Assembly: GCA_003246755.1 (NCBI GenBank)
Contig: QKDC01000174.1
Span: 1 to 61,092, forward strand
Length of the DNA: 61,092 bases
Reading direction: 5' to 3'
Origin: Gemmatimonadota bacterium
GTDB taxonomy: Bacteria > Gemmatimonadota > Gemmatimonadetes > Gemmatimonadales > GWC2-71-9
This document shows positions 1-61,092 of this stretch, one piece after another (the first letter of the stretch is position 1; each line of letters begins with the position of its first letter). Under the pieces are notes generated by a model. The model did not search any database and was not told the origin of the DNA. It saw nothing but the letters and a program-made list of their open reading frames with translations. A program made the translations under genes and the position numbers.

Positions 1-1128
1 GCCGTCGTGAAGAAAGAACCCTCTCCCACCCTGGGACTGTGGCGCGAGCCCCAGCCCCCAGAGTGGTGCCGTGCGCCACTCCGACGTCTCGGCCCGACCC
101 TCCGTGTAGCCATCGTCGAGTTCGGGTCCCATGTCGTGTAACAGAAGGTCGCTGTAAGGGTGGACCTCGACTTCGGAGAGCGCGGCAATGGACGATGGTC
201 CCGTTCGGAGCGTGGGTGTGTGGCACTTCGCGCAGCCGATGCTCGAGAACAGCTGGTCTCCCGCCACCACCTCCGGGTCACCCACATCTCGTCGTGGCGG
301 CACACGAAGTGTGCGGAGATAGAACACAACCGCCTGCACCACGCTCGACGCCACTTCAGGGTCGGGCACACCATCACCCGCGAAACCGCCTACCTGCCTG
401 TTGACCGGATCGTCGGGGAGCACATCGGAGGTGACTCCCATGTCCTCGCGGTACGCATTGACCGTTTGGTGAAGCAACGAGATCGCCGAGGCTTTCTTCC
501 CGAATCTGCCGATGAATCGACCGCCGATTCTCACTCTCGAGGCATGGGTTCCGTCCAGAACGTCCTCGAGACGTGTCACCTCCGCGATGACGTCGGTTTC
601 ATCAACCAATTGTACCCGGCCCGAGATCCCGTCCTGATCGAGATCGTCGGGGTCTTCGAGCGCAAGCAGGGTCGCGTCGTCGACCGCCTCGAGGTACCCC
701 AACCCAGTCACCGAAGGCGCAGTGAAGTGGGCCACCCCGGTCGCACCTGGAGGGACGACCTCCGCGATGTAGTTCAGAATGGCGCGGTGCTGAACCTGTG
801 GCCCACCGGAGGTTCGCATGGGATCGAAGCCCCCTGGAATCGACCGGCCAAATCGGGTCAGGTTGAAGGCCGGATGACCCTTTCCATCACCGACGTGACA
901 GCTCTCACATGAGGGGGCGACGAAGATGGGACCCAGCCCGTCAGCGGTCCCAAATACGCGGCCGAATTCCTCATCGCCGGCAAGGTGTTGGGCGATCTGC
1001 GCACCCGTGAGACCGGGAACCGTCCCAGCCAGATGCTGATCCTCTGCCGGCCCGTCGGGACTCAGAACCTCGCACGCCGCAACGAGAAACACCCCCGAGA
1101 AAAGAGTCGCCCATCGATGTTTCGTCAT
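1..1128 (-). CDS. Di-heme oxidoreductase (DHOR-family) c-type cytochrome lipoprotein, 3' end outside window
   Basis: Translated by hand because it is absent from the ORF track. Starts MTKHRWATLFSGVFLVAAC (lipobox), has two CxxCH motifs (CESCH, CAKCH) and the family motifs DPDDLDQDGISGR, GRFGKKA, YSDLLLHDMG, EWRTAPLWGLG, FLHDG. Frame is open to base 1. Confidence 0.9.
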   Translation of the reverse strand, partial: MTKHRWATLFSGVFLVAACEVLSPDGPAEDQHLAGTVPGLTGAQIAQHLAGDEEFGRVFGTADGLGPIFVAPSCESCHVGDGKGHPAFNLTRFGRSIPGGFDPMRTSGGPQVQHRAILNYIAEVVPPGATGVAHFTAPSVTGLGYLEAVDDATLLALEDPDDLDQDGISGRVQLVDETDVIAEVTRLEDVLDGTHASRVRIGGRFIGRFGKKASAISLLHQTVNAYREDMGVTSDVLPDDPVNRQVGGFAGDGVPDPEVASSVVQAVVFYLRTLRVPPRRDVGDPEVVAGDQLFSSIGCAKCHTPTLRTGPSSIAALSEVEVHPYSDLLLHDMGPELDDGYTEGRAETSEWRTAPLWGLGLAPQSQGGRGFFLHDG

Positions 1129-1134
1129 AGATAA

Positions 1135-1164
1135 AACATATATTCGTTCAGCCTAACATCGCAA
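1135..1164 (-). promoter_or_regulatory. Putative sigma70 promoter (leaderless) with overlapping DtxR/IdeR-like imperfect palindrome
   Basis: Minus strand TTGCGA-N18-TATGTT-N6-ATG with no SD. The spacer contains TTAGGCTGAACGAA (1143-1156). Confidence 0.45.
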
Positions 1165-1205
1165 GACGGAAGTCTCTTCACGTGGTTCCGCCCGGTACGG
1201 GTCTC

Positions 1206-2063
1206 CTAGGGGTTTCTGTTGGCTACGAAGGCCAGGAATCGTCCGTCAGGGCTCGAGGAAAGCCGCGTGATAGCGGTGACGCCCTGATCCGAAAAATCCA
1301 CCTGCCGGTCCCACCGCTGCCGTCGGGCATTCCACTCGAAGATCGCGGCACCACTCGCCATCAGGATCGTCCCGTGGGGTCGATATGTGAAGTACTCCTG
1401 TCCTGCAATGGTCGGCCCCACTTCTTCGATCGTCCCGTTATCCAGATCGAGCGTACGGATCGTCCAGTTCGTGGAATCGCTCTGATCGACGAAGCTCACG
1501 GCCCGCCGGCCCGGAACCTTGTTCAGCGATCGGCCGACCGCGGCAGCGACCGTATCGGGAGGGGCTGCTACCGTCCTCGTATCAGCCACCTGGAGTGTCG
1601 AAGGGCTTCCAAGCACATACAGCACAACGGTGTTCCCATCCACCCAGGCGTGGTACCCCACCGGTTTGATCTCCGGCAGAACCAGCACAGGGATCTTGCC
1701 ATCGAGGGTGAATGCCCAGAGGCGCTGAGTACCGTCCTCCTCGACGCGGACCACCGAGAAGGCGGATCCATCGGGCATGATGGTAGGGGAGTACTCGCTC
1801 TCCGCCGTTCGTGTCACCGGAGTGATCGCCCCACTCGCCAGATCGATGGTGTAGGTGTCGGTCTGCCCATCCCTGAACGAGGTGTAGAGCAGGTGGGTCC
1901 CGTCGAGGGTGAACGAGGGTTGATTGTCGTACCCCGGTCGATCGGTGAGGTTCTTGACTTCCCCATCCTTTGGCGGCCAAGGGGTGAGCCAGACGTCGGT
2001 GCTCGGCGGGGAGTCTTGAGCCCACAGTGGGACGGCGAGAAGCAGGAACAGGAGTGACCGCAT
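1206..2063 (-). CDS. Secreted TolB-like/PD40 beta-propeller protein
   Basis: Signal peptide and repeats such as YDNQPSFTLDG, EYSPTIMPDG, SSSPDGRFLAFV. Confidence 0.8.
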   Translation of the reverse strand: MRSLLFLLLAVPLWAQDSPPSTDVWLTPWPPKDGEVKNLTDRPGYDNQPSFTLDGTHLLYTSFRDGQTDTYTIDLASGAITPVTRTAESEYSPTIMPDGSAFSVVRVEEDGTQRLWAFTLDGKIPVLVLPEIKPVGYHAWVDGNTVVLYVLGSPSTLQVADTRTVAAPPDTVAAAVGRSLNKVPGRRAVSFVDQSDSTNWTIRTLDLDNGTIEEVGPTIAGQEYFTYRPHGTILMASGAAIFEWNARRQRWDRQVDFSDQGVTAITRLSSSPDGRFLAFVANRNP

Positions 2064-2177
2064 CGGAGCGCACCTCGTCGGGGGTAACTCCTCAATCTAC
2101 GGCGCCTCCACGCCCGATACGAGTTGCCGATCGTATGAGCCGCGGTCATTATCCCTCACCCCGGACAGGACTGAACC

Positions 2178-3308
2178 TTGCGCCGACTCCGCCCCCTCCT
2201 GGCACTCGTGGCACCGCTGGTCCTCTCCGCTCCAGCACCGATCCTCGGGCAGGGCGACTTCGCCACCCTGATCCAACGACTCTCCGAGGGAGAGGGCTAC
2301 TTCCCGAGCGACAACCTGGTCACCAATGAGAACTCCTACCTGCATGTGCTTGGTGATCTGAACGCAACGGGAGTCCGCGGTGGGGCCTACGTGGGCGTCG
2401 GCCCGGAGCAGAGCTTCTCCTACATCGCGACGATCCACCCCGAAGTCGCAATCCTGATCGATATCCGGCGCGACAACATGCTCCTCCATCTCCTCCTGAA
2501 GGCGATGTTCGAGGAAGCCCGGAACCGACTGGAGTACCTCTGTCTCTTGTACGGCCGAGCGCCACCTGAGGACCTGTACCTCTGGACCGACGTAACACTC
2601 GAGGCCATCCTCGACTATATCGACGGCGCACCGGCGAACCCCGCTCTACATGGTGAAAACCACCGCCGCCTGATGGAGGCGCTCACGGCGTTCGGGGTCC
2701 CGCTGAGCGATATGGACCGGGCTACGGTCCGGAGATTCCACGACGAGTTTGCTTTTGCCGGCCTGGACGTCCGCTACTCCACGCGCAGCCGCCGTCTCCG
2801 GCTCGACTTTCCAAGCAATCGAATGATCTATCTGGAGGTCGACCGTGAAGGGAACCAGGGTAGCTACCTGGCAACGGAAGACCGCTGGCGGGCGGTGCGG
2901 GATCTGCAGCTGAAGGATCGTGTGATCCCAGTCGTCGGAGACCTCGCTGGTCCATCCGCGGTCCGGAAGGTCGGTGATTACCTCCGCGAGATCGGCCTGA
3001 CCGTGTCGGCACTCTACGTGTCGAACGTGGAACAGTATCTCTTCCGCGGGGGACTCTTCCCGCTCTTCGTCGACAACGTCCGCAATCTTCCGACCGGACC
3101 GAACAGCGTCATCATCAGGAGTTGGTTTTCGCGTCGCGGGGGCGACCCCTGGCCCGCCCTCCCCTCACAGGTCCCGGGTTACCGCAGCGCCCAGCTCCTT
3201 CAGACCTTTGCCCGATTTCACGCCCTCACGCGACAGCCGGAGTTGGTCGACTATTGGACCCTGATCTCCGATGTCGAGCCACGGCGGGCGGCCCTGCCGC
3301 CCCACTAG
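2178..3308 (+). CDS. Conserved secreted hypothetical protein
   Basis: Signal peptide, SD-like GGA upstream of a TTG start, and conserved-looking blocks GYFPSDNLVTNE, GGAYVGVGPEQ, LYVSNVEQYL. Confidence 0.7.
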   Translation: MRRLRPLLALVAPLVLSAPAPILGQGDFATLIQRLSEGEGYFPSDNLVTNENSYLHVLGDLNATGVRGGAYVGVGPEQSFSYIATIHPEVAILIDIRRDNMLLHLLLKAMFEEARNRLEYLCLLYGRAPPEDLYLWTDVTLEAILDYIDGAPANPALHGENHRRLMEALTAFGVPLSDMDRATVRRFHDEFAFAGLDVRYSTRSRRLRLDFPSNRMIYLEVDREGNQGSYLATEDRWRAVRDLQLKDRVIPVVGDLAGPSAVRKVGDYLREIGLTVSALYVSNVEQYLFRGGLFPLFVDNVRNLPTGPNSVIIRSWFSRRGGDPWPALPSQVPGYRSAQLLQTFARFHALTRQPELVDYWTLISDVEPRRAALPPH

Positions 3309-3334
3309 GACTCCCCCCACAATCCGGCCCGGGC

Positions 3335-6300
3335 TCAGCGCTCCCACCAGAGTGCCGGTCGGGCTCGGGGGTGATTTCCAATCTCGTTCAGGGTGGCGGC
3401 GTCGTACAGCCGCCCATTCAACATCACCTGTTCGACCCGCTCCGTCTGCCGGATGTCGGTCAGAGGGTTCCCGCCGAGCACGATGAGATCGGCCAGTTTG
3501 CCGGCTTCCAACGAACCCAGATCCCGGTCGAGCCCGAGATAGGTGGCACCGTTGATCGTCGCGACGCGGAGCGCCTCGACGGGGCTCATCCCGCCCTGCT
3601 CGAACATCCACAGCTCCCAATGCGCGCCGAGCCCCTGCAACTGTCCATGGGCCCCGAGTTGTACCAGGCCGCCTGCGTCGAGGATGGCCTTCGCCCCTCG
3701 GCCGATGGCGATGTGATTGAAGTCTTCGTCGCCGGCTGCCTTGAGGCGTCGCCGCGACCGCGAATCCACTTGCTCTCGCGGGGTGAAGGTGAGCAGATGC
3801 TGGTTCTCCCAGACGTTGGTGCGTTCGTAGAAGTAGTACTCACCCGAGAGACCGCCGTAGCCGACGATCATGGTCGGCGTGTAGCCCGTGCGGCTCCGCC
3901 CGAACAGGGTCGCGACATCGCGATAGACCACAGGCACGGGAAGGGAGTGCTCCACCCCGGTGTGACCGTCGAGGACCATGCTGACGTTGTTGTAGAGCAG
4001 CGATCCACCCTCAGGCACCACCAGCATTTCCAACTCTCGTGCCGCCTTGATAATCATCTGTCGGGCGTCTCGGCGGCGTTGGTTGTAGCTCTTCACCGAG
4101 AACCCGCCAACGGCTTTCATCCGCCGCAGATGTGACAGTGCATCATCGTAGGTCTCCACCACTGCCTTGAAGGGCGTCTCGGCTCCGTAGAGAATCATCC
4201 CGGTCGAGAAGAGTCGAGGACCGATTCGCACTCCCGCCCGCTGCATCTCAATGGCCGTAAAAACGTTCTCCGTGCTGTTCGAGGGGTCGTGCGAAGTCGT
4301 GACGCCAAACGCGAGGTTGGCCATGAGGGGCCAGTTGGCCTGTGCTTGGAGCCCGTTGCTTTCACCGCCCACGTGAGCATGAACGTCGATGATGCCGGGC
4401 ATGAGGGTCTTCCCGCTCACGTCAACGCGGTGCGCTCCTGCGGGTACGTTGGTGCTGGTGGCCGGGCCTACGGCCACGATGCGATTCCGGTTCACCACGA
4501 TGGTGCCGTTCTCTATCACACCACCATCGGGTCCATTCATCGTGATGATCCGGCCACCGACGAATGCGACGCTGCCCGTGGGCACGTCGCTCGCCACCGT
4601 GAAGCCGACATTCACACCCTCGGCTTCCGGGCTGTCGGGTGTTGCCTGCCCGCCCTCGACGAAGGTGAAGCTCTCGGCCAGATCACGGGAGAAGTATTCG
4701 GCACCCAGCGTCCAGTGCACGCTCCTGCTGTCGGCGGACCAATGGAGATAGAACCCGGCATCCCTGGAGACTTGGGCCACGGGGTATCCCTTGACGGAGG
4801 GACCCAGGTCCACCGTACGACCGGAGTGCGGGAACGCCGCGACGTAGGACTTGAACCGTTCCTCGAAGGCGACCCACTTCCCGTCGGGCGACGGGACGAT
4901 CTGGGTGGCGTTGTCCGACCGGAAATGCACCATCCGGTCACCGCCGGTGAGGTCGACGCTGTAGAGAATTGATTTCTGGTTCTCGAAGCCACTCAAGTAA
5001 ATCCGCGTGCCGGTGTGATCGAACATCGGTTCCGATCCACTCCGGGTGACGCGTCGTGGAGCGGCCGATACATCCACGGGCACGATGAAGATCCCGGTGT
5101 TTTCGCCATAGGTCGGGCCGCGGACACCGTCACCACCTACCGACCGGTAGACCACCCATTTCCCATCCGGCGAAAAGGACGGTTCGGTGTAGTGACCGGG
5201 CTCCGAAACAATATCGCGAGCGGGGCGCCGTGCAAGCGGAGCGACCCGGACTCTGCCCTTCTCTCGATCGGTCCAGGTCGTGAACACCACGGAGGCCCCG
5301 TCCGGCGAGAAGGAGGGATCGAATTCCATCCGATCGTCACCCGTGAGCCTTCGCGGGGCGGCACCACCAATCGATGCAAGCCAGATCTTGCCGAGCGCCG
5401 AGTAGACAACCGATTGGTCGTCCGGAGCCGTAGCGACGTCTCGCAGCATCTTCACGCTGAAGGAGTCCGGGGCGACCGTCTGGGCGAATCGAACCGCCTC
5501 GTGGACCGTCTGATCCACCTGTGCCGTAAAGGGGATCCTGGTGGCGTTCCCCGTCGCCACATCCACTCGCCAGATTCCGCCTTGGGCCCAGATCACGATG
5601 GCCTGACCGTCGGGTGTCCAGTCGTACTGGGCGTAGACTCCATGGATGGCCCACGCCTCCTGCATGTCGCGGTCGAGTCCATCCCAGACGGGTCTCTCTT
5701 CTCCTGTCGCAAGGTCGCGCAGGAAGAGCACCGTCTTGTACCGGACTCGCCGAATGAACGCGAGCTGCTTGCCATCGGGACTCGGCGCCGGGGTAATCGA
5801 TCCACCCGGCGCTCGGCTCACCGTCCGCTCTTCACCGGTCGTGAGGTCGCGGCCCACGATGGCGTAGATCACTCCGTACGGGTCCTTGTTGTATTCGAAT
5901 TGGGTACCGGGTGTGACGTCCTTGCTGTAGTAGAGGGTGTTTCCGTCCGGGGAGATCGCGGGCTCGCCGGCATCCTTCTGGGCACTGATCCTATCGGTCA
6001 CCAGGAGACCCGTTCCCCCACTCCGGTGGTACATCCATACCTCACCCGCACCGAGCGAGCGGGATTCCACGTAATGCTTCCGGACAAAGACGTATTCCCC
6101 GTCGGGCGACCAAGCGGGGCTGTTGACATCGCGCACTTTTTCCTTCGTGACCTGGGTCGGTAGTAGGCCATCAGGCCGAATCAGCCAGACGTTGTTGTTC
6201 CCATCCCGGTCGCTGGTGAAGGCAATGTGCTGACCATCGGGGCTCCACCGTGGTTGGACATCAAAGGCGGCCCCCGAGGTGATCCTGGTGGCCTCTCCTC

Positions 6301-6535
6301 CCGTCATCGGCATGACATAGAGGTCGCCGAGCAGGTCGAAGACGATCTGGGACCCATCGGGACTGACATCCACGTTCATCCAGGTACCCTCACTCGTGGT
6401 GAAGGCAATGGTGGAGGTCGGTCCGAAGGAAGCACTCACATCCCACGTCCCTGCACTCGAGTCACTCTGGGCTCGAAGGGCCGCCGGTCTGGCCAGCCCA
6501 CCAACGATGAGGAGGGTGAGAGCAACGATCTTCAC
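3335..6535 (-). CDS. Secreted amidohydrolase with N-terminal PD40/TolB beta-propellers
   Basis: Start moved to the GTG of MKIVALTLLIVGG (signal peptide). Many SPDG repeats, the metal motif PGIIDVHAH, GVEH, and GSLEAGKLADLIVL. Confidence 0.9.
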   Translation of the reverse strand: MKIVALTLLIVGGLARPAALRAQSDSSAGTWDVSASFGPTSTIAFTTSEGTWMNVDVSPDGSQIVFDLLGDLYVMPMTGGEATRITSGAAFDVQPRWSPDGQHIAFTSDRDGNNNVWLIRPDGLLPTQVTKEKVRDVNSPAWSPDGEYVFVRKHYVESRSLGAGEVWMYHRSGGTGLLVTDRISAQKDAGEPAISPDGNTLYYSKDVTPGTQFEYNKDPYGVIYAIVGRDLTTGEERTVSRAPGGSITPAPSPDGKQLAFIRRVRYKTVLFLRDLATGEERPVWDGLDRDMQEAWAIHGVYAQYDWTPDGQAIVIWAQGGIWRVDVATGNATRIPFTAQVDQTVHEAVRFAQTVAPDSFSVKMLRDVATAPDDQSVVYSALGKIWLASIGGAAPRRLTGDDRMEFDPSFSPDGASVVFTTWTDREKGRVRVAPLARRPARDIVSEPGHYTEPSFSPDGKWVVYRSVGGDGVRGPTYGENTGIFIVPVDVSAAPRRVTRSGSEPMFDHTGTRIYLSGFENQKSILYSVDLTGGDRMVHFRSDNATQIVPSPDGKWVAFEERFKSYVAAFPHSGRTVDLGPSVKGYPVAQVSRDAGFYLHWSADSRSVHWTLGAEYFSRDLAESFTFVEGGQATPDSPEAEGVNVGFTVASDVPTGSVAFVGGRIITMNGPDGGVIENGTIVVNRNRIVAVGPATSTNVPAGAHRVDVSGKTLMPGIIDVHAHVGGESNGLQAQANWPLMANLAFGVTTSHDPSNSTENVFTAIEMQRAGVRIGPRLFSTGMILYGAETPFKAVVETYDDALSHLRRMKAVGGFSVKSYNQRRRDARQMIIKAARELEMLVVPEGGSLLYNNVSMVLDGHTGVEHSLPVPVVYRDVATLFGRSRTGYTPTMIVGYGGLSGEYYFYERTNVWENQHLLTFTPREQVDSRSRRRLKAAGDEDFNHIAIGRGAKAILDAGGLVQLGAHGQLQGLGAHWELWMFEQGGMSPVEALRVATINGATYLGLDRDLGSLEAGKLADLIVLGGNPLTDIRQTERVEQVMLNGRLYDAATLNEIGNHPRARPALWWER

Positions 6536-6660
6536 GAACGATCCCGGGAGGTGGGGGCGGTCTCGATGCATGCAGCAAACTCCGATTCGGTAGGTGAGTC
6601 GAGTCTCCCGGGAGCATGACCCGGGAGACATCCATATCGGGGCGTCCTTGGGAGCTCCCG

Positions 6661-9399
6661 TCAGTTCGATCCCCCGGCGGCGATCCGGTCGAGGATCACG
6701 CCGAGCTGCTTGATCTCTTCGCCGTAGCGCGCCCAATCGCCGTCCCGCTGGGCCTGGAGCGCTGCTTCATAGAGACGCCGCGCCTCGGTGATCAGGGCGG
6801 CGATGCCCGAATCAACCGCGCCGCGGGTCGATACGGTGGCCGCGGGCGAGTCCGTCGTTGCAACCACGGCAGTCGGGTCGATCGGGCCGCTCCCATCACC
6901 ACCGAAGAGTTGGCGGAGGGCCCCGTCCAGGGTCTCCCGCATGACGACCCGATTCTGATACGCCACCACGACCTGCTTCAACTCGGGGATCCGCCCTCCC
7001 TCCGCTTGCAGGTAGAGCGGCCGGACGTACAGCAGTGATGACTCAATGGGAATCACGAGAAGGTCGCCCCAGATGACTTGGGAGCCACGTTGATCCCAGA
7101 GGGATACTTGCCGAGAGATATCCGTGTCCTGGTTGATCCGGTTTTCGATCTGCTTCGGGCCAAAGACCAGGCTCTGCCTGGAGAGTTGGTACACGCGAAG
7201 TTTGCCATAGTTGTCGCCATCATTCCGTGCCACCATCCACGCCGCGAGATTGTCCTTCCCTCTCGGTGTGAACGGAACCATGTAAATGAACTCCGCCTCC
7301 GATTCCTCGGGCAGGCGCATGACGATGTGTCGCATGAAGGGCACCGACCCATCGGCCACGTCCACCGCCGGAATCTGCCACTGGTCCTCCCGCTGGTAGA
7401 AATCCACCGGTGAGTCCATGTGGTAGGTCGTGTAGAGGCTGGTCTGCACCCGGTAGAGATCGTCGGGATATCGGATATGAGCCCTGAGGTCGGCCGGCAT
7501 GTCGTCCATGGAAACGAACATGCCGGGGAAGATCTTCGACCACGTCTGAATCAGGGGATCGTCGGCATCGCTGATGTACGCGGAGAAGGCCCCATCGTAT
7601 GCGTCGATCACGATTTTGGCACTGTTCCGCATATAGGTCGTGCCATCATTCAACCGTTGTGCGTAGGGATACCGGTTGGTGACCGTGTAGGCGTCGAGAA
7701 TCCACTTCAGGGTCCCGTCATCCGCGATCACCATGTAGGGATCCCGGTCGAACCGGAGGAAGGGGAAGGCCTTGGCGGCCCGGCCCTGGATGTCTCGATA
7801 GTAGAGCACACGGCTCTCGCCGGTGATGTCGCCCGAGAACAGGATCTTGGAGGAGGCAAAGCGGGTGGCCAGAATGATACGACGAAGGATGTTACCGACC
7901 TTCACCCCACCTGAACCTTCGTACGAGGCGTAGACGTTCTCCTCCCCCGAGGGGTGGTCGAACTCACGCTGGGCCGTCTTGACGAACACGTACTCGCCAG
8001 TTCGCTCACCGTAGTAGATCTGCGGCCGGGTGACCTCGAGTGAGACGCTGGAGGTGGGTGGCAAGTCCTGAATGAACAGGACGGGGAGTCCTTCGGTGGT
8101 CACCTGATTGACGGGCGTGAGGGTGAGTCCCATCCCATGGGTGAACGTCAGGTGCTCGTTGATGAAGGTCCTGGTCGGGAGGGACGCGGAGTTGAGTTCC
8201 CTGGGCGAGAGCAGGACCTGCCGGTACTTGCCATCGATCCAATAGCGATCGTCGTCCACGTTGACAAAATCGTAGTAGGTACGGATCTCCTGCAGTTGAC
8301 CAAACGTCTGGAGCAGCGGGTCGCGGTCCCACAGTCGGACGTTTTCAATCGTGGCCACATTCGACCGGACATCCGCCAAGGTGAGTGAGGCCTCGCTCAC
8401 CAGATCCCGGGTCTCGACCTTGTCCAGGCCCCATGCCTTCCGGGTCGCTTCGATGTGGTACTGGAGATACGGAGTTTCTCGAGTGAGTTCCGTCGGGGCG
8501 ACCACGAACTTCTGGATCATCTGCGGCGAAACTCCCCGTCCCAGGACCGCTACCACGATGTAGGCTCCGATGGACCAGGCCCCATAGCGGACCAGCTGGC
8601 CCCGGAATCCACCGATCAGGACCACCAGACCCGCAACCGCGGCGAGGATCGTGGTGGTTTTGAGCGCTGGAAGTAAGGCATTCATGTCGGTGTAACTGGC
8701 ACCGATCAGGGGGCCGGTATTCGAAAAGAGCAGGTTCGGGACCTCGACAAACCAGAGTCGGAGCGCGGTGAGCAGCATCAACGCCGCCAGGAGAACTGCC
8801 AGGTGGAGTCCTGCCGACCGTTCGATATGAAGTTGTTTGGGGCGGAGGATGATGTCGCCCCGGATGAAGTACACGGGAACCAGCATCAGCAGGAGGAGCA
8901 CCACCAGGCTCGAGAGGGTGGCGACACCGGCCGCGATACCCGGGAGGATGAAGACATAGAAGCCGATGTCGCGCGCGAAGACGGGATCGGTTGTCCCAAA
9001 CGGGGTCCGGTGAATCACCTGGAGCACGAGATCCCAGGCCGGTGTGGCTCCGAGTCCGGCCAACAAGCCGAGGCCGAGCGAGGCGGGAAGAATGAGGCGG
9101 CGAACGGTTGCCGTCACATCGAGCCGCTGTCCGGGTTGACCCATCGGTATGACGAAGGGGTTGGGGACGACACCCCGTTGCGCCACGCGGAGGTTCACGA
9201 AAATGAGGAGCCCGGTGAACGTGCCGACCCCAAGAAAGAGGAGCAGCTTGGTGACGAGTTCGCGGGTGAAGACGACCTGGTAGCTGATTTCCTGGAACCA
9301 CCACCAGTCGGTGAGGAGTCCTGCCGCGGCCGGGAAGAAGAGGACGAGCCCCACTGCCGCGGCAAGGAGGACGAGGAGGGCAAGGCGTTGTCGTGTCAT
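6661..9399 (-). CDS. UPF0182 family membrane protein
   Basis: TDWWWF, DPVFARDIGFYVF, NVRLWD, YYDFVNVDDDRY, FTHGMG, GDLLVIPIESSLLYVRPLYLQ. Confidence 0.92.
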   Translation of the reverse strand: MTRQRLALLVLLAAAVGLVLFFPAAAGLLTDWWWFQEISYQVVFTRELVTKLLLFLGVGTFTGLLIFVNLRVAQRGVVPNPFVIPMGQPGQRLDVTATVRRLILPASLGLGLLAGLGATPAWDLVLQVIHRTPFGTTDPVFARDIGFYVFILPGIAAGVATLSSLVVLLLLMLVPVYFIRGDIILRPKQLHIERSAGLHLAVLLAALMLLTALRLWFVEVPNLLFSNTGPLIGASYTDMNALLPALKTTTILAAVAGLVVLIGGFRGQLVRYGAWSIGAYIVVAVLGRGVSPQMIQKFVVAPTELTRETPYLQYHIEATRKAWGLDKVETRDLVSEASLTLADVRSNVATIENVRLWDRDPLLQTFGQLQEIRTYYDFVNVDDDRYWIDGKYRQVLLSPRELNSASLPTRTFINEHLTFTHGMGLTLTPVNQVTTEGLPVLFIQDLPPTSSVSLEVTRPQIYYGERTGEYVFVKTAQREFDHPSGEENVYASYEGSGGVKVGNILRRIILATRFASSKILFSGDITGESRVLYYRDIQGRAAKAFPFLRFDRDPYMVIADDGTLKWILDAYTVTNRYPYAQRLNDGTTYMRNSAKIVIDAYDGAFSAYISDADDPLIQTWSKIFPGMFVSMDDMPADLRAHIRYPDDLYRVQTSLYTTYHMDSPVDFYQREDQWQIPAVDVADGSVPFMRHIVMRLPEESEAEFIYMVPFTPRGKDNLAAWMVARNDGDNYGKLRVYQLSRQSLVFGPKQIENRINQDTDISRQVSLWDQRGSQVIWGDLLVIPIESSLLYVRPLYLQAEGGRIPELKQVVVAYQNRVVMRETLDGALRQLFGGDGSGPIDPTAVVATTDSPAATVSTRGAVDSGIAALITEARRLYEAALQAQRDGDWARYGEEIKQLGVILDRIAAGGSN

Positions 9400-9407
9400 G
9401 GAGGATC

Positions 9408-11660
9408 CTACTTGATTCCCACCTTTGTCACAAATTCCCCGTACCGTGGATCCGTGCGGAGTGGTCCGTACATGGGATCCAGGTGCAAGTAGATCAGACC
9501 GGCCGATCTCGTTTGGAGTGCCTTGTCGAGCCAGTCAAAGGCGCGGTCGAGTTCACCCACCCCCGCATAGCCGATGGCCATCATCTCGCCCCGAACATAC
9601 TTGTGGTGTGAATCTTCCTCGAGCCGCTCCAAGATGGCGCGCGCCTCCTCATCTTCTCCCAGGGATGCCAGCGCACACACGATCATGGCATCATGTGACC
9701 GGATCGCCGTATTCAGCGACTGCCCTTTCTGAAGCGTCTTGAGTGCTTCCTCGTTCCGTCCCAGGGCGAGTTGAGCGGACCCCGTGTCGACATACGCCTG
9801 GGAATACAGCGGTTCGAGGTCCAACGCCTTGGAGGCCTGGGTGATCGCTTCCTCGTATCGGCCCGCGAACCCGAGAAATCGCGCGATCCAACGGCTGAAG
9901 GGTGCTGACAACGGATCGAGGACCACCGCTTTCCGCAACTCCTCGATGGCGTCGTCCAATCGGCCCACGCACGGAAGTACGGTCCCGTAGACGAAATGGG
10001 CCTCGGCGTAGTTGGGGTTGTATCGCACTGCGTCCGCCAGGGCCTTCGCGGCTCCAGCGAAATCCCACTCGTACCACGAGAGGACTTTACCAAGCGAGGT
10101 GTGCGCTTCAGCCAGGGTCGGTTCCAGTTGGATCGCCCGGGCAGCCGCGGACTTGGCCCGCGGGTAGGCTTCGGCCGGTGCGACCCAGTTATCGGCAAGA
10201 CTCGCCCAGCAGTCGGCGATTCCCGAGTACACCTTGGCGTACCCGACGTCGATGTCCAGGGCCTCCTCGAAGAAGGCGAGGGCCTTGCGGATGGTGTCCC
10301 CCGACCGATCGACGCTGCCCAGGAACCGACCCTTCAGGTAGAGCGTATAGGCATCGAGATTCTCCGTGGTGGGCTTGACCAGTTGCTGGTTTCCACCGAC
10401 CAATTGGACGTGCAACGCATCGGCGATGGCCTGGGAGATCTCCTCCTGAATGGCAAACACATCTTCGAACTGTCGGTCGTAGACGTGCGACCAGAGCTGA
10501 TACCCGTTCGTCACATCGATGAGTTGGGCCGAAATCCTGATCCGATTCCCGATCTTCCGGACGCTCCCCTCGAGCACCGTCTGCACCCCGAGCTTCTCAC
10601 CGATCTGCCTGATGTCGAGTTCCTTTCCCTTGAACGCGAACGAGGACGTACGTGAAGCCACCTGGACGTCCGGGATCATCGCGAGGGCGTTGAGAATCTC
10701 CTCGGTCATGCCATCGCTGAAGTATTCGTTCTCGGGATCGGCGCTCATGTTGCGGAGGGGAAGCACGGCAATCGACTTCTCCGGGGCGGCCTGGCGTGCG
10801 CTCACACCACCACCCGGCGTTTGGCCGTCTCGTCGGATCGCCCGCAGGAGTTCCGCGAACTCGCCGGCGGTGGGGAAGCGATCGACCGCCGTTCGGGCGA
10901 GCGCCTTGGTGACGGCGGTATCCAACGCATCCGGGATGTCCCGCACCGCCTTCGCATGAGGCACCGGAGACATGAACCGTTTGGCGATGACACCCTGGGC
11001 GGTCGCCGCCGTGTAGGGTTGTTCCCCGGTGAGCATCTCGTAGAGCACGCAAGCGAGGCTGTAGATGTCGCTGCGTCCGTCGACGACGCTTTCGGCGGTC
11101 GCCTGCTCCGGACTCATGTAGGCCGGAGTTCCGACGGCGAGTCCGGTCTGGGTGATGGATCCCCCCATCTCACTCACCGCCTTGCCAATGCCGAAGTCGG
11201 CCACGAGGGCAGCACCCTCGTGCATCAGAATGTTCTCCGGCTTGATATCCCGGTGGATGACACCCTGACGGTGCGCGTAGTCGAGCGCAGAGGCGATCTC
11301 GGAGGTAATCCGGAGGGCATCGTCGAGGGGAAGCATCTTCTCGCGAGTAATCCGGTCCCGCAGGGATTGGCCCTCCATGTTGGGCATCACATAGAACAAC
11401 AGGTCGCCCGCAGATCCCGAGTCGTGGACGGGAAGAATGTGCGGATGGGTGAGTCCGGCGGCGATCCGGATCTCTCGGTGGAAACGATCCGAGCCCATCT
11501 CGCCCGAAATCTCCGGCCGCAGGACTTTGATGGCGACCTTGCGACCATGCCTGATGTCTTCGGCGAGGAAGACCACGGCCATCCCGCCCTCACCGAGTTG
11601 TCGCTCGATGCGGTATCGCGTTCCGAGGCCGTCCTGGAGTTGTTCTTGGAGAGTCGACAC
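9408..11660 (-). CDS. Hanks-type Ser/Thr kinase with TolB-N-like domain and TPR repeats (no TM segment)
   Basis: GEGGMAVV, VAIK, HRDIKPEN, DFG, YMSPEQ, then SIAVLPLRNMS...EYFSDGMTEEI and TPR-like helices. Confidence 0.93.
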   Translation of the reverse strand: MSTLQEQLQDGLGTRYRIERQLGEGGMAVVFLAEDIRHGRKVAIKVLRPEISGEMGSDRFHREIRIAAGLTHPHILPVHDSGSAGDLLFYVMPNMEGQSLRDRITREKMLPLDDALRITSEIASALDYAHRQGVIHRDIKPENILMHEGAALVADFGIGKAVSEMGGSITQTGLAVGTPAYMSPEQATAESVVDGRSDIYSLACVLYEMLTGEQPYTAATAQGVIAKRFMSPVPHAKAVRDIPDALDTAVTKALARTAVDRFPTAGEFAELLRAIRRDGQTPGGGVSARQAAPEKSIAVLPLRNMSADPENEYFSDGMTEEILNALAMIPDVQVASRTSSFAFKGKELDIRQIGEKLGVQTVLEGSVRKIGNRIRISAQLIDVTNGYQLWSHVYDRQFEDVFAIQEEISQAIADALHVQLVGGNQQLVKPTTENLDAYTLYLKGRFLGSVDRSGDTIRKALAFFEEALDIDVGYAKVYSGIADCWASLADNWVAPAEAYPRAKSAAARAIQLEPTLAEAHTSLGKVLSWYEWDFAGAAKALADAVRYNPNYAEAHFVYGTVLPCVGRLDDAIEELRKAVVLDPLSAPFSRWIARFLGFAGRYEEAITQASKALDLEPLYSQAYVDTGSAQLALGRNEEALKTLQKGQSLNTAIRSHDAMIVCALASLGEDEEARAILERLEEDSHHKYVRGEMMAIGYAGVGELDRAFDWLDKALQTRSAGLIYLHLDPMYGPLRTDPRYGEFVTKVGIK

Positions 11661-11666
11661 GCACCA

Positions 11667-11694
11667 ATGATACGCGGCGGCAAGTGCCCGGCAA
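11667..11694 (-). promoter_or_regulatory. Putative leaderless sigma70 promoter of the kinase-UPF0182 unit
   Basis: TTGCCG-N16-TATCAT-N6-GTG with no SD. Confidence 0.45.
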
Positions 11695-11776
11695 GCCCGG
11701 ACTGCCGCGTGGAGTCGTCCCTCGCCCGACTCCTATCCGACTCGGTACCAGGCTTCCCGGCACCACCGGGAGTGGA

Positions 11777-12538
11777 TCAACCGACTCCCCTTGGCCTGCC
11801 TCCTCGCCGAGGGGTGACCACCCTCGGACTCGCGGCCATGAGGAGCGCGGCGAGAGCCTGGAGGCGTTCTCCCCAGAAGACCCTCCGTTCGTCCGCGACC
11901 TCCCGGCTGGGCAACCCGACGTGCTGCACCTGGACGGAGGACTTCGTCGGGCCCTTGGCCATGAAGTAGGCCTGCACCAGGGTGCCGTCCTCCCAGGTAC
12001 AACGAATGGACTTTTCCTTTGATGAGGTTCGGATCGTTGGCTCGTGATCCGGAAGCCACCGCTTCCGGGAGGACTTGGTGCTGAAGGCCTGATAGAGTTC
12101 TCGGATCGGGACAGCGATGGTTTTGCTCTTGTTGACCTCATAGGCGCCGGTTCTCCGCTGTCCTACTTCGCGAAGACCCTTGATGCGCTCGTATCCCACG
12201 GTCACCATTTGCGCCCACCACGGACCCACCTTGTACTTCTCGCCGACCAGTCGCGCGATGTCCCGGTGTGGCAGGTCCATCGCCTTATGCCGGTCGAGCG
12301 CACAAACCCACTTGGCCCAGTCGCAACCCGTTGCCTTCTTCACGGCTTCGTCGGTGTATCCCGCCAAGCGCGCGAAGCTCTCGGGGCTGGGAGGTGTGGC
12401 CGGGCTCTCCACCCCCGAAGAGAGCGAGGCGTTGCGGGGGTTCGAGGTGAGGATACGGGTCCGGGCCGTCGTATAGGCTTCCCCGGTCTTGCGCATGCGC
12501 GCGCGGACCAGGCGTTTGAGGTCTTTCTGACTCGGCAT
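11777..12538 (-). CDS. Hypothetical protein: basic N-terminal module, DUF4287-like helical domain and SRPBCC/AHSA1-like C-terminus
   Basis: Strong SD AAAGGAG before ATG 12538. MPSQKDLKRLVRARMRKTGEAYTTAR, then TDEAVKKATG..W..W, WWAQMVTVGYER, and SKTIAVPIRELYQAF...QH..LP...FWGERL. Confidence 0.75.
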   Translation of the reverse strand: MPSQKDLKRLVRARMRKTGEAYTTARTRILTSNPRNASLSSGVESPATPPSPESFARLAGYTDEAVKKATGCDWAKWVCALDRHKAMDLPHRDIARLVGEKYKVGPWWAQMVTVGYERIKGLREVGQRRTGAYEVNKSKTIAVPIRELYQAFSTKSSRKRWLPDHEPTIRTSSKEKSIRCTWEDGTLVQAYFMAKGPTKSSVQVQHVGLPSREVADERRVFWGERLQALAALLMAASPRVVTPRRGGRPRGVG

Positions 12539-12539
12539 G

Positions 12540-12706
12540 GAGGAATCTCCTTTGGTCAAGCCACGCGCGCACACCCCCCAGCGGCGGCGCCACCTGGCGA
12601 CGCAAAGGACCGTTCGGAATGCCGACCCGGGAGTATGCCCCCCTTTGCCTCACTGGGACCCCTGCTGGGGAGGGATCGAAGAGGTTGGGCGTGGATCAGA
12701 TCGCCA
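12540..12706 (-). ncRNA. Candidate structured, pseudoknotted 5' leader RNA
   Basis: Four complementary pairs on the minus strand: UGGCGAU/GUCGCCA, GCAAAGG/CCUUUGC, CUCCCCAGC/GCUGGGGGG, CCACGC/GCGUGG. It starts at the predicted transcription start. Confidence 0.55.
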
Positions 12707-12711
12707 TCACC

Positions 12712-12740
12712 ATTATGGAGATATATTCGGGGACTTGCAA
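12712..12740 (-). promoter_or_regulatory. sigma70-type promoter
   Basis: TTGCAA-N17-CATAAT. Predicted start site near 12705. Confidence 0.65.
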
Positions 12741-12768
12741 CCCGACCACTCCCTCCCCGGAGGCCCCA

Positions 12769-13356
12769 ATGAGACCTGCAGGAATTCTGGCCCTTTCGGC
12801 CCTTCTCTTCGCGTGCGGTGGTGAAACGCCGGAGGCTGGTGCTGACGATGCCCAGGCGACCGTTGCCGATGCCATGGCTCCCGTCGCGGACATGATACAG
12901 AACTTTCAACCGATGAAGCTCGAGGAGCGCGATGTCGAGCGGTTCATTTCCGTGCTACAGGAATTCGAACGAATGGGTGTGAAACTCAACGAGAACGTCG
13001 GAGAGAACCCCTCAGACATCTCGAGTGTGTTCCAAGGATTGGGCGCCAATGCGGAGGCGATGGCCGTGCTGCGGGACCACGATCTCGACGTGATGAAGTT
13101 TCAGCAGCTGGGTATGTCAGTCATGATGGCCGCGGCGGCTTCGGAGTTGGGAGACCAGTCACCCGACATGGCGGCGGAACAGGCCCGACTCGAAGAGATG
13201 AAGGCCACGCTCCCGCCGGAACAGTACGAGGCGATGATGAGTGCTCGAAAGAACGCCGAAGCGATGATGGTGTCGATCCAGAATCAGCCGGCAGGGAATG
13301 TGGAACTCGTGGCCCGCTATCGCGACCAACTGGAGGCCATCGGGAACAAGCAATGA
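12769..13356 (+). CDS. Hypothetical helical lipoprotein
   Basis: SD GGAGG before ATG 12769 and lipobox LFAC. Met/Glu/Ala-rich. Confidence 0.75.
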   Translation: MRPAGILALSALLFACGGETPEAGADDAQATVADAMAPVADMIQNFQPMKLEERDVERFISVLQEFERMGVKLNENVGENPSDISSVFQGLGANAEAMAVLRDHDLDVMKFQQLGMSVMMAAAASELGDQSPDMAAEQARLEEMKATLPPEQYEAMMSARKNAEAMMVSIQNQPAGNVELVARYRDQLEAIGNKQ

Positions 13357-13376
13357 TCGAGTAGAGGAGAATCTCG

Positions 13377-14120
13377 ATGCGGGTGGCCACCGCCGTTGCC
13401 GGATTGCTGACCCTGCTGGTCGTCTCCGGGGGAGTGAGGCCGGCTGAAGCGCAGCGCTGGGATCGACGGGCCCGCATCGAGCCCAACCTCCCCTACGACG
13501 GCAAGTTCACCTTCGCCCGTATCCGGTACACGGTCCACCGCCGAAGTGGCTGGGAGTTCGACTACCCCACCATGGAACGGCACCTGATGACCATGATGGA
13601 GACGGTCACCGGACTCAGACCGCATGTCGCCGGGAGTAACGTCCACGGCCTCGACGATCCCGAGCTCCTGAACTACCCCATCGCCTATCTGTCAGAGCCT
13701 GGTTACTGGATCCCAAACGAGGCCGAGGCCAAAGGACTGCGGGAGTATCTCGCGCGCGGGGGCTTCCTGATCGTGGATGATTTCATGCGGGGGGAGTGGT
13801 ACAACTTCGAGGAATCAATACGAAAGGCGCTACCTCAGGCACAGATCGTCCGGCTCGACCTCTCGCACCCGATCTTCGATGCCTTCTTCCGCATCAAGAC
13901 GTTGGAAATGTCGTATCCCCACGATCCGTATCTCCAGGCCGAGTTCTACGGGATTCACGAGGACAACGATCCCTCCAAGCGGCTCATGGTGGTGATCAAC
14001 TACAACAACGACATCGGCGACTACATGGAGTGGTCGGGCGAGGGATGGTGGCCGGTCGACACGACCAACGAGGCGTACAAGTTCGCGATCAACTACATCA
14101 TTTATGGACTAACCCACTAG
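13377..14120 (+). CDS. DUF4159 domain protein, secreted
   Basis: FTFARIRY, DYP, YPIAYLSEPG, LREYLARGGFLIVDDF, NNDIGDYME, INYIIYGLTH. Confidence 0.82.
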   Translation: MRVATAVAGLLTLLVVSGGVRPAEAQRWDRRARIEPNLPYDGKFTFARIRYTVHRRSGWEFDYPTMERHLMTMMETVTGLRPHVAGSNVHGLDDPELLNYPIAYLSEPGYWIPNEAEAKGLREYLARGGFLIVDDFMRGEWYNFEESIRKALPQAQIVRLDLSHPIFDAFFRIKTLEMSYPHDPYLQAEFYGIHEDNDPSKRLMVVINYNNDIGDYMEWSGEGWWPVDTTNEAYKFAINYIIYGLTH

Positions 14121-14124
14121 ACGG

Positions 14125-16470
14125 ATGGCCGAGCCGATCGTTCGTCTCAATACTGCGCTCGAAGGCCGCTACATGGTCGAGCGTGAATTGGGCCACGGTG
14201 GCATGGCCACGGTCTACCTGGCAACGGATCTCAAGCACGGACGTCAGGTCGCGCTGAAGGTCCTTCATCCCGAGCTCGCGGCCTCGCTCGGTGCCGATCG
14301 GTTTGCCCGAGAAATAGAGATCGCCGCACGTCTCACGCATCCCCATATCCTGAGCCTGCTCGATTCCGGAGTCGCCGACGGGCTGCTGTTCTACACCATG
14401 CCGTACATCGATGGGGAATCACTGGCCCAACGGCTCGACCGCGAGGGCCAGCTCCCCCTCGACGACGCACTCCAGCTCACCAGCGCGATCGCCGACGCGC
14501 TGGGTCATGCTCACGCGCACGGGGTCATCCACCGCGACATCAAACCCGCGAACATTCTGCTCGCGGACGGTCAGCCCGTCGTCGCTGACTTCGGGATCGC
14601 CAAGGCCATCTCGGAAGCCGGGGCCGAGAAACTCACGGAAACCGGCCTCGCCGTCGGTACCCCGCACTACATGAGCCCCGAACAGGCCGAAGCCACCGGC
14701 CGCATCGACCGCCGAAGCGATGTTTACAGCCTCGCTTGCATGTTCTACCACATGGTGGTGGGCGAACCGCCGTTCACCGGCCCGAGTGCGCAGGCGATCC
14801 TCGCCCGTCACGCGCTCGACCCAGTGGCGCCTGTCTCGACAGTACGTGGAGTGATTCCCCCCTCGGTGGACGTGGTGCTCAGCAAGGCCCTCGCCAAGGC
14901 GCCTGCCGATCGTTATGCCTCAGCAACGGCGTTTGCGACCGCACTGGAAGAAGCGAGTCGGGAGGACCCAACGGTCAAGCGACGACGCTCGACCCTCCAG
15001 CGATCGCTGGCGGGTGCGGCCTTGGTGCTCGTGGTAGCCTTGGGAGGTTGGTGGGCGGTTGCGCGAGGTGACGGTGGACCCAACATCGAGCGACTCGCGG
15101 TCCTCCCGCCCGTCGCCGGGAGTACAACGCCCGACCGGGAACCTGTGGTGCTTGGGATGTACTCCGCCCTGCTCACCGAACTGGGACAGGCCGGTGTCAC
15201 GGTGATCGGCAGCCTCCAATCGATGCAGCGATATCGTACCACGACCATGACGGTGGCAGAGATCGCCGCCGAACTCGGGGTGGATGCGGTCATCGAGCCC
15301 ACTATCTATTGGGCGGGGGACAGTGTGGGGCTGGGGGTCCGCATGATCGACGGCAGGAGCGAGGAGGCACTCTGGTCGCGGTCCTGGGAGGCCGATGCCC
15401 GAAACGTGGTCACTCTCTACCGTCAGGTCACGAGGGGCATCGCCGCTGAGATCCAACTCGCACTCACTCCCTCAGTCGTCAGCCATCTCGCCACGGCTCG
15501 TTCGGTCAACCCCGAAGCCTATGAGGCCTGGCTCCAGGGGAGATTCTATAGCGGCAAGCTGACACCCAGCGATCTCGAGACCGCAACGGAGTACTTCAAT
15601 CTCGCGCTGGAGAAAGATCCTGACTTCGCCCCAGCCTATGCCGGTTTGTCCTGGGTATGGATCGCGAGCCAACAGATGGGCTATGTCTCTCCAGCAGAGG
15701 CGACCCCCAAGGCCGTGGAGGCCGCGAGGCACGCGCTGGCACTCGATAGCTTGCTGGCCGAGGGCCATCATAGCCTAGCAACGGCCGAAGGATGGGCCAG
15801 TTGGGATTGGGAGCGGGGAGAACGGGGCCTCCGCCGCGCCATAGCACTCAACCCGGCGGACGGGGATGCCCGGGCCGACTATTCCCATTTTCTACTCGTC
15901 CTCAAGCGGTTCGAGGAGGCTGAGCGCCAGATCGACAGCGCCCTGGCTCGCGACCCGATGAACCTCAGGTACATCGGGTTCCGTGCGGTCATTTATATGA
16001 ATACCGGTCAGCGTGACAAGGGATTTCAAGAGTTTCGCCGGATGCTCCGAGTTGCGCCCAATCACCCAGTGGCGTTGAGCGTGCTCGCCGACGTGAGTCA
16101 CGAGTTGGGTCGCGAGGACTCAGCGGTCTACTACCAGACCACTGTGCTCGAGTTGACCGGCGAAGCTGAGTTGGCCTCCGTGATCCGAAAGGACTACGAG
16201 GAAGTGGGGTATCGAGAAGCGATGCGTCAGGCTGGGGACTTGTTGGCCCGAGGGGCCCAGGAACGTTTCGTGCCCCCGATGATGGTCGCGAAGCTCTACG
16301 CCCATGCGGGAGACGTGGAGCAGACCCTGCACTGGCTCGAGCGTGGAGTCGAAGGCCGGGAACCCAATCTTCCCTACATCGGGGTGACACCCCTCTTCGA
16401 TTTCGTCAGGGGCGAGCCTCGTTTCAAGGCAATTCTCGAGGCCATGCATCTACCCTGGGTAGACGACTGA
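14125..16470 (+). CDS. Ser/Thr kinase with TM helix, TolB-N-like domain and TPR repeats
   Basis: GHGGMATV, VALK, HRDIKPAN, DFG, YMSPEQ, TM segment LAGAALVLVVALGGWWAV, RLAVLP and TPRs. Confidence 0.92.
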   Translation: MAEPIVRLNTALEGRYMVERELGHGGMATVYLATDLKHGRQVALKVLHPELAASLGADRFAREIEIAARLTHPHILSLLDSGVADGLLFYTMPYIDGESLAQRLDREGQLPLDDALQLTSAIADALGHAHAHGVIHRDIKPANILLADGQPVVADFGIAKAISEAGAEKLTETGLAVGTPHYMSPEQAEATGRIDRRSDVYSLACMFYHMVVGEPPFTGPSAQAILARHALDPVAPVSTVRGVIPPSVDVVLSKALAKAPADRYASATAFATALEEASREDPTVKRRRSTLQRSLAGAALVLVVALGGWWAVARGDGGPNIERLAVLPPVAGSTTPDREPVVLGMYSALLTELGQAGVTVIGSLQSMQRYRTTTMTVAEIAAELGVDAVIEPTIYWAGDSVGLGVRMIDGRSEEALWSRSWEADARNVVTLYRQVTRGIAAEIQLALTPSVVSHLATARSVNPEAYEAWLQGRFYSGKLTPSDLETATEYFNLALEKDPDFAPAYAGLSWVWIASQQMGYVSPAEATPKAVEAARHALALDSLLAEGHHSLATAEGWASWDWERGERGLRRAIALNPADGDARADYSHFLLVLKRFEEAERQIDSALARDPMNLRYIGFRAVIYMNTGQRDKGFQEFRRMLRVAPNHPVALSVLADVSHELGREDSAVYYQTTVLELTGEAELASVIRKDYEEVGYREAMRQAGDLLARGAQERFVPPMMVAKLYAHAGDVEQTLHWLERGVEGREPNLPYIGVTPLFDFVRGEPRFKAILEAMHLPWVDD

Positions 16471-16474
16471 GCGG

Positions 16475-19180
16475 TTACCGGATCGCTTTCAACTCCTCGA
16501 ACCAGTTCTGCACCACGATCAACTCCCCTGCCCCCTGCTCGGCGCCCCGCAGCCGGACCATGATGAAGCGCTGATCGTCCGACGTCACGTCGTACGAACG
16601 GTTTCGGGCTCCAAGGCCACGGTACGCCGTGGTTGGAAACAGGGTCCGTTGGGCTCCGGTGGCGAACGTCGGGCCCGGGAGGACCTCCACCGAATTCATT
16701 GCCGTAGGGCTCCGGTAGAACAACTCCCGCCCACTGTGAGCCCACAGGGGCTGCTCGCCACCACCGGTCGAGATCTGCCACTTGGCGTCGCCCGCGTTCG
16801 GGAAGGGCCGCACGTACACTTCACGCTGCCCCGACTCGTTGGAGCCGTACGCCAGCCATCGTCCGTCTGGCGAAAGCGCCGGATGGAACTCGGGGAATTC
16901 GGTCGTGAGCAACGGGGTCGGCGCGCTATCCTCGCCCGGCCGCATGGCGTACAGGTCACCCCAGTCGCCGGTACCGGGGGCACTTTCGCGAAACACGATC
17001 CAGCGCCCGTCCCGCGAAGTTTCAATTTCCTGGAGGCCCTGGTCGCGGTCGAGCAGCAGCTCCGCCACCGCGCTTCCGTCGGCCCGCTTGGCGTAGAACT
17101 GTTGGTCCCCTTCGTCCCGATTGGACTGGAAGTACACCTCCTGCCCGTCGGGCCGCCATGCGGGCCTGAGGTTGAGGCTGCCTTCGAAGGTGAGTTTGGA
17201 GAGCGGCCCACGATCGAGCTGCTTGACCCAGAGCTGGGTCTCGGCCTCCGACTGAATGCTCACCGCCAACCGTGTGTCATCCGGCGAGAGCGCGAGAGTC
17301 GTGAATCGTCCCGTCCACCCCGGTTCGACCTCGGTTGCGACGCCATCCCTCGTCACCCACACCAACTCGTCCGGGCTCTGGGCCGTGACCCCGGTCGTGT
17401 AGACGAGCGTGCCCGTGGAGGACAGTGCAAGGTCCACGGAGCCTACGAACCGCGTCGAAAGGCCCTCCACGAGGGATACCGCATCACCGGTCAGCTCCAT
17501 CCGGTCCTGGTCGAACGGAGCCGCCATCAGCGTTCCATTCGCCGTCACGTAGACCAGGTGCCCGGACGTGGCATATCGCGCGAGGATGCCCCGGGTGAGG
17601 ATACGGTGTTGCCCTGTGGCTCGGTCGGCCACCGCAACATCCGCCTCCTCGAGGTCTCCTCCGAGGCCACCCCGGCCGACGACGACAAAGAGAACGCCTT
17701 TACCGTTGGGGAGTACCTCCGGCCGTATGTGGCCGCTCTCGTTTTGCGAGGTGTCGATGGTGGTGAACGCGGTTGGCACACCACCGGTGGCGGGCACGGT
17801 CGCGAGTCCATTTGGGCCGCTCAGATAGATGAGCCCATCAGGGCCCCAACTCCCACCGAAGATTTCCACACCGGAGTCCGCGACCGTGAGCGGTGGCCCC
17901 CCACCCAGCGAAACAACCTCCACCCTGGAGGCCCCACCCCGACGCGCGAGGATATACGCCACCCGGCTGCCATCCGGCGAGAAGAACGGCTCACCCGCGC
18001 CTTCGGTGCCGGGCAGGGGCGTCGCTTCGAGCTGGGAGAGCGACCGCAGCCAGAGCTGCTGCTGACCTGCACCATCCCGCGAAGGACCTCGATACACCAG
18101 CCGTGAGCCGTCTGGTGAGATGGCCAGCCGCGAGAGGAAGAAGGGCATGAGCGCCTGGTCATCCGGCATGGCAACGCTGAATCGGGATACCTGCAAGGCC
18201 GGCTCAGGACGCGGACGTAGCCAACCCCACAGGGCCAACAGCCCGAGAACCGCCGCGAGACCAGCGAAGATGCGGGTGCGTTGTTTGGTCCGGCCCGATG
18301 CCTGGTCTGCTGTCGCCGATGGAATGCCAAGGGTAAACGCGGGATTGGAGAGTGCCTCAGAGAATTTCGCCGCACTGGTAAATCGATCGGCCGGGCTCTT
18401 GGCGAGGGACTTCTGAATCGCCGCATCCACGTTCGGCGGGACCATACTGCGCGACCGGGTGATCGGCGTCGGAGTATCGGAGAGGATCCTGGCCACCACG
18501 GCCTGCACACTGGCCCCAATGTGCGGCGGCTCCCCCACCAGCATCTCGTAGGCCATCGCGCCGAGGGCGTAGATGTCGCTCCGGGCATCGAGTGCGCGAT
18601 CGCCGGCCGCCTGCTCCGGACTCATGTAGTGCGGTGTGCCGAGCGAGAGACCGGTTTCGGTGAGCCTGCTTCCCCCCGCTTGGGAGACCGCGAGCGCGAT
18701 ACCGAAGTCGGCGACGAGTGGCTTCCCACGCTGGAGCAGGATGTTCTCGGGTTTGATGTCGCGATGCACGATCCCTTGTTCGTGCGCAAAGTGGAGCGCG
18801 TCGGCGACGTCCTTGACGATGGCAACGGTTTCTTCGACGGGGAGTTGCTTCTCCCGCATCATCCTCCCGCGAAGCGTCTCGTCTTCGACGTACGGCATCA
18901 CGTAGTAGAGGTATTCGGGCGAGGTCCCCGCTTTGCCGCTGTCATAGAGTGGCAGAATGTTCGGGTGCTGGAGATTGGCGGTGACCTTGATCTCGGCGAG
19001 GAATCGATCGCCGCCGACGATGGCGGCCAGTTCCGGGCGAAGGACCTTGACCGCAACTTTGCGATCGTGCTTGAGGTCGTGGGCGAGGTAGACGGTGGCC
19101 ATCCCACCCTCACCTAGGTGTCGCTCGATGCGGTAGGTGTCGGCGAGCGCAGCAGTCAGTCCGGCGATCGGATCGGTCAA
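16475..19180 (-). CDS. Ser/Thr kinase with TM helix and PD40 beta-propellers
   Basis: Intact kinase motifs (HRDIKPEN, DFG), a TM segment, SPDG repeats, and the C-terminus YDVTSDDQRF...VVQNWFEEL. Confidence 0.93.
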   Translation of the reverse strand: MTDPIAGLTAALADTYRIERHLGEGGMATVYLAHDLKHDRKVAVKVLRPELAAIVGGDRFLAEIKVTANLQHPNILPLYDSGKAGTSPEYLYYVMPYVEDETLRGRMMREKQLPVEETVAIVKDVADALHFAHEQGIVHRDIKPENILLQRGKPLVADFGIALAVSQAGGSRLTETGLSLGTPHYMSPEQAAGDRALDARSDIYALGAMAYEMLVGEPPHIGASVQAVVARILSDTPTPITRSRSMVPPNVDAAIQKSLAKSPADRFTSAAKFSEALSNPAFTLGIPSATADQASGRTKQRTRIFAGLAAVLGLLALWGWLRPRPEPALQVSRFSVAMPDDQALMPFFLSRLAISPDGSRLVYRGPSRDGAGQQQLWLRSLSQLEATPLPGTEGAGEPFFSPDGSRVAYILARRGGASRVEVVSLGGGPPLTVADSGVEIFGGSWGPDGLIYLSGPNGLATVPATGGVPTAFTTIDTSQNESGHIRPEVLPNGKGVLFVVVGRGGLGGDLEEADVAVADRATGQHRILTRGILARYATSGHLVYVTANGTLMAAPFDQDRMELTGDAVSLVEGLSTRFVGSVDLALSSTGTLVYTTGVTAQSPDELVWVTRDGVATEVEPGWTGRFTTLALSPDDTRLAVSIQSEAETQLWVKQLDRGPLSKLTFEGSLNLRPAWRPDGQEVYFQSNRDEGDQQFYAKRADGSAVAELLLDRDQGLQEIETSRDGRWIVFRESAPGTGDWGDLYAMRPGEDSAPTPLLTTEFPEFHPALSPDGRWLAYGSNESGQREVYVRPFPNAGDAKWQISTGGGEQPLWAHSGRELFYRSPTAMNSVEVLPGPTFATGAQRTLFPTTAYRGLGARNRSYDVTSDDQRFIMVRLRGAEQGAGELIVVQNWFEELKAIR

Positions 19181-19277
19181 AGGGGCCTCTGTGATATCGA
19201 AGCCCCGAATCTAGGGCCAGAACCGGCCCTGGACCAGCGGAACCACCATCAGACCCGGGTATTACCAGCGCCCCCGA

Positions 19278-19306
19278 TTGGCCCGGCGCACGGGTATTCG
19301 TATACT
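19278..19306 (+). promoter_or_regulatory. sigma70-type promoter of the IorAB-like operon
   Basis: TTGGCC-N17-TATACT upstream of SD GGAGG and ATG 19347. Confidence 0.55.
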
Positions 19307-19346
19307 GAGAGGATCATCCTTCCACCCGTCCCACCGGGGAGGACTC

Positions 19347-19805
19347 ATGGCCAGCATCACACTCACGGTGAACGGCCACGCCCACACCGTCGATCTCCAG
19401 CCCGAAATGCCCCTGCTCTGGGCAATTCGGGACGTCATCGGGCTCACCGGCACCAAGTTCGGCTGCGGCATCTCCCAATGCGGTGCCTGTACGGTGCACC
19501 TCGACGGCCAGGCCGTCCGCTCCTGCCGCGTGCAGGTGGCGGATGCGGAAGGGCGAGCCATCACCACCATCGAAGGCCTGTCTCCCGACGGTTCACATCC
19601 CGTGCAGCGGGCATTCGCCGCCGAGGAAGTCCCGCAGTGTGGCTATTGCCAATCCGGGCAGGTCATGGCGGCGGCGGCACTTCTCGCGTCGAATGGCGCT
19701 CCGACCGATGAGGACATCGACCGTGCCATGGAGCGGAACCTCTGTCGCTGTGGCACCTACGACCGGATTCGCCGCGCCATTCACCGCGCCGCGAAGGAGG
19801 GCTGA
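19347..19805 (+). CDS. Molybdo-hydroxylase [2Fe-2S] subunit (isoquinoline 1-oxidoreductase alpha-like)
   Basis: [16 protein letters not shown]...[18 protein letters not shown]. Confidence 0.92.
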
Positions 19806-19808
19806 GCC

Positions 19809-21899
19809 ATGCCATCCATATCCAAGCTCACACGGCGTGATTTCCTGGCCCTCGGAGCGGTCGCTGGCGGAGGCCTGGCACTCGGTGCCTGGCTCCCCGG
19901 TCAGCAGCGTGGTTCTGCCGCCGACGCGTTGCAGCCGGGCGCCTTCGTGCGCATCGATCCCGACGGCAGCATTACGATCTGGATGGCGCGGGCAGACATG
20001 GGCCAGGGCGTGCGGACCTCGCTTCCGATGATCGTTGCCGACGAACTCGATGCCGATTGGAATCGGGTGGAGATCATCCAGGCGGACGCCCACCCGAACA
20101 AGTACGGCGGGCAGATGACGGTCGGCAGCTCGAGTGTGCGCCGCGGAGCGTGGACTCGTTTGCGTCAGGCCGGCGCCACCGCTCGCGAGATGCTGGTGAC
20201 CGCGGCCGCAACACAGTGGGGCGTTGCGACATCCTCGTGCCGGACAGAAGCCAGCGAGGTGATTCATGTTTCATCCGGTCGGCGACTCGGCTACGGGGCG
20301 CTGGCCGATGCAGCTTCGAAGCTGCCGGTTCCAGCATCACCTCGCCTCAAGGAACCTTCCGAATTCAGACTGATCGGCACGCGGGTACCGCTGGTCGACA
20401 CCTTGGCCAAGCTCACCGGCGCTGCAGGATTCGGGATCGATGCCCGCACACCGGGGATGCGGTTCGCGACCGTGCTTCGCCCTCCAGTGTTTGGTGGCAC
20501 GTTCGACGGCTGTGACCCCGCGCCAGCCCTGGCCATCCCCGGGGTGAGCGACGTGGTGGAGATCAGTTCGGGCATCGCGGTTGTGGCCGACAACACCTGG
20601 GCGGCATTCGAGGGCATGCGCGCGCTCGAGGTCAATTGGCACCATGGTGATTTCACCATGAGCAGTGCCGACCTCTCAGCTGCGTTTGCCAAGGCTTTGG
20701 AGTCTCCCGGTGCGGAAGCACGGAAGAACGGTGATGCCGTTGCAGCCCTTTCCGGCTCAGCCAAACGCATTGAAGCGATCTACGAAGCACCGCTGCTGTC
20801 CCACGCTACCATGGAGCCCATGAACTGTACTGCCGATGTTCGGGCAGATCGCTGTGAGATCTGGGCGCCGACTCAGAACCCGCAAGGCACCCAATCCATT
20901 GCGATGAAAATCACCGGTCTTCCCGCAGAACGGGTGCAGGTGCACATCACGTATCTCGGCTGCGGTTGGGGCCGACGGAGCGCGATGGACTTCGTGGAGG
21001 ACGCGGTCGAGACGTCGAAGAAGATCGGCAATCCGGTCCAAGTGGTCCGAACCCGTGAAGAAGACATGCGGCACGACTACTATCGCCAGGCAGGGATGTG
21101 CCGGTTCGAAGCGGGTCTGGACGCCGGCGGCCGGGTGGCTGCACTTACCTGTCGGGTCGCCTCGACTCCGATCTACGGCAGGGCCTTGGCCGTCGACGGC
21201 AACGGGGTGGACGGGATCGCCAGGTCACCCTATCGGTTCGCCAACTTCAGGGTCGAGAGCCATCCGGTCGTCACCGAGATTCCGATCGGGTACTGGCGGT
21301 CGGTTGGCCCGTCGCAGAACACCTTCTTCCTCGAGTGTTTCGTCGACGAGATCGCCCATGCCGCAGGTCGCGATCCTGTTGATCTCCGTCGTGAACTGCT
21401 CGGCGACAACACACGGGCTCGTGGTGTGCTCGACCTCGCCGCCGAGAAGGTCGGCTGGGGTACGTCACTGCCGGCAGGCAGAGCGCGTGGCATTGCGATC
21501 GTCGAAGACAAAGACTCGATCGTGGCGCAGGTGGCGGAGGTATCGATCGAAAATGGCGAACCGAAGGTGCATCGTGTGGTCGCGGCGGGTGACTTCGGTC
21601 AGGTGATCCACCCCGGCATCGTCGAGGCCCAGGTCTCGGGCTCAGTGATTGCGGGACTTGGTGCCGCGCTCGGCGAGGAGATCGTGCTGGAAAGGGGTCG
21701 GGTCGTGAGCGGGAACTTCCGTGACTACCAGATGATCCGGATGGCCCAGGCACCGGTAGTGGAGGTGCACATCGTACCGAGTACCGGAGATCCCGGCAGC
21801 GTGGGTGAGCCTGCCCTGCCCCCAATCGCTCCGGCGGTCGCGAACGCGCTATTCACTCTCACGGGGACAAGGATTCGGAAGCTGCCGATCCGGCTCTAG
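19809..21899 (+). CDS. Xanthine-dehydrogenase-family molybdopterin subunit (IorB-like), Tat-exported
   Basis: Tat motif TRRDFL, DMGQG, TVGSSS, HATMEPMNC, YWRSV, GSVGEPALPPIAPAVANA. Confidence 0.92.
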   Translation: MPSISKLTRRDFLALGAVAGGGLALGAWLPGQQRGSAADALQPGAFVRIDPDGSITIWMARADMGQGVRTSLPMIVADELDADWNRVEIIQADAHPNKYGGQMTVGSSSVRRGAWTRLRQAGATAREMLVTAAATQWGVATSSCRTEASEVIHVSSGRRLGYGALADAASKLPVPASPRLKEPSEFRLIGTRVPLVDTLAKLTGAAGFGIDARTPGMRFATVLRPPVFGGTFDGCDPAPALAIPGVSDVVEISSGIAVVADNTWAAFEGMRALEVNWHHGDFTMSSADLSAAFAKALESPGAEARKNGDAVAALSGSAKRIEAIYEAPLLSHATMEPMNCTADVRADRCEIWAPTQNPQGTQSIAMKITGLPAERVQVHITYLGCGWGRRSAMDFVEDAVETSKKIGNPVQVVRTREEDMRHDYYRQAGMCRFEAGLDAGGRVAALTCRVASTPIYGRALAVDGNGVDGIARSPYRFANFRVESHPVVTEIPIGYWRSVGPSQNTFFLECFVDEIAHAAGRDPVDLRRELLGDNTRARGVLDLAAEKVGWGTSLPAGRARGIAIVEDKDSIVAQVAEVSIENGEPKVHRVVAAGDFGQVIHPGIVEAQVSGSVIAGLGAALGEEIVLERGRVVSGNFRDYQMIRMAQAPVVEVHIVPSTGDPGSVGEPALPPIAPAVANALFTLTGTRIRKLPIRL

Positions 21900-22756
21900 C
21901 GCTCCGGCACCGTCGCGGTCCGCTGAGACACCTGACCGGCGAGAAAGTAGCCGAGCGCGCGGTGTTCGGGGTTGGTCAGATTGGCCACGTTGCCTCTGAG
22001 GGAGGATGGTGGCGTAGAGAACGGACCACCATTCGGTGCCGTCTGCTCGAAGAGCGTAAACCAGTAGCGGAAGGCCTGCTCGGGAATCGCTACCTGTCTG
22101 AGGGTCACCAGGTCTCCCGGTTCCACCACCTCCTCGTCGAACGGCTGATAGCCCACGACCCGTCCCCCATCGTAGAACTCATCACTGCTGATCACCCGGA
22201 ATCGGTTGCCTGGGTCAATGGAAACCCTGCGAACTCCGTTCACATAGAGTTCCCAGAGGTACCAGTTCTCCACTCCCGCCGGGTCGCTATAGTCGATCAC
22301 GGCGCGGAACCCTGAGTCCCCCTGTGCGATGCCCTTTTCCACGTACTCGAAGTAGAGGGAATCGATCGGTGGACCTGCCACGAGTGGCGCGACCGCTTCG
22401 TACTGCTCCCCTTCGTACCTGATCCGCAGTGTGTAGATCCCTCCCAGGCGGGGGACGAGGTCGGGGGTCCTGTACTCGCCTGGTGTCTGCTCGGTCAGGA
22501 GGTAGTTCGACCCGAGTTCGTCGCTGAGCTCCACCACCGCTCCGGTCGCCCGGGGCGGCGCGGTGTCGCTCGAGAAAGCATCGGTCGTGGTGAGTCGCAC
22601 GCGCTGGACCGCCTCGCCGTGCTCCAGGCGCGCATCGACAACCAGTAACCTGGGACCTTCTTCGACCTCGATGTCGACGACTCGTGTGCAGGCGCTGGTG
22701 AGCAGCAGGACGGATACGGCGAGCCTGCCAAGGTAAGGGTGATGGGAAGACGTCAC
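21896..22756 (-). CDS. DUF4249-family lipoprotein (TonB-receptor partner)
   Basis: Start moved to GTG 22756. Lipobox LTSAC, IDSLYF, DPAGVENWY, PFSTPPSSLRGNVAN, ALGYF. Confidence 0.8.
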   Translation of the reverse strand: MTSSHHPYLGRLAVSVLLLTSACTRVVDIEVEEGPRLLVVDARLEHGEAVQRVRLTTTDAFSSDTAPPRATGAVVELSDELGSNYLLTEQTPGEYRTPDLVPRLGGIYTLRIRYEGEQYEAVAPLVAGPPIDSLYFEYVEKGIAQGDSGFRAVIDYSDPAGVENWYLWELYVNGVRRVSIDPGNRFRVISSDEFYDGGRVVGYQPFDEEVVEPGDLVTLRQVAIPEQAFRYWFTLFEQTAPNGGPFSTPPSSLRGNVANLTNPEHRALGYFLAGQVSQRTATVPER

Positions 22757-22760
22757 GAGA

Positions 22761-25319
22761 TCAGAAACGGAACGAGAAGCTGATACTGGGAACGACGCCG
22801 AAAATCGAAGTTTCGATCGCTTCGACGAGGAGCGGGTTCGAGTCCGATTGCTCGAAGGAAATCGACTGTGCGTTGAATCGGTTGTACACGTTGAACACTC
22901 CGAACTGCCACTGAGATCGTGCGCCCATCCGGGTGAAGGTGAGGTCGAGTCGATGGTAGGTGGGGAGGCGAGCGGCGTTGCGCGCACCGTACTCGACGAC
23001 CACGAGCCCGTCATACTGATAGCGCGAGGTCGGGTAGGTGGCCGGGAGACCACTCGCAAGCACAAAGGTTCCACCAAGCGTCCACTTCCGACCCAGCGCA
23101 TAGAGCCCAACGATCGAAAGGTCGTGTGTCTTGTCGTAGGGAGAGGGGTAGAAGCGTCCGCCGTTGATCCCGGGATCGCCCATCCCCAACCCCGGGACGC
23201 GCCGCTCCGACCGACCCAGCGTGTAGCTCACCCATCCGGTGAGCCTTCCCGTCTGTTTCCTGGCATAGAGTTCGACTCCGTAGGCTCGGCCGTAGCCTTG
23301 GAGCATTTCGGTCTCGAGCCGGTCGTTGATGGCGATGTCCGCGCCCTCGATGAAATCGGTGACGCGATCGAGCCACTTGTACCAGGTTTCGACCGACAAC
23401 TCCCAGGCACCCCCACCCCAGTTGGAGACATACCCCACGGCCACCTGGTCTCCACGCTGTGGAGCGAGGTACGGTCCGATCGGTTCCCAGATATCAACCG
23501 GCGTCGGTGAGTTGGTGTTGGAGATGAGATGGAGATACTGCGTGGTCCTGGTATAGCTCACCTTGAGACTCTTCCCCTGAGAAAGTCCGACGCGAATGGA
23601 GGCCCGCGGTTCCAGGCCGGCGTTGGACGTGACGGTTCCGCCGGCAGGGATGCGTGTGCTATCGACGACCGTCCCTCGCTCATACCGACCTAGCTCCGGA
23701 TTCCACAGCACGGGAGCACCGTTGTCGTACTGGTATACCGTAGCCGCGCCAGTGCGCCGAAAACCCGCCCATCGGACTCCATACGCAATCGAGAGTCTCG
23801 GAGCGATCTCCCACTGGTGACTCAGATAGAGCGCGGGCGCCCAGCCTTGACGGCGCTGGAGATCGATCGCGTTCACCGGTGAGTCGCCGACCGGGCGGAT
23901 CCTTCCCGGTTGAATTCTCTGACGCGTGAGTTCTCCACCAAACTCGAGCGTGCTCCCGTTGGTGATGTAGAACGCCTCATCCACCTTGAGATTCAGATTG
24001 CCGATCTGCGAGGTCCATTCCAGATCCCGTCCGATACCGAGGAACTCGAGCCCGTAGTTGTAGTCGCTGACGGTGACCGTCGCCTTGTGGAAGAGTCTGC
24101 TCCCGAATGCCTGGTTCCATCGCAGAGTCCCGGCTCCGTTGCCCCAGAGGGCGCCAAATCGGTCTTCCACTTTGAACCGGTCGCGCCCGAAGTAGCCGGA
24201 GAGCATGAGCGTGCCTGTCTTCCCGATCCTGACGTTGGCTTTGGCATTGAGATCGTAGAAGTAGGCCGTGTTCTGGTTGAGGTCGGGATCGCTGGAGAGC
24301 TTGAGGAAGAGATCGGCGTAGGTCCGACGCCCGGCCACCAGCCACGACCCGGTGCCATTCGGCAGCGGGCCTTCCATGGCGAGACGACTCGACAACAACC
24401 CAATGGTTGCCGCCCCTTCAAATTCGTTGGCGTTGCCCTCTCGCTGTCTGATATCGAGCACGCTCGAAAGGCGGCCGCCGAGCCGAGCGGGAATGGCTCC
24501 TTTGTAGAGCTTGATGTCGTCGATCGCATCGCCGTTGAAGAGGGACAGGAAGCCGAACACATGCGATGGATTGTAGATCGTGGACTCGTCGAGCAGGATC
24601 AGGTTCTGGTCGGCGCTGCCACCACGCACGCTGAAGCCCGTCGAGAAGTCGCTGATGGTCGTCACGCCGGGCAGCAAACTGAGTGAACGAATAGGGTCTA
24701 CTTCACCGAGAACGACCGGCACGACCCGCAACGTCGGCATGTCGAGTCTCAGAGTACTCATCTCGGTGCTGCCGGGATCGATGTCCGAACTGTCCTCGCT
24801 CCCAGAAACGGTGAGTTCTTCGAGCGCGAACGGTCTCGGCGTGAGGGTGAAGTCGCGCACCTGCGATTCCGCGATCGTGATCGTGTCCGTGATTGGATCG
24901 AAGCCGAGGGCGCGGATCCGGATGAGGTGTCGACCTGGGGAGAGCGCGAGCACGAAGAACCCATCCTGGTTGCTTTCCGCGTGGACCGCCGTGCCGTCGG
25001 CCGTGATCAGGGCATACCGCACGACTTCCAGGCTCGCCGCAGACCGGATGTATCCACTCAGCCGGACCGGCGATGGCTGCTGGGCCGTCAGTGGCGGTGC
25101 GGCTGGCAGGACCGGCATGAGCATGAGGCTCACCGCAGCCAATACCAGACTATCACGAATGGTGGCTAGCCGCGATCGCAGGGGGACACTCCGGGATGGG
25201 GGCGCAAAATGACAGGAAATCAGTGAACGAAGGGGCAGAGGGTCCGGTAAAGAGGGAGCAAGATAACCAGGAGATAGGCCGCTGTCTGGCGGTTCCGGCG
25301 ACGGCGACTTGTGGGGCAC
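22761..25319 (-). CDS. TonB-dependent receptor with N-terminal carboxypeptidase-regulatory-like domain (start uncertain, probably later)
   Basis: SNQDGFFVL, plug SVRGGSADQNLILLD, GGRLSSVLDI, and C-terminal aromatic ...SISFSFRF. Confidence 0.9.
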   Translation of the reverse strand: MPHKSPSPEPPDSGLSPGYLAPSLPDPLPLRSLISCHFAPPSRSVPLRSRLATIRDSLVLAAVSLMLMPVLPAAPPLTAQQPSPVRLSGYIRSAASLEVVRYALITADGTAVHAESNQDGFFVLALSPGRHLIRIRALGFDPITDTITIAESQVRDFTLTPRPFALEELTVSGSEDSSDIDPGSTEMSTLRLDMPTLRVVPVVLGEVDPIRSLSLLPGVTTISDFSTGFSVRGGSADQNLILLDESTIYNPSHVFGFLSLFNGDAIDDIKLYKGAIPARLGGRLSSVLDIRQREGNANEFEGAATIGLLSSRLAMEGPLPNGTGSWLVAGRRTYADLFLKLSSDPDLNQNTAYFYDLNAKANVRIGKTGTLMLSGYFGRDRFKVEDRFGALWGNGAGTLRWNQAFGSRLFHKATVTVSDYNYGLEFLGIGRDLEWTSQIGNLNLKVDEAFYITNGSTLEFGGELTRQRIQPGRIRPVGDSPVNAIDLQRRQGWAPALYLSHQWEIAPRLSIAYGVRWAGFRRTGAATVYQYDNGAPVLWNPELGRYERGTVVDSTRIPAGGTVTSNAGLEPRASIRVGLSQGKSLKVSYTRTTQYLHLISNTNSPTPVDIWEPIGPYLAPQRGDQVAVGYVSNWGGGAWELSVETWYKWLDRVTDFIEGADIAINDRLETEMLQGYGRAYGVELYARKQTGRLTGWVSYTLGRSERRVPGLGMGDPGINGGRFYPSPYDKTHDLSIVGLYALGRKWTLGGTFVLASGLPATYPTSRYQYDGLVVVEYGARNAARLPTYHRLDLTFTRMGARSQWQFGVFNVYNRFNAQSISFEQSDSNPLLVEAIETSIFGVVPSISFSFRF

Positions 25320-25322
25320 GCC

Positions 25323-25351
25323 TTGCGGATTCTTCGATCCAAGGGCATTCT
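25323..25351 (+). promoter_or_regulatory. Putative sigma70 promoter
   Basis: TTGCGG-N17-CATTCT upstream of ATG 25420. Confidence 0.4.
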
Positions 25352-25419
25352 CTCACCGTTCCTCGTACAACTGATTCACGGCCACCAGGCCATCATACCC
25401 ACCGAATGGGAGAGTTTGC

Positions 25420-26166
25420 ATGTTCAAACGTACCACCGCTTTAGCTTTGGGGGCCCTGGCTCTCTTCAGCACCACACTCAAGGCCCAGGACAACGGGGAG
25501 CAGTTCCTCATGGCCACGTACTACGAGTGCGATTACAGCCTCGAGGGCACCGCCGATGTCATGATGCAGCGGCTCGCCCCGGTCTATCAGAAGCATGTCG
25601 ATGCTGGACACATCAGCGGTTTTGGCATGTCCGCCCATGTCATGGGTGGAAACTGGCGACGAATTGTCAGCATGACAGGTGAACGCGACGCGCTGCTCGA
25701 TCTCTGGAGTAGCATCGATGCGGAGTTGCAGGCGGCTGATCCGGCGGCCTACGCCCAGTTCAACGCGACCTGCGGGAAGGGTCACCAGGATTATTTGTGG
25801 GCCAATGTGGCGGGCAGCGCGCCAAACGCAACGCCGGCGCCGAACCAGTTCCGCCTCAGCACCTACTTCTTCTGCAACCAGGCACGTGAGGCCGCGGCCG
25901 ATACTGCCATCATGCAAAAGGTCGGTCCGGAACTCCAGAAGCACATGGATATGGGGCACGTCACCGGTTGGTCGTGGCTCCGGCACGCCAATGGCGGCAC
26001 GGTCCGACGCGTGCTGACGTTTACGGCACCAACGGTCAAAGGACTCTTCGCCATGCGTCAAGCAGCTTTTCAGGCCGCCGGCCCGGAAGCGATGGGCAAT
26101 CTCTTTGGTGGGGCCTGCGGGAACCACTTCGAGTACGTGTGGGCGGACGTCGATCTCACACCGTAG
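25420..26166 (+). CDS. Secreted hypothetical protein made of two tandem ~105-aa repeats (NIPSNAP/dimeric alpha-beta-barrel-like guess)
   Basis: SD GGGAG and signal peptide. TYYEC...H..AGHI...H..GG..RR...C..H.DY.W occurs twice. Confidence 0.75.
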   Translation: MFKRTTALALGALALFSTTLKAQDNGEQFLMATYYECDYSLEGTADVMMQRLAPVYQKHVDAGHISGFGMSAHVMGGNWRRIVSMTGERDALLDLWSSIDAELQAADPAAYAQFNATCGKGHQDYLWANVAGSAPNATPAPNQFRLSTYFFCNQAREAAADTAIMQKVGPELQKHMDMGHVTGWSWLRHANGGTVRRVLTFTAPTVKGLFAMRQAAFQAAGPEAMGNLFGGACGNHFEYVWADVDLTP

Positions 26167-26189
26167 AGTCTTGAAGCTTAGTTGAACCG

Positions 26190-26216
26190 GGGGGCGGGCC
26201 AATCGGTCCGCCCTTC
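26190..26216. terminator. Probable bidirectional terminator hairpin between convergent genes
   Basis: GGGCGGGCC-AATC-GGTCCGCCC (9 bp, one G-U). The U-tract is weak. Confidence 0.5.
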
Positions 26217-26244
26217 GTCGTTCCGGACGCGGGTGGGCGGCTCC

Positions 26245-27495
26245 CTACTGGATCACCATCCGCATGAGCTGGCCGCAGACCCATGCGCCATAGGTACCCA
26301 CCGCATACCCCAAAACCGCGAGCAACACGCCGACCGGGGCCAAGCTCGGATGGAACGCCGAGGCCACCACGGGAGCCGAGGCTGCACCACCGACATTCGC
26401 GACACTCCCGACAGCCAGGTAGAACGTGGGTGCCTTGATGGCTCGGCCCACCGCGAAGAGCAGTGCGACGTGGATCATCATCCAGACCCCACCAAGCGCG
26501 AAAAGGCCCGGTCGTTCGACGATCGCGCTGATATCCATCCCCATACCAATTGTCGCGATCAGCACGTATAGCATGACCGAGCCGACGGTCGAAGCCCCTG
26601 CCCCTTCGAGGGTCCGTGCTTTGGTGAACGAGAGCACGAGACCACCGGTCGTCGCGAGCACCACGACCCAGAAGAATTGCGATGTGAGACTCAACCGCTC
26701 GAGTGCGGGTGCCGTCCGACCTATCCACGGTGCCAGCCCGTCCGCGATGAAGTGCGAGAGACCTGATACGCCGAAACCGACTGCCACGATCATCATGAGG
26801 TCGGTGAAGCTCGGAATACGGGCATGTTTTTCCCGGAAGGCCTGCACGCGCCGGCGGAGGTCGTCGATTGCGCTGGTGTCGGCCCCCATCTTCTCATCGA
26901 GCACCGCAGCTCTCCCGGCCAAGTAGAGCAACACGGCGATCCAGAGGTTCCCGACCAAGACATCGACGGCGATCATCGACGAGAACACCTGGTCGCCGAC
27001 GTCGAAGACCTCCTTCATCGCTGCCTGGTTCGCCCCTCCACCGATCCAACTCCCGGCGATGGTGGTGAGACCGCGCCAGACGGCATCGGGCCCCGAGCCA
27101 CCAACGGTCTCCGGGCTGATCGCCGAAAAGAGCAGCACCGCGAGCGGACCGCCGATGAGGATACCGACCGTGCCCGTGAGGAACATGATCAACGCTTTGG
27201 GGCCGAGGCGGAGGATGGCCTTGAAGTCGATGCTGATGGTGAGGAGGACCAAGGTTGCCGGCAGCAGGTAGCGTGAGGCTACAAAGTAGAGTCGGGACTG
27301 ATCCGGGTCGATGATCCCGAAGGTGTTGAAGAGCGAGGGAATGAAGTAGCAGACCAGGAGCGAGGGGACATACTTGTAGAAGGTGCGGAATCCTGGTCGA
27401 TCGAGGCTCGCGGTCCAGAAGATGGCGCCCAGGGTCACGGCGAGGAGTGCAAGGACGGCAGCGTCATTGGTGAGGAGCGCGGTGGACTCGGGCAT
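26245..27495 (-). CDS. DUF819 family membrane protein
   Basis: Multi-TM. YFVASRYLLP, GSWIGGGANQAAM, ANVGGAASAPVVA, LGYAVGTYG. Confidence 0.88.
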   Translation of the reverse strand: MPESTALLTNDAAVLALLAVTLGAIFWTASLDRPGFRTFYKYVPSLLVCYFIPSLFNTFGIIDPDQSRLYFVASRYLLPATLVLLTISIDFKAILRLGPKALIMFLTGTVGILIGGPLAVLLFSAISPETVGGSGPDAVWRGLTTIAGSWIGGGANQAAMKEVFDVGDQVFSSMIAVDVLVGNLWIAVLLYLAGRAAVLDEKMGADTSAIDDLRRRVQAFREKHARIPSFTDLMMIVAVGFGVSGLSHFIADGLAPWIGRTAPALERLSLTSQFFWVVVLATTGGLVLSFTKARTLEGAGASTVGSVMLYVLIATIGMGMDISAIVERPGLFALGGVWMMIHVALLFAVGRAIKAPTFYLAVGSVANVGGAASAPVVASAFHPSLAPVGVLLAVLGYAVGTYGAWVCGQLMRMVIQ

Positions 27496-27577
27496 GGCGG
27501 AATCCGGATTGAGGAATATCGCGAAGTCCTACAAAGTACTGTCTCCTCGCGAGTCCTGTTGGTCCTCAACCATCGCG

Positions 27578-30073
27578 CTACTCGTATCGCAGCGCCTGCA
27601 TCGGGTCGACCCTCGACGCCCGGCGTGCCGGTAGGTAGCCCGCTCCCAGGGTCACCCCGCCAACCAGAAGCACCACCCCAACCATCACCCAGGGATCGTT
27701 GGCCTCGAGCCCGAAGAGCAACGACCGCGTCACTCGCCCGAGGAGAAGTGCCGCACCAAGTCCGATCACGCCACCGACCACCGTCATCCGACCCACCTGA
27801 CCGAGTACCATCCCACGCACCTGACTCCCGTCGGCACCCAGGGCCATCCGGAGCCCAATCTCCCGGGTGCGTTGAGACACCGTGTAGGCGAGCACGCCGT
27901 ACAGGCCAATCGCTGCAAGCAGTGTGGCCAACACGGCGAACGCAGCCGACAACATGGCGATCATTCGGTCCAATACCACGTTTTCTTGGATCTGGCGCTC
28001 GACGGTCTTCAAGCCCTCGACTGGAAGATCGGGATCGAGGCCCTTGATCACCTGAGGAATGGCACGCATCACCTGTCGAGGGTCGTTCCTCGTCTTCACG
28101 TAGAAGTGAAGCGATCCCAGCGTACTGTCCTGCCGGTACGGCACGTAATACACCGGGGGGATTGGCATCTTTACTTCACTGTACTTGGCATCGCGGATCA
28201 CGCCGACGATCACTTTGTGCGCGCCGTTCGACCCGCGAGGCGCGATCCACTTCCCGACGGCATCGGCGGCGTCTAGCCCGAACTTCTCGGCGAAGGCCTC
28301 ATTGATGATCGCCACCTGATCCGCGCCAAGAGCATCTGCGGTGGTGAACTCTCGTCCGGCAAGGAGGGACACACCAAGCGTGCTGAAGTATCCCGGCCCC
28401 AGGAGGTTGAAACGCGAGTTGGCATCGGTATCAGGGCCACGCTCAAAGCCCTGCACCTGCACATCGTTCCCCCAGCTGTCGCCGGCCAAGAGCGGGACCA
28501 AGCTCGAACTGAGATTCTCGACCCCGGGAATGGCGCCGACCTCCTCCTCGATGCGCGCGAAGAGAATGCGACTCCGTTCCGGCTCGTACCCGCTCAGGTT
28601 GGGAGACACGCCGAAGGTGATGAGGTTCTCAGTCGTGAGGCCAAGATCGACGCGACTGACGTTCGCCAAGCTCTTCACGAAGAGTCCCGCCGCAACCAGG
28701 AGCGACATGGAGAGGGCGATCTGGGCGGTCACCAGCGAGGTCCTGAATCGCGCGGCACCCCGGGCACCAGACGGTTGTCCCGTCGCTCCCTTGAGCGCCG
28801 CCACCAAATCGGGGCGCGTTGCGCTCAGGGCCGGATAGAGCCCGAAGAGGAACCCGGTGCCGATCGAGAGCAGCGCAGCGACAACCACCATCCCCGGCCG
28901 GATCGCCAACACGATTTCCCCTTCGAGTTGCGGGGGAAGAAAGGACCCCAAGAACGCCATCGCCCATCGGGCGACGAGGACGCTCGCCAGCCCACCGAAG
29001 AGGGCCAGCAGCCACGACTCGGTGAGCAATTGCCCCACCAGTTGCCAGCGACTCGCGCCCAGCGATCCACGGACGGCCATTTCCTGGGCCCGATTCGCAC
29101 CACGTGCGAGTAGAAGATTGGCAATGTTCGCACAGGCGATGAGCAGAACGACGCCGGTGATTGCGAAGAGCATCTTCAAGGGTGTGCTCACCTCCGCGTG
29201 GAGAGTGCTCTGCCCCCGCCGGCCCTCCTCGACTGTCAGCTGTTTGGCTCGAAAACGCGCCATGGTCTGGTCGCTCATCCCTGTCTGGAGGGGGGCCTCG
29301 ACCTCGTTGATGATGCCACGGTAGACCGTGTTGATTGCGGTCCGGGCCTGTTCGAGACTCACGCCGGGGGCGCGGCGCCCGAACACGTACACCCAATACG
29401 CCCTCCGTTGGTCATACCCCGTCCAGGTCTTGAACATCAGGTTCCGGAGGGTGATGGGGAGGAAGACATCTGCCGATCGCCCGAGGGTCGTGCCTCCAAA
29501 TCCTTTAGCTGCCACTCCGATGATGGTCAGAGACTCACCGTTCACGACAATGGTCTGATTGAGCACGCCGGGATCAGCTCCCAAACGGCCCGACCAGTAC
29601 GCGTGACTCAGCACGGCAACTCGACCCTCTCCCCACACTTGATCGTCCTCCGGTCTGATCAAGCGGCCAAGCGCTGGGCGAACCCCCAGAACGGGAAAGT
29701 ACGACCCCGAGACCATCATCCCTCGGCCGTTGATGGTCGTACCGTCTTTCGCCAGGTTGGCCCCGAAGGCGAAATGGCCTGCCAGGGAGAGCCCCGTCTC
29801 CGCCCGCTCGAGGTCCACGAACATCGGGTGACTGAAGACCGTGTTGCAGTCGCCGGCCTGGCCACAGGATTGCGAACCCGGTTTGGGACCAGGGGCAGAC
29901 AGGTTCACGAGTGAGGCCGGATCGACAACGGGTAAGGGCCGTAAGAGCATCTGGTCGAACAGCGAGTAAATGGCCGCGTTCGCCCCTATGCCCAGAGCGA
30001 GGGATAGCACCGCGACCACCGTCACGAATGGGGACTTGGCAAGCATGCGGAGAGCGAGCTTCAGATTGGCCAT
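27578..30073 (-). CDS. MacB/FtsX-type duplicated ABC permease (ADOP-like)
   Basis: Start MANLKLALR. SLALGIGANAAI, LLIACANIANLLLAR, RTREIGLRMALGA, PARRASRVDPMQALRYE. Confidence 0.92.
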   Translation of the reverse strand: MANLKLALRMLAKSPFVTVVAVLSLALGIGANAAIYSLFDQMLLRPLPVVDPASLVNLSAPGPKPGSQSCGQAGDCNTVFSHPMFVDLERAETGLSLAGHFAFGANLAKDGTTINGRGMMVSGSYFPVLGVRPALGRLIRPEDDQVWGEGRVAVLSHAYWSGRLGADPGVLNQTIVVNGESLTIIGVAAKGFGGTTLGRSADVFLPITLRNLMFKTWTGYDQRRAYWVYVFGRRAPGVSLEQARTAINTVYRGIINEVEAPLQTGMSDQTMARFRAKQLTVEEGRRGQSTLHAEVSTPLKMLFAITGVVLLIACANIANLLLARGANRAQEMAVRGSLGASRWQLVGQLLTESWLLALFGGLASVLVARWAMAFLGSFLPPQLEGEIVLAIRPGMVVVAALLSIGTGFLFGLYPALSATRPDLVAALKGATGQPSGARGAARFRTSLVTAQIALSMSLLVAAGLFVKSLANVSRVDLGLTTENLITFGVSPNLSGYEPERSRILFARIEEEVGAIPGVENLSSSLVPLLAGDSWGNDVQVQGFERGPDTDANSRFNLLGPGYFSTLGVSLLAGREFTTADALGADQVAIINEAFAEKFGLDAADAVGKWIAPRGSNGAHKVIVGVIRDAKYSEVKMPIPPVYYVPYRQDSTLGSLHFYVKTRNDPRQVMRAIPQVIKGLDPDLPVEGLKTVERQIQENVVLDRMIAMLSAAFAVLATLLAAIGLYGVLAYTVSQRTREIGLRMALGADGSQVRGMVLGQVGRMTVVGGVIGLGAALLLGRVTRSLLFGLEANDPWVMVGVVLLVGGVTLGAGYLPARRASRVDPMQALRYE

Positions 30074-30127
30074 TCGGACGTTCCGTTGGGGTATCTGTGG
30101 GATAGACACCGTCAAGAGGCGGAACGT

Positions 30128-30156
30128 TGCAACTGTTTCCGGTGTTCGAACGTCTA
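30128..30156 (+). promoter_or_regulatory. Putative ECF-sigma promoter
   Basis: TGCAAC-N17-CGTC(TA), resembling the generic AAC...CGT ECF consensus, upstream of SD AGGAG. Confidence 0.4.
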
Positions 30157-30186
30157 CCTTATAGCCCCGCCCCCCAGGAGATATGT

Positions 30187-31497
30187 GTGCCCATGCGAGC
30201 TGCCAGCCTCAGGGCGTTTGTTGCCCTCTCGATCATGATCGGCTTGCCGAGTGTGAGTCTAGCCCAGGAGCAGGCGTCACGTGATGACCTCACGCGACGG
30301 GTCGATGACTACCTCACCCCCTATGCCGAGACGGGGTGGCTCTCCGGGACCGTTCTGGTCGCCCGCGGTGACTCCGTCATCTATCTCCGGTCATTCGGCA
30401 TGGCCAACCATGAACTCAGTGTCCCCTTTACGCCAGGCACGCCGTCGAACGTCGCGTCGATTACGAAGCCAATGACGATCGTTCTCACGGCTCGGCTGGC
30501 CGAGGAGGGCAAACTCCGTGTGAGTGACACCCTGTCACGCTGGATCCCCGACTTCCCCCGTGGAGACGACATCACCATCGCGCACTTACTCAACCACCGG
30601 GCAGGTATCCCGCACCGGGTGACCGAGTCGAGTGACGAAGCAGTTCCGCATACAGCGTCGGAGATGGTCGCCTTCGCTCGGAACCATGACCTCCTCTTCG
30701 AGCCCGGAACCGCAAGTTCCTACAGCTCTGCCGGGTATTCGGTCCTTGCCCGAGTGCTCGAGTTGGCGGGGGGGAAGCCGTACGGAGAACTCCTTCAGAC
30801 CTACCTCTTCGAGCCTGCCGGGATGAGTGCTTCGGCACACGCCGATTCGCGGATGCTCCTCGCAGGGCGAGCCAGCCCCTATCTGTTCGGTCGTGATGGA
30901 CTCATCAACGCGCCATTCCAGGACTTGTCGTTCCTGGTGGGGGCTGGGTCGGTCTTCGCAACCGCGAGCGACCTGTTTCGGATGCAGCGTGCGCTGATCG
31001 CGGGGAGGTTGGGAGAGGGGGCTCGTACGGCGCTGCTACGCCAAGGAGGTCTGGCCTGGAATGGCTCGACGGGCGGCTACCGTGCGTGGGCCGACTGGCA
31101 CCGTGATACCAACGTAACGGTCATTCTGACGGCCAACATGCAATCCGGTGCTAACGACCTCATCCGGACCGACCTGCCGCGTGTGATTGCCGGGGAGGAG
31201 AGCCCGACGCCGAGGATCCCGACATTCGTGGCGGTGGACGTCCCCGTGACCGTTCTCCGTCGATACGAGGGGGTCTACGAATTGCGACCCGGCGCACCAA
31301 TGCCCGTACACGTTGGGGACGGGGGCCTCTACGTCGATCAGTGGTTCCTGATCCCGACGTCCGACACGACGTTCTTCTCCCCTCAGGACTTCGGGACGGT
31401 CACGGCCCGGTTTGGGGAGGACGGGCAGATCACCCACTTCGATTGGGCATTGTCAGCGGGGACCTATCCCATGCGCCGAACCTCGGCCCTACCCTGA
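30187..31497 (+). CDS. Serine hydrolase, beta-lactamase/AmpC-related, secreted
   Basis: SxxK (ASITK), LLNHRAGI, FEPG...YSSAGY, GAGSVFATASDL. Start is GTG 30187 or ATG 30193. Confidence 0.88.
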   Translation: MPMRAASLRAFVALSIMIGLPSVSLAQEQASRDDLTRRVDDYLTPYAETGWLSGTVLVARGDSVIYLRSFGMANHELSVPFTPGTPSNVASITKPMTIVLTARLAEEGKLRVSDTLSRWIPDFPRGDDITIAHLLNHRAGIPHRVTESSDEAVPHTASEMVAFARNHDLLFEPGTASSYSSAGYSVLARVLELAGGKPYGELLQTYLFEPAGMSASAHADSRMLLAGRASPYLFGRDGLINAPFQDLSFLVGAGSVFATASDLFRMQRALIAGRLGEGARTALLRQGGLAWNGSTGGYRAWADWHRDTNVTVILTANMQSGANDLIRTDLPRVIAGEESPTPRIPTFVAVDVPVTVLRRYEGVYELRPGAPMPVHVGDGGLYVDQWFLIPTSDTTFFSPQDFGTVTARFGEDGQITHFDWALSAGTYPMRRTSALP

Positions 31498-31578
31498 GAC
31501 CCTTGTCTTCTTCAGCATCCGAAGGCAGAGTATGGGAGGTAACCTCACTCTAGCGCACCCTATTCACGAGCTTTCTCC

Positions 31579-32124
31579 ATGTTCACATCGTTCCGATTTC
31601 CGATCGCTCTCATCGCCATCACCACGCTCGGAGCACCGCTCCATGCCCAGTCCATGGATCACGGCGACGGCCATCCCGCAGCAGGAGCCCTCGAGATGCT
31701 CTGGAGCGGTATGACCGGATACATCACGCAGGTCGCCGAGGAAACCGCCGAAGCCGACTATGCGTGGCGACCGACGGAGGGAGTGCGAAGCATCGGTGAA
31801 ATGATCGGCCACATCGCTGGGGCTCAGTACCTGATATGCGCCGCCGCGCTGGGCGATCCTCCGCGGGATGAGGACGCGGTCGAGCGAAGCGCCAAGACCA
31901 AGGCGGCGCTCGTCGAGGCTCTCAAGGCCTCGACCGAGTACTGTGCGCGTGCCTACCGGCAATCCGACGAGGCATTGCGAGGCGAGACGACCCTCTTCGG
32001 CCAGAAGGGATCACGGTATTACGCACTGGGGATGAACGCGACCCACAACGGGGAGCACTACGGCAACCTGGTCACCTACCTTCGGTTGCGGGGTGTCGTC
32101 CCGCCATCCAGCAGGAGACCGTAG
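31579..32124 (+). CDS. Secreted DinB/YfiT-family protein
   Basis: WRPTEGVRSIGEMIGHIA, HNGEHYGNLVTYLRLRGVVPPSS (His triad). Confidence 0.88.
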   Translation: MFTSFRFPIALIAITTLGAPLHAQSMDHGDGHPAAGALEMLWSGMTGYITQVAEETAEADYAWRPTEGVRSIGEMIGHIAGAQYLICAAALGDPPRDEDAVERSAKTKAALVEALKASTEYCARAYRQSDEALRGETTLFGQKGSRYYALGMNATHNGEHYGNLVTYLRLRGVVPPSSRRP

Positions 32125-32141
32125 TCCCACTGGGAGGCCAC

Positions 32142-33629
32142 GTGTCCATCGCGCGACGCTCCAGGAAAGGCTTGGGCCGGCTGCCACTAGCCGTCCTCGC
32201 GTGTCTTCCGTTCCTTGGGCCGGTCGCCACCGCTCAGCAACCCTCCTTCCCTACACTGCCGGCCGACCTGGCAGTCGGTGATGGCAGGATAGAGTCGTGC
32301 CTGGACCATCTTGAGGGCGAGGTCCTGTGTGGACGGTTTCGGGTGTATGAGAACCGGGACACTCGAACCGGCCGCACCATCGATCTGGCGTTCGTGGTTC
32401 TCAAGGCCATGCACGACCGCGGGCACACCGACGCCTTCACCCAGTTCAATGGGGGACCGGGCGGAGCCACTACCCCTTCAGCGTCCTCCGGCAACCGGCT
32501 CTGGGCCGGCATCCGTGCGGAGCGAGATGTCCTCCTCGTTGATCACCGCGGGACAGGCAACTCATCCCCCCTGATGTGCGACAACCCGTTCCCCCGTGGT
32601 ATCCCATCGCGTTTCGAGACGGTCTTTCCCCTGGACCATGCGGAGGCGTGCCGGGACATGCTCTCGAGGCGGGCGGACCTCTCGCAGTACACCACGATCA
32701 ACGCGATGGACGATCTGGCTGAACTCACCGAATGGCTCGGCTACGACCAACTCAATCTGAGCGGTGGTTCGTACGGCACACGCGAGGTTCAGATCTTCAC
32801 CAGGCGTCACCCGGAGCTGGTTCGGACGGTCATCATGAACGGTGTCGCTCCCGTACACGAATGGGTCTACCTCCATCACGCTCGTGGACTGCAAAGCGCC
32901 CTCGACAACCTGCTCGCCGAGTGCCGGGCACAGGCAGACTGCCGTGCAGCCTATCCGGACCTCCCCACGGTGTTGCAGGAGGTTCTCTCCACCGCGACGA
33001 GCGACCCGCCGAATGTCGTGGTCCAGAACACACCGGTTGCTTTCGGGATTGGTCCGTTGTCGTACGCGCTGCGTGGATTGCTCTACGGGCGATCGGGTTC
33101 GGTGCCTGCCCGCCTCCAGGAGGCGCACGGCGGCAACTGGCAACCGCTCGCGGAGTACTACTTCTCGCGCCAGGCCTGGGTCGGGGGAGACGGCGGCACG
33201 CCTGCCGGATACCACTTTTCCGTGCTCTGTTCCGAGGATATCGATCCGCTGACGTGGGATGGCATTGCGCGCGAAACAACCGGTACGTTCATGGGAGACT
33301 TTCTCATCGCCGCCTACAAGAGAGTCTGTGAGCGCTGGCCATCGGCCAAGCTCCCCGAGAGTTACTTCCGCGCTGTCCGTTCAGACAGGCCGGCGCTTTT
33401 CTTGTCCGGCGACAGGGATCCCGTCACACCGGTGGGAGGGGGAAATGCGGTCGCGGCTGGATGGCCAAACAGTCGACACGTCGTGGTCCCCGGTGGCGGG
33501 CACGGTCAGGGAGGACCTTGCATCACCCAAATGATTCTCGAGCTGGTTGAGACGGCTTCCGTCGAGGGGATCGACGTGAGTTGTGTCCAAAGTACTCCAC
33601 CTACAACGTTCGAAATGCCCCGACACTAG
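32142..33629 (+). CDS. Secreted alpha/beta hydrolase (tripeptidyl-aminopeptidase-like)
   Basis: NGGPGG, DHRGTG, nucleophile GGSYG, GDRDPVTP, GGHG. Confidence 0.88.
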   Translation: MSIARRSRKGLGRLPLAVLACLPFLGPVATAQQPSFPTLPADLAVGDGRIESCLDHLEGEVLCGRFRVYENRDTRTGRTIDLAFVVLKAMHDRGHTDAFTQFNGGPGGATTPSASSGNRLWAGIRAERDVLLVDHRGTGNSSPLMCDNPFPRGIPSRFETVFPLDHAEACRDMLSRRADLSQYTTINAMDDLAELTEWLGYDQLNLSGGSYGTREVQIFTRRHPELVRTVIMNGVAPVHEWVYLHHARGLQSALDNLLAECRAQADCRAAYPDLPTVLQEVLSTATSDPPNVVVQNTPVAFGIGPLSYALRGLLYGRSGSVPARLQEAHGGNWQPLAEYYFSRQAWVGGDGGTPAGYHFSVLCSEDIDPLTWDGIARETTGTFMGDFLIAAYKRVCERWPSAKLPESYFRAVRSDRPALFLSGDRDPVTPVGGGNAVAAGWPNSRHVVVPGGGHGQGGPCITQMILELVETASVEGIDVSCVQSTPPTTFEMPRH

Positions 33630-36310
33630 GGCTTCGCCACCCGCTCCCGTAATTCGGTAAACCAGTTGTCCACCACGATGAGCTTGCTCCCCGCCGAGGT
33701 CCGACCGAGCAGGTTCATCACGAACCGCTCACCATCAGCCGTCACGTCATACTCCCGGTAGTCGGCCTCGAGGGCAAAACCGGTGACCGGGAATAGCCGC
33801 GTCAGCTGCCCGACCGCGAACGTCGCCCCCGAAGAGACGTCCGCCTTGACGAGGTATCCCTGGCTCTTGAAGAACAACTCCCGTCCGTCGCGGGACCAGA
33901 GCGGTTCAATCCCTCCTCCGTTGGAGACCTGCCAACGCGCACGCTCAGACGGAAACGGTCGGACGTACACTTCAGAGGTTCCGGACTCGTTGGAGACGTA
34001 GGCGAGCCAGCGGCCATCCGGGGACAAGGCAGGGGCAAACTCGCTGGCAGGACCGACCACCACCGGAACGTCGGTCGTATCACCTACGCGTCTGGCCAGG
34101 ATGTCGCCACCAACGGCCCCGCCAGTGCGAAATACCAGCCACTGTCCATCGGGAGAATAGAACGCCGTGCGAATCGGCTGCTCGCGGTCCAAGAGCAGTT
34201 CATCTGCCGTGCTTCCGTCGGCTCGACGTGTGTAGACATCGACGCTCTCGCCGCGATTGGACAAGAACAGAATACTCTGTCCATCAGGGGTCCAACTCGG
34301 CCGTCCGTTGAACGTCCCCTCGAAGGTCATCTTGGTGAACGGTCCGTTGTCCAACTGTTTGATCCAGACGTGGGTGCCGTTCTCTACCACCTCGAGTGCA
34401 AGCCGAGTCCCGTCTGGGGACAACGCGCCGGGGCCAAAGTTCCCGGTCCAAGATGTATCCACCGGGACCGTCGCCCCCGAACGACTCCGCCATACGATTT
34501 GCTCGGGATCCTCCGCCACATCCCCCGCCTGGTACATCAAGGTCCCCGAAGCCGACAGGGTAAGGTCGGTGCTTCCAAGGGCTTCCAGCGCGACTCCCTC
34601 GAGGAGGGGGGTTGCAGGACCGGTCAGCGCTAGTTTGTCTGGGTCGAACGGTGCGGCGACCACCGAGCCGTCCCGCCGAACGACAATGAGGTGTCCGGTA
34701 GGGGACCATCGGGCATAGGTCCCTGGAAGCAGTACCCGGTGTTCATGGGTTTCGAGATCGACCACCGCAATCTGGGATGTCTCCACATCATAGAGGCGGT
34801 CTTGCAACGTGAACACGACACCCCTGCCACCGGGTAGGATGTCGGGGAAGGTGTGTCCTGCCCCCGCGGTTGCGGTGTCGATCCTGGTCACCACCTCGAT
34901 GGGTCCACCGGTGGCCGGGATGCGCGACAATCCAGCGGGGACGCCCTGTCCCTCCGAGGCCGCGGCGACGAAGTAGATGTAGCCATCGCTTCCCCACGCT
35001 CCGCCGCCCCGGACGGCCCCAGAATCCACGAGGGTGATCGGAGGTTCGCCTGTCAGCGACACGATGCGCAGGGCCCGGCTGCCCGTGATGAATCCAACGC
35101 GCTCGCCGTCCGGTGAGAAGAAGATCTGATGGGCCCCTTCGCCACCTGGTATTGGTTGCGCAACCAGACGGTTGCGCTCCAGGAGCCAGAGTTGCACACC
35201 GTTGTCGCCCGCGCCGGTGTAGACCAGCCGTCGTCCGTCGGGTGAGAGCGCGATGTTGCTGCCGAAATTGGTGACCAGCCCATCTTCCAGGTTGGGGACA
35301 GACAGTTCGTAACGAACCGCCGGCAGGGTCACCGCCGGGGCCGGGCGGACGAGCGCCCATGCCGCGAGCGCGCCGAAAGCGATCGTCGTCACTCCCAGGA
35401 CCGGCACGAGCTTGGAGGAGCGCACGCCCTCCACTCCAGCCTTCGCGGAGGCCATGTCGGTCGTCGCGAACGCAAACCCGGGATTCGTCAGGGCATCCGC
35501 GAAAGCCGCGGCCGTGCCGAACCGGTCGGCCGGCATCTTGGAAAGCGCCTTCGCAATGGCTGCGTTGACGTGACCGGGAACGGTGTCCCGCGTGGCGGTT
35601 ACCGGCGGCGCCTTCTCCGTGATCACCTTCGCCACGATCGCCTGCGCGGTGCTCCCCGTGTATGGTGGGTCGCCAGCGAGCATCTCGTACAGCACCGCCC
35701 CCAGGGAATACACGTCGGCGCGGGCATCGAGTGTGCGGTCACCCATGGCCTGCTCGGGTGACATGTAGTGTGGCGTGCCGATCGACAGACCGGTTTCCGT
35801 GAGCCGCTGGCCACTCGCCTCGGAGACGGCGAGCGCAATCCCAAAGTCGGCCACCATGGCCTGACCATCGTGCAGCAGAATGTTCTCGGGTTTGATGTCT
35901 CGGTGAATCACACCCTGCCGGTGGGCATAGTCCAGGGCAGATGCGATCGAACGCGTAATCTCGATCGCATTCTCAATCGACAGCTGACGCTCGCGATTGA
36001 GCTTGTCTCGTAAGGTGTCGCCTTCGATGTACGGCATGACGTAGTACAGGAAGCCGTCGGCATCGCCGGAGTCGTGCAGCGGGAGGATGTGGGGGTGCTG
36101 CAGGTTCGCCGTAACCTTGATTTCGTGCAAAAACCGTTCGGCGCCGATGATGGCCGCCAGCTCGGGCCGCAACACCTTGAGCGCGACATGCCGGTCGTGC
36201 CGGAGGTCATGCGCCAGATAGACGGTCGCCATCCCGCCTTCGCCGAGGTGACGTTCGATCCGATAACGATCGGCCAGGGCGGTCGAGATCTTCGTGGTTA
36301 TCTCGGTCAT
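33626..36310 (-). CDS. Ser/Thr kinase with TM helix and PD40 beta-propellers
   Basis: Start moved to MTEITTKIS by comparison with the paralogue at 16475-19180. Intact kinase motifs and SPDG repeats. Confidence 0.93.
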   Translation of the reverse strand: MTEITTKISTALADRYRIERHLGEGGMATVYLAHDLRHDRHVALKVLRPELAAIIGAERFLHEIKVTANLQHPHILPLHDSGDADGFLYYVMPYIEGDTLRDKLNRERQLSIENAIEITRSIASALDYAHRQGVIHRDIKPENILLHDGQAMVADFGIALAVSEASGQRLTETGLSIGTPHYMSPEQAMGDRTLDARADVYSLGAVLYEMLAGDPPYTGSTAQAIVAKVITEKAPPVTATRDTVPGHVNAAIAKALSKMPADRFGTAAAFADALTNPGFAFATTDMASAKAGVEGVRSSKLVPVLGVTTIAFGALAAWALVRPAPAVTLPAVRYELSVPNLEDGLVTNFGSNIALSPDGRRLVYTGAGDNGVQLWLLERNRLVAQPIPGGEGAHQIFFSPDGERVGFITGSRALRIVSLTGEPPITLVDSGAVRGGGAWGSDGYIYFVAAASEGQGVPAGLSRIPATGGPIEVVTRIDTATAGAGHTFPDILPGGRGVVFTLQDRLYDVETSQIAVVDLETHEHRVLLPGTYARWSPTGHLIVVRRDGSVVAAPFDPDKLALTGPATPLLEGVALEALGSTDLTLSASGTLMYQAGDVAEDPEQIVWRSRSGATVPVDTSWTGNFGPGALSPDGTRLALEVVENGTHVWIKQLDNGPFTKMTFEGTFNGRPSWTPDGQSILFLSNRGESVDVYTRRADGSTADELLLDREQPIRTAFYSPDGQWLVFRTGGAVGGDILARRVGDTTDVPVVVGPASEFAPALSPDGRWLAYVSNESGTSEVYVRPFPSERARWQVSNGGGIEPLWSRDGRELFFKSQGYLVKADVSSGATFAVGQLTRLFPVTGFALEADYREYDVTADGERFVMNLLGRTSAGSKLIVVDNWFTELRERVAKP

Positions 36311-36408
36311 GGACACGCTAAGATACGGTGTGGCACCCGAACACGCGAGGCTGGCGCGGACCCCGACCCCTGCGCCACATTCCGGCGACCCCCCACCGGA
36401 AGGTCCGC

Positions 36409-39400
36409 GTGAGTCAGACCAATCCTCCCTCTCGACTCTGGGCGATGATCGCCGCGTCAGCACTGCTCTCCGTCATTCCGCTCGACGCACAGACCGTTCC
36501 TCAGTCTCACTTCGCCGAGATGCAATGGCGGATGATCGGACCCCACCGGGGCGGCCGGACCAAGGCCTCGGTCGGCGTTCCGAGCCAACCGGGCCTGTTC
36601 TACATCGGCGTGGTGAATGGGGGTGTCTGGAAGACGACCGATTACGGCATCACTTGGCACCCGATCTTCGACGACCAGCCCACCGGTTCCATTGGGGCAA
36701 TCGCCGTCGCCCCGACCAACCCCGACATCATCTATGTCGGCAGCGGCGAAGGGCTCCCGCAACGCCCTGACCTCTCCACCGGCGACGGGATGTACAAATC
36801 AACGGACGGGGGCGACACCTGGACGCATCTCGGTCTCCGTGACTCCTACCAGATTGCACAGGTGGTGGTCGACCCCCGCGACGCGAACCGTCTCTTCGTC
36901 GCGGCGCTCGGTCATCCGCAGGGGCCGAACACGGAGCGAGGGCTCTACCTCTCGACCGACGGGGGGATGACGTACCAGAAGGTGCTCTACAAGGACGAGA
37001 ATACCGGAGCCGCCGACGTGGTCCTCGACCCGGTCAACCCCGACATCGTCTACGCGGTACTCTGGCAGACGCGCCAAGGGCCGTGGGAGAATGGCGAATT
37101 CCAGGGACCGAACAGCGGGATGTACAAGTCGCTGGACGGTGGGAGGACCTGGCGTCAGCTGACGGCGGGCCTGCCGACTTTCGCCGACGGGCTGGGACGC
37201 ATCGGACTCACCGTGGCGCCGAGTGACCCGGATCGGCTTTACGCAACGGTGGCCGTTGGCGGACAAGGATGGCTGTACCGATCCGACGACGCCGGTGACT
37301 CATGGCGCAGGATCACCGATGACGGACGGGCAGCCCAGAGACCGAGCGATTTCGCCGAGGTCAAGGTCGATCCTACCAACCCGGACATCGTTTACACCGG
37401 GAGTATCCTGGTCTGGAAATCGGTGGATGGGGGACAGACCTGGACCGCATTCCGCGGCGCGGCGGGCGGAGACGACTACCATCGGATCTGGATCCACCCC
37501 ACCGACCCGCGGGTCATGCTGGTTGGGGGGGACCAAGGTGCCATCATCACCGTCAACGGTGGCGAGAGCTGGAGTTCCTGGTACAACCAGCCGACGGCGC
37601 AGTTCTATCACGTCAGCACGGACAACGCCTACCCCTATCGTGTCTGCGGAGGACAGCAGGAGAGTGGTTCGGTCTGCATTTCGAGCCGTGGTGATGACGG
37701 GCAGATCACCTTCCGCGAGTGGCATCCGGTGGGTGTGGAAGAGTACGGCTACGTGGCGCCGGATCCCCTCGACCCGGATATCGTCTATGGGGGGAAGGTG
37801 TCCCGCTACGATCGACGTACTGGTCAGGTGCAGAATGTGGCGCCGAGGCTCTTCCGCTCCGAAGACTACCGGGTGGTGCGGACCATGCCCGTGGTGTTCT
37901 CCCCTTTCGATCCCCATCTGCTCTACTTCGCATCGAACGTCGTCTGGCGCACCGGCAATGGTGGCCAGACCTGGACCCAGATTAGTGCAGATCTCACACG
38001 AACCGACTCGGTTGTCCCACCGAACGTCGGGATCTACGCCACCCGCCCTGATGTCAGGCGCCATCATCCAGGAGTGGTCTACACACTGGCGCCATCTCCT
38101 CTGACTGATCGTTGGCTCTGGGCCGGTACGGATGACGGCCTGATCCATGTCACCAGGAACGGCGGTGCGAGCTGGACCGATGTGACCCCGCCCTCTTTGG
38201 TCCCCTGGGCCAAAGTATCGATGATCGATGCGTCCCACTTCGATACGCTCACGGCCTACGCAGCCATCAACACCTTCCGACTCGACGATCTCCGGGCCCA
38301 TATCTATCGAACGCGCGATGGCGGGAAGACCTGGACCCATATCGCGAGAGGCATTCCCGATGAAGGCGTGGTGAACACCGTCCGGGAAGACCCCGTGCGC
38401 CGCGGCCTCCTGTTCGCGGGTACCGAGCGTGAGGTCTACTTCTCCATCGACGATGGAGAGCACTGGCAGACCCTGCGGCAGAACATGCCCGCGACGTCGA
38501 TTCGCGATCTCGTGATCAAGGATGATGACGTGGTCGTGGGGACTCATGGACGTTCGTTCTGGATCCTCGATGACATCACCCCACTCCGGCAACTGACGTC
38601 GGAAACCGCAACCACCGAAGCGACGCTGTTCGAGCCCCAACGGGCCACCCGAGTCCGTTGGAACATGAACACCGACACTCCCCTTCCCCCCGACGAGCCC
38701 GCGGGAGAGAACCCTCCGGATGGGGCCATCATCAACTACTGGCTTGGCGCCGATGTCACAGGGCCAATCACCCTCGACATCCTCGATGCCAACGGCGACC
38801 TGGTTCGTCGGTACAGGAGCAGCGATGAGGTGGAGCACCCGATCCCGAATCAGAATATCTCGCCGTTTTGGCTCCGGCCGCCCCAGCAGCTCTCCACCGA
38901 GCCAGGGATGCACCGGTTTCTCTGGGATCTGCGCTATCCAATCCCGGATGGGTTACGACGTGGCTACCCACTGGCCCAGATCGTCCGCAACACCGTCGCG
39001 GAGCCCAGGGGACCCTGGGTTCTTCCCGGCCGATATACCGTGCGGTTGACGGTGAACGGGAAGAGCTACCAACAACCACTCGACGTGCGAATGGATCCCC
39101 GGGTCAAGACCTCACCGGCTGACTTGAAGCAGATCCTGGTCATGGAGCGACAGCTTGCGGAATGGCTCGAACGGGGCGCCGCTGCGTTGAGAGACATTGC
39201 CACGCTGCGAGAACAACTCTCGATGAGCAAGGAGAACGCACCGCGGGCTCGGCAGGCCGAGTTCGATGAACTGGACAAGGCGGCGGCTGAACTGGCAGGT
39301 GGTGGCGGCGGCGCATTCGGAGCGGGTTCGAGACCCGGCACGTTCACGGGAATCTCAGGCCAACTCAACACCATTTACCGGGAACTCATCGAGGTCGATC

Positions 39401-39513
39401 GGCCGCCGACGGCCGCCGTGTTGCAGGCGTATGCCGAGGCGCGCACCTCGGCGCTCGAACTGTTCGGTCGCTGGGATACGCTCGTCGCGGAGGCGGGCCG
39501 ACTCCTCCCCTGA
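36409..39513 (+). CDS. Secreted VPS10/BNR (Asp-box) repeat glycosyl hydrolase-like protein
   Basis: SD GGAAGG before GTG 36409. WRMIGPHRGGR and many (S/T)xDxGxTW Asp-boxes. Confidence 0.88.
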   Translation: MSQTNPPSRLWAMIAASALLSVIPLDAQTVPQSHFAEMQWRMIGPHRGGRTKASVGVPSQPGLFYIGVVNGGVWKTTDYGITWHPIFDDQPTGSIGAIAVAPTNPDIIYVGSGEGLPQRPDLSTGDGMYKSTDGGDTWTHLGLRDSYQIAQVVVDPRDANRLFVAALGHPQGPNTERGLYLSTDGGMTYQKVLYKDENTGAADVVLDPVNPDIVYAVLWQTRQGPWENGEFQGPNSGMYKSLDGGRTWRQLTAGLPTFADGLGRIGLTVAPSDPDRLYATVAVGGQGWLYRSDDAGDSWRRITDDGRAAQRPSDFAEVKVDPTNPDIVYTGSILVWKSVDGGQTWTAFRGAAGGDDYHRIWIHPTDPRVMLVGGDQGAIITVNGGESWSSWYNQPTAQFYHVSTDNAYPYRVCGGQQESGSVCISSRGDDGQITFREWHPVGVEEYGYVAPDPLDPDIVYGGKVSRYDRRTGQVQNVAPRLFRSEDYRVVRTMPVVFSPFDPHLLYFASNVVWRTGNGGQTWTQISADLTRTDSVVPPNVGIYATRPDVRRHHPGVVYTLAPSPLTDRWLWAGTDDGLIHVTRNGGASWTDVTPPSLVPWAKVSMIDASHFDTLTAYAAINTFRLDDLRAHIYRTRDGGKTWTHIARGIPDEGVVNTVREDPVRRGLLFAGTEREVYFSIDDGEHWQTLRQNMPATSIRDLVIKDDDVVVGTHGRSFWILDDITPLRQLTSETATTEATLFEPQRATRVRWNMNTDTPLPPDEPAGENPPDGAIINYWLGADVTGPITLDILDANGDLVRRYRSSDEVEHPIPNQNISPFWLRPPQQLSTEPGMHRFLWDLRYPIPDGLRRGYPLAQIVRNTVAEPRGPWVLPGRYTVRLTVNGKSYQQPLDVRMDPRVKTSPADLKQILVMERQLAEWLERGAAALRDIATLREQLSMSKENAPRARQAEFDELDKAAAELAGGGGGAFGAGSRPGTFTGISGQLNTIYRELIEVDRPPTAAVLQAYAEARTSALELFGRWDTLVAEAGRLLP

Positions 39514-39614
39514 CGGCGCGGGACGCGCTTCTGCGCAAGGCGGTATACCGCAGGGTACGGTCGGCCGGACCATCCGGCCGGGGCTCGGCGGCACACTCTC
39601 GGGAGCCATCATCC

Positions 39615-40793
39615 ATGAGGACTCTGCCTTCCGTTCGCCCGCTTGCGGTAACCGTCGTGCTGGCCGCGAGCACGCCCCTCGTCTCGCTGTTGTCCCAAGC
39701 TGCCCCCAAAGCGACCCCGGAACAGCAACTGGTCGAAGTGGTTCAGGGATTCCTCGCCAAGGACTTCGTGACCGACTGGCAGGGCCTCGAGAAGCTCCCC
39801 AACATCACCTGGGCGGCACTCCCCCCGACCGCGCTCCAAAACTGCCTGCCCGACGGCGGATGTTACGCTCGCCAGGGACGACTCACAGTGGCCGGCCGCA
39901 ACCTGGCGGTGATCGCCTCGGGCGCGAGGAGTATCGTCCAGTATGTGTACCTGAGAAACGGCTCAGCCCCATTCGGTGAGGCCAAGCTCGTCCAGGCGAT
40001 GATGAAGGCAGATCTGGCTCCCGAACTCGCACGGTGCCCGATTCCAGGGATGGCGGGGGGGACCAATTGGTATCGACTCCGCAATGGACTGACGAATTCG
40101 GGAGTCCTCTCGATCCAGACGTCGTGTAATGGGCGGCCGTGCGAGGGCTTCGTACTTTCTCTCGGCGAACAACTCCCGGCGCTTCAACCCGCCCAGTTGA
40201 GTCTCTACAGTGAGCCGTGCACGGCGGGTACCGAACGCATCGCGGTCTCCACTCTCAAACCACATGAACGACTCGCGGAGGTCGTGACCACTGTACTCAC
40301 CCCGGCGACAGGGCCAGCCCTTTATGACTGGAACACGCTGGCCGGACTTGCGACAGACATCGTCTGGAACGACGGTCCACCCAAGCCGATGAACCTGTCC
40401 TACCTGGCGGACAAGGACACCAATCCCGTCGCACTGACTGGCTCAGTCACCTATGCACAGCGGAGGTTTTCCGTGATAGCCAGTGGGACGCCCTCACAGG
40501 TGAAGAACCTCTACTTCGATGAGCAGGGAATGCATCCACGTGGAGAGCACATGCTCGGCGTGGTGTACGAGAAGGGAATCACGGTGAGGTTGGTCCGCTG
40601 TGGCCCGATCTACACCTCATCCACCAACAATTGGTACAGCCTCGAGAGCACGCGGACGCGTCCTGCGATGATCAGGCAGTCCATCCGTTATGAGGGCTCC
40701 CAGGTGCAGGATAGCTACGCCATACGCCTGGACGGCACACTCCCCACCCGGGACCCGCGGGATCGGAACCCGGGTGCGAACGGCTGCCAATAG
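39615..40793 (+). CDS. Secreted Cys-containing hypothetical protein with internal duplication
   Basis: SD GGGAG and signal peptide. DW..L....I.W / VIASG / RC....NWY.L occurs twice. Confidence 0.72.
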   Translation: MRTLPSVRPLAVTVVLAASTPLVSLLSQAAPKATPEQQLVEVVQGFLAKDFVTDWQGLEKLPNITWAALPPTALQNCLPDGGCYARQGRLTVAGRNLAVIASGARSIVQYVYLRNGSAPFGEAKLVQAMMKADLAPELARCPIPGMAGGTNWYRLRNGLTNSGVLSIQTSCNGRPCEGFVLSLGEQLPALQPAQLSLYSEPCTAGTERIAVSTLKPHERLAEVVTTVLTPATGPALYDWNTLAGLATDIVWNDGPPKPMNLSYLADKDTNPVALTGSVTYAQRRFSVIASGTPSQVKNLYFDEQGMHPRGEHMLGVVYEKGITVRLVRCGPIYTSSTNNWYSLESTRTRPAMIRQSIRYEGSQVQDSYAIRLDGTLPTRDPRDRNPGANGCQ

Positions 40794-40798
40794 ACGTC

Positions 40799-41416
40799 TC
40801 AGGCACCACCGCCACACGCCGCGCCGGGGCTGGCGTGGTCGATCATATCCAAGATCTCACGCACGGTCGACCGGCCACGGTCCTGGTCGTACCATTCGGT
40901 TTTCTGTCTGACGAATTCTCGGTCGGAGAGGTTGGGTCGCTCCCGTTCACCCCACCGGGCCAGCTCCGTCGGTCGTTCGACCCAGCATCCGACTTCATTC
41001 CACTGGTCATCGAGGAGAATGAGAGTGGGTGTGGCGGCGCGGCCGTCGCGCGTCCTGTGGGCTTCCATGAGTCCCCTGCCCTGATCGGGGTCGAGGATCC
41101 TGAACTCGATCTTACCGGCAATGGAATCGACGAAGGACGCGAAGTAGGGAATGGTATTCACCGAGTCGCTGCACCCGTCAACCGTCACGACCAGAACTCG
41201 CCACGTATGCTTCAGGGCCCGGCCGCGGCGCAGCGCCTCCTCATCCACCTTCCCGTAGCCGTAGTTCTGCCGCCAAGTCGACGCGCGTCGCACAACGGCC
41301 CCATAGAACTGATTCCAGGTACTCCCCTGTTCGTAGAACTCGCGAAGAGAATCCGCCGGGGCGGCCGTCGGTGCGACACACACGGCACCGATGGAGAGGA
41401 GGGCAGTGACAATCAT
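40799..41416 (-). CDS. Exported thioredoxin-family protein (CxxS)
   Basis: VLVVTVDGCSDS, cis-Pro loop ATPTLILLD, GCWVERP. Confidence 0.82.
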   Translation of the reverse strand: MIVTALLSIGAVCVAPTAAPADSLREFYEQGSTWNQFYGAVVRRASTWRQNYGYGKVDEEALRRGRALKHTWRVLVVTVDGCSDSVNTIPYFASFVDSIAGKIEFRILDPDQGRGLMEAHRTRDGRAATPTLILLDDQWNEVGCWVERPTELARWGERERPNLSDREFVRQKTEWYDQDRGRSTVREILDMIDHASPGAACGGGA

Positions 41417-41459
41417 CGAGACCAGACTCCGGCGGAGGGTTCTTGGAAGATAGTGGTGC

Positions 41460-42362
41460 TCACGCTCGCCTCTCGAAGACCATGCGGAAGTGGTCGAGAA
41501 CGTGACGCTCGAAGCACATTGAATTCGGACTGATACCTGACGTAAAGGCCAAGCGAAAGTCGCGACTCGTCAAGTACCGCGGCACCAAAGCGATCTTCAT
41601 CAAGAACTTCTGGAAGCTTGGCTCGGCGAAGCGTTTCCGCCATTGCCGGATCGTCTCGATGTAATCCAGCCTGCCGCTGCTCTTGGTGATGAGTCTGAAG
41701 AATGGCTCGGCATTCCGTTCGACCTGTTCGGCACCGTAGGGCAACCAAGAACCGGGGAACATCTTCTCCATCAGCGCCACGATGTATCCGTTGGATCCGT
41801 ACTCCGCCTTCAGGGAAATCTCCCCGGGTTCCACCATGTTCGGTCCGTACACCATGGTTTGGAGAAAGAACCTCCCGCCAGGCGGGATCACATCGTGAAC
41901 CACGCGAAACACGTCCTGGTAGATCGCATCCTGGCGCCCCGCCTCGAACTGCTCGCGGGAGCAGAAGTGCTCGAATGCGCCCAGACTGGTCACCGCGTCG
42001 AACCGGCCAAAGGTGTCGGGCGTGATCGAGCGACAGTCCATGACCCGGGCGTCCAGACCATTGCGAACGCATGCCTCCGCCTGGCGTCTCGCCAATGTCA
42101 CCCCCACCGCCTCGACACCCCTGTCCTTCAGGTATCGGAGCACTGGCCCCCACCCGCAACCCATGTCGAGCACGCGATCTCCCGGCCTGAGATTCAGCTG
42201 CTCGAAGAGGAAGTCGTGTTTCCGCCGTTGGGCCTCCTCGAGCGTCAACGAGAAGTCCCCATCGTACATCGCCCCGCTGAAGTCTCCAGATTCACCCATG
42301 CTCAGGCGGAAGATCTTGTCCGTCAGCCCGTAGGCGAAGTCCATCTCCTGCTGGGTCGCCAT
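41460..42362 (-). CDS. SAM-dependent methyltransferase of the cyclopropane fatty acid/mycolic acid synthase family
   Basis: SD GGAGG, TLEEAQRRK, VLDMGCGWG, SLGAFEH, FPGSWLP, DYIETI. Confidence 0.88.
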   Translation of the reverse strand: MATQQEMDFAYGLTDKIFRLSMGESGDFSGAMYDGDFSLTLEEAQRRKHDFLFEQLNLRPGDRVLDMGCGWGPVLRYLKDRGVEAVGVTLARRQAEACVRNGLDARVMDCRSITPDTFGRFDAVTSLGAFEHFCSREQFEAGRQDAIYQDVFRVVHDVIPPGGRFFLQTMVYGPNMVEPGEISLKAEYGSNGYIVALMEKMFPGSWLPYGAEQVERNAEPFFRLITKSSGRLDYIETIRQWRKRFAEPSFQKFLMKIALVPRYLTSRDFRLAFTSGISPNSMCFERHVLDHFRMVFERRA

Positions 42363-42479
42363 CTCATCCTCCCCCGGCCGTGGCTATCTTTCTTATCCAA
42401 CATACCGAAGCCGCCGATATCGGCCACTTCCTGCGTGGGTGTCCGCTGGCACGGACCACCCCGCGACGGGGATCTTGAT

Positions 42480-43910
42480 ATGAGCCACGCCATGGCACTC
42501 CCTCCCATCATTCAAGGCGGAATGGGTGTCGGAGTATCGAGCTGGCAACTCGCGAAAGCCGTCGCTCAACTTGGTCAGCTGGGTGTCGTTTCAGGTACCG
42601 GGGCCGACACCACCCTGGTCCGGCGACTCCAGGATGGAGACCCTGGGGGCCATATCCGTCGGGTGATGGAAAAGTTTCCCATGCCCCAAGTGCCCGAGGC
42701 GGTGCTCCGGAAGTACTTCCTTGCCGAAGGACGGTCCCCGGGAAAGCCGTACAAGTTGCTGCCGATGTACCGTCAGGTGGTCGGTCGCGCCCGACAGCAG
42801 TTGACGATGCTCGCGGCATTCGTCGAAGTCAGCTTAGCGAAAGAGGGTCATGACGGGTTGGTCGGGATGAACCTCCTCACCAAGATCCAGCTGCCCAATC
42901 TTCCGTCGCTGTATGGCGCCATCCTCGCCGGCGTGGATTACATCCTCATGGGGGCCGGAATCCCCAGGGAAATTCCCGGCGCGCTGGACGCCCTGTCAGA
43001 TCACCGTGCGGCCACCCTCAAGTTTGAAGTCGAAGGCCTTCCTGCCGATCGCGTCGAGCATATGGCACTCGACCCCACCGAGTACTGGAACGGCTCACGC
43101 CCTCCGGAAGTCCGAAGGCCCGAGTTCCTCCCCATCGTCGCGAGCAACTCACTGGCCACCGTCCTGGCCCGTAAGGCGACCGGCCGAGTGAATGGTTTCA
43201 TCGTGGAAGGTCCAACGGCGGGCGGACACAACGCACCTCCCCGCGGGGCACCCCAGGTCAATCAGCGGGGCGAGCCACTCTACGGCGATCGCGATGTTGT
43301 CGATCTCGACAAGTTGGCGGAGCTTGAACTGCCCTTCTGGCTCGCGGGAGGTGCCGGGAATCCCCACCGCCTTCAAGAGGCTCTCTCCCGAGGGGCGGCG
43401 GGCATACAGGTCGGGACGCTGTTTGCCTTCTGTGATGAATCGGGTTTGGATCCCGACCTTCGACGCTCCGTCCTTGCCAGCGCGGCCCGAGGCGAGGCCG
43501 ATGTGTTCACCAGCGGTCGCGCCTCACCCACCGGATATCCCTTCAAGGTCGTGAGCTGGCCTCTAGACCCCTCGGCCGGCACCCCTCGGAAACGGGTCTG
43601 TGACCTGGGTTACCTCCGAACGGCGTACGTTCGGGACGACGGGAAGATCGACTATCGTTGCGCCTCCGAGCCCGTTGATGCATTCGTGAAGAAGGGAGGT
43701 CGCGCGGAGGACACGGATGGACGCCAGTGCCTCTGCAACAGGCTCATGGCCACCATTGGTCAAGGCCAACGCAGGGAAGGCGACACTACGGAGCCCCCGA
43801 TCGTGACGAGCGGCGATGACCTCATGTCGATTGGGGACTTCCTCGGTGGACGAGAGAGCTACTCCGCCGCGGACGTGGTGAGCTACCTCCTCGGTGAGAC
43901 GGCCCGCTGA
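42480..43910 (+). CDS. Nitronate monooxygenase/FabK-family FMN oxidoreductase (long, Cys-rich form)
   Basis: PIIQGGMGVGVS, MGAGIP, EGPTAGGHN, AGIQVGTLF, SPTGYPF, CDLGYL...CLCN. Start is 42480 or 42492. Confidence 0.88.
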   Translation: MSHAMALPPIIQGGMGVGVSSWQLAKAVAQLGQLGVVSGTGADTTLVRRLQDGDPGGHIRRVMEKFPMPQVPEAVLRKYFLAEGRSPGKPYKLLPMYRQVVGRARQQLTMLAAFVEVSLAKEGHDGLVGMNLLTKIQLPNLPSLYGAILAGVDYILMGAGIPREIPGALDALSDHRAATLKFEVEGLPADRVEHMALDPTEYWNGSRPPEVRRPEFLPIVASNSLATVLARKATGRVNGFIVEGPTAGGHNAPPRGAPQVNQRGEPLYGDRDVVDLDKLAELELPFWLAGGAGNPHRLQEALSRGAAGIQVGTLFAFCDESGLDPDLRRSVLASAARGEADVFTSGRASPTGYPFKVVSWPLDPSAGTPRKRVCDLGYLRTAYVRDDGKIDYRCASEPVDAFVKKGGRAEDTDGRQCLCNRLMATIGQGQRREGDTTEPPIVTSGDDLMSIGDFLGGRESYSAADVVSYLLGETAR

Positions 43911-43913
43911 CCC

Positions 43914-44330
43914 CTACCGGGTCACGCGTTCGACGTTTGGCCTGTCGCGCGGTCGGGTCCCGAGTGCGACCAGGCCCCCGATGACGATGTAGCCCGCGTA
44001 GAAGTAGAAGAAGTTCCGATCACCCACCACCAACGCCACAATCCCAAACCCCATGAGTGACAGTGCGACGATCCAGAGCGTCGCGTCCACGACCGGCTCC
44101 TCACGCCATCGCGCGAGCCCAGCAAACAGCGCCAGAAGACCGAAGGCAAGCAACAGAACGCTCCCCAATTGCCACCCAGCGCTGAGGACGCCTTTGAGCC
44201 CGACTTTGAGCGGCTCGGCCCCGAAAGCATCCTGTACGAACGTCCAGCCACTCACCGCATGAGCCGGAGCTCCGAGAATGAGGAGTGAGGCGGCAACGAG
44301 TAACGCGAAGGCACGTCGGCGATCAGTCAT
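43914..44330 (-). CDS. Small four-TM membrane protein
   Basis: Start moved to MTDRRRAF. Four hydrophobic segments. Confidence 0.65.
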   Translation of the reverse strand: MTDRRRAFALLVAASLLILGAPAHAVSGWTFVQDAFGAEPLKVGLKGVLSAGWQLGSVLLLAFGLLALFAGLARWREEPVVDATLWIVALSLMGFGIVALVVGDRNFFYFYAGYIVIGGLVALGTRPRDRPNVERVTR

Positions 44331-44374
44331 ATGAATGATGAGAGAAAACGAGTGAGGACGGGTGAGTGAACGGT

Positions 44375-46036
44375 TCAGCAAGAACTCAGGAATCCGCAAG
44401 GACAGAGATCCACGCATTTGCCACATGCCTTGCACAAATCCAAGCCCACGACAAAGTAGCGACCCGGCCTGGCGTGTTCCAGCTGGACGAGACCCTCGGC
44501 ATTGCAGAACATGAAACATTGCTCGCATCCGTAGCAGAGCCCGCAGGAAAAACAGCGTGACACTTCCTGGAGGAATTCCTCCTCGCTAATGGTCCCGCGG
44601 GGCTCTTCATCAGGAAACGCCAGCCACTGCTCCGGCGGTCTTTCCGGCGGAACCACCGGATCGCTCGCAGGATAGAAATCGGACTTGACCATGTCGCTGG
44701 ACACAGGATCCTGCTGGGCCACCGCTGGGACGGGTACACCGCGGAGTCGAGCGTCCACGGCCTCTGCCGCGTGGCGGCCCTGACTAATGGCAGACCCCGC
44801 CACCCCCAGGCCTGTCAGATCGCCCCCTGCCCACAGTCCCTCCCGGTACTCGCCGTCAGGAGCCGCCTTGAGCCATGTCGTTCCCGGACTCAGCTCGCCC
44901 AAGACTTCCCAATCCGGTCGCTGCGATACCGCGGAGATCAACGCATCCGTTTCCAGGGCGTAGGTGGAGCCAGGCACGGGAATCGGGGCGCGTCTCCCCG
45001 AGGAATCCGGTTCACCGAGCACCATGCGTTGGACCGAGACCGACCGGATTCTCCCATTCTCACGTTGGATCTCGATGGGTGTCGCGAGGAATACGATACG
45101 GACACCCTCCGTGAGCGCATCTTCGATCTCCCCTTCGAGCGCGGGCATCTCGTCCCGGGTACGGCGGTACAGGATGGTGACCTCCGCACCGGTCCGGCGC
45201 GCGGTTCGGGCGGCATCCACCGCAGTGTTTCCTCCACCCACCACCACGACCCGGTCCCCGAGCGCGACAGCATTTCCCTGATTGACGAGCGCCAGGTATT
45301 CCGTCCCGGTCCAAGTCCCTGCTCCTTCCTCACCCGGAATGCCGAGCGTCAGACCCTGCCCGGCCCCGATGCCGAGGAAGAGGACCTGGTGTCGATCCCG
45401 CAACTCCGCTGGAGTGATGTCACGACCGACAACGGTCTCGAGACGGAGGTCGACACCCATATCCAGAATCCGCTGCACTTCCGAAGCGATCACATCTTCC
45501 GGAAGCCGGTATTGGGGGATTCCGTATTGCAGCATCCCACCGGGTTTCTCTTCCCGCTCGTACACCGTCACGGGGTAACCGCGACGTGCCATTTGGTAGG
45601 CAAACGAGAGTCCGGCGGGCCCAGAACCGACCACCCCGATGGACTCGGTTCGACTGCCCCGTGGCTCCAGTCGTGGGAGCGGAACCTTCGTGGCCAAGGC
45701 CCAGTCTCCGAGGAAACGCTCCAGGGCGTTGATCGCCACTGGGCCGTCCTTCTCCTTGCGGTTGCAATGGGCCTCACACGGGTGGGGACAGACGCGACCC
45801 ATCGTGGCCGGGAATGGATTCGCGGCCGCGAGGATGTTCCATGCCTCGCGGTAGGCCTCTTGGTCGCTGAGTCCGAGCTTCTGGCGCTGCGCCACGACGC
45901 CGATCCAGCCACGAATGTCTGCGCCACTCACGCAGCCCCCACTGCAGGGAGGGAGTTTCTCGCGCTGTTCGGGTCTGATCCCGGAGGCCGCCAGGACCGA
46001 GTCGCTCACCGGCCTTCCTTCGGGGATCCCCGTCAT
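44375..46036 (-). CDS. Fe-S flavoprotein NAD(P)H oxidoreductase, DsrL-2-like/GltD family
   Basis: PPCSGGC, NPFPATMGRVCPHPCEAHCNR, GSGPAG, GGGNTAVD, YRR, and C-terminal CFSCGLCYGCEQCFMFC and CKACGKCVDLCPCG. Confidence 0.88.
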   Translation of the reverse strand: MTGIPEGRPVSDSVLAASGIRPEQREKLPPCSGGCVSGADIRGWIGVVAQRQKLGLSDQEAYREAWNILAAANPFPATMGRVCPHPCEAHCNRKEKDGPVAINALERFLGDWALATKVPLPRLEPRGSRTESIGVVGSGPAGLSFAYQMARRGYPVTVYEREEKPGGMLQYGIPQYRLPEDVIASEVQRILDMGVDLRLETVVGRDITPAELRDRHQVLFLGIGAGQGLTLGIPGEEGAGTWTGTEYLALVNQGNAVALGDRVVVVGGGNTAVDAARTARRTGAEVTILYRRTRDEMPALEGEIEDALTEGVRIVFLATPIEIQRENGRIRSVSVQRMVLGEPDSSGRRAPIPVPGSTYALETDALISAVSQRPDWEVLGELSPGTTWLKAAPDGEYREGLWAGGDLTGLGVAGSAISQGRHAAEAVDARLRGVPVPAVAQQDPVSSDMVKSDFYPASDPVVPPERPPEQWLAFPDEEPRGTISEEEFLQEVSRCFSCGLCYGCEQCFMFCNAEGLVQLEHARPGRYFVVGLDLCKACGKCVDLCPCGFLSSC

Positions 46037-46458
46037 GCGGAGGTACGCCGGTTGGTGTGTCGCCGATCGCCGAGCGTCCGCCGATCGCTACCGGCTCTCC
46101 GGTCCTGGGCTTGCCCGCTGAGGCGCCTGATCCGCTTCGACATGATGCGAACGAGATTGAACGCGAGGGAGGGATCTTCCTGGATTCGGCGGAGAAAGCT
46201 CTTCTTGTCGATCGTGAGCACTCGCGCCTCGCCGAGGGCACGGACGGTGGCCGACCGAACCTCCCGCTCGAAGATGGCCATCTCCCCAAAGATGGCTCCC
46301 TTTTCCATGATCCCGATCTGCACTTCCCCGCGACCCTCTTGGTGCGTCAACACTTCGAGTCGGCCCTCCTGCAGCGTGAACATGCAGTCTCCGGGCTCTC
46401 CCTGTCGAACGACCACCTCGCCATCGGCGTACACCCGACCGAGCGCACTACCTTCCAT
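46033..46458 (-). CDS. Stand-alone cyclic-nucleotide-binding protein
   Basis: GEVVVRQGEPGD and phosphate-binding cassette FGEMAIFEREVRSATVRA. No HTH. Arg-rich tail. Confidence 0.9.
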   Translation of the reverse strand: MEGSALGRVYADGEVVVRQGEPGDCMFTLQEGRLEVLTHQEGRGEVQIGIMEKGAIFGEMAIFEREVRSATVRALGEARVLTIDKKSFLRRIQEDPSLAFNLVRIMSKRIRRLSGQAQDRRAGSDRRTLGDRRHTNRRTSA

Positions 46459-47851
46459 TGGTGGCTTTCTCCTTCCTTCGACCTCGCCCGAACGGCATGC
46501 TGCCCGCGACGATGTTCCATCCGAGCGCCAGAGGGAAGCCGGGGTTCATGGTGCGCCGCAGGATATCCCGGTAGGGTGCACTTCCGGTGAAGGTGTCCCA
46601 CAGCACGTTGCTCATCTGTTTGGTGCCCCCCTTCCGGGCTTGCTCCCGAACCGTCATGCGGACGACGCCCCGCCGAAGGACCTTGGAGTGTTGGATGAGG
46701 TGGGTCACTCCGAAGACGACCTTCGCGATGCTGTTGTCCACGTCGAGCGAGCGGCAGGCCGGCCAGAAATGCTCCTTGAAGGAGTCGCCAGAAACACCAT
46801 GAAAGACCGCCGCCTTCGCGGCAGCCTTCGCAGTCCGATAGGCCGACCCGATCCCGTCTTTGTAGAGCCGTGCGACCCCGCAGTCCCCAATCCAAACCAT
46901 CCGATCGGCAAAGGGTCGGACTGCGGCTTCCGTATTGATGCGCGGGTAGCAGTGGCACGCCAGAGGTGGGACGACCCCGCCTGGAAAACACCGACGGACC
47001 TCCGGCGACCCCAGGACCGACTCGACGAGTGCATCGTCGAGGTCATCGCCGAGCAGACAGAGCGTGACGAAATCGCCCTTGGGAATGATCGCAGCGAAGC
47101 CGAGACGGGGGATATCGAGGAGGAAGACGTGCATCGACGTCCCGAACCACTCCTTGATGACATCTGCCCCAAGCCGGAACTCACAGATGAACGTCCGTTG
47201 GGTTTCGGGCGCACCGAAGCCGGGCCCGGCGTTGCTGAACAGGTTCAATGCCTGACTGTTGACCCCCATCGCCATGACGAGGAGATCGTACTCTTTCGAC
47301 TGACCATCGACACTGGTCACGCGCGGCCTTCCCTCCTCCCACCCGATGGAGCGCGCGAGTTTCTTGACGATCTTGGCCCCCGACGAGGACGTCAGGTCGA
47401 GCAAGTGCCGGTCGAACCCTGCCACCTCGACGGGTTCCGATTCCCTCGGACCGTTGCCCCGATAGACGGCGGCAATGCGTTTCTCGTCTCGGGGAGCCTG
47501 AATCGTCACATCACCCTGATCGGTGTGCAGCACATAGGAGTCGATCCCTTGCTGCACCACCGTCGGCGGCAGGTTGATCCCCTCGGCGGCGAGCATCTGC
47601 ACCAGGGACTCAGAGATGATACCGCCACAATGGTTGCACCCGGCCGGGCCTCGGTGAGTGAAGAATCGCGGCTCGTAGATATCGACGTCGATCTCGAGAT
47701 CGATCGACTCGGCCATCGACAACAGAAAGAAGCTGAAGAACGAGCCGGCGGGGCCTCCGCCAACGACGCCGACCCGAGAACCATCGGTCAACTCCAAGCG
47801 TTTGGTTCCATTGCCGGTGCCGTGCACCCGGCGGCGTGTGAACATCCTCAT
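46448..47851 (-). CDS. Geranylgeranyl-reductase-like FAD-dependent oxidoreductase
   Basis: VGVVGGGPAG, GCNHCGGIISE, FDRHLL, WIGDCGVARLYKDGIGSAYRTAKAAA. Confidence 0.8.
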   Translation of the reverse strand: MRMFTRRRVHGTGNGTKRLELTDGSRVGVVGGGPAGSFFSFFLLSMAESIDLEIDVDIYEPRFFTHRGPAGCNHCGGIISESLVQMLAAEGINLPPTVVQQGIDSYVLHTDQGDVTIQAPRDEKRIAAVYRGNGPRESEPVEVAGFDRHLLDLTSSSGAKIVKKLARSIGWEEGRPRVTSVDGQSKEYDLLVMAMGVNSQALNLFSNAGPGFGAPETQRTFICEFRLGADVIKEWFGTSMHVFLLDIPRLGFAAIIPKGDFVTLCLLGDDLDDALVESVLGSPEVRRCFPGGVVPPLACHCYPRINTEAAVRPFADRMVWIGDCGVARLYKDGIGSAYRTAKAAAKAAVFHGVSGDSFKEHFWPACRSLDVDNSIAKVVFGVTHLIQHSKVLRRGVVRMTVREQARKGGTKQMSNVLWDTFTGSAPYRDILRRTMNPGFPLALGWNIVAGSMPFGRGRRKEKATNGR

Positions 47852-48939
47852 GAGTCTGGGGTGAGCAGGGAGAACACGTGATCGGGGTAGTCGAATCCCT
47901 TGGCGTGCATCGGTCCCAAGTCCCGGAACCCGAGGGGGTCATCCTCGGCAAAACGCGCCCCCTTCGCGACGAGTTGCCGAGTCATCCGGCATACCAAGAT
48001 GGGACCGGTCTCATCCGTGGCGAACTTCTCGAGCCGGCTGGCCAAGACGATAGGTTCTCCGACCATGGATAGCCCCATGGGCGTATCCCCACCGAAGGAG
48101 TCGATGGAGACTTCACCCGTCGCGAGGGCCCAGTCCATTCTCAAGGGAAAATTCCGAAGGGTCCAGATGGACGCGTCGTCGGCAATGCCCTTCACCAGCC
48201 GATCGAGCGCGATGGCGGCATAGCAGGCGGCCACAGCCTGCTCCCCGCGCATGGTGCCCTCCCAGAAAGCCAGGATGGCGTCCCCGGGAAACTCTTTGAC
48301 CGTACCTCCCAATTCCGCGACCGCCGCAGTCAGTTGCTCGAAGACCCGGTTCACCGACTGCTGGAGTTCCGCACCCTCGGCCTTGCGGACCATGACCGTA
48401 TAGTCCCGAATGTCTCCGACGAGTACCGTGGCCAGACTGAGTTGTGGCGCGAGGTCGGTGCGCTTCCGTGGGGTCGGGGTCTCGCCGGTCACCGCTGCCG
48501 ACTCCCCACCGAGGACAAACTGGAGCCCGCCACCAAGATCGAGTGTCTGACCGACCGTGATCTCGGTCTCGCGATTGGGGACGAGGCGACGGCCATCGAC
48601 CCGCGTGCCGTTGCGACTGAGGTCGCGTACGAAACAGCGTCCCTCGGCTGTCTGAGTGATGATGCAGTGTCGCCACGACACCGCCGGATCACGAACCAGG
48701 AGCAGGCCGGCGGTGGCCGGCCGGTCTTCCTCGTAACGCCCGATTTCCAGTCGGTCGAAGAACGGGTACTGCTGTTGGGGAACGGGGGCGCCCGGAACGG
48801 GTTCGAGATATCGCCCGGGAAGTTCTCCCGAGGCAGGAGGTGGGGTGGCGAACGCGGCTGTATCGGGCCGCACCACCGTTGCTTCGCGGCCGCCAATCCA
48901 TTGGCGCAACTGGCGAGGTATCGCGGAGAGAAAACTCAT
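47848..48939 (-). CDS. FHA-domain class III nucleotidyl cyclase
   Basis: FHA motifs IGR, VSWRH, DLSRNGT. Cyclase motifs VGDIRDYT, KEFPGDAILAFW, GEPIVLASRLE. Confidence 0.88.
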   Translation of the reverse strand: MSFLSAIPRQLRQWIGGREATVVRPDTAAFATPPPASGELPGRYLEPVPGAPVPQQQYPFFDRLEIGRYEEDRPATAGLLLVRDPAVSWRHCIITQTAEGRCFVRDLSRNGTRVDGRRLVPNRETEITVGQTLDLGGGLQFVLGGESAAVTGETPTPRKRTDLAPQLSLATVLVGDIRDYTVMVRKAEGAELQQSVNRVFEQLTAAVAELGGTVKEFPGDAILAFWEGTMRGEQAVAACYAAIALDRLVKGIADDASIWTLRNFPLRMDWALATGEVSIDSFGGDTPMGLSMVGEPIVLASRLEKFATDETGPILVCRMTRQLVAKGARFAEDDPLGFRDLGPMHAKGFDYPDHVFSLLTPDS

Positions 48940-49044
48940 CCGTCACCAGGTCGATTGGGGTTCTTGCCTCTCGGGTGATCTCACCACGCAAACTGCACGG
49001 TACCCTCTGAAAAAAGTGTGAAGGCCTCTGGGGGAAATGTTCTA

Positions 49045-49074
49045 TTGACTTTGCATGACAAAGTACTCTATATT
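49045..49074 (+). promoter_or_regulatory. sigma70 promoter with overlapping palindromic operator
   Basis: TTGACT-N18-TATATT. Perfect inverted repeat ACTTTG-catga-CAAAGT at 49048-49064. Confidence 0.65.
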
Positions 49075-49101
49075 GGCATCTCCAAAACTCGGATCGTGCG
49101 C

Positions 49102-50580
49102 ATGAGCAGGCCAATTCAGCGAGGGCTCCACATTCTTGGTCTCGCGGCCATCCTCGGAGTCCTTGGCGATATCCTCCTCAGAACTACCCCATGGGGTGTG
49201 AACCTTTCGCTGTGGGTAGGAATGGCGTGTGCCGCGGGCTGGCTGCTCCTACCGGAGTCTGCCGAGGGTCGCCTCGAAATCGCGGGGTGGCCGTTGCTCG
49301 CGGCGCTTTTCTTTGCCTTCTGTTTCGCCTGGCGAGACGCGGAGTCTCTTCTGGTTTGGAATGGCCTCGCAATCCTCTGCGCGCTCTCACTCCCTGCCCT
49401 GAAGTTGCATGGCATTCGGCTCCGGGCAGCGAGGATCACGGATTACGTCATGGGGCTCGTAGCAAATGGTCTCAACGCGGTCGCCGGGCCGACACTCTTA
49501 CCGAGAGAAGAGCTGGCCACGAACGAGATCTCCCGCCATAGCCCGCGAGCCCGTGCCGCGGTCCTGGGACTGATTCTGGCTGTCCCCGTGCTGTTCGTCT
49601 TCGGCGGTCTCCTAATGTCAGCCGATCCGGGTTTCGAGCGCATCGTGCGCGCATTGATAGACTGGGACTTCGAGATCATCGCCTCGCACATCGCGCTTGT
49701 GGGCTTCCTGGCATGGACCTCCACAGGGGTTCTCCGCCCGCTCGCCATGGGTCGCAACCCTGTGCTGAACTTCGGCGACAGGATCATCGCCAACGCTCCC
49801 AAGAAGCCGATGTTGGGCATCGTCGAACTCGGCATTCCGCTGGGAGCGCTAGGTCTGATCTTCTTGGTGTTCGCAGGCCTCCAGGCACGCTACCTCTTCG
49901 GGGGCGAGGCCGTGATCCTCCAAACGGCGGGACTGACCTACGCTGAGTATGCGCGAGGCGGCTTCTTCCAGGTGGTGGCCGTGGCGACGCTCCTCCTACC
50001 GTTGCTCCTCGGCGCCGATTGGTTGCTCGACGGGAGAGCCGCGCGGAATGTGACGCGCTTCCGGATCATCTCGGCGACTCTGCTGCTGCTCATTGCGCTG
50101 ATCGTGCTGTCGGCGATCCTCCGGATGCGTCTCTACATGGATACCTACGGCCTGACGGAGGACCGCTTCTACGCCATGGCGTTCTTGGTCTGGGTCGGCA
50201 TGGTCCTGGCGCTGTTCGGCACCACGGTCCTCCGCGGAAGGCGTGATCGGTTTGCGTTCGGAGCGATCGCGACGGGGTTCGTCACGTTGGCAACACTCAA
50301 CATCGTGAATCCGGACGCGGTCATCGCCCGCACGAACCTCACGCGCGCCGAGGCTGGCGCGGAGTTCGATGTGGAGCACGCGAAGCGATTGTCGGCTGAT
50401 GCCATCCCCGAGTTGGTCACCCGAGCCCCGGCGCTCCTCTCGGGTGAAGCGTGCGAGTCTTTCTGGAAGGGGTTGCGGGACAACAAGGCTCTGCACCAGT
50501 CGGATTGGAGAACCTGGAACCGGAGTCGCCGGACGGCCCGTCGAGCCATCCAGGAAGCCGCCCCTCCAAACTGCGGGTAG
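49102..50580 (+). CDS. DUF4153/DUF4173 multi-TM membrane protein
   Basis: LLMSADPGF, Q..YLFGG, TYAEYARGGFFQ, RMRLYMDTYGLTEDR, NPDAVIARTN, LSADAIP. Start moved downstream of the promoter. Confidence 0.85.
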   Translation: MSRPIQRGLHILGLAAILGVLGDILLRTTPWGVNLSLWVGMACAAGWLLLPESAEGRLEIAGWPLLAALFFAFCFAWRDAESLLVWNGLAILCALSLPALKLHGIRLRAARITDYVMGLVANGLNAVAGPTLLPREELATNEISRHSPRARAAVLGLILAVPVLFVFGGLLMSADPGFERIVRALIDWDFEIIASHIALVGFLAWTSTGVLRPLAMGRNPVLNFGDRIIANAPKKPMLGIVELGIPLGALGLIFLVFAGLQARYLFGGEAVILQTAGLTYAEYARGGFFQVVAVATLLLPLLLGADWLLDGRAARNVTRFRIISATLLLLIALIVLSAILRMRLYMDTYGLTEDRFYAMAFLVWVGMVLALFGTTVLRGRRDRFAFGAIATGFVTLATLNIVNPDAVIARTNLTRAEAGAEFDVEHAKRLSADAIPELVTRAPALLSGEACESFWKGLRDNKALHQSDWRTWNRSRRTARRAIQEAAPPNCG

Positions 50581-50686
50581 TCCACACCGTCCGGCAGGTG
50601 GTGCTCAATCCTCGGAGCCCGGCTAGACTTCCTCTTGTTCGCCTCGCGATGAGTGAAGTCTGAGCCAACATCTTTCGAGACCCACC

Positions 50687-51814
50687 ATGACGTTACGCTG
50701 TTTCACCGGCCGCACTCGTGGCATCCTGCCTACACTTCTGTCCCTGGTCGCCTGCGGGACGCCACAACGTCAGGCACCTCCCCCCGCGGAGGTGACGATC
50801 GTCACCGTCGCCCCGCGTTCGGTGGATCAGGTCTTTGAGGTGGTAGGCAGCGTGGAAGCCTCCAAGAGTGTCTTCGTCAGGGCCCAGGTTGGCGGTGTCG
50901 TGGTTGCGCGCGAGTTCATCGAAGGCACGGCGGTGCACGCTGGCCAAGTGCTGTACCGGATCGACTCAACGACCTACTACGCCGATTGGCAGCGCGCGAA
51001 GGCCCAACTGGCGGATGCCGAAGCCCGATCGGCCAACGCCGAACGCAACCGATCCCGCATGGCCGCGATGCTGGAGATCGGGGCGGTCGCGCAGCGCGAT
51101 CTCGACGATGCGGACACCGAATCCAAGCGAGCCGGAGCCGCGGTGGATGAGGCGAGAGCGTCCCTGGACGCTGCCAAGAAGCGTCTCGACGACACCGTGG
51201 TGCGGGCGGAGCTGGCGGGCCGAATCGGGAGAACCCGATTAGAGGTTGGAGCCCGGGTGCAGGGTCCGGGAGACATCTTGACGACGATCGACGTCCTCGA
51301 CCCGATCTACGTCACGGTCAGTCCCTCGGGTCGGCAGGTCCTCGCGTGGAGGCGTGATCCTCGCGCATCGCGCCTGCTGGCCCCGGGTGGCGGGTTGGAA
51401 GCGGAGGCCATCCTTGCCGACGGCGCCGTGGCGGCCAGCAAGGGCAGGCTGACGTTCATCGATCCCGTCATCGATCCCGGAACCGGCACCCAGCGACTTC
51501 GAGTGGAGTTCGCGAACCGAGAGCAACTCCTCCTGCCCGGTGAGTTTGTGCGGGTCCGACTGCTCGGCTTCACCATCGACAGCGCGATCGTGATTCCACA
51601 GCGAGCGGTCCTCCAACAACTGGGGCACCAATCGGTATACGTGGTGACCGAGGGTGACACGGTCCGGGTCCGGGATGTGGAGGCCACGGGCTGGACGGGT
51701 GAAGACTGGCTGGTTCAGCGTGGCCTGTTGCCCGGCGATCGGGTGATCGTTGACGGCATTCAGAAGGTCGGACCGGGCTCGGTCGTGAGGCCGGCGCCGC
51801 TCGAGTCACCATGA
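50687..51814 (+). CDS. RND efflux periplasmic adaptor (AcrA/MexA-like lipoprotein)
   Basis: Lipobox LVAC, VRAQVGG, FIEGTAV, DPGTGT, LLPGEFV, GLLPGDRVIVDG. Confidence 0.92.
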   Translation: MTLRCFTGRTRGILPTLLSLVACGTPQRQAPPPAEVTIVTVAPRSVDQVFEVVGSVEASKSVFVRAQVGGVVVAREFIEGTAVHAGQVLYRIDSTTYYADWQRAKAQLADAEARSANAERNRSRMAAMLEIGAVAQRDLDDADTESKRAGAAVDEARASLDAAKKRLDDTVVRAELAGRIGRTRLEVGARVQGPGDILTTIDVLDPIYVTVSPSGRQVLAWRRDPRASRLLAPGGGLEAEAILADGAVAASKGRLTFIDPVIDPGTGTQRLRVEFANREQLLLPGEFVRVRLLGFTIDSAIVIPQRAVLQQLGHQSVYVVTEGDTVRVRDVEATGWTGEDWLVQRGLLPGDRVIVDGIQKVGPGSVVRPAPLESP

Positions 51815-54800
51815 TCGAGCCGTCCCAAGAGGCACGCTACCTCTTCATCCGACGGCCGGTGCTGGCCGGGGTGATCTCGATCGTGATCACTCTACTCGGC
51901 GCCTTCGCGATGATCCGGCTGCCCATCAACCGCTTTCCCCAGATCACCCCGCCCTCGATTCAGGTGCAGGCCACCTACCCCGGCGCCAGCGCCGAGGATT
52001 TGGCCCAAGCGGTCGCCGCGCCGATCGAGCAGCAACTCTCCGGGCTCGATGGCCTGCTGTACTACACGTCCGCCAACTCCAACTCGGGTGTCTCGACCAT
52101 CTCGGTCTACTTCGACATCAGCCGTGATCAGGACCTCGCCGCGATCGACGTCCAGAATGCGATCAAGTTGGCCGAACCCCAGCTCCCGGCGGAGGTGCGG
52201 ACGCTCGGTATCGTCATCCGCAAGGCAAACAGCAACATCCTGATGCTGGTGGCACTCAGCTCCGACGATCCGCGGTTCGATTCATCGTTTCTGAGCAACT
52301 ACGCGAAGCTGTACGTCGAAGACGAACTGAAGCGGGTCCCGGGCGTGGGGAATACGCTGCTGTTCGGGGGATCAGAGTTCTCGATGTTGCTGGACCTCGA
52401 CCCGGGCACGATGGCCCAGTTGGGTATCACGGTATCCGATGTCACGGCAGCGGTCCGAGAGCAGAACTCGACCAAACCCGCCGGTCGGCTGGGCCGAGAG
52501 CCGGCACCCGAGGGAACGCAGCTCACCCTCCCAGTGACAACCAGCGGCCGACTCACCACCGCCGAGCAGTTTGGCGATATCATCGTCCGATCCCGGCCGG
52601 ATGGATCTCTGGTCCGAGTGCGCGACATCGCAGAGGTGCGTCTCGGGTCCCTGAGCTACGATGCAGAGACCCGGCTCAACGGGAAACCCATCTCCAACCT
52701 CCTGATCTACTCCCGGCCCGGTGCCAACGATCTCGAGGTACGCGAGGCGGTGGTTACTCGCATGGAGGAGTTGTCCCGGTCATTCCCCGACGGTGTCAGC
52801 TTCAGTGTGCCGTACGACACCACACCGTTCATTTCCGAATCGGTCACCGAGGTCATCAAGACCCTGGTCGAGGCGATGATCCTTGTGACGCTGGTCGTCT
52901 TCCTCTTCCTCGAGAGTTGGCGGGCGACGGTCATCCCCATGATCGCGGTACCGGTGAGCATCATCGGCACCTTCCTGGGGCTTCAGGCGCTCGGGTTCAC
53001 GATCAACACGCTCACGCTTTTCGGACTGGTGCTCGCAATCGGCATTGTCGTAGACGATGCCATCGTCGTGATCGAAAACGTGGAGCGGATCATGGAAGAG
53101 GAGCACCTGCCTCCTCGTCAGGCGGCCGACAAGGCGATCAGACAGGTGGCCTCGGCCCTCGTCGCCATCGTTCTCTCTCTCTCAGCCGTATTCGTTCCCG
53201 TCGCTTTCCTCTCGGGAATCACGGGGGCACTCTACAAAGAGTTTGCACTCACCATCGTCATCGCCATCGTCATTTCCGGAATCGTGGCCCTCACCCTGAC
53301 CCCCGCCCTCTGCGCCACCATGCTTCGGTCGTCGACGGCGGAAACCACCAACCGATTCTTCCAAGCGTTCAATCGAGGCTTCGCGCGGAGCCGGAGGGGT
53401 TACCTCCGCACGGCCGGCTGGATCCTGGATCGCCCGCGGAGGGGCGTCGCGGCCTTTCTCGTGATGGTTGCCCTTGCCGGATTGCTCTACAAGCGGGTGC
53501 CGTCGGCGTTCGTGCCCGCGGAAGACAAAGGCTTCTACCTGCTGGCCATTCAATTACCCGATGCCGCCTCTCTCCAACGAACTCGGGAGGTCGTATCCCG
53601 GATCGAACAGATCGCGCTCTCCGATTCGTCGGTGAACACTGCGGTCACCCTGCTGGGGCTCGACATCCTCAACTTTTCCAACTCAACCAACGCCGCTGCC
53701 GTGTTCGTCGGGCTCAAGCCCTGGTCGGAACGTCGACGATCCGACCAGGGACTCGATGCCATTCTCCAACGACTGAATGGACGATTGTTCGGGCTCAAGG
53801 ACGCCGTGGCGTTCGCGTTCAACTTCCCCGAGATTCCTGGCTTGGGACGGACGTCGGGCCTGGAACTCAACCTGCAGGCCCGTGGCGGGCAGAGTTACAG
53901 CGACCTGGTGGGTGAGGCACAGCGGTTCGCGCGAGAGGCCAGTGCCCTACCTGAGTTTACCACCGCTGCCACACTCGTTCGAGCCAACGTACCCCAACTG
54001 TTCGTCGAGGTTGACGAGGAGGCTGCGCGCGCCCGGGGCGTCGGGTCCGCACAAGTGTTCTCGACGCTCCAGGCCATGCTGTCCACACTCTACATCAACG
54101 ATTTCAATATCTACGGTCGGACGTACCGTGTGCAGGCGGGCGCTCAGCCCCAGTTCCGGCAGACGCCCGAAGATGTTGGGCGTTTCTACGTGAGGAGTGA
54201 TCGCGGAGACATGATTCCGCTCTCCGCGCTGGTCACCAGCGAAATGCGGGCGGGACCCAGCGTGATCAGCAAGGTCAACGGGTTCCCCTCGGCATTGATC
54301 ACAGGCTCCCCCGCCCCCGGAAGGGGCACAGGTGAGATGTACGATGCCGCCGAGCGTCTGATCGCGGAGTCCTTCGAGCCGAACGGGTACGGTTTCGCCT
54401 ACAGCGGACAGTCCTACCAGGAACGAGTGGCCAGCGGTGGAGGCGGGTTGGTGATCGTGCTGGGGCTCATTCTCGTCTTTCTGGTCCTGGCAGCCCAGTA
54501 TGAGAGTTGGGCTATCCCTTTTGCGGTGCTGCTCGGCGTTCCCTTCGGGATGTTCGGCGCGCTGCTCGGTGTCTGGCTTCGGGGCATGGCCAACGATGTC
54601 TACTTCCAGATCGGGATGATCGCCGTCATCGGACTGGCCGCCAAGAATGCCATTCTGATCGTGGAATTTGCGAACACGCTTCATGCCGAGGGGCTGTCGA
54701 TCCGGGAGGCAGCGATCGAGGCTGCGCGGCAGCGACTCCGCCCCATCCTGATGACCTCCTTCGCCTTTGTCCTGGGGGTTTCACCCTTGGTCGTGGCGAG

Positions 54801-54969
54801 CGGGGCCGGGGCGGTGAGCCGCCATTCGATCGGCACCGGGGTATTCAGCGGCGTATTGATCGCCACGCTGGTCGGGATCTTCTTCATCCCCCTCTTCTTC
54901 GCTCTGGTTCGCGGTGTTGCCGATCGTGGGCTCTGGCGTGGAACAAGGAGTACCAGCACGACGTCATAG
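51811..54969 (+). CDS. RND HAE1 efflux permease (AcrB/MexB-like)
   Basis: FIRRPVLA and proton-relay motifs GIVVDDAIVVIEN, AAKNAILIVEFA, RLRPILMTS. ATGA overlap with the adaptor gene. Confidence 0.95.
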   Translation: MIEPSQEARYLFIRRPVLAGVISIVITLLGAFAMIRLPINRFPQITPPSIQVQATYPGASAEDLAQAVAAPIEQQLSGLDGLLYYTSANSNSGVSTISVYFDISRDQDLAAIDVQNAIKLAEPQLPAEVRTLGIVIRKANSNILMLVALSSDDPRFDSSFLSNYAKLYVEDELKRVPGVGNTLLFGGSEFSMLLDLDPGTMAQLGITVSDVTAAVREQNSTKPAGRLGREPAPEGTQLTLPVTTSGRLTTAEQFGDIIVRSRPDGSLVRVRDIAEVRLGSLSYDAETRLNGKPISNLLIYSRPGANDLEVREAVVTRMEELSRSFPDGVSFSVPYDTTPFISESVTEVIKTLVEAMILVTLVVFLFLESWRATVIPMIAVPVSIIGTFLGLQALGFTINTLTLFGLVLAIGIVVDDAIVVIENVERIMEEEHLPPRQAADKAIRQVASALVAIVLSLSAVFVPVAFLSGITGALYKEFALTIVIAIVISGIVALTLTPALCATMLRSSTAETTNRFFQAFNRGFARSRRGYLRTAGWILDRPRRGVAAFLVMVALAGLLYKRVPSAFVPAEDKGFYLLAIQLPDAASLQRTREVVSRIEQIALSDSSVNTAVTLLGLDILNFSNSTNAAAVFVGLKPWSERRRSDQGLDAILQRLNGRLFGLKDAVAFAFNFPEIPGLGRTSGLELNLQARGGQSYSDLVGEAQRFAREASALPEFTTAATLVRANVPQLFVEVDEEAARARGVGSAQVFSTLQAMLSTLYINDFNIYGRTYRVQAGAQPQFRQTPEDVGRFYVRSDRGDMIPLSALVTSEMRAGPSVISKVNGFPSALITGSPAPGRGTGEMYDAAERLIAESFEPNGYGFAYSGQSYQERVASGGGGLVIVLGLILVFLVLAAQYESWAIPFAVLLGVPFGMFGALLGVWLRGMANDVYFQIGMIAVIGLAAKNAILIVEFANTLHAEGLSIREAAIEAARQRLRPILMTSFAFVLGVSPLVVASGAGAVSRHSIGTGVFSGVLIATLVGIFFIPLFFALVRGVADRGLWRGTRSTSTTS

Positions 54970-55053
54970 CACCGACCTCCCTTCTGGCCAGTTTGAAGCC
55001 TTCTTGCGGTGCGATTCAACGTCCCTTGTGCGCCGTGGGGCCATTGTTACCCG

Positions 55054-55461
55054 ATGCCGTACGCCTTCTCCGAACACACCGCCGACCTCCGGATGCACGT
55101 CACCGGACAGACCCTCCATGAACTCTTTCGTGATGCGCTCTTCGGTATGACGAGCGTCGTTCGGCCGGACAGGCTGCCGACGGCCCCGGCGACGGAGAGA
55201 ACCGTCTCCCTCACGGCCTCAGACATCACAGGGCTTCTCATCGAGTTCTTGAATGAGGCCCTGACCCTGATGCATGTGCATCGCGAGGGCTACACAGGGG
55301 TCACCTTCGCGTCCCTCACCGACCATCAACTGCGGGCAACCCTCCAGGGGTTCCCCGCGAGCGTGTTCGCGGAAGGCATCAAAGCCGTCACGTACCATGA
55401 GGCGCAGGTGGTACGGGATCGCGGCGGGAGCTGGAGCACGACCGTCATCTTCGACCTCTAG
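55054..55461 (+). CDS. Archease
   Basis: EHTAD, LLIEFLNE, IKAVTYH and C-terminal IFDL. Directly upstream of rtcB. Confidence 0.9.
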   Translation: MPYAFSEHTADLRMHVTGQTLHELFRDALFGMTSVVRPDRLPTAPATERTVSLTASDITGLLIEFLNEALTLMHVHREGYTGVTFASLTDHQLRATLQGFPASVFAEGIKAVTYHEAQVVRDRGGSWSTTVIFDL

Positions 55462-55474
55462 AGGGGCTGAGGCC

Positions 55475-56881
55475 ATGGTCGACATCTCGCAATTGAACCG
55501 CATTTCTCCCGTCCTCTGGGAGATCCCCACGAGCTTCCGGCGTGACATGCGTGTCCCCGCACGCATCTATGCAAGCGAGCCGATGCTAAAAGCGATCCGG
55601 AGTGACCGATCGCTCCAACAGTTGGTCAACGTGGCGACTCTCCCCGGCATCCAGCAATGGGCTCTGGCCATGCCCGACATCCACGAAGGCTATGGGTTCC
55701 CGATTGGGGGAGTCGCTGCCTTCGATACCCACGAGGGAATCATCTCACCCGGTGGAATCGGATACGACATCAACTGTGGGGTCCGCCTCCTCAGAACCGA
55801 TATCACCCGATCCGATGCGGCACCGTTCATGACGGATCTGGGGCGCACTCTCTTTGCTGAGATCCCCTCCGGCGTCGGCCGGGGGGGACAACTCGCCCTC
55901 AAGGGGAATGATCTGGATGCCGTCCTCTCTGGTGGTGCCCCGTGCCTGAAGGAGTTGGGCTATGCCGAGGAGGAGGATCTCCGCCACATCGAATCCGCGG
56001 GCAAGCTCGACGGCGCCGATCCTTCGCGGGTATCCGAACGGGCGAAGGCCCGGGGCCGGGACCAACTCGGCACCATGGGTGCGGGGAACCACTTCGTCGA
56101 AGTGGGATACGTGCAGCAGATTTTCGATCGCGCCATGGCTGAGCGACTCGGTCTGATTCGGGATCAGGTGACCGTCCTGATCCACACCGGCTCTCGCGGC
56201 TTGGGTCATCAAGTCGCCACCGATTACATCCGTACCATGAACCGGGTCATGTCCGGGTACGGCATCTCCCTTCCCGATCGGGAGTTGGCCTGCGTGCCGT
56301 TCGAGTCGCCCGAAGCGCGGGACTATTTCTCCGCGATGAATGCGGCGGCGAATTTCGCCTGGGCCAACAGGCAAATGATCACCTTCGAAGTACGCCAAGC
56401 CTTTGGGCGAGTGTGGCGGACGGACACACCGAGCATCTCGGTCGTCTACGACGTCGCACACAACATCGCCAAGGTCGAGCGATATGCGATCGACGGAGAG
56501 GAACGGGACGTCGTGGTCCACCGGAAGGGAGCCACTCGGGCCTTCCCGGATCAGCCTGTCCTGATCCCGGGCAGCATGGGCACCGCCTCGTATGTCCTCA
56601 TGGGGCGGGAAACGTCGCTCCGGGAGAGCTTTGGCTCCAGCTGTCACGGTGCGGGCCGTCGCATGTCCCGAACGCGGGCGCGGAAGCAGACGACCGCAGC
56701 GCGGCTGCGAGAGGAACTGAGCGAACAGGACATCATCATCAGTGCAGGCTCGAAACGCGGGCTCGCCGAAGAAGCCCCGCTCGCCTACAAGGACATCGAC
56801 GACGTCGTCGATGTGATCCACGAGGCCGGGATCGCAACGAAAGTCGCCCGCCTCAGACCTCTGGCGGTCATCAAGGGGTGA
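55475..56881 (+). CDS. rtcB: RNA 3'-phosphate/5'-OH ligase RtcB (long, archaeal/eukaryote-like form)
   Basis: PDIHEGYGFPIG, GYDINCGVR, GNHFVE, HTGSRG, HN, HRKGATRA, PGSMG, SCHGAGR, EEAPLAYK, VIKG. Start is ATG 55475. Confidence 0.95.
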   Translation: MVDISQLNRISPVLWEIPTSFRRDMRVPARIYASEPMLKAIRSDRSLQQLVNVATLPGIQQWALAMPDIHEGYGFPIGGVAAFDTHEGIISPGGIGYDINCGVRLLRTDITRSDAAPFMTDLGRTLFAEIPSGVGRGGQLALKGNDLDAVLSGGAPCLKELGYAEEEDLRHIESAGKLDGADPSRVSERAKARGRDQLGTMGAGNHFVEVGYVQQIFDRAMAERLGLIRDQVTVLIHTGSRGLGHQVATDYIRTMNRVMSGYGISLPDRELACVPFESPEARDYFSAMNAAANFAWANRQMITFEVRQAFGRVWRTDTPSISVVYDVAHNIAKVERYAIDGEERDVVVHRKGATRAFPDQPVLIPGSMGTASYVLMGRETSLRESFGSSCHGAGRRMSRTRARKQTTAARLREELSEQDIIISAGSKRGLAEEAPLAYKDIDDVVDVIHEAGIATKVARLRPLAVIKG

Positions 56882-56897
56882 GTCGTTTGCGAATGTA

Positions 56898-57836
56898 TTG
56901 CGCGTGTTGCCGTCGGAGTGTGGACGGCCTGAGAATGTGATCGTGATCGCCCGACCATCCAATCGTGAGGCCGCCGATCTCCTCCGCCGCACCGCTGACG
57001 TGCTGGCCGAGCAGGACGAAGACGGGTTCCGGATCAGAGCCTATCGCCGGGCGGCCGATGTGGTGGAGGCGCTCCAGGAGCCCGTGTCGCAGATCTTGGC
57101 ACACGAAGGCGTCGAGGGACTCATTGCCCTGCCCGGTATCGGGGAGGGAATCGCGTTCGGACTCTCGGAGTGGAACCGCACCGGGAAACTCCCAGCCCTC
57201 GAGCGGCTTCAAGGCAAATCCGACCCTGTCAGTCTGCTTGCCACGGTACCCGGCTTGGGCCGAAAGCTCGCCGACCGAATCCACCATGCGTTGGGAATCG
57301 GGAGCTTGGAGGACTTGGAGTTGGCGGCGTGGGACGGCCGCTTGGATGCCCTTCCAGGGTTCGGACCACGCCGGTTGGAGACCATCCGAGGTGCCCTCTC
57401 GGCTCGGCTCGGCCGAAGGCCGATCCCGCGAACCTCGCCCGAGGATCGTCCTCCGGTTGCGGACCTGCTGGCAGTCGACCGCGAGTACCGTCGCAAGGCG
57501 AAGGCACTCCGGCTGCGGACCATCACACCCCGCCGCTTCAATCCCGATCGCCGTGCCTGGCTACCCGTTCTCCATACTATTCGGGGCGGTCGGCACTACA
57601 CTGCCCTCTTCTCGAACACCCTCACCGCGCATCGTTTGAAGCGGACCCACGACTGGGTCGTGCTGTATTACGACAGCAAGCAGGGTGAGGGGCAGGCCAC
57701 GGTGGTGACGGAGCGAAGCGGACGACTCCGGGGGCGGCGGGTGGTGCGCGGACGAGAGCCGGAGTGCTACAAACACTACGGTGTCTGGCTCGAGCCCGAA
57801 CCACACGCTCGAACCGATGGAGACGGCGTGATCTGA
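56898..57836 (+). CDS. Helix-hairpin-helix protein resembling the PolX N-terminus, with an unrelated basic C-terminal domain (start may be GTG near 56937/56943)
   Basis: SNREAADLL...FRIRAYRRAA, LPGIGEGIA, VPGLGRKLA, LPGFGPRR. No nucleotidyltransferase DxD palm. Confidence 0.8.
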   Translation: MRVLPSECGRPENVIVIARPSNREAADLLRRTADVLAEQDEDGFRIRAYRRAADVVEALQEPVSQILAHEGVEGLIALPGIGEGIAFGLSEWNRTGKLPALERLQGKSDPVSLLATVPGLGRKLADRIHHALGIGSLEDLELAAWDGRLDALPGFGPRRLETIRGALSARLGRRPIPRTSPEDRPPVADLLAVDREYRRKAKALRLRTITPRRFNPDRRAWLPVLHTIRGGRHYTALFSNTLTAHRLKRTHDWVVLYYDSKQGEGQATVVTERSGRLRGRRVVRGREPECYKHYGVWLEPEPHARTDGDGVI

Positions 57837-57842
57837 CCGATA

Positions 57843-58277
57843 TCAGATTGCGATCTTCGGTGCCTGTTTCTCCAGCAGCCTGCCGATCGTGGTCACTTCT
57901 TCCACCATCAGATCCAACGCGTCATCCAGGCTGAACAATCCCATCAGGACACCGTCCGGCCCGGTCACCACGATCCGGCGGACCCCGGCCCCGGCCATCC
58001 GTGTGATGGCCTCTTCGGTGGGGGTGTTTTCGTCGACCGAATGGACCGGGCTGCTCATGATCTCTCTGAGATGCATCTCGTCGGGATTATTGCCGGTCGC
58101 CAGACAACGGATGGTGACATCGCGGTCGGTGACGATCCCCATCGGCTTCTCCGGCTGACCTTCGACAACCACGAGCGTGCCGACGTCGAATTCGGCCATG
58201 CGTTCCGAGGCTGCCCTCACCGTTTCGTCGGGTGAGGCGGTGGCCACCACTCGAGTACAAAATCTTCCTACGGACAT
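57843..58277 (-). CDS. Stand-alone CBS-pair protein
   Basis: SD GGAGG, VGTLVVV, GIVTDRD, IMSSPV, VRRIVV, GLFSLDD. Confidence 0.9.
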   Translation of the reverse strand: MSVGRFCTRVVATASPDETVRAASERMAEFDVGTLVVVEGQPEKPMGIVTDRDVTIRCLATGNNPDEMHLREIMSSPVHSVDENTPTEEAITRMAGAGVRRIVVTGPDGVLMGLFSLDDALDLMVEEVTTIGRLLEKQAPKIAI

Positions 58278-58439
58278 GCCTTCCTCCCTGCAGGGGGCCA
58301 TGTGAAAATCTGGCGCAGTGGTGGTGAACGGTGACTGAAATGGGCGTGAAGAGTGCGGGGGGACCACGGGGGGGAGAGAGAGGTTGCACCTCTAAGGAGT
58401 CCGGGTTCATGATCAAGGACCTTGAGGAGGAGTTGATCA

Positions 58440-58865
58440 ATGTTCAAGCCACTATCCGCAATCGGCTTCTTGACCGCCGCCGTGTTTCTATTCCCAAGCC
58501 CAGTTAGCGCTCAGGACGCCATTAACGTCTCGGCCAAGGAGCTTCGCCAGTACATCGGCAAGCGGGTCACCGTGGAGGGGAAGGCGGTTGAGACTGCCTC
58601 CACAAAGGACTCCCGTGAAGAAGTCGAGCTCTTTCCTCAGGCTGGGTTCTCAGAGACCGTCTACCTGTACTTCGAGCGCCGAACGCCCTTCGAGGCGTTC
58701 TTCGCCGTGGTGACCGGCAACGCCTCACGGGCCAATCACCGCTTCTGGCGAAACAAGCATCTCCGAGTGACCGGCATGGTAATCGATGGGCCGAGCGGAC
58801 GACGGATCGGGATCGTGGTGGATCACCCAGACGACCTGGTCGATTTGGACGCGGAAAAGCCCTAG
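58440..58865 (+). CDS. Secreted hypothetical protein, probable OB-fold
   Basis: SD GAGGAGG, signal peptide, YIGKRVTVEG...VYLYF...LRVTG...IVVDHPDDL. Confidence 0.65.
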   Translation: MFKPLSAIGFLTAAVFLFPSPVSAQDAINVSAKELRQYIGKRVTVEGKAVETASTKDSREEVELFPQAGFSETVYLYFERRTPFEAFFAVVTGNASRANHRFWRNKHLRVTGMVIDGPSGRRIGIVVDHPDDLVDLDAEKP

Positions 58866-58881
58866 CTCCCGTCGAGATCGT

Positions 58882-59793
58882 CTATGGGCGGCGCCGGATT
58901 TCCAGGTTGCCGTTGCCGGAACTCATCACTAGTCGTCCTCCCCCGTCGCCGATCGTTCCACGGACGCGCGACGGGTTGATCCGACCTTGCATCAGGATCG
59001 GGAAATCGAGAGTCACCTGACCGTTGCCGGTGTTCGACTCCAGCTCCGCGCCAAAGTCTTCGGGGACCCTGAGGATGATCCGCCCATTACCGGTGGTGAA
59101 CCTCATGTCGGGCGCTCCGGTCAGCCGCTCCATCGACACATCGATGGTTCCGTTGCCGGAGTTTGCGGAAACCGGACCCAGAACCGTGCTGATGCGAATG
59201 TCTCCGTTACCACTGGACACATCGACCGGACCACCGACACCGTCAACCGTCACCTTCCCGTTGCCCGATGAGGCGCTGACCGAGCCAGCGGCTCCAGATA
59301 CGTTGATTCCCCCGTTGCCACTCCTGGCGATCACCTCCTGACCCCCGCCCGTGACGCGCACCTCACCGTTCCCGGTCGAGGCGCGCACGCGTGACCCTGC
59401 CGGAATCTGGACCGTGAAATTGACTCGGATCTGACGGTCGTGTGACGATGCACGAGAGTCGGGAGTGCTCTCATAGGACCCATCCTCGTTACATTCGTCC
59501 GTGCCCTCATAGACCGCGCAAACGGTCACGCCATCCCCTTCCCGACGCACCACGAAGCCGACGTCCCGCACCGACCCCCGCCGGACGTCCTTCTCTGCCC
59601 GAATCGCGACCTGGTTGCCGGGGCCCTCGGTGACACGGACAAACCCGTTCGGTGAAGCAATTCGGACCCAGGCTCCCTGGGCTACGGTCTGGTTGTGGGA
59701 AAATGTCGACCCATCCCGGCCGACGATTTCCTGAGCGAAGACTGGGGCGGCGAGTGTGCAAGCCAGGCCAAAGGCAAGAACTGAGCGTGTCAT
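58882..59793 (-). CDS. DUF4097 beta-strand repeat protein, secreted
   Basis: Signal peptide and about eight (S/T)GNG(x)(I/V) repeats. Confidence 0.85.
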   Translation of the reverse strand: MTRSVLAFGLACTLAAPVFAQEIVGRDGSTFSHNQTVAQGAWVRIASPNGFVRVTEGPGNQVAIRAEKDVRRGSVRDVGFVVRREGDGVTVCAVYEGTDECNEDGSYESTPDSRASSHDRQIRVNFTVQIPAGSRVRASTGNGEVRVTGGGQEVIARSGNGGINVSGAAGSVSASSGNGKVTVDGVGGPVDVSSGNGDIRISTVLGPVSANSGNGTIDVSMERLTGAPDMRFTTGNGRIILRVPEDFGAELESNTGNGQVTLDFPILMQGRINPSRVRGTIGDGGGRLVMSSGNGNLEIRRRP

Positions 59794-59883
59794 GGAGCCC
59801 TCTTGGGATGCGGTACCTAGAGTTAGATCCCTGCCACATACGGAACGTTGGACCTCCAAGTATCAAACCGGTTTCCATCGCCG

Positions 59884-61092
59884 CTATTCGGCGCGCATCA
59901 CCGTGGCCGCATCGACCCGTGTTGCCCGGTAGGCAGGAACGAAGGTCGCCACGGCGGCGATGGCTCCGAGCACCACCCCCACCGTGATCCGGGTGACGAG
60001 ATCATTCGGGGTGACGCCGAAGAGCAGGGATTGCAGCAGCCGACTCGTGATCGCGCTTCCCAACAGGCCCACCACGAGACCCACGCCTATCGCAATCATG
60101 CCTCGACTCATGGCTCCCCCAAGCACCCGATGTCGGGTTGCCCCCAAGGCCATTCGAATACCGAATTCGGTGCGCCGTGCCCCCATGGTGTACGCCATCA
60201 CCCCGAACACGCCGACGGCTCCCAGGGCGAGTGCCAGTACGGCGAAGAACGACAAAACGTTTGCGAAGAAACGTCGCCGGGCCATCGACTCGCCGACGAC
60301 CTCGTCCATGCGGCGGAGGCCGACGATGGGGATGTCCTTGTCGACCATTCCGACTGCCTGCCGAGCGGCCAGCATCACCGGCCGAAGATCGTCGTCTGCT
60401 TCGATCATCACCACCATACTCGACAGCGCCCACCCAGCGGCGTGTGGCACGTACATCTCCGCCACGGGCTCGCGGTCGAGGGTAAACTGCCGCGCATCGC
60501 CGACAACCCCGACGACCTCAAACGGTTGGCTCCCGAACAGCCGGATCACTTTGCCGAGGGCGGGCTCCTCGGGCCACAACTCCTCAGCCATCGTCCGATT
60601 GATCAGACCTACCGTAAGCCGATCGGCACGGAGGTCTGCGTCCGTGAATCCACGGCCTTCGAGGAGGGGTTGGTCGACGACGTCGAAGTAGTCCGGGGTA
60701 ACAACCCTGAAGTTGGCGGTGGGGAGCGGGCCATCGGGTGGCGGGTGGCCCTCGGCGAGGTAGGGGAACCCCCAGTTACCAAGACTGAATGGGAGGAGGT
60801 GGATGGCTCCGACCGTGCGGACACGTGGTATCCCCCGCAGACGTTCGAACAGCTGATCGTAGAGCACGCGGGCGGATGCGTGGTCATACCGGGCAGATGG
60901 CGGCGACAATTCCATCGCAATGACATCTGTGGGATCGAGTCCGGTCTCCACCGACCGGAGTTCATGGATGCTCTTGAGGAGCAGGCCCGCCCCACTCACC
61001 AGGATCGTCGCAAGGGCAATTTCGCTTCCGACCAGGAGGGCACCCGAGCGACCGGCGGTGCGGGTCAGTACACGGCCACGCGACCCCGTTCC
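59884..61092 (-). CDS. MacB/FtsX-type duplicated ABC permease (ADOP-like), 5' part outside window
   Basis: Frame is open to base 61092. LVGSEIALATILVSGAGLL, EFGIRMALGA, PAYRATRVD. Confidence 0.9.
   Translation of the reverse strand, partial: GTGSRGRVLTRTAGRSGALLVGSEIALATILVSGAGLLLKSIHELRSVETGLDPTDVIAMELSPPSARYDHASARVLYDQLFERLRGIPRVRTVGAIHLLPFSLGNWGFPYLAEGHPPPDGPLPTANFRVVTPDYFDVVDQPLLEGRGFTDADLRADRLTVGLINRTMAEELWPEEPALGKVIRLFGSQPFEVVGVVGDARQFTLDREPVAEMYVPHAAGWALSSMVVMIEADDDLRPVMLAARQAVGMVDKDIPIVGLRRMDEVVGESMARRRFFANVLSFFAVLALALGAVGVFGVMAYTMGARRTEFGIRMALGATRHRVLGGAMSRGMIAIGVGLVVGLLGSAITSRLLQSLLFGVTPNDLVTRITVGVVLGAIAAVATFVPAYRATRVDAATVMRAE

Follow-up and report, generated by a model that had tools for sequence, protein, structure and literature searches.

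Autogenous control is established for proteins that mainly serve to bind RNA. Cobalamin-class translational riboswitches have a multi-stem 5' domain, a long-range loop-loop contact, and SD control. Phage lambda N carries a short Arg-rich N-terminal peptide, and boxB is a hairpin with a GNRNA pentaloop. Rom/Rop is built from helical hairpins and is a free protein of ~63 residues that acts on two separate RNAs. The ColE1 Rom/Rop protein binds and stabilises loop-loop (kissing) RNA complexes (PMC2602780). The ribosomal proteins uS4 (alpha operon), uS15 (rpsO), and bL20 repress through pseudoknots or three-way junctions (PMC10931766); there, the whole protein binds, and some of the operators mimic the rRNA site. 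ANTAR regulators (EutV, NasR, AmiR, Rv1626) have a small helical RNA-binding output domain that is fused to varied partners. In EutV, K143, K147, E160, and Y164 matter for RNA binding, and in the region of the third helix M172 and N173/R175/R177 are essential (PMC8934654).

Here, we describe a cassette in which a leader RNA runs into a gene whose first codons encode a short basic module. It lies in a window, i.e. the whole stretch of DNA that was analysed, of 61,092 nucleotides from a Gemmatimonadota bacterium (contig QKDC01000174.1, positions 1 to 61,092). The cassette resembles the ribosomal-protein operators, in which a basic RNA-binding protein is encoded just 3' of a pseudoknot or junction leader at the initiation site (PMC10931766). 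In contrast to these operators, the putative binder is a 28-residue tag on unrelated cargo, found in several phyla, on plasmids, and in viral records, and no match of the cassette to a ribosomal-protein family or an Rfam r-leader was found. By analogy, the cassette would work like the ribosomal-protein operators, but it is not one. Like the cobalamin-class riboswitches, the leader is predicted to combine a multi-stem 5' domain, a long-range loop-loop contact, and SD control; unlike them, it has no Rfam match, no common pathway downstream, and a near-obligate N-terminal peptide. In contrast to the RNAs of Rom/Rop, both kissing loops are within one leader; Rom gives no sequence match to the module and is absent from the listed fold matches of the module. 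The likeness to lambda N and boxB consists of the short basic N-terminal peptide and, in the window's own clade, a GNRNA pentaloop hairpin. We found no description of the cassette in the literature: the available main text of the motif surveys PMC11109978 and PMC5737381 has no such motif, and the supplements of PMC11109978 (large motif tables) and PMC5737381 may hold one.

The protein and its N-terminal module

The open reading frame at 11777-12538 (-) encodes P0001, a protein of 253 amino acids, with the N-terminus quoted in an earlier note made from the sequence alone. That note had described an Arg/Lys-rich start separated by a Ser/Pro linker from a helical domain and an SRPBCC-like domain, and each of these parts is borne out. 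Of the first 30 residues, 9 are Lys or Arg and 2 are acidic, and 12 of the 24 residues at 31-54 are Ser or Pro. The AlphaFold2 model (113 sequences, mean pLDDT 91.7) begins with helices at residues 5-18 and 22-31; a linker of low confidence leads to a helical domain at 52-119 and an alpha/beta domain at 133-236. Accordingly divided, the gene comprises the basic module (residues 1-28; 12455-12538 (-)), which is predicted to be a helical hairpin; the variable linker (~residues 29-54; 12377-12454 (-)), which has 22% amino-acid identity across 116 homologues and low pLDDT; a DUF4287-like helical domain (~residues 55-123; 12170-12376 (-)); and a last domain with a basic tail (11777-12169 (-)). The DUF4287 match of P0001 is weak (Pfam E 0.17, below the cut-off), and homologues reach the cut-off with E down to 1e-6. 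The last domain also stays below the cut-off in Pfam (AHSA1, E 0.006); its predicted structure matches the helix-grip fold of SRPBCC/AHSA1 proteins by Foldseek (75 matches at E up to 0.001) and VIA-align (Z 15.8, rmsd 1.6, 102 residues aligned). Among 5328 candidates, 3808 are relatives of P0001. An NCBIfam search of P0001 gave no match, and no viral relative of the full protein was found.

K8, R12, E20, and A25 are present in all 97 modules found through the RNA; R14, T18, and G19 in 96, Y22 in 94, and R26 in 92 of these 97. The codons of the invariant residues vary (E20 108:94, T18 111:87, and five Arg codons at R12), and amino-acid identity is 0.76 in the module versus 0.64 and 0.51 in the cargo domains. 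Conservation stops abruptly at about residue 30 whatever the cargo, at the end of a confidently predicted helical hairpin. These sequence comparisons indicate that selection acts on the amino acids of the module. Four-fold sites are also more conserved in the module (0.61) than in the cargo (0.43-0.47); therefore, part of the constraint may be on the RNA or on the codons.

Searches of Pfam, PHROGs, and PDB sequences with the module gave nothing convincing. Foldseek with the module alone had no match at E up to 0.001, and the only ESM Atlas match, an unnamed cluster at 0.78, is below a useful level. A 32-position profile of the module matches 3033 clusters at 50% identity, and many of the 150 listed are short fragments. 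Fold comparison of the module alone points to a likeness, at Z below 5, to helices 1 and 2 of ANTAR domains and to UBA-like domains. The top 21 fold matches include four ANTAR proteins (Z 4.0-4.5, rmsd 1.7-1.9, 36 residues); unrelated chains score equally well. An ungapped reading of the EutV match (1-36 on 139-174) would place K5, R9, Y22, and R26 of the module on K143, K147, E160, and Y164 of EutV, whereas the essential residues of the third-helix region would fall on the unconserved linker of the cassette protein. The ANTAR domain is a three-helix bundle of ~60 residues, whereas the module is two helices in ~30 residues followed by a linker with 22% identity; moreover, unlike ANTAR, the module stands at the N-terminus and is linked to one leader, its own. 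With the Pfam ANTAR profile, neither P0001 nor any of 66 modules matched at E up to 1. The ANTAR target motif (hexaloop hairpins with A1 and G4, usually dual) in its dual form occurs in 0 of 196 leaders; a loose single hexaloop match occurs in 66 of 196, a raw, uncontrolled count. An ANTAR family search of the window's own genome matched nothing anywhere, controls included, and is thus uninformative. The ANTAR likeness of the predicted module structure is a lead only.

The leader RNA and its predicted promoter

The leader is ~170 nt long and runs into the start codon (12536-12708 (-)); it scores 149.7 bits with our RNA model R1, in whose training set the window is included. It is the single full copy in its genome. 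Rfam gave no match to the leader at the gathering score, nor at E up to 10 save one chance match, and no match to the window and 10 diverse loci at gathering scores, riboswitch models included. The RNA runs gave no RNA holder among the matches listed. The structured leader that the earlier note had assumed is supported by comparison of leaders and not by single-sequence folding, which was no better than shuffles (z 0.21). Imposed on 60 leaders, the structure described below is paired in 96.8% of cells, with changes on both sides at 24 of its 42 pairs; slid controls pair at 41-56%. None of 500 shuffles reached as high a covariation, a count that is not a probability since the leader sequences are related. 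These 60 were taken from 81 leaders after setting aside L007, L014, L030, and near-duplicates from A2. For the structure in the wider family, 196 leaders were parsed out of 207 loci (11 could not be parsed).

The 5' part begins with a pseudoknot, PK1 (12688-12705 (-)), in which 12705-12702, the first bases of the predicted transcript, pair with 12691-12688 in the joiner between P1 and P2, crossing P1. All 4 pairs are Watson-Crick in 194 of 196 parsed leaders; the joiner half of this pairing belonged to the search pattern for the metagenome loci described below, and the 5' half did not. The offset is nearly always 11-14 nt, and there are 3 compensatory variants only. A three-way junction domain follows (12624-12697 (-)), with P1 (12697-93/12628-24), P2 (12684-81/12651-48), which has four compensatory versions, and P3 (12677-71/12663-57); the domain also has an A-rich joiner (12647-44) and the P4 hairpin (12643-29). 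The P4 loop reads GNRNA in 137 of 151 leaders with the window's own type of cargo, in 0 of 9 nitrilase leaders, and in 1 of 8 DUF1835 leaders. A boxB-like P4 loop was therefore rejected as an unlikely shared binding site, since GNRNA is absent in 9/9 nitrilase and 7/8 DUF1835 leaders and the module there is unchanged. The P2-P3 joiner and the linker connecting the two RNA domains can accommodate 13-50 nt of extra sequence (L014, L007, L154, L318).

The two RNA domains are connected by a kissing contact. The 7-nt loop of P3 (kissing loop 1, 12664-12670 (-)) pairs with kissing loop 2 (12582-12576) in the 3' hairpin P5 (12547-12608 (-)), with 99.8% of cells paired. The loops are complementary over 7 bp, with 1 compensatory pair within the window's clade and many compensatory versions across clades. 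P5 also holds an anti-SD strand (12608-12603) and the SD-bearing strand (12554-12547), and an anti-start strand (12619-12625 (-)), overlapping the end of P1 by 2 nt, is complementary over 7 nt to AUG and the next bases (duplex -14.6 kcal/mol). Across the family, the mean anti-start duplex is -13.1 kcal/mol versus -10.8 +/- 0.2 kcal/mol with partners swapped among the 196 loci. The SD is predicted to be mostly paired in 181 of 196 leaders, its mean unpaired probability being 0.26 versus 0.48 in shuffled sequences. Thus, on covariation together with predicted burial of SD and start, the structured leader extends over the initiation site, and P5 is predicted to bury the SD and often the AUG. Even unbound, the leader is predicted to be in the off state: its minimum free energy is -78.0 with SD and AUG paired versus -68.0 with both held open. 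There is an alternative, SD-open fold, in which the anti-SD strand (12597-12608 (-)) pairs over 7 bp with the junction strand 12642-12648. This pairing outperforms shuffled sequences in 126 of 137 leaders of the window's clade, an advantage that other clades do not show, and a universal anti-anti-SD switch through the junction strand was rejected for want of support outside the own clade.

A predicted sigma-70-type promoter lies just ahead of the RNA (12712-12740 (-); -35 from 12740, 17-nt spacer, -10 ending at 12712; 9 of 12 matches). The region has 2 promoter-like sites versus 0.2 in shuffles, and a -35-like motif is found 34-45 nt ahead of the RNA in 155 of 192 leaders versus 13 of 179 in a control window. 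No terminator-like site was found in the window region. A divergent gene (12769-13356 (+)) begins ~30 nt from the -35 site of the cassette; its product of 195 residues has an N-terminus like that of a lipoprotein and matches nothing in Pfam. Three Ser/Thr kinase fusion genes lie nearby, at 9408-11660 (-), 14125-16470 (+), and 16475-19180 (+). The first was confirmed as a kinase-TPR fusion; it has its own promoter-like site at 11694-11667 and is therefore likely not co-transcribed with the cassette. Right after the stop codon, four Gemmatimonadota loci (L038, L043, L052, L054) have tandem heptamer repeats, in up to ~12 copies.

Joint occurrence of RNA and module, and exchange of cargo

The RNA-plus-peptide cassette is real, widespread, and apparently uncatalogued. 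The earlier note had proposed asking whether the RNA always lies upstream of the module. Starting from the module, the same junction core is found in 79 of 80 genome loci from Gemmatimonadota, Acidobacteriota, Planctomycetota, Latescibacterota, and Eisenbacteria; the remaining one, L030, keeps the 3' hairpin only. Samples of 301 genomes each around one Acidobacteriota and one Planctomycetota genome gave 30 places; L300 (genome G180) was left out of all analyses and counted only in the 16-of-301 tally. Of the 29 loci analysed, four repeat earlier loci. R1 matches upstream of the module in 26 of these 29. In L304, the RNA core is seen by eye only and missed by R1, and L322 and L324 have neither a start codon nor the RNA. 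Actinomycetota are represented by four records of the plasmid collection. In that collection, L085, L086, L088, and L090 scored with R1 and L087 and L089 did not; the last two (L087 1830-2003, L089 1850-2003) have highly divergent leaders in which complementary loops and a variant form of the 5' pseudoknot can be seen by eye, and the leader of L089 follows a tRNA-like sequence. L090 (1833-2450) is a copy on a Sinorhizobium plasmid with the RNA intact, upstream of an unannotated nitrilase gene with a non-standard start codon and an early stop. Viral module matches have the RNA in 3 of 4 cases, and L084 is a weak module match without it. A search of the GenBank phage collection gave no match.

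Starting from the RNA leads to the same association. A DNA pattern of the junction identified at least 119 metagenome loci, and the module is present in 103 of the 119 matches listed (71 in the first 80 loci, including one weak match of 6 bits, and 32 in the other 39). Among the matches without a module, 7 are at contig ends (3 a few codons into the gene, 4 inside the RNA), 6 look like chance (4 without a model match, 2 judged by eye), and L208, L235, and L269 are 5' half RNAs. No full-length RNA with readable downstream sequence lacked a module among the 119 listed. In viral contigs, 5 of 14 pattern matches are RNA with module; the other 9 have no module and are not RNA-like by eye. In 151 genomes of the window's own phylum, the RNA model found 20 matches, all of which adjoin a module match. 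One of these loci is a relic (L136, G004:C24:172139-172274), with the 3' hairpin (half RNA) and the first 14 module codons only. A module-first search of the same genomes gave 23 places. Of the three beyond the RNA matches, two are paralogues whose divergent RNA scores 35 and 32 bits, and the third is a weak module match without RNA.

The converse was asked of the cargo. Eight of 28 cargo homologues are without the module, and the RNA was found with R1 in none of these eight, where absence means not found with R1, a model that misses some divergent copies. The window's own genome has a second DUF4287 gene (L292, G000:C117:16397-16558), which scores above the cut-off and has neither module nor RNA. 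In L279 (G149:C94, ~1470-1510), a close cargo homologue (56% identity), leader and module are both lost; its start region, by eye, looks frameshifted and follows a tRNA-like or integration remnant.

The RNA precedes the module on at least six unrelated types of cargo. The module heads DUF4287-SRPBCC, nitrilase, DUF1835, BtrH_N/DUF4872, Clp_N, and TPR-containing proteins, as well as proteins of unknown type and viral ORFs. The BtrH cargo of L193 is 33-40% identical to other BtrH cargoes. Its RNA and module are closer to the window's clade than to the other BtrH loci (mean identity 75% versus 62% for the RNA, 78% versus 61% for the module). In trees, the L193 module groups with the window's clade (support 95/83, on 31 columns only), and the RNA does likewise with weaker support (88/79). 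It is reasoned that RNA and module changed cargo together. Judged by sequence, the cargo is interchangeable. Around 146 loci, no neighbour family occurs in more than 7, i.e. there is no conserved operon partner and no common downstream target. Viral records of 370-500 kb (G756, G757, G758; loci L081, L082, L143, L332) have two divergent cassettes each, on two unrelated ORFs that belong to no known family; two of the three records are near-copies.

Possible functions of the cassette

The earlier note had proposed an autoregulatory or RNP cassette with the C-terminal domains as sensor or cargo. The pairing of RNA and module over unrelated cargo supports a cassette, and from it we infer binding and autoregulation. 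A sensor role is without support because the C-terminal domains are interchangeable and there is no conserved neighbour gene to control; 'cargo' fits better. With a probability of about 0.55, we favour a reading in which the module represses translation by binding the leader of its own gene. Codons 1-28, together with the doubly pseudoknotted leader and its promoter, would form one portable unit on unrelated proteins. The basic helical hairpin would bind its own folded leader, possibly at the junction with PK1 or at the kissing helix; the bound leader would hold the ribosome-binding site shut and thus cap the amount of the attached protein. Transcription, direct contact, and the negative sign of the feedback are what we infer here. 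When a basic hairpin with an aromatic residue occurs with one and the same RNA regardless of cargo, binding of that RNA is the simplest explanation, and since the only evident output of the RNA is the initiation site of the same gene, negative autoregulation is favoured. Several points count against repression. Adjacent elements can travel together by linkage alone, and a fold of 170 nt is large for a ligand of 28 residues. The unbound fold is predicted to be already off, and the open junction-strand fold beats shuffles in the window's clade only. The loci without RNA (L084, L322, L324), with RNA by eye (L087, L089, L304), and with half RNAs (L208, L235, L269) are exceptions.

Linkage alone, or a 'peptide' that is the coding shadow of an RNA element extending into the gene, would account for the adjacency of leader and first codons, for an anti-start helix that extends into codons 1-2, and for the somewhat constrained four-fold sites. 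We regard this as very improbable, given the free codon variation at invariant residues, the sharp end of the conserved stretch near residue 30 on every cargo, and the confident hairpin fold. Another reading is that the leader is a riboswitch or is recognised by a host factor, such as a metabolite, an ion, or a ribosomal protein; the module would be a separate, co-selected tag for stability, oligomerisation, or targeting. The combination of a multi-stem junction with two pseudoknots and SD control is typical of riboswitches, and an aptamer-like 5' domain precedes a 3' hairpin that resembles an expression platform. Such a leader would be expected to precede tag-less genes too, yet no intact tag-less RNA is seen among the 119 listed and the 20 RNA-first matches, no RNA was found with R1 at cargo without the tag, and the downstream genes share no pathway, which leaves this quite unlikely.

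Two further readings keep the contact between module and leader. The module, the first part to leave the ribosome, might bind and open the leader, by positive feedback or as a nascent chain in cis, giving switch-like or burst expression. An unbound fold that is predicted to be off (-78.0 versus -68.0) makes an activator plausible; however, the most conserved part is the kissing and junction structure, which goes with the closed hairpin, and the open fold requires the junction to be dismantled and has support in one clade only, so that activation is hardly probable. Alternatively, the product may be a lasting RNA-protein particle, with the leader kept, or cut off as a small RNA, to tether, store, or inhibit the cargo, and with SD burial mainly limiting the translations per transcript. 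An RNA more elaborate than an operator needs, junction bases conserved in sequence across phyla, and the 370-500 kb viral records with two cassettes each on unrelated ORFs would fit a particle. The lack of a terminator-like site in the window region, the extension of the structure to SD and start codon with locus-specific pairing, as in a cis-regulator, and a cargo with no common chemistry for one RNA to inhibit make it unlikely.

Taken more broadly than repression, the cassette is rather likely a plug-and-play governor of expression, in which promoter, RNA, and RNA-binding tag travel together onto unrelated genes of bacteria, plasmids, and large phages and give each protein a feedback loop or an RNA tether; both the RNA family and the minimal RNA-binding fold would be new. 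If so, an RNA family and a protein domain would be added to the catalogues searched, which have neither, and a compact orthogonal RNA-peptide pair would be available for synthetic biology. A detachable tag of 28 residues with an operator of 170 nt would then be a general, mobile setter of protein copy number for enzymes, adaptors, and viral proteins.

Follow-up and report, generated by a model that had tools for sequence, protein, structure and literature searches.

A widespread double-pseudoknot leader RNA preceding genes whose products begin with a conserved basic peptide

On a Gemmatimonadota contig (QKDC01000174.1), a minus-strand interval flanked by a divergent gene and by a gene of 253 codons (12538-11777) raises the question of whether a structured leader RNA is made there and, if so, what it controls. 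The window, that is, the whole stretch of DNA analysed, is 61,092 nucleotides long. A sequence-only reading of it had proposed a promoter, four helices, some of them crossing, and two small hairpins, together forming either a pseudoknot or a two-state switch. All of these elements lie on the minus strand where they had been placed, as do the Shine-Dalgarno sequence (SD) AAGGAGA at 12552-12546 and the ATG at 12538. We find that the leader RNA is real, widespread and uncatalogued, and comparison of homologous sequences indicates that its conserved double-pseudoknot fold is real as well. The covariance model R2 described below scores this leader at 134 bits, the sole copy in the source genome (3.15 Mb, 96% complete). 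The elements of this copy are:

12735..12740, minus strand: -35 hexamer TTGCAA of a predicted sigma-70-type promoter (promoter scan)
12712..12717, minus strand: -10 hexamer CATAAT, with +1 predicted at about 12705
12539..12705, minus strand: structured leader RNA of about 167 nt with two pseudoknots (R2 match and covariation)
12688..12705, minus strand: S1, GGCG 12705-12702 with CGCC 12691-12688, a 5'-end H-type pseudoknot crossing P2; weakest covariation
12624..12697, minus strand: P2, GAUCC 12697-12693 with GGGUC 12628-12624, closing a three-way junction
12648..12684, minus strand: P3, 12684-12679 with 12653-12648; 87% paired
within 12648..12684, minus strand: P4, 12677-12672 with 12662-12657, carrying the first kissing loop; 92% paired
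12576..12670, minus strand: kissing loop, CCCCAGC 12670-12664 with GCUGGGG 12582-12576, 7 bp between the P4 and P8 loops
12647-12644, minus strand: unpaired CAAA junction, invariant in 25 protein-first leaders
within 12629..12647, minus strand: P5 hairpin, GGGGG 12643-12639 with CUCCC 12633-12629; 98.6% paired
12548..12609 (3' arm), minus strand: P6, anti-SD UCCUUUG 12609-12603 with CAAAGGA 12554-12548; 91.5% paired
3' arm, minus strand: GUC/GAC pairing, 12601-12599 with 12557-12555
3' arm, minus strand: P7, 12598-12595 with 12563-12560; 88.9% paired
3' arm, minus strand: P8, CGCC 12586-12583 with GGUG 12575-12572, closing the second kissing loop; 90.1% paired
12546..12552, minus strand: Shine-Dalgarno AAGGAGA, mostly within P6
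12443..12538, minus strand: basic helix-turn-helix peptide, codons 1-32 (protein conservation, AlphaFold2)
11777..12538, minus strand: controlled gene, 253 aa, comprising peptide, linker, DUF4287-like domain and SRPBCC/AHSA1 fold

In the 5' domain, P3-P4 and P5 meet at a three-way junction that P2 closes, and the 3' arm is made up of P6, P7 and P8. The first four bases of the RNA, GGCG, pair in S1 with an invariant CGCC directly behind the 5' strand of P2. Folded on its own, this copy does no better than its shuffles (z +0.34 and +0.26). It contains five perfect stems of at least 6 bp against 4.3 +/- 2.1 in shuffles (133/300 as high) and three of at least 7 bp against 1.1 (24/300 as high). The RNA is judged real on the strength of its homologues. 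The conserved fold was derived by reading compensatory changes among relatives; in 25 close relatives it is 97% paired with 16 covarying pairs, and none of 500 shuffles is as good. The helix set of the sequence-only reading is 74.9% paired in the same relatives, a value reached by 150 of 500 shuffles.

A first model, R1, picked up actinobacterial and acidobacterial leaders, which were then used to train R2. A pattern search on the RNA alone yielded 12 viral and at least 119 metagenome loci, the source of a held-out set; R2 matched 62 places in the first 92 of these loci, among the matches listed. The held-out alignment has 60 distinct rows at about 55% mean identity, including one antisense match and two cut matches. 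Fitted to the nested helices, and with the columns of the search pattern invariant by construction, it shows eight helices with 92.6% of cells paired and 36 of 45 pairs covarying; none of 500 shuffles, a statistic that ignores kinship, is as good, and slid controls are 42-54% paired. Mutual information with average product correction (APC-MI) was computed on 57 rows (mean identity 55%) after the antisense, two cut and two duplicate rows had been dropped, and 21 of the 23 best column pairs out of 14,444 fall inside the structure. Pairs of P4 rank 1, 3, 4, 7 and 8, and two pairs of the kissing loop rank 9 and 11 even though this loop is absent from the model.

The individual helices are consistent with this picture. 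In the held-out set P2 is 95% paired with double changes at 5/5 pairs, the kissing loop is 97.7% paired with double changes at four of its seven pairs, and every pair of P6, P7 and P8 shows double changes. Without any alignment, a 6-7-nt complement to the P3-P4 segment can be located further downstream in 137/147 leaders; in the control 31 shuffled tails give a 7-mer, the two criteria not being identical, and a few of the matches lie outside the loop. A 4-of-4 complement for S1 is present in 140/149 leaders against 14/145 in a control window. Compensatory cases for S1 are L072 and, by eye, L077, and since so few cases covary S1 is the least proven helix. We further note that the Chloroflexota leaders L107 and L109 (1299-1500) have one more hairpin in the 3' arm, with a gain in length of about 30 nt.

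These comparisons also sort the pairings that had been proposed from this sequence alone. A pseudoknotted RNA is conserved, as held-out covariation indicates, and its helices are mostly others than those proposed. A check of the four helices for covariation among homologous leaders singles out the fourth; its inner CCCCAGC/GCUGGGG is the 7-bp kissing loop, and the outer two of its nine pairs belong to other stems. The remaining three do not covary: UGGCGAU/GUCGCCA is 32% paired in the 25 close relatives, GCAAAGG/CCUUUGC and CCACGC/GCGUGG are 72% paired in the held-out set (411/500 shuffles as high), and pairs of these three helices rank 493 or worse of 14,444 by APC-MI. The GGG-CAUACU-CCC hairpin corresponds to the conserved P5 in a shifted register, and the UCGG-CAUU-CCGA hairpin, 49% paired in the close relatives, has no place in the conserved structure. 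Nor does the structure end just before the SD as had been supposed, for CCUUUG pairs with the SD itself. This anti-SD:SD helix and the fixed link to an N-terminal peptide were both absent from the earlier model.

The conserved structure thus reaches into the initiation site, P6 covarying with the SD region, and access to the ribosome-binding site is predicted to be blocked by the 3' arm. Across 144 leaders the mean computed unpaired probability of the SD is 0.25, against 0.43 when the upstream leader is shuffled, and the SD is less accessible than its own control in 107 of them. Its partner lies 40-59 nt upstream in 124/144, and opening the initiation region costs a median of 12.2 kcal/mol. 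The hiding is partial in some leaders, with an unpaired probability of at least 0.3 in 51/144. In this copy, with no pseudoknot energy counted, the minimum free energy is -78.0 kcal/mol, helices 2+3+4 of the earlier reading, which form a nested fold lacking the anti-SD:SD helix, reach -73.8, and the conserved nested fold reaches -72.7. Given these near-equal energies, the proposed two-state switch is possible in this copy. Family-wide it finds no counterpart: the held-out test reveals no conserved alternative open fold, and forcing the SD open shifts the anti-SD to the AAGG junction in no more than 28/119 leaders.

The proposed promoter, TTGCAA-N17-CATAAT with a start near 12705, is borne out by the homologues. 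It scores 9/12 matches in a promoter scan that finds two sites in 11600-13000 against 0.1 expected, and a TTG-N16-18-xAxxxT site stands just 5' of S1 in 92/137 leaders (shuffles: mean 2.3, maximum 6). A -10-like site occurs 6-9 nt before S1 in 106/137. As the promoter-like site sits directly ahead of S1, the RNA likely starts at S1, here at about 12705. The divergent ORF (12619-13356, plus strand) was listed from an ATG at 12619 and would run across the RNA; a start at ATG 12769, giving a lipoprotein-type signal peptide, is likelier. Only 28 nt then separate that ATG from the -35 box, so the two divergent promoters probably overlap. The product of this ORF has no Pfam match. A second promoter-like site at 11667-11694 (minus strand), ahead of the downstream kinase gene, suggests that the controlled gene is transcribed alone; no terminator-like site was found in a scan of 11600-13000. 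Beyond the stop codon at 11777 comes a short GC hairpin. Ser/Thr kinases are encoded by three genes no more than 7 kb away (9408-11660, minus; 14125-16470 and 16475-19180, plus), the first two with TPR repeats and the third assigned by eye; the flanks of 25 loci show no such genes conserved beside homologous leaders.

We find that the RNA is tightly associated with one protein feature. In the first 92 pattern loci, R2 gave 61 genuine matches, three of them cut by contig ends, and a conserved peptide begins the following gene in 56 of the 58 uncut ones; the 39 loci left over gave 31 matches, two of them cut, with the peptide in 28/29. The total among the matches listed is thus 84/87, two duplicate pairs included. 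Searching from the peptide side outside the phylum of the source genome, we found the RNA at 43/44 places. The peptide-first genomes number 21/151 in the phylum of the Kitasatospora record, 9/151 in that of the Thermoanaerobaculia record, 1/201 in that of the Rubrivivax record and 4/151 in that of the Anaerolineales record. A whole-genome search with the RNA recovers the same 21/151 actinobacterial genomes as the peptide search, and in the source phylum the RNA is found in 20/150 genomes and the peptide in 19/150. These whole-genome counts, with 18 candidates per genome scored, are partly circular as many matches trained R2, and their informative part is that peptide-free genomes hold no intact RNA. 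A planctomycete phylum outside the training sets gives five RNA matches in 4/121 genomes, four of them with the peptide. Four unpublished genomes (G211, G258, G330 and G384) are in the R1-derived training sets, in alignments A4, A6 and A8 and in the 21/151, 9/151, 43/44, S1, promoter and SD counts, and are not in the held-out alignment A7.

The controlled protein itself is matched in 37/201 genomes of its own phylum, and thirty loci were fetched. The leader stands at the same place in all 25 whose gene starts with the peptide, and five homologues without the peptide (L025, L027, L028, L029 and L031) give no RNA match with either model. The Gemmatimonadota loci L059 and L051 have the same leader and gene type. 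Exceptions to the linkage are mostly decayed relics. At L274 (523-636) the 5' domain has been deleted between two GATC-containing P2 strands and the gene is cut after about 12 codons; L138 has lost the 3' arm and the peptide, and L110 most of the RNA. L228, L265, L313, L316 and the second copy at L077 lack both an intact kissing pair and the peptide. A true exception is L160, where an intact RNA precedes an ORF that lacks the peptide. Since the leader sits almost only before genes that start with the peptide, RNA and peptide likely form a portable self-regulating unit. The correlation between RNA and peptide distances (0.55 overall, 0.25 across different downstream families) was rejected as evidence for co-evolution; it reflects linkage and kinship. 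The damaged second RNA copy of L077 (2582-2774, minus strand) has a promoter-like site of its own and faces the 3' end of a peptide-APH gene.

The peptide always occupies the very N-terminus. K8 and R12 are invariant, and R14, T18, G19, E20, Y22, A25 and R26 are conserved at 95% or more. The invariant residues vary synonymously among several codons, and the constraint therefore acts on the protein and not on the codons. AlphaFold2 models the peptide as a two-helix hairpin (helices 3-18 and 22-32, pLDDT 83), and invariant Lys, Arg and Tyr on such a small predicted fold would be compatible with nucleic-acid binding. Its profile matches 3,019 clusters at 50% identity, yet sixteen peptides gave no Pfam family, and neither NCBIfam nor the PDB supplied one. 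The NCBIfam model perm_prefix_1, matched by 2/35 (best E 0.0028), was not accepted. A PDB sequence search returned nothing credible, and a fold search gave no hit with Z of at least 5 and no Foldseek match at E<=0.001; the lowest-rmsd matches are UBA-like and EF-Ts hairpins, a common geometry. Three unnamed ESM Atlas clusters (scores <=0.80) serve as a lead only. Among 42 candidate longer proteins (444-2000 aa) none matched residues 1-40 at E<=10, which is weak evidence.

What follows the peptide is varied. In the controlled protein, a DUF4287-like helical domain (residues ~52-119; PF14117 is matched on homologues only) precedes an SRPBCC/AHSA1 fold (~133-236), the latter assigned by fold comparison with 3eli (Z 15.7, rmsd 1.6 A over 102 residues). 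Thirty-one products chosen for diversity fall into at least ten unrelated domain architectures. They include DUF4287 with AHSA1, BtrH_N with DUF4872, bifunctional nuclease, DUF1835, APH phosphotransferase, carbon-nitrogen hydrolase, sigma-70 regions, glyoxalase, Clp_N, TPR and unknown domains. A wider set of 114 products forms 15 clusters, some of them truncated singletons, and the non-enzymatic SRPBCC fold is commonest (74/114). At L088 (1501-2406), the RNA precedes a gene that joins the peptide to a sigma-70-like protein (regions 1.2, 2 and 3).

This arrangement invites comparison with systems in which a protein governs its own message. The rpsF leader bound by S6:S18 is an autogenous translational leader of a ribosomal-protein operon (PMC3895269, part of the text), and a comparable class is that of 'protein binding candidate' (PMC11109978, part of the text). 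Like ribosomal-protein leaders, the RNA is a structured 5' UTR before a gene with a nucleic-acid-binding-looking product, with predicted control at the SD, and it shares with autogenous leaders a strict association with the gene of its candidate binding protein (84/87 among the matches listed; 43/44). It differs from ribosomal-protein leaders in that the partner is a 30-residue module on at least ten unrelated domains and not a ribosomal protein or transcription factor, and no Rfam leader model matches. ANTAR is likewise a small helical output domain joined to varied domains, and its actinobacterial RNA targets overlap the ribosome-binding site (PMC8934654 and PMC8164766, both in part). In a fold search with the peptide model over 48,161 chains, four ANTAR proteins place in the top 18, at Z of 4.1-4.6, below significance. 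Membership of ANTAR was rejected: hhalign against 26 ANTAR domains gives 0.17% with 36/60 shuffles as high, and ANTAR (PF03861) is a three-helix bundle whereas the peptide model has two helices and sixteen peptides gave no Pfam match. The conserved Tyr of the peptide is not placed like the ANTAR Phe/Tyr that follows a conserved Ala, represented by Tyr164 in EutV (PMC8934654, in part). The leader shows by eye no dual hexaloop with A1 and G4, unlike ANTAR targets, its P5 loop (G-CAUA or CAUACU in this copy) varying in length across members, and the RNA stands only before the peptide's own gene. ANTAR is an analogy only.

The fold recalls other RNAs as well. In kissing-loop translational riboswitches such as cobalamin, contact between two loops connects a junction domain with the arm that carries the SD. 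The leader has a comparable contact, and unlike the cobalamin riboswitch it has a fixed partner in the peptide, with no Rfam match in 18 diverse members and no common metabolic context. Type III toxin-antitoxin RNAs and Rop/kissing-loop complexes join a pseudoknotted or kissing RNA with a protein encoded beside it, and in type III systems tandem pseudoknot repeats precede a ToxN/CptN/TenpN RNase. The leader likewise has its partner protein encoded next to it. It is a single 160-nt RNA that lacks tandem repeats and contains the SD, its product here has an SRPBCC fold, and none of 31 scanned products belongs to a ToxN-like Pfam family. HDV-like ribozymes have a nested double pseudoknot with P3/L3, P1.1 and a catalytic C in J4/2; the leader does not show this topology, having 0-2 nt between the P2 5' strand and the S1 3' strand and no P5-P2 linker. 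No Rfam ribozyme matches in the window or in the leaders of 18 diverse loci.

We consider an autoregulatory RNA-peptide unit most likely, to judge from the sequence comparisons. We somewhat favour an autogenous operator, in which the peptide of the gene's own product would bind the leader and keep the SD-hiding fold shut. A housekeeping-type promoter would make the mRNA continuously, and the kissing loop would tie the SD-hiding arm to the three-way junction. The CAAA junction and P5 form a candidate protein-binding core, and the peptide may recognise the invariant junction (CGCC-NRA, GG-YRAA-G and P5) and so stabilise the locked fold. A fall in free protein, or engagement of the downstream domain with its ligand or target, would open the arm and let translation resume; in this lineage the upstream CAAAGG could then take over as partner of the anti-SD. 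Together, promoter, RNA and peptide would act as a portable negative-feedback unit grafted onto many unrelated domains. Control in cis is favoured because a single RNA per gene runs into the SD. We infer the binding of peptide to RNA, its site, the direction of repression and the downstream domain as input; adjacency of RNA and peptide in the DNA is no proof of physical contact. More tentatively, and with somewhat less than even confidence, we suggest a plug-in cassette in which a double-pseudoknot leader meets an RNA-binding hairpin of a new family, the two can be joined to nearly any sensor or enzyme domain, and the state of the protein sets translation of a pre-made, locked mRNA. If true, this would be a post-transcriptional one-component system, with switch, sensor and target in one gene, in bacteria and large phages, and a 160-nt RNA with a 30-residue peptide would make a compact translation switch for synthetic biology.

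Other readings explain parts of the same evidence. Because the predicted fold already conceals the SD with no protein present, repression may not be needed, and the peptide might just as well activate. Binding, or ribosome pausing on the first 30 codons, would on that account open the SD arm in a positive-feedback switch, and the closed ground state and strictly N-terminal peptide fit; against it, the peptide is predicted to fold as a compact hairpin and no open fold is conserved, and we think it rather improbable. The closed ground state also leaves room for a standing ribonucleoprotein, in which the leader, whether cleaved from the mRNA or still part of it, would bind the protein by its peptide and thereby restrain or position the downstream domain until stress releases it, loosely like a type III antitoxin RNA. 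An operator could do with less than two pseudoknots and a 5' end that is paired at the predicted +1, the domains found downstream include a nuclease, hydrolases, a phosphotransferase and BtrH_N/DUF4872, and copies occur in viral contigs, two of them of 372 and 497 kb. There is nevertheless one RNA per gene with no tandem repeats, no terminator-like site in 11600-13000, conserved structure extending into the SD, and a non-enzymatic fold as the commonest downstream domain (74/114); we regard this as unlikely, though the least so of the alternatives to autoregulation.

That the leader senses a small molecule or ion as a translational riboswitch, its kissing loop being regulatory and the peptide serving another purpose, seems to us about as improbable as the activator. 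Its invariant junction, SD-hiding arm and kissing loop resemble features of riboswitches, and this copy has near-equal alternative folds. The conserved core and SD arm are present and a conserved alternative fold is not; the peptide accompanies 84/87 RNA-first matches among those listed, and homologues without it also lack the RNA. One shared metabolite is disfavoured because the downstream architectures, at least ten and unrelated, share no common pathway. That promoter, RNA and peptide are a selfish mobile unit, with the RNA as a mobility or catalytic element, would suit the patchy spread (19/150, 21/151, 9/151), the near lack of shared neighbours among 25 loci and the many decayed relics. 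The source genome (G000) holds one copy and others one to three, the RNA type mostly follows the downstream family, no conserved sequence follows the stop codon by eye, and, as the RNA starts at the predicted +1, there is nothing 5' to cleave; this idea is accordingly given very little credence. Chance pairing in GC-rich DNA, which this copy alone, not above its shuffles, might suggest, is refuted by the held-out covariation, and also opposed by the fixed promoter and gene context, leaving it a negligible prospect.

The autoregulatory unit is uncatalogued. Rfam 15 in E-value mode gives two chance-level matches only in 12400-12900, and the window has no match at gathering score, in line with the earlier reading, which had recognised no known class. 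The leaders of 18 diverse loci from other phyla and viruses give no Rfam match either. We found no description of RNA and peptide in the full-text literature, where supplements of motif screens could contain the RNA; a term search for the leader RNA in the main text and one supplement of PMC8632094 gave nothing. The reading frame is open for at least 20 codons upstream of the start in 111/147 leaders, and we infer that this, together with the start set too early in the Rhizobium gene, would conceal the RNA from intergenic screens. Knowledge of the leader also corrects starts that gene callers set within it. A structured RNA class in at least six phyla yet missing from Rfam is rare, and an unnamed 30-residue domain tied to it across unrelated proteins would be a new RNA-protein recognition pair, giving a testable role to the N-termini of 'hypothetical', DUF4287-SRPBCC, BtrH/DUF4872, DUF1835 and nitrilase-family proteins.

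The RNA-peptide pair is present in six phyla and in viral contigs. Its neighbours are not conserved: 50 flanks of 25 loci give only four small groups, with no control gene compared. There was no blastn match in plasmids and no tblastn match in annotated phages, and R2 gave no credible match in 150 Alphaproteobacteria, although Rhizobium plasmids carry RNA and peptide. The peptide is matched in nine Rhizobium plasmid records and one Phyllobacterium record. Two viral contigs, L145 (1978-3257; 497 kb) and L149 (372 kb), have an intact RNA and the peptide on a 370-aa protein without a Pfam family. A third, L148 (1476-2075, minus strand), has by eye a compact variant whose kissing sequence is different and whose peptide has diverged; together with a nuclease-like ORF it forms an insertion amid head genes of the opposite strand. 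On a Streptomyces linear plasmid (L308, 1-3091), a divergent leader, missed by R2 and with its kissing pair visible by eye, and a peptide on a repetitive protein come right after a site-specific integrase gene. Cultured hosts are Nonomuraea gerenzanensis (NZ_LT559118.1) and Rhizobium leguminosarum A1, whose plasmid pRL10 (CP049733.1; L307, 2345-3493) carries the leader and the peptide on a carbon-nitrogen hydrolase gene that is annotated 36 codons too early.
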